Shown here piece after piece: positions 1-5,764 of a DNA stretch of 5,764 nucleotides. Position 1 is the stretch's first letter. The number at the start of each line of letters is the position of its first letter. The stretch is from an uncultured archaeon (GTDB lineage Archaea; Iainarchaeota; Iainarchaeia; Iainarchaeales; CSSED10-239): the NCBI GenBank assembly GCA_964463155.1, contig CAYXAY010000038.1, positions 1 through 5,764 of the forward strand. Reading direction: 5' to 3'. The notes beneath the pieces were generated by a model. The model was not told the DNA's origin. It worked only from the letters and a program-made list of their open reading frames with translations, and searched no databases. Both the position numbers and the translations under genes were made by a program.

Positions 1-60
1 AGGGGCTGGACTTAAGATCCAGTGCTTAGTGCTTCGCAGGTTCGAATCCTGCCCCCAGCA
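1..60 (+). tRNA. tRNA-Leu (anticodon UAA), 3' ~60 nt only; the 5' part lies beyond the left edge
   Basis: Anticodon stem 6-10 ctgga / 18-22 tccag with 7-nt loop cttaaga (anticodon TAA at 13-15). Long variable region 23-35, as in class II tRNAs. T arm gcagg-ttcgaat-cctgc at 36-52. Acceptor 3' strand 53-59 and discriminator A60. No encoded CCA. Confidence 0.85.
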
Positions 61-181
61 TAACTGGTTTCGCTCGGTTAATGTGCAGTAGTTTTCATGG
101 TTATCCGCGACAGACCAAAAGAAAACCACACGGAAAATTAATTACATAAAAACCATAGAAGATTAATATTAAAAAATTTAA

Positions 182-547
182 ATGAGAAAGATTATGAAAA
201 AAGATCTAAAGAATTTACAAACTCAAAAGTTGATTGAAAACTTGTATAAGTTGTCAAAGGATAAGAAAAAGGACATCTATTCAGTGGTTGCAAGGATTTT
301 AGAATCTTCAACAAGAAAACAACCATCCAAAAACCTTTTTAACCTTCAAAAGATGACTTGTGTTTTTGATGAAGACATAGTTGTAATTCCAGGAAAGCTT
401 CTAGGCACAGGCAACTTGGAAAAGAAAATAACAATCTATTGCTTGAACGCATCAGAATCAGCAAAAAAGAAATTTAAGGGAATAAAGACATTAAAGGATT
501 TCTGCAAGGATAATGTTGATTACAAAAAAGTAAAATTGATTAAGTAA
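182..547 (+). CDS. rpl18e: 50S ribosomal protein eL18 (L18e)
   Basis: 121-aa ORF of typical L18e length, with the characteristic VVIPGKLLGTG core and a basic N-terminal half. It sits between a tRNA-Leu and rpl13, as in the conserved archaeal cluster. The start is uncertain (ATG 182 or ATG 194) and no GTGA motif lies upstream. Confidence 0.82.
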   Translation: MRKIMKKDLKNLQTQKLIENLYKLSKDKKKDIYSVVARILESSTRKQPSKNLFNLQKMTCVFDEDIVVIPGKLLGTGNLEKKITIYCLNASESAKKKFKGIKTLKDFCKDNVDYKKVKLIK

Positions 548-567
548 AATTTATTTTGGTGAAAAAT

Positions 568-990
568 ATGATAGTATTAAATGCAAAAAACAAAATACTT
601 GGAAGACTTTGCACAGAGATTTCTTCTAGGCTTTTAAGAGGCTCTGAAAAGATTGTGGTAGTAAATGCAAACGATGCATTTATCACAGGATCAAGAGAAG
701 ACATCATGGCAAGGTTCAAGGAAAGAACACACAGAAAAGGAAAAGGTAACCAATTAAAAAACGCAAAATATCCAAGATACCCAGACAAGATGATAAAGTT
801 TGCAGTTAGAGGAATGCTTCCAAGAAATGCAAGAGGCTTTATGACATTAAAGAATCTAAAAGTATTTACTGATATGCCAGAGACATATGTAAAAGACTTG
901 CCAAAGGAAGTTGCAGAAAGACCAAAATTAAAAGGAATGACATTAAACGAGATTTGCGTATTACTTGGCGCAAAAATAAAAAAAAAGTGA
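568..990 (+). CDS. rpl13: 50S ribosomal protein uL13
   Basis: From ATG 568 the product begins MIVLNAKNKILGRL, the canonical uL13 N-terminus. It also has VVVNANDAFITG and RGMLPRN...LKNLKVF motifs. GGTGA at 558-562 lies 5 nt upstream of ATG 568. The ORF track's TTG at 556 is probably too early. Confidence 0.93.
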   Translation: MIVLNAKNKILGRLCTEISSRLLRGSEKIVVVNANDAFITGSREDIMARFKERTHRKGKGNQLKNAKYPRYPDKMIKFAVRGMLPRNARGFMTLKNLKVFTDMPETYVKDLPKEVAERPKLKGMTLNEICVLLGAKIKKK

Positions 991-999
991 GTGAAAAGA

Positions 1000-1401
1000 A
1001 TGGTAAAGAATTATTTTGTTAAATCTTCTAGAAAGACATCTGTTGCAAGATGTATGGCTAAAGCAGGAACTGGGAAGGTCCATATTAACGGAACTCCACT
1101 TGAAGCAATGTATTCAGGTTACAAGCAAGGACTAATAAAGGAACCATTGATACTTCTTAATGAAGAATCAGCAAAGCTTGATTTTTTTGTTAATGTTTCT
1201 GGCGGAGGAGTAATGTCCCAAGTTCAGGTAACAAGATCATGTATTGCAAAAGCAGTGCTGGCAGCAAACAACAGAGAAAAAGTCAGAGAAAAGATTATGA
1301 AATACGACAGACATCTTCTTGTTGACGATGTTAGACAAAAAGAACCGAAAAAACAACTTGGTAAAGGAGCAAGAAAGAAAAAACAACATTCTAAAAGGTG
1401 A
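1000..1401 (+). CDS. rps9: 30S ribosomal protein uS9
   Basis: Motifs [41 protein letters not shown] and the typical C-terminal ...QHSKR. GTGA at 991-994 lies 5 nt upstream of ATG 1000. GTG 991 is an alternative start. Confidence 0.92.
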
Positions 1402-1409
1402 ATTTTTTT

Positions 1410-1604
1410 ATGATATGTCCAGTGAGATGTTTTACCTGTGGTCAGGTGGTAGCTGACAAGTATGATGAGTATGTTAAACTTACAACTCAGGAGAAGAAAA
1501 CCCCTGAAGAGGCATTAAACATACTTGGCATAACCAAATATTGTTGTAGAAGAATGCTATTAACACATGTTGAGGTTATTGATGATATTATGAAGTATAA
1601 TTAA
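1410..1604 (+). CDS. rpoN: DNA-directed RNA polymerase subunit N (Rpo10, Rpb10 homologue)
   Basis: From ATG 1410 the product begins [14 protein letters not shown] and later has [12 protein letters not shown]. Together these give the CxxC plus CC zinc-site signature of Rpb10/RpoN. The length of about 64 aa fits. GGTGA at 1397-1401 lies 8 nt upstream. Confidence 0.93.
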
Positions 1605-1617
1605 AGTGTGAAAAATA

Positions 1618-2496
1618 ATGGATAGTAAACCAAAAAAAGAAACTCAAATAGAAAAAAAACAAACACAAGGAAAAACCCTTGTAAACATTGACTTATTTCT
1701 AAAGAACGGAATACATATTGGAACAAAATATAAAAATGGCCCAATGAGAAAATTCGTTTTCAAGTCAAGAAACGACAAGATAAATGTCATGGACGTTCAA
1801 GTGATTGACAAGAGAATAAAAATCGCAATCGATTTCATTTCCAAGTATGAGCCAACAGACATAGTTTTCATATCAAGAAAGAAATATGCTCTTCCAGGAG
1901 TTAAGATTCTTGAGCAGACATTTGGCTATAAGTCAAAGCTAAACAGATTTATACCTGGAACATTTACTAACCCAGAATCAGAACACTTCATGGAACCAAA
2001 ATTAGTATTTATCGCAGACCCTAATGTTGACAGGCAAGCAATTGTTGAAAGCACAAAAGCAAATATCCCAATTGTTGCTCTTTGTACAACTTCAAGTAAT
2101 ACAAGAAACGTTGACTTGATAATTCCTTACAACAACAAAGGAAGAAAATCCGTTGCATTGTTCTTTTGGTTATTGATAAGGGAATTACAATTAAAGAATG
2201 GAGTAATAAAATCAGATAAGGATTTTGCATATGCAATTGAGGATTTGATTTACAATTCAGAATTTGGAGAAAAAGAAATTGATGAAGAACAGCCACTTCC
2301 AGGAAAAAGAACAAGAAAAACTCCAGTAAGAACAACAAGAAGACCAATCGGCGCTGAAAGAAAACCATTAACAGGCGACGCTCCAAAAAGATCATATATA
2401 AGAAGACCACCAATAACACCAGCTCCAGTAGCAACAGAAACTAAGTCAGAAGGGTCAGTAAAAACAGAAACAACAGACAACGGTTCAAAAGAATAG
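1618..2496 (+). CDS. rps2: 30S ribosomal protein uS2 with a short Lys-rich N-terminal extension and a ~80-aa basic Pro/Thr-rich C-terminal extension
   Basis: Core at aa ~21-212 has LFLKNGIHIGTK, FISRKKY, FIPGTFTNP, VFIADPNVDRQAIVES and IPIVALCTTSSN, as in archaeal/eukaryotic uS2. GTGA at 1608-1611 lies 6 nt upstream of the ATG. The tail (aa 213-292) is low complexity. Confidence 0.9.
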   Translation: MDSKPKKETQIEKKQTQGKTLVNIDLFLKNGIHIGTKYKNGPMRKFVFKSRNDKINVMDVQVIDKRIKIAIDFISKYEPTDIVFISRKKYALPGVKILEQTFGYKSKLNRFIPGTFTNPESEHFMEPKLVFIADPNVDRQAIVESTKANIPIVALCTTSSNTRNVDLIIPYNNKGRKSVALFFWLLIRELQLKNGVIKSDKDFAYAIEDLIYNSEFGEKEIDEEQPLPGKRTRKTPVRTTRRPIGAERKPLTGDAPKRSYIRRPPITPAPVATETKSEGSVKTETTDNGSKE

Positions 2497-2547
2497 CTTT
2501 ATTTAATTATCGCTAATATATATATAATAGATTAATGTGAAAAGGTT

Positions 2548-3291
2548 ATGCAGAATAGTAAAATACTAAGTCTTTTGTTAGACCTTGGGCTTACAGAGTA
2601 TGAAGCAAGAACTTTAACTACATTATTTAATTTTGTAGAAGCAGATGCTCCTCATATTAGTAGAAATGCAGAAATTCCAAAGACAAGAATCTATGATGTT
2701 TTAGATAAACTAAAAGAAAAAGGACTAGTTCTAGAGGTTTACGGAAGACCTAAGAAATACAAAGTAATTGAGCCAAGCGAGATATTCAATTATCTTCTTT
2801 ACAGCAAGCAAAAAGAGCTTTCAGTTCTTGACAAGCAAGTAAAAGACATTTTAAGTAAAGAGACATGGACTGGACAAGTAACAGGCGCTCAAGAAAAGAT
2901 ACTACAAGTTAAAAATATTAAAGATTACAATAAACTATTATCTCAGGAATTTGATGATGCAAAAAAAGAGATTACTGGTTTTACACATTTTGATGAAAGA
3001 ATCGATGCTTTTAAAAGCATTTATGAAAAGCCTGAATTAAATGTTAAACTTATTTCAAAGCCAATAGCAAAAAACCATTCTGTTCCAAAGCACTTTTCAA
3101 TACAGGAAAAAGACCATTCAATGGATGCTTTTGTTATTGACAAGAATAAGGTTGTTATGTCTCTAAATGATTTGACAACACCAAAAGAAACATATCACTT
3201 GACAATTCTAAAGAATAATCCATGCCTTGCAAAAGCGTTGCTCTCACACTTTGATGATTATTGGAAAAAGAGCAATAACAACAATCACTAA
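2548..3291 (+). CDS. TrmB-family winged helix-turn-helix transcriptional regulator, short form
   Basis: The N-terminus LGLTEYEARTLTTLFNFVEADAPHISRNAEIPKTRIYDVLDKLKEKGLVLEVYGRPKKYKVIEP matches the TrmB wHTH pattern (LGLSEYEA...VYDVL..L..KGLV....GRPK.Y..V.P). A predicted coiled region follows. At 247 aa it is too short for the full sugar-binding C-terminal domain. GTGA at 2537-2540 lies 7 nt upstream. Confidence 0.8.
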   Translation: MQNSKILSLLLDLGLTEYEARTLTTLFNFVEADAPHISRNAEIPKTRIYDVLDKLKEKGLVLEVYGRPKKYKVIEPSEIFNYLLYSKQKELSVLDKQVKDILSKETWTGQVTGAQEKILQVKNIKDYNKLLSQEFDDAKKEITGFTHFDERIDAFKSIYEKPELNVKLISKPIAKNHSVPKHFSIQEKDHSMDAFVIDKNKVVMSLNDLTTPKETYHLTILKNNPCLAKALLSHFDDYWKKSNNNNH

Positions 3292-3292
3292 T

Positions 3293-3307
3293 TTTTAATT
3301 AAATTTT
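3293..3307 (+). terminator. Oligo-T tracts just after the TrmB-family gene stop, possible archaeal terminator
   Basis: T5 at 3293-3297 and T4 at 3304-3307, within 16 nt of the TAA at 3289-3291. Archaeal termination typically uses oligo-T runs. AT-rich background makes this weak. Confidence 0.35.
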
Positions 3308-3310
3308 CGG

Positions 3311-3347
3311 CAGTATACTGCACATTTATGTGCTGATAAGGGGCCCC
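3311..3347. repeat. Three back-to-back palindromes: CAGTATACTG (3311-3320), GCACAT-tt-ATGTGC (3320-3333), GGGGCCCC (3340-3347)
   Basis: Read directly. The first and third are perfect self-complements. The second has 6-bp arms around a 2-nt centre. Function unknown. Confidence 0.6.
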
Positions 3348-3353
3348 CAATAA

Positions 3354-3614
3354 ACATTAAATTGCGAAGCGATTTGGTTCATTTTAAAAGAACGACACAA
3401 ATGTTCTTATCGTCGTTTAACAGAATTGTTAAACGACATAAATATCTTACGAATGCTTGGCATCCAGAAGTTACCGCACTTTACAACCTTACAAAAATTT
3501 GTAAGTAAAATTAGTAAGGACATTTTACAAAAACTAGTCGGGATAATAACATCACAGTACACATACCATTTAGAAAACCGCCAAGTTATCAGTCAGTATC
3601 TGATAACAGAATAA
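3354..3614 (+). pseudogene. Transposase N-terminal fragment (HTH / DUF772-like region), no ATG
   Basis: The frame is open from 3354 and reads ...AIWFILKERHKCSYRRLTELLNDINILRMLGIQKLPHFTTLQKFVSKISKDILQKLV. This matches the N-terminal pattern of IS5-type transposases (..SYR.L.ELL......LG....P..STL.KF..R...). No ATG lies upstream, only the TTG at 3426. The tail after about 3545 looks like out-of-frame read-through. Confidence 0.6.
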
Positions 3615-3826
3615 AAGCAATGAAACGATTTAGAACTAAATCTTATAACAAAAGATCAATAGTTGAATCAGTAATCTCTGCAATCAAGCGAACAACTGGT
3701 GAATATGTAACTGCGACTAAACTGGATAACCCGCAAAAGCAGGTTATCCTAAAAGTGTTAACTTATAATTTAGAACCTCTGAGTAAAAACAAAAAAGCCA
3801 TTTCTTTTACAATATTAATATTGTAA
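3548..3826 (+). pseudogene. Transposase C-terminal fragment (region around the catalytic Glu of the DDE triad)
   Basis: A different frame is open from 3548 and reads ITVHIPFRKPP...KRFRTKSYNKRSIVESVISAIKRTTGEYVTATKLDNPQKQVILKVLTYNLE. It fits the Y..R..VE..FS.IKR.FG signature at the C-terminus of IS4/IS5-type DDE transposases. The segment carrying the first two Asp residues is absent. Confidence 0.62.
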
Positions 3827-3862
3827 AAGGATTTCTACAGAACCATTATACACAAGCAAAGA

Positions 3863-3870
3863 TTTAAATA
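3863..3870 (+). promoter_or_regulatory. Archaeal TATA box (TTTAAATA) with purine-rich BRE-like gcaaaga just upstream
   Basis: Exact match to the archaeal TATA consensus TTTAWATA. With TATA centred near -26, the predicted TSS is about 3890-3896. That leaves a ~20-nt leader containing GGTGAT before ATG 3915. Confidence 0.45.
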
Positions 3871-3904
3871 TTTTTTCGGTATTTATTTATATGTTTGTTT
3901 TTAT

Positions 3905-3910
3905 GGTGAT
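3905..3910 (+). promoter_or_regulatory. Shine-Dalgarno-like GGTGAT, 4 nt upstream of ATG 3915
   Basis: Complementary to the conserved archaeal 16S 3' end (..GAUCACCUCC). The same (G)GTGA motif precedes the starts at 568, 1000, 1410, 1618 and 2548. Confidence 0.55.
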
Positions 3911-3914
3911 ATCT

Positions 3915-5414
3915 ATGTTTAGATCTAAGAAAGGACAGGCGGCAATGGAAGTTTTAATTATTTTTGGCGTTATGATTATTGGCGTTGTTGTGTTTGGAGC
4001 ATTTTACCTGCAAAATGTTGGAACAAAGATTTCAAGTCCTGCTGGCACTCCAGGAGACAAAGATCCAACAACCCTGATTCAAACAAAATACGATAAGACA
4101 ATAATCAATGACGGGATAATAAACCAGACAAGCATGACAGGTGGCAGTTCATTTGTTAATAAAATAACTGGCGAAATAACAGGCTGTAATAATAATGGAA
4201 TTTGTCAAACACACATAGGCGAAAATTCACTTAATTGTTCTGATTGTTGTAGTGCTTCAGGATGTAGTAATGGTCAATGTAATATTTGTTGTCCAGATAA
4301 TTGTGTTCTAATAGACTCCTGTGAAAATGGAGAATTAGATGTAGACGAAGAAGATATTGATTGTGGGGGGGTTTGTCCTAACAGCTGTATAATCCCCCCA
4401 AATTGTAATGAAAATGAAATCTGTGAACCCCATCTAGGTGAGACTGCCTTAAATTGCCCAACAGATTGTGGTATAGGTTATCTAACTTGTGGAAATGGAA
4501 CATGTGATGCAGGAGAGACTCATTCGACTTGCCCACAAGATTGTAGATGTGGAGATGAATTTTGTGGATACGGTGAAAACACAACCAATTGTTCAACAGA
4601 TTGTTATTGTGGTAACAATAGATGTGATACAGGGGAAAATCGCCTGAATTGTTCGAAAGATTGTTATGAATATTTATTTTTTAAAATTATATCTCCGATT
4701 TCAGATAACGACAATTATTACTTTAGTTTTGTGGGAGAAAACACCCCTGTATTTTTTTATGCTAAACTATTAAGAAACAAAAATGGATCAATAATTGAAT
4801 TAACAAAGGACGAAAAAAAAGAAATTAATGAGGCAGGCTTTACTGTAAATTGGTTTGTAGATAATGGTTTAGAGTTAGCAACAAATAATTATTTTTGGGG
4901 GGAAATTCCAAAAACAACAACCCTATTAGCACAAAGTAATTTAAATATAAGTTATCAAGATGAAATTTCAATAAAGACAAGCGAATCTGAAGAAAATAAA
5001 ATATTAAGTGGAGATCCTAACTCAGAAATAATTTCGTTTATTAAAAAAGAAGAAGATCCAATAACGACAGAAACTATTGCTAAATTTAATAATATAGTAG
5101 AGCTTGGACACAATATTGATTACTTAATTGGTTGTAGTTGGTATTTTGTTAATTTAGACAATTATAAAATACAGCACATATACAATGATTATCGGTGTGG
5201 CTTATCTGAAAGAAACCAATTGTCTTACTATGGTTTTGAAGATGGCCAATCCTATTTAGTATATGTTCAAGCAAAAGCCATGTCAAAAGACGTGGTATAT
5301 TGCCCTCCGCCATCCGTATATGACCAGGCAGTACCAAACTGCTGGGTTACAGTCCCAGCACATCAAATAATAGATACTAGAATGCAAATGATTACTATTG
5401 AATCCAACAAATAG
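3915..5414 (+). CDS. Secreted or surface protein: class III (type IV pilin-like) signal peptide, seven Cys-rich modules, unknown C-terminal domain
   Basis: The ORF is open from ATG 3891. ATG 3915 is preferred because of the SD motif and TATA spacing, and because it gives a short basic leader, MFRSKKG, before QAAMEVLIIFGVMIIGVVVFGAFYL. That is a G/Q cleavage-site pattern with Glu at +5 and a ~25-aa hydrophobic helix. Residues 99-259 (numbered from 3891) hold 30 Cys. Confidence 0.85.
   Translation: MFRSKKGQAAMEVLIIFGVMIIGVVVFGAFYLQNVGTKISSPAGTPGDKDPTTLIQTKYDKTIINDGIINQTSMTGGSSFVNKITGEITGCNNNGICQTHIGENSLNCSDCCSASGCSNGQCNICCPDNCVLIDSCENGELDVDEEDIDCGGVCPNSCIIPPNCNENEICEPHLGETALNCPTDCGIGYLTCGNGTCDAGETHSTCPQDCRCGDEFCGYGENTTNCSTDCYCGNNRCDTGENRLNCSKDCYEYLFFKIISPISDNDNYYFSFVGENTPVFFYAKLLRNKNGSIIELTKDEKKEINEAGFTVNWFVDNGLELATNNYFWGEIPKTTTLLAQSNLNISYQDEISIKTSESEENKILSGDPNSEIISFIKKEEDPITTETIAKFNNIVELGHNIDYLIGCSWYFVNLDNYKIQHIYNDYRCGLSERNQLSYYGFEDGQSYLVYVQAKAMSKDVVYCPPPSVYDQAVPNCWVTVPAHQIIDTRMQMITIESNK
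4185..4667 (+). repeat. In-frame array of Cys-rich modules; the last three (4488-4547, 4548-4607, 4608-4667) are exact 60-nt / 20-aa tandem units
   Basis: Modules are CNNNGICQTHIGENSLNCSDCC, CSNGQCNICCPDNC, CENGELDVDEEDIDCGGVCPNSC, CNENEICEPHLGETALNCPTDC, CGNGTCDAGETHSTCPQDCR, CGDEFCGYGENTTNCSTDCY and CGNNRCDTGENRLNCSKDCY. Common spacing is C-x4/5-C-x8/10-C-x3-C with a central GE. Confidence 0.85.
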
Positions 5415-5431
5415 TGTTCCATAAATAGCGC

Positions 5432-5450
5432 TTTCTATTTTCTTTTTATT
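5432..5450 (+). terminator. Oligo-T terminator candidate for the surface-protein gene
   Basis: ctttctattttctttttatt has T3, T4 (5438-5441) and T5 (5443-5447) runs, 18-36 nt after the TAG at 5412-5414. Confidence 0.45.
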
Positions 5451-5483
5451 CTAAAACAAAAATATTGTTGTATTTACTATAGA

Positions 5484-5558
5484 AAGTCGTGAGCCAGAGC
5501 ACCGCACATTTATGTAGCGGGTGAATGGCGTCTCGCACGACTTGTTTTTAATCTTTTT
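5484..5558 (+). ncRNA. Candidate small structured RNA: ~60-nt imperfect hairpin followed by two T5 tracts. Strand and expression unproven
   Basis: The 8-bp outer stem is aagtcgtg 5484-5491 / cacgactt 5536-5543. Inner helices are gcca 5493-5496 / tggc 5526-5529, cacc 5500-5503 / ggtg 5520-5523, gc 5504-5505 / gc 5517-5518 and aca 5506-5508 / tgt 5513-5515. T5 tracts lie at 5545-5549 and 5554-5558. The segment is clearly more GC-rich than its flanks. Confidence 0.25.
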
Positions 5559-5572
5559 CTAATAAGTATATG

Positions 5573-5595
5573 CCTATTGGTCGGAGACCAATAGG
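5573..5595. repeat. Perfect 10-bp inverted repeat with 3-nt spacer: CCTATTGGTC-gga-GACCAATAGG
   Basis: Read directly; the arms are exact reverse complements. It could be a hairpin or a dimeric protein-binding site. Confidence 0.6.
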
Positions 5596-5764
5596 AGTGT
5601 ATCATATATGAATGACTTATATAGCTATTAGAATAAAAACATTTCGGATGCACGCCGAAACTCGTTTCACTTTGTTTTTGTTTCAAAATATAGATATAAT
5701 ACATTCCGTAGTGTTTTTATAAGTGAAATAGTAAAAGATATTTTTAATGTTGTATCTCAAAAAT

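Follow-up and report, generated by a model that had tools for sequence, protein, structure and literature searches.

A predicted cysteine-rich surface protein with a type IV pilin-like signal, encoded in a variable slot of an archaeal genome

We analysed a window of 5764 bp, which is an entire contig of an uncultured low-GC archaeon. One of its genes probably encodes a modular type IV pilin-like cell-surface protein with a class III signal, and is an allele or cassette belonging to a hypervariable slot directly after the gene block L18e-L13-S9-RpoN-S2-TrmB. The sequence observation in the original prediction for this gene was confirmed and its interpretation was partly supported: the signal, the unassignable remainder of the protein and the variability of the gene all held, and the unusual nature of the fusion, the number of modules and the Pro content of the linker did not.

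A class III signal fused to a large protein is not new in principle, and such signals have been known on sugar-binding proteins, proteases and redox proteins since FlaFind (PMC2910488, PMC3387779). A specialist would expect the signal on a large protein and would find more use in the variable slot as a lead. Attachment is central to uncultured small-genome archaea, but annotation has left most of their pilins and adhesins as "dark matter" (PMC6393860, PMC9563170).

Target gene and translation start

The features that define the gene and its start are as follows.

3891-5414, + strand: target open reading frame, 507 aa as mechanically called, with the stop codon within these coordinates
3863-3870, + strand: TATA-box-like TTTAAATA, the sole such motif in the intergenic region
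3905-3909, + strand: GGTGA, a putative Shine-Dalgarno-like motif that precedes ATG 3915 by 5 nt

Translation probably starts at ATG 3915, which yields a protein of 499 aa with the N-terminus MFRSKKG. This is the start adopted in the original prediction, and we judged it the more likely one because of the GGTGA that precedes it, the position of the TTTAAATA box and the leader sizes of related proteins, which are 5-11 aa. The same TATA-like box is also present upstream of the genes at the orthologous position in the related loci L001, L003 and L004, and TTTAAATA may act as the archaeal promoter of the target. A protein identical to the target is present in the NCBI-derived collection. Residue numbers below are those of the 507-aa frame.

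A predicted class III signal is conserved in a family of large proteins

Two features make up the N-terminus of the predicted protein.

3915-3935, + strand: MFRSKKG, the predicted class III leader, which would be cleaved off after Gly15 (numbered by the ORF), judged by K at -2 and G at -1 before Q at +1
3936-4013, + strand: QAAMEVLIIFGVMIIGVVVFGAFYL, aa 16-41, a predicted hydrophobic alpha-helix at the N-terminus of the mature protein, with E in position +5

The signal motif reads MFRSKKG/QAAME, in which K occupies -2, G -1, Q +1 and E +5. It leads into a segment of 25 residues (aa 17-41, Kyte-Doolittle about 2.7), the protein's only strongly hydrophobic one; the top 19-residue Kyte-Doolittle windows (2.6-2.76) lie at aa 17-22, and aa 21-41 are free of charged residues. 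AlphaFold placed a helix at aa 13-43 with a pLDDT of about 85. The single-sequence model of the whole protein (pLDDT 35.7) was unusable beyond this helix. Secretion is favoured by four traits of the sequence: a single hydrophobic segment, no anchor at the C-terminus, the 34 Cys and the 8 N-x-S/T sequons.

We observed a full-length alignment (profile positions 1-27 of 27) of the Pfam family PF04021 (Class_IIIsignal, formerly DUF361, with the motif QxSxExxxL) to aa 13-39, with E = 0.0057. The score of 17.0 bits lies below the gathering cut-off of 23.7 bits, which we counted against our preferred explanation. Homologous N-termini scored 24.4 bits (L005a, above the cut-off), 22.9, 22.5, 22.2 and 22.1 bits.

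Eleven relatives on related archaeal contigs share this N-terminus, with Q+1, E+5, L+7, G+11, G+16 and F+20 invariant (alignment A2). Relatives occur in the MAGs DAOOUC01, DAOMZT01, JBBABY01 and JAKQHQ01, and in samples from activated sludge, digesters or lakes. A basic residue (K/R) occupies -2, and G or A occupies -1, in 11/11 of them. Synonymous differences occur at 6-12 of 30 codons, the invariant codons included. Together, the PF04021 alignment and this conservation confirmed the proposed features of the signal, namely a basic leader, G-1, Q+1, E+5 and a hydrophobic helix. Homologues that consistently lack the G/Q hydrophobic segment had been named as counter-evidence; instead, the motif is kept in the 11 relatives. 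KGQ and E+5 define EppA substrates (PMC4371748, PMC2910488), in which the processing sites are KGQ[VLI], and EppA needs Q+1 (PMC4371748). These alignments support a genuine class III (type IV pilin-like) signal at the N-terminus, which is conserved and belongs with the EppA substrates that have Q+1/E+5.

It is improbable that the N-terminus is an uncleaved signal-anchor, as in type II membrane proteins, or else a common signal peptide of the Sec pathway, with an incidental likeness to K-G-Q-x-x-x-E. The sub-threshold PF04021 score and the lack of a peptidase gene from this genome would agree with this, and generic transmembrane helices, weakly matched at E = 0.96 and 5.2, were all that a search of the PDB with the family N-terminal profile gave. 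However, the residues at -2, -1, +1 and +5 are invariant or nearly so in 11 otherwise unrelated proteins and the motif has been kept through synonymous change, and a charged Glu in a plain anchor would not be conserved. In addition, the target sequence has no A-x-A site after the 25-residue hydrophobic stretch, which is atypical of signal peptidase I substrates, and neighbouring proteins of ~900 aa in the same loci bear clearly different, classical signal peptides. We also rejected an archaeosortase/PIP-CTERM-associated class III protein (TIGR04205), for which the target scored 12 bits against a cut-off of 65.

We then have, for the wider family, the result of a FlaFind-like rule of our own reconstruction, run on the long reading frames of all loci. 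The rule flagged 16 of 251 frames, and all of these belong to the family with this N-terminus except one probable false positive (L006) and three ORFs of L008, which is a separate class III operon. Of the 15 family members that were recovered complete, about 12 have lengths of 455-1047 aa. The premise that a large fusion of this kind is unusual is therefore wrong for this lineage. Pilin-sized members with the same helix adjoin large ones in L004 (6757-7074, 105 aa) and L011 (1093-1371, 92 aa). The outer domains differ among relatives and include DUF285, CHB_HEX_C_1/Fn3_assoc, GLUG or none that is recognised.

This family was previously unannotated. It can be searched for with the signature [KR][GA]/Q-x-x-[LIM]-E-x-L-[IV]-[IV]-[FL]-G-x-x-x-I-G-x-x-x-F (the slash marks the cleavage site), which picks out large surface proteins that annotation pipelines have left hypothetical. 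A search with a 52-column N-terminal profile returned one match, the profile being too short for significance in 5.8e9 sequences.

The outer part combines a Cys-rich array with an unassignable domain

Beyond the helix, the protein is divided into three regions.

4014-4184, + strand: Thr/Gly/Ile-rich linker, aa 42-98, defined by composition, with pLDDT below 50
4185-4664, + strand: Cys-rich array, aa 99-258, with 30 Cys
4665-5411, + strand: C-terminal domain, aa 259-507 (249 aa), with 4 Cys; presumed exposed "head"

The linker contains 18% Thr, 14% Gly and 14% Ile, and 5% Pro; it had been described as Pro/Thr/Gly-rich, which is right for Thr and Gly and wrong for Pro. It is partly conserved with L001 and P0034 (alignment A1). 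This low-confidence Thr/Gly-rich segment is followed by the Cys modules. Two non-pilin modules, the Cys array and the 249-aa domain, lie C-terminal to the helix. The 34 Cys fall into 30 within aa 99-258 and 4 within aa 415-484, exactly as first counted. In place of the seven disulfide-type modules that had been proposed, the array consists of five canonical C-x4-5-C-x8-10-C-x3-C modules (aa 99-119, 172-193, 200-218, 220-238 and 240-258) and an irregular 10-Cys stretch at aa 120-166.

The array region is the only part of the target that 56 homologues match. Its alignment (A3) has 27 invariant columns, mostly Cys and some Asp/Glu. Profile and fold searches, which had been suggested for the array, placed it in no Pfam, NCBIfam or PDB family, the sequence and profile matches being at chance level only. 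An AlphaFold model built from a 20-sequence alignment reached pLDDT 65 and pTM 0.32, with the canonical modules at pLDDT 70-81, and Foldseek found nothing in the PDB with this model.

Repeat proteins rich in Cys, from Myxococcota and CPR bacteria, share modules of the form C-G-N-G-x-C-[DE]-x-G-E-x4-C-P-x-D-C, with 33-54% identity over aa ~85-260. They differ from the target in that they have mostly Sec or lipoprotein signals and that some contain PF13948 (DUF4215), elsewhere in the protein. DUF4215 membership of the target was rejected, with no PF13948 profile match at E <= 1. Judged by its sequence pattern, the C-x4-5-C-x8-10-C-x3-C module is widespread and unannotated. The Cys modules have links to pilin systems elsewhere as well: P0007 is encoded in an operon with five class III genes, among them one for a VWA protein of 1246 aa, and P0009 bears a weak, sub-threshold bacterial N_methyl pilin motif.

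The C-terminal ~250 aa had been called unassignable to any family, and our searches agree. An exhaustive HMMER scan of 1.84e9 representative proteins found no significant relative, and no Pfam, NCBIfam or PDB match rose beyond chance level. Three non-self HMMER matches were to FG-GAP-like/LRR repeat proteins, in which short pieces were matched many times, and were rejected as spurious. A word-index search with the domain returned no match, not even to itself, which marks its limit of sensitivity, and we relied on the HMMER scan instead. We found one weak relative, the C-terminal domain of family member L005a, with a Smith-Waterman score of 96.5 compared to 49 +/- 9.3 for shuffled sequences (z = 5.1; 0/500 shuffles reach the score). 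These data support the earlier description of the remainder of the protein as a secreted Cys-rich array with an unassignable domain. Structure determination could reasonably be aimed at both the Cys module and the C-terminal domain.

Outer domains are exchanged in a slot downstream of TrmB

The left border of the slot is formed by one gene.

2548-3291, + strand: TrmB-family regulator gene (Pfam TrmB, E = 1.4e-18)

This gene ends the L18e-L13-S9-RpoN-S2-TrmB block and has 90% amino acid identity to its equivalent in L001, the nearest relative. The same gene order, followed by a family member, is common to L001, L002, L003 and L004. We compared the locus across these relatives and observed conserved synteny with a divergent gene at the target position: the flanking genes are 78-90% identical to those of L001, compared to 40% identity for the target, which extends across the first ~185 aa and gives way to unalignable sequence beyond. 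This bears out the accessory or variable status first proposed for the gene. As the comparison showed, close relatives retain the predicted signal, the linker and the first Cys module in this slot and exchange the outer domains. Turnover of the outer domains is far more rapid than that of the housekeeping genes next to them, which makes these proteins candidates for host or substrate recognition.

More speculatively, and with real doubt on our part, the slot after TrmB might be a cargo-swapping locus. A pilin-type delivery module (signal, helix, linker and first Cys knot) would be recombined there with unrelated heads, in this case an essentially orphan 249-aa domain, and would give small-genome, probably host-dependent archaea polymorphic filament- or membrane-tethered adhesins that set partner-cell attachment. 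If true, this would be an archaeal counterpart of pilin/adhesin variation loci.

Filament incorporation and membrane tethering

For a modular pilin-like protein, we propose that the precursor would enter the membrane via its N-terminal signal and that a prepilin peptidase of the EppA/PibD class would cut off the 7-residue leader at the G/Q site present in the motif. The mature helix (Q16 to about L41, with E+5) might then anchor in the membrane, or enter the core of a thin Epd/Tad-like type IV filament that would be built of the small family members with the same helix. In the observed architecture, the flexible Thr/Gly linker and a rigid disulfide-bonded Cys stalk could project the lineage-specific head off the cell, where it would most likely bind a ligand on another cell or surface. 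Because the head has no recognisable fold or family, "adhesin" is a name given by analogy, and the pilus-tip or pilin-anchored adhesin of the original prediction is a hypothesis.

No gene for a prepilin peptidase, a PilB/ArlI-type ATPase or a TadC/ArlJ-type platform protein was found in the window, as already noted in the original prediction, or within <=10 kb of any of 18 related loci. A pattern search likewise found no ORF with a PilB/VirB11-type Walker A motif in the window or the 18 loci. Archaeal pilin genes located away from their machinery are known (PMC4371748), and the absent assembly genes therefore only weaken the case for a filament. Corresponding "system 1" machinery has been reported in DPANN archaea, with a main pilin that has no globular domain (bioRxiv 10.64898/2026.04.22.720090). 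The present lineage presumably belongs to DPANN too, judged by low GC, genomes that are small at contig level (contigs up to 813 kb) and gene content. In the target, searches of Pfam, NCBIfam and the PDB detected no pilin-type globular domain after the helix, the model being too poor to exclude a small fold. Since a low-complexity linker, and no pilin globular domain that we could detect, follows the helix, the architecture does not by itself imply filament incorporation. Helix-only Epd/Tad-type pilins exist, however, and a helix with a tether is thus compatible with a filament of that type.

Alternatively, the protein might be displayed on a membrane tether without a filament, a reading that we consider possible and rather unlikely. 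As proposed for the class III sugar-binding proteins of Sulfolobus (bindosome), the signal would be processed and the helix would stay in the cytoplasmic membrane, with the linker and Cys stalk carrying the head through the envelope. The flexible linker right after the helix, as in class III substrate-binding proteins (PMC3387779, PMC2910488), fits this arrangement, as does the lack of assembly genes nearby. The great size of most family members (up to 1047 aa) would also make it awkward to pack them along a filament. However, genes for pilin-sized proteins with this helix adjoin those of the large members, helix-only pilins are known, and the strict conservation of E+5, G+11, G+16 and F+20 exceeds the needs of a plain anchor.

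The modular pilin-like reading can be set against three known systems. The EppA-processed Epd pilins of Methanococcus maripaludis share with the target a short basic leader, a KGQ site, Q+1, E+5 and a long hydrophobic helix (PMC4371748, PMC2910488). The main Epd pilin is reported without a globular domain, and the small family members described here (92-105 aa) may be alike in this. Epd pilins are small, whereas the target helix carries about 460 extracellular residues; moreover, the target falls below the PF04021 cut-off, has no EppA, EpdL or EpdJ/K genes nearby, and its processing is predicted.

Modular type IV pilins are widespread in bacteria, an example being Streptococcus sanguinis PilB with a pilin module and a vWA module (Raynaud et al. 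2021, PMC8179133). They resemble the target in the fusion of a class III signal and helix to bulky, presumably ligand-binding non-pilin modules, in very diverse architectures. In contrast to the target, they have a complete pilin module (helix and beta-sheet) and a short loop; the target has no detectable pilin module and a low-complexity linker of ~57 aa. Its signal is of the archaeal type (basic -2, Gln +1), in comparison to the bacterial N-methyl-Phe type.

Sulfolobus GlcS and AraS (bindosome) and other FlaFind-positive non-pilins likewise combine a prepilin-type signal, a helix, a linker and a functional domain, and their genes lie away from assembly machinery (PMC3387779, PMC2910488). The target differs in having neither a solute-binding domain nor an ABC transporter neighbour, and its Q+1/E+5 points to EppA-like, not PibD-like, specificity. 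We rejected a bindosome substrate-binding protein as its identity: no such family was matched in Pfam or NCBIfam, and the target is surrounded by ribosomal genes, TrmB and an IS remnant.

The gene is intact next to an IS5 remnant

Two further features flank the gene.

3360-3826, + strand: IS5-family transposase remnant, internally deleted, in two frame pieces (3360-3611 and 3620-3826)
5484-5550, + strand: stem-loop followed by TTGTTTTT, with a fold energy of -25 kcal/mol and z = -2.5

The IS remnant that had been noted upstream of the gene proved to be two pieces of an IS5-family transposase, which match NF033579 at positions 51-99 (E = 9e-6) and 242-287 (E = 2e-10) of 289; matches to Pfam DUF772 and DDE_Tnp_1 were weak. 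Nothing else of a complete DDE transposase was found, and a search for terminal inverted repeats of the remnant gave none that was convincing. The remnant is absent in the relatives, in which the spacer between TrmB and the following gene is about 95 bp (L001). It ends 37 bp upstream of the TATA-like box, and we counted this against our preferred explanation.

We consider it highly improbable that the gene is decaying or silent, as a recently acquired or rearranged cassette whose expression was lost beside the IS remnant. The immediate proximity of the remnant would suit such a history, and so would the lack of a close homologue of the full protein anywhere, and sequence resembling the ancestral TrmB-to-gene spacer that now lies downstream of the gene. 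However, the 507-codon frame is intact and keeps all 34 Cys in the register of the module pattern, the TATA-like box and Shine-Dalgarno-like motif are preserved between the remnant and the start, and a terminator-like structure is located downstream. This structure, the stem-loop with TTGTTTTT, is possibly the transcription end of the target gene. As a separate observation, a 15-nt repeat (D15) has one copy inside 5484-5550 and its other copy at 3317-3331.

Gene content of the window and start of the target protein

The window is a complete contig with a GC content of 28–38%, likely from a DPANN-type archaeon. The identical 507-aa target protein has a single database record, on a contig of 5764 bp. 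The window contains the following features:

1–60, + strand: tRNA, 5'-truncated by the contig start, 3' two-thirds remaining (Rfam RF00005, 30.5 bits, model positions 21–71)
5' of the TrmB gene, + strand: L18e, L13, S9, RpoN/Rpo10 and S2, an archaeal ribosomal-protein cluster
1618–2496, + strand: ribosomal protein S2
2548–3291, + strand: TrmB-family regulator, between S2 and the IS remnant
between the TrmB gene and the target, + strand: two short ORFs resembling a transposase
3891–5414, + strand: target ORF (507 aa)

ARAGORN called no tRNA on the window. Past its Pfam domain, S2 is extended at the C-terminus by ~65 residues rich in Lys, Pro, Thr and Arg.

The N-terminal sequence of the target is MFVFMVIS-MFRSKKG-QAAMEVLIIFGVMIIGVVVFGAFYL. 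As originally predicted, ATG 3915 (499 aa) is the more plausible start, judging from the position of a putative promoter box, a GGTGA motif 5 nt upstream and the leader lengths of relatives (5–11 residues). The only TTTAAATA box in the spacer 5' of the target lies at 3863–3870 and, given archaeal promoter spacing, the transcript presumably starts near 3893. The predicted mature protein is identical whichever start codon is used.

Conservation of the class III signal

The original prediction read this N-terminus as a class III (type IV pilin-like) signal. Assuming cleavage after Gly15, K occupies −2, G −1, Q +1 and E +5, followed by an uncharged stretch that is the sole hydrophobic segment of the protein. 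All 27 positions of the Pfam profile PF04021 aligned to the target with 17.0 bits, under the 23.7 cut-off, a match that by itself is suggestive and sub-threshold. We regard sequence comparison with relatives as the decisive evidence. Running the N-terminal pattern against genomes and metagenomes yielded 18 loci. Q+1, E+5, L+7, G+11, G+16 and F+20 are invariant in 11 non-identical proteins, in which position −2 is almost invariably K or R and position −1 G or A. The target and its relatives differ synonymously at 6–12 of 30 signal-segment codons, those of the invariant G, Q and E included; therefore the segment is translated and constrained at the protein level. Several relatives score at or near the PF04021 cut-off (24.4, 22.9, 22.5, 22.2 and 22.1 bits). 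Together these data bear out the predicted signal. We also applied our own version of a FlaFind-like rule, a check proposed with the prediction, to the long reading frames of all the loci, 251 in total. It flagged 16, mainly this family; the exceptions are one probable false positive (locus L006) and three ORFs from a separate class III operon (locus L008). In Methanococcus maripaludis, the EppA substrates (Epd pilins) have the processing site KGQ[VLI] with E+5, and EppA requires Q+1 (PMC4371748, PMC2910488).

A variable slot behind a ribosomal-protein block

Comparison of the locus across related contigs, also proposed originally, revealed a shared slot. At L001/L002, L003 and L004, the L18e-L13-S9-RpoN-S2-TrmB block stands immediately before one, two or three genes whose products have class III signals; beyond these, L003 and L004 continue with dCMP deaminase, L7Ae, S28e and IF2. 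Flanking proteins of the window and L001 are 78–90% identical; the target matches its L001 relative at 40% over the first ~185 residues (signal, linker and first Cys module), with no alignment beyond. The architecture, a conserved signal, the synteny and a varying cargo are observed. Outer domains include DUF285 repeats (P0034, L004b, L006a), CHB_HEX_C_1/Fn3_assoc (L001a, L003a, L006d, L014, L019) and GLUG (L007b, L014), and the outer regions of L005a and L007a contain no recognisable domain. The signal had been considered unusual on so large a protein. About 12 of the 15 complete members measure 455–1047 aa, so a large protein behind the signal is the rule in this lineage.

Two pilin-sized members adjoin large ones and could be the main building blocks of the presumed filament. 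They lie directly 5' of large members, with a weak Flp1_like match: 105 aa at L004/L009 6757–7074 (Class_IIIsignal 22.5 bits) and 92 aa at L011 1093–1371 (22.9 bits).

Proteins of ~900–990 aa with classical Sec signal peptides also adjoin class III clusters (L006 6948–9908, L007 5480–8134, L004 7098–9935). In L006 and L007 the C-terminus is a transmembrane helix followed by RRR/RKR, and Pfam gives no significant domain (L007, a weak, sub-threshold Cep192_D3 only); these two proteins could be S-layer-like. In L004, the protein combines CHB_HEX_C_1/Fn3_assoc repeats with a weak Peptidase_M6 match.

The Cys array and the C-terminal domain

The predicted cysteine count was exact, with 30 in aa 99–258 and 4 later. 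Instead of seven like modules we found five canonical C-x4-5-C-x8-10-C-x3-C modules and, in addition, an irregular stretch with 10 Cys. The linker, described as Pro/Thr/Gly-rich, is rich in Thr, Gly and Ile rather than Pro. A full-length search gave 56 non-self matches, all confined to aa ~85–260; their sources are Myxococcota, CPR bacteria, Anaerolineae and archaea. Sec or lipoprotein signals predominate among them, and three have pilin-type N-termini: P0034, a family member; P0009, with a weak bacterial N_methyl motif; and P0007. The P0007 contig (L008, 2170–9023, GC 46%) holds a separate archaeal-type operon in which five class III-signal genes stand in a row, those of P0007 and of a 1246-aa VWA-domain protein among them; here the same Cys modules occur within a pilin gene cluster. 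The module has no counterpart in Pfam, NCBIfam or PDB. Alignment-based AlphaFold gave pLDDT 70–81 on the canonical modules but a pTM of 0.32, a pattern suggestive of beads on a string, and Foldseek found no PDB match for this model. The array would serve as a disulfide-stabilised spacer or stalk.

The C-terminal domain could not be assigned to a family, in agreement with the original prediction. It has no match in Pfam, NCBIfam or PDB, and HMMER, run exhaustively against 1.84 billion representative proteins, returned only the target itself and three repeat proteins, which we dismissed as spurious. A word-index search with the C-terminal 249 aa missed even the identical database protein that HMMER found, so its negatives are not readable as absence. 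Single-sequence AlphaFold gave no usable model. One family member, L005a (JAKQHQ010000009.1), shows weak collinear similarity along the entire domain, sharing YLFxxxxSPI, FxFxxxxTPxxxYAK, CxWYxxNL, LxYVQ and a terminal DTRMxxITI. Its Smith-Waterman score of 96.5, against 49 ± 9.3 for 500 shuffles (z = 5.1; 0/500 reach it), is suggestive of distant homology, short of proof. Since relatives have adhesin-type domains in this position, we assume by analogy that the domain binds a ligand.

Filament or membrane tether

We consider it fairly probable that the target is a class III-processed surface protein presenting a variable head. The precursor would be exported, an EppA/PibD-type peptidase would cut it at G|Q, and the linker and Cys stalk would display the head at the surface. 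The mature helix may be drawn, along with small family members, into a thin filament with a core of helices; the helix common to pilin-sized paralogues, the strict conservation of E+5/G/G/F and the Cys-module proteins in pilin operons elsewhere argue for this. Alternatively, the helix may remain in the membrane in a bindosome-like arrangement, consistent with the absent globular pilin module, the long linker, the very large cargos and the lack of assembly genes within 10 kb at any locus. We favour filament association only slightly. The original observation is confirmed and its interpretation supported in part; the pilin-anchored or pilus-tip adhesin stays a hypothesis. The 'system 1' filament machinery that corresponds to EppA-type substrates has been reported from DPANN archaea; the main pilin of this system has no globular domain (bioRxiv 10.64898/2026.04.22.720090).

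Since FlaFind, class III signals have been known from non-pilin proteins such as substrate-binding proteins, proteases and redox proteins (PMC2910488, PMC3387779). In bacteria, modular pilins are widespread (PMC8179133), and archaeal type IV filament loci come with large adhesin-like proteins (PMC4858521). The target therefore belongs to a known kind. The new elements are a family signature without earlier annotation, a Cys module without family assignment, a head domain that is essentially an orphan and, at a conserved place in the chromosome, a slot in which heads are swapped among close relatives.

Probable rearrangement at the slot

The predicted IS remnant is indeed present: two pieces of an IS5-family transposase, model positions 51–99 (E = 9e-6) and 242–287 (E = 2e-10) of 289, with the catalytic core deleted. 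Because of it, the spacer from TrmB to the next gene is 624 bp in the window and about 95 bp in L001. The remnant occupies the place matching the pilin-sized genes of L004/L009 and L011. Past the target stop, 5434–5480 resembles L001 3318–3365, the spacer between TrmB and the class III gene, minus CTTTAA of the TATA box, which points to rearrangement at the slot. Either IS remnant and target gene entered as one segment between TrmB and its old spacer, or the stretch belongs to a downstream paralogue, since lost, as its promoter. A 15-nt direct repeat, AC(T/C)GCACATTTATGT, occurs at 3317–3331 and 5501–5515 (14/15 identical), ~25 nt past the TrmB stop and ~87 nt past the target stop, each copy forming the core of a small hairpin. 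Around the second, the stem-loop at 5484–5543 (−25 kcal/mol, z = −2.5) is followed by TTGTTTTT. These hairpins could be terminators or ends of an inserted segment.
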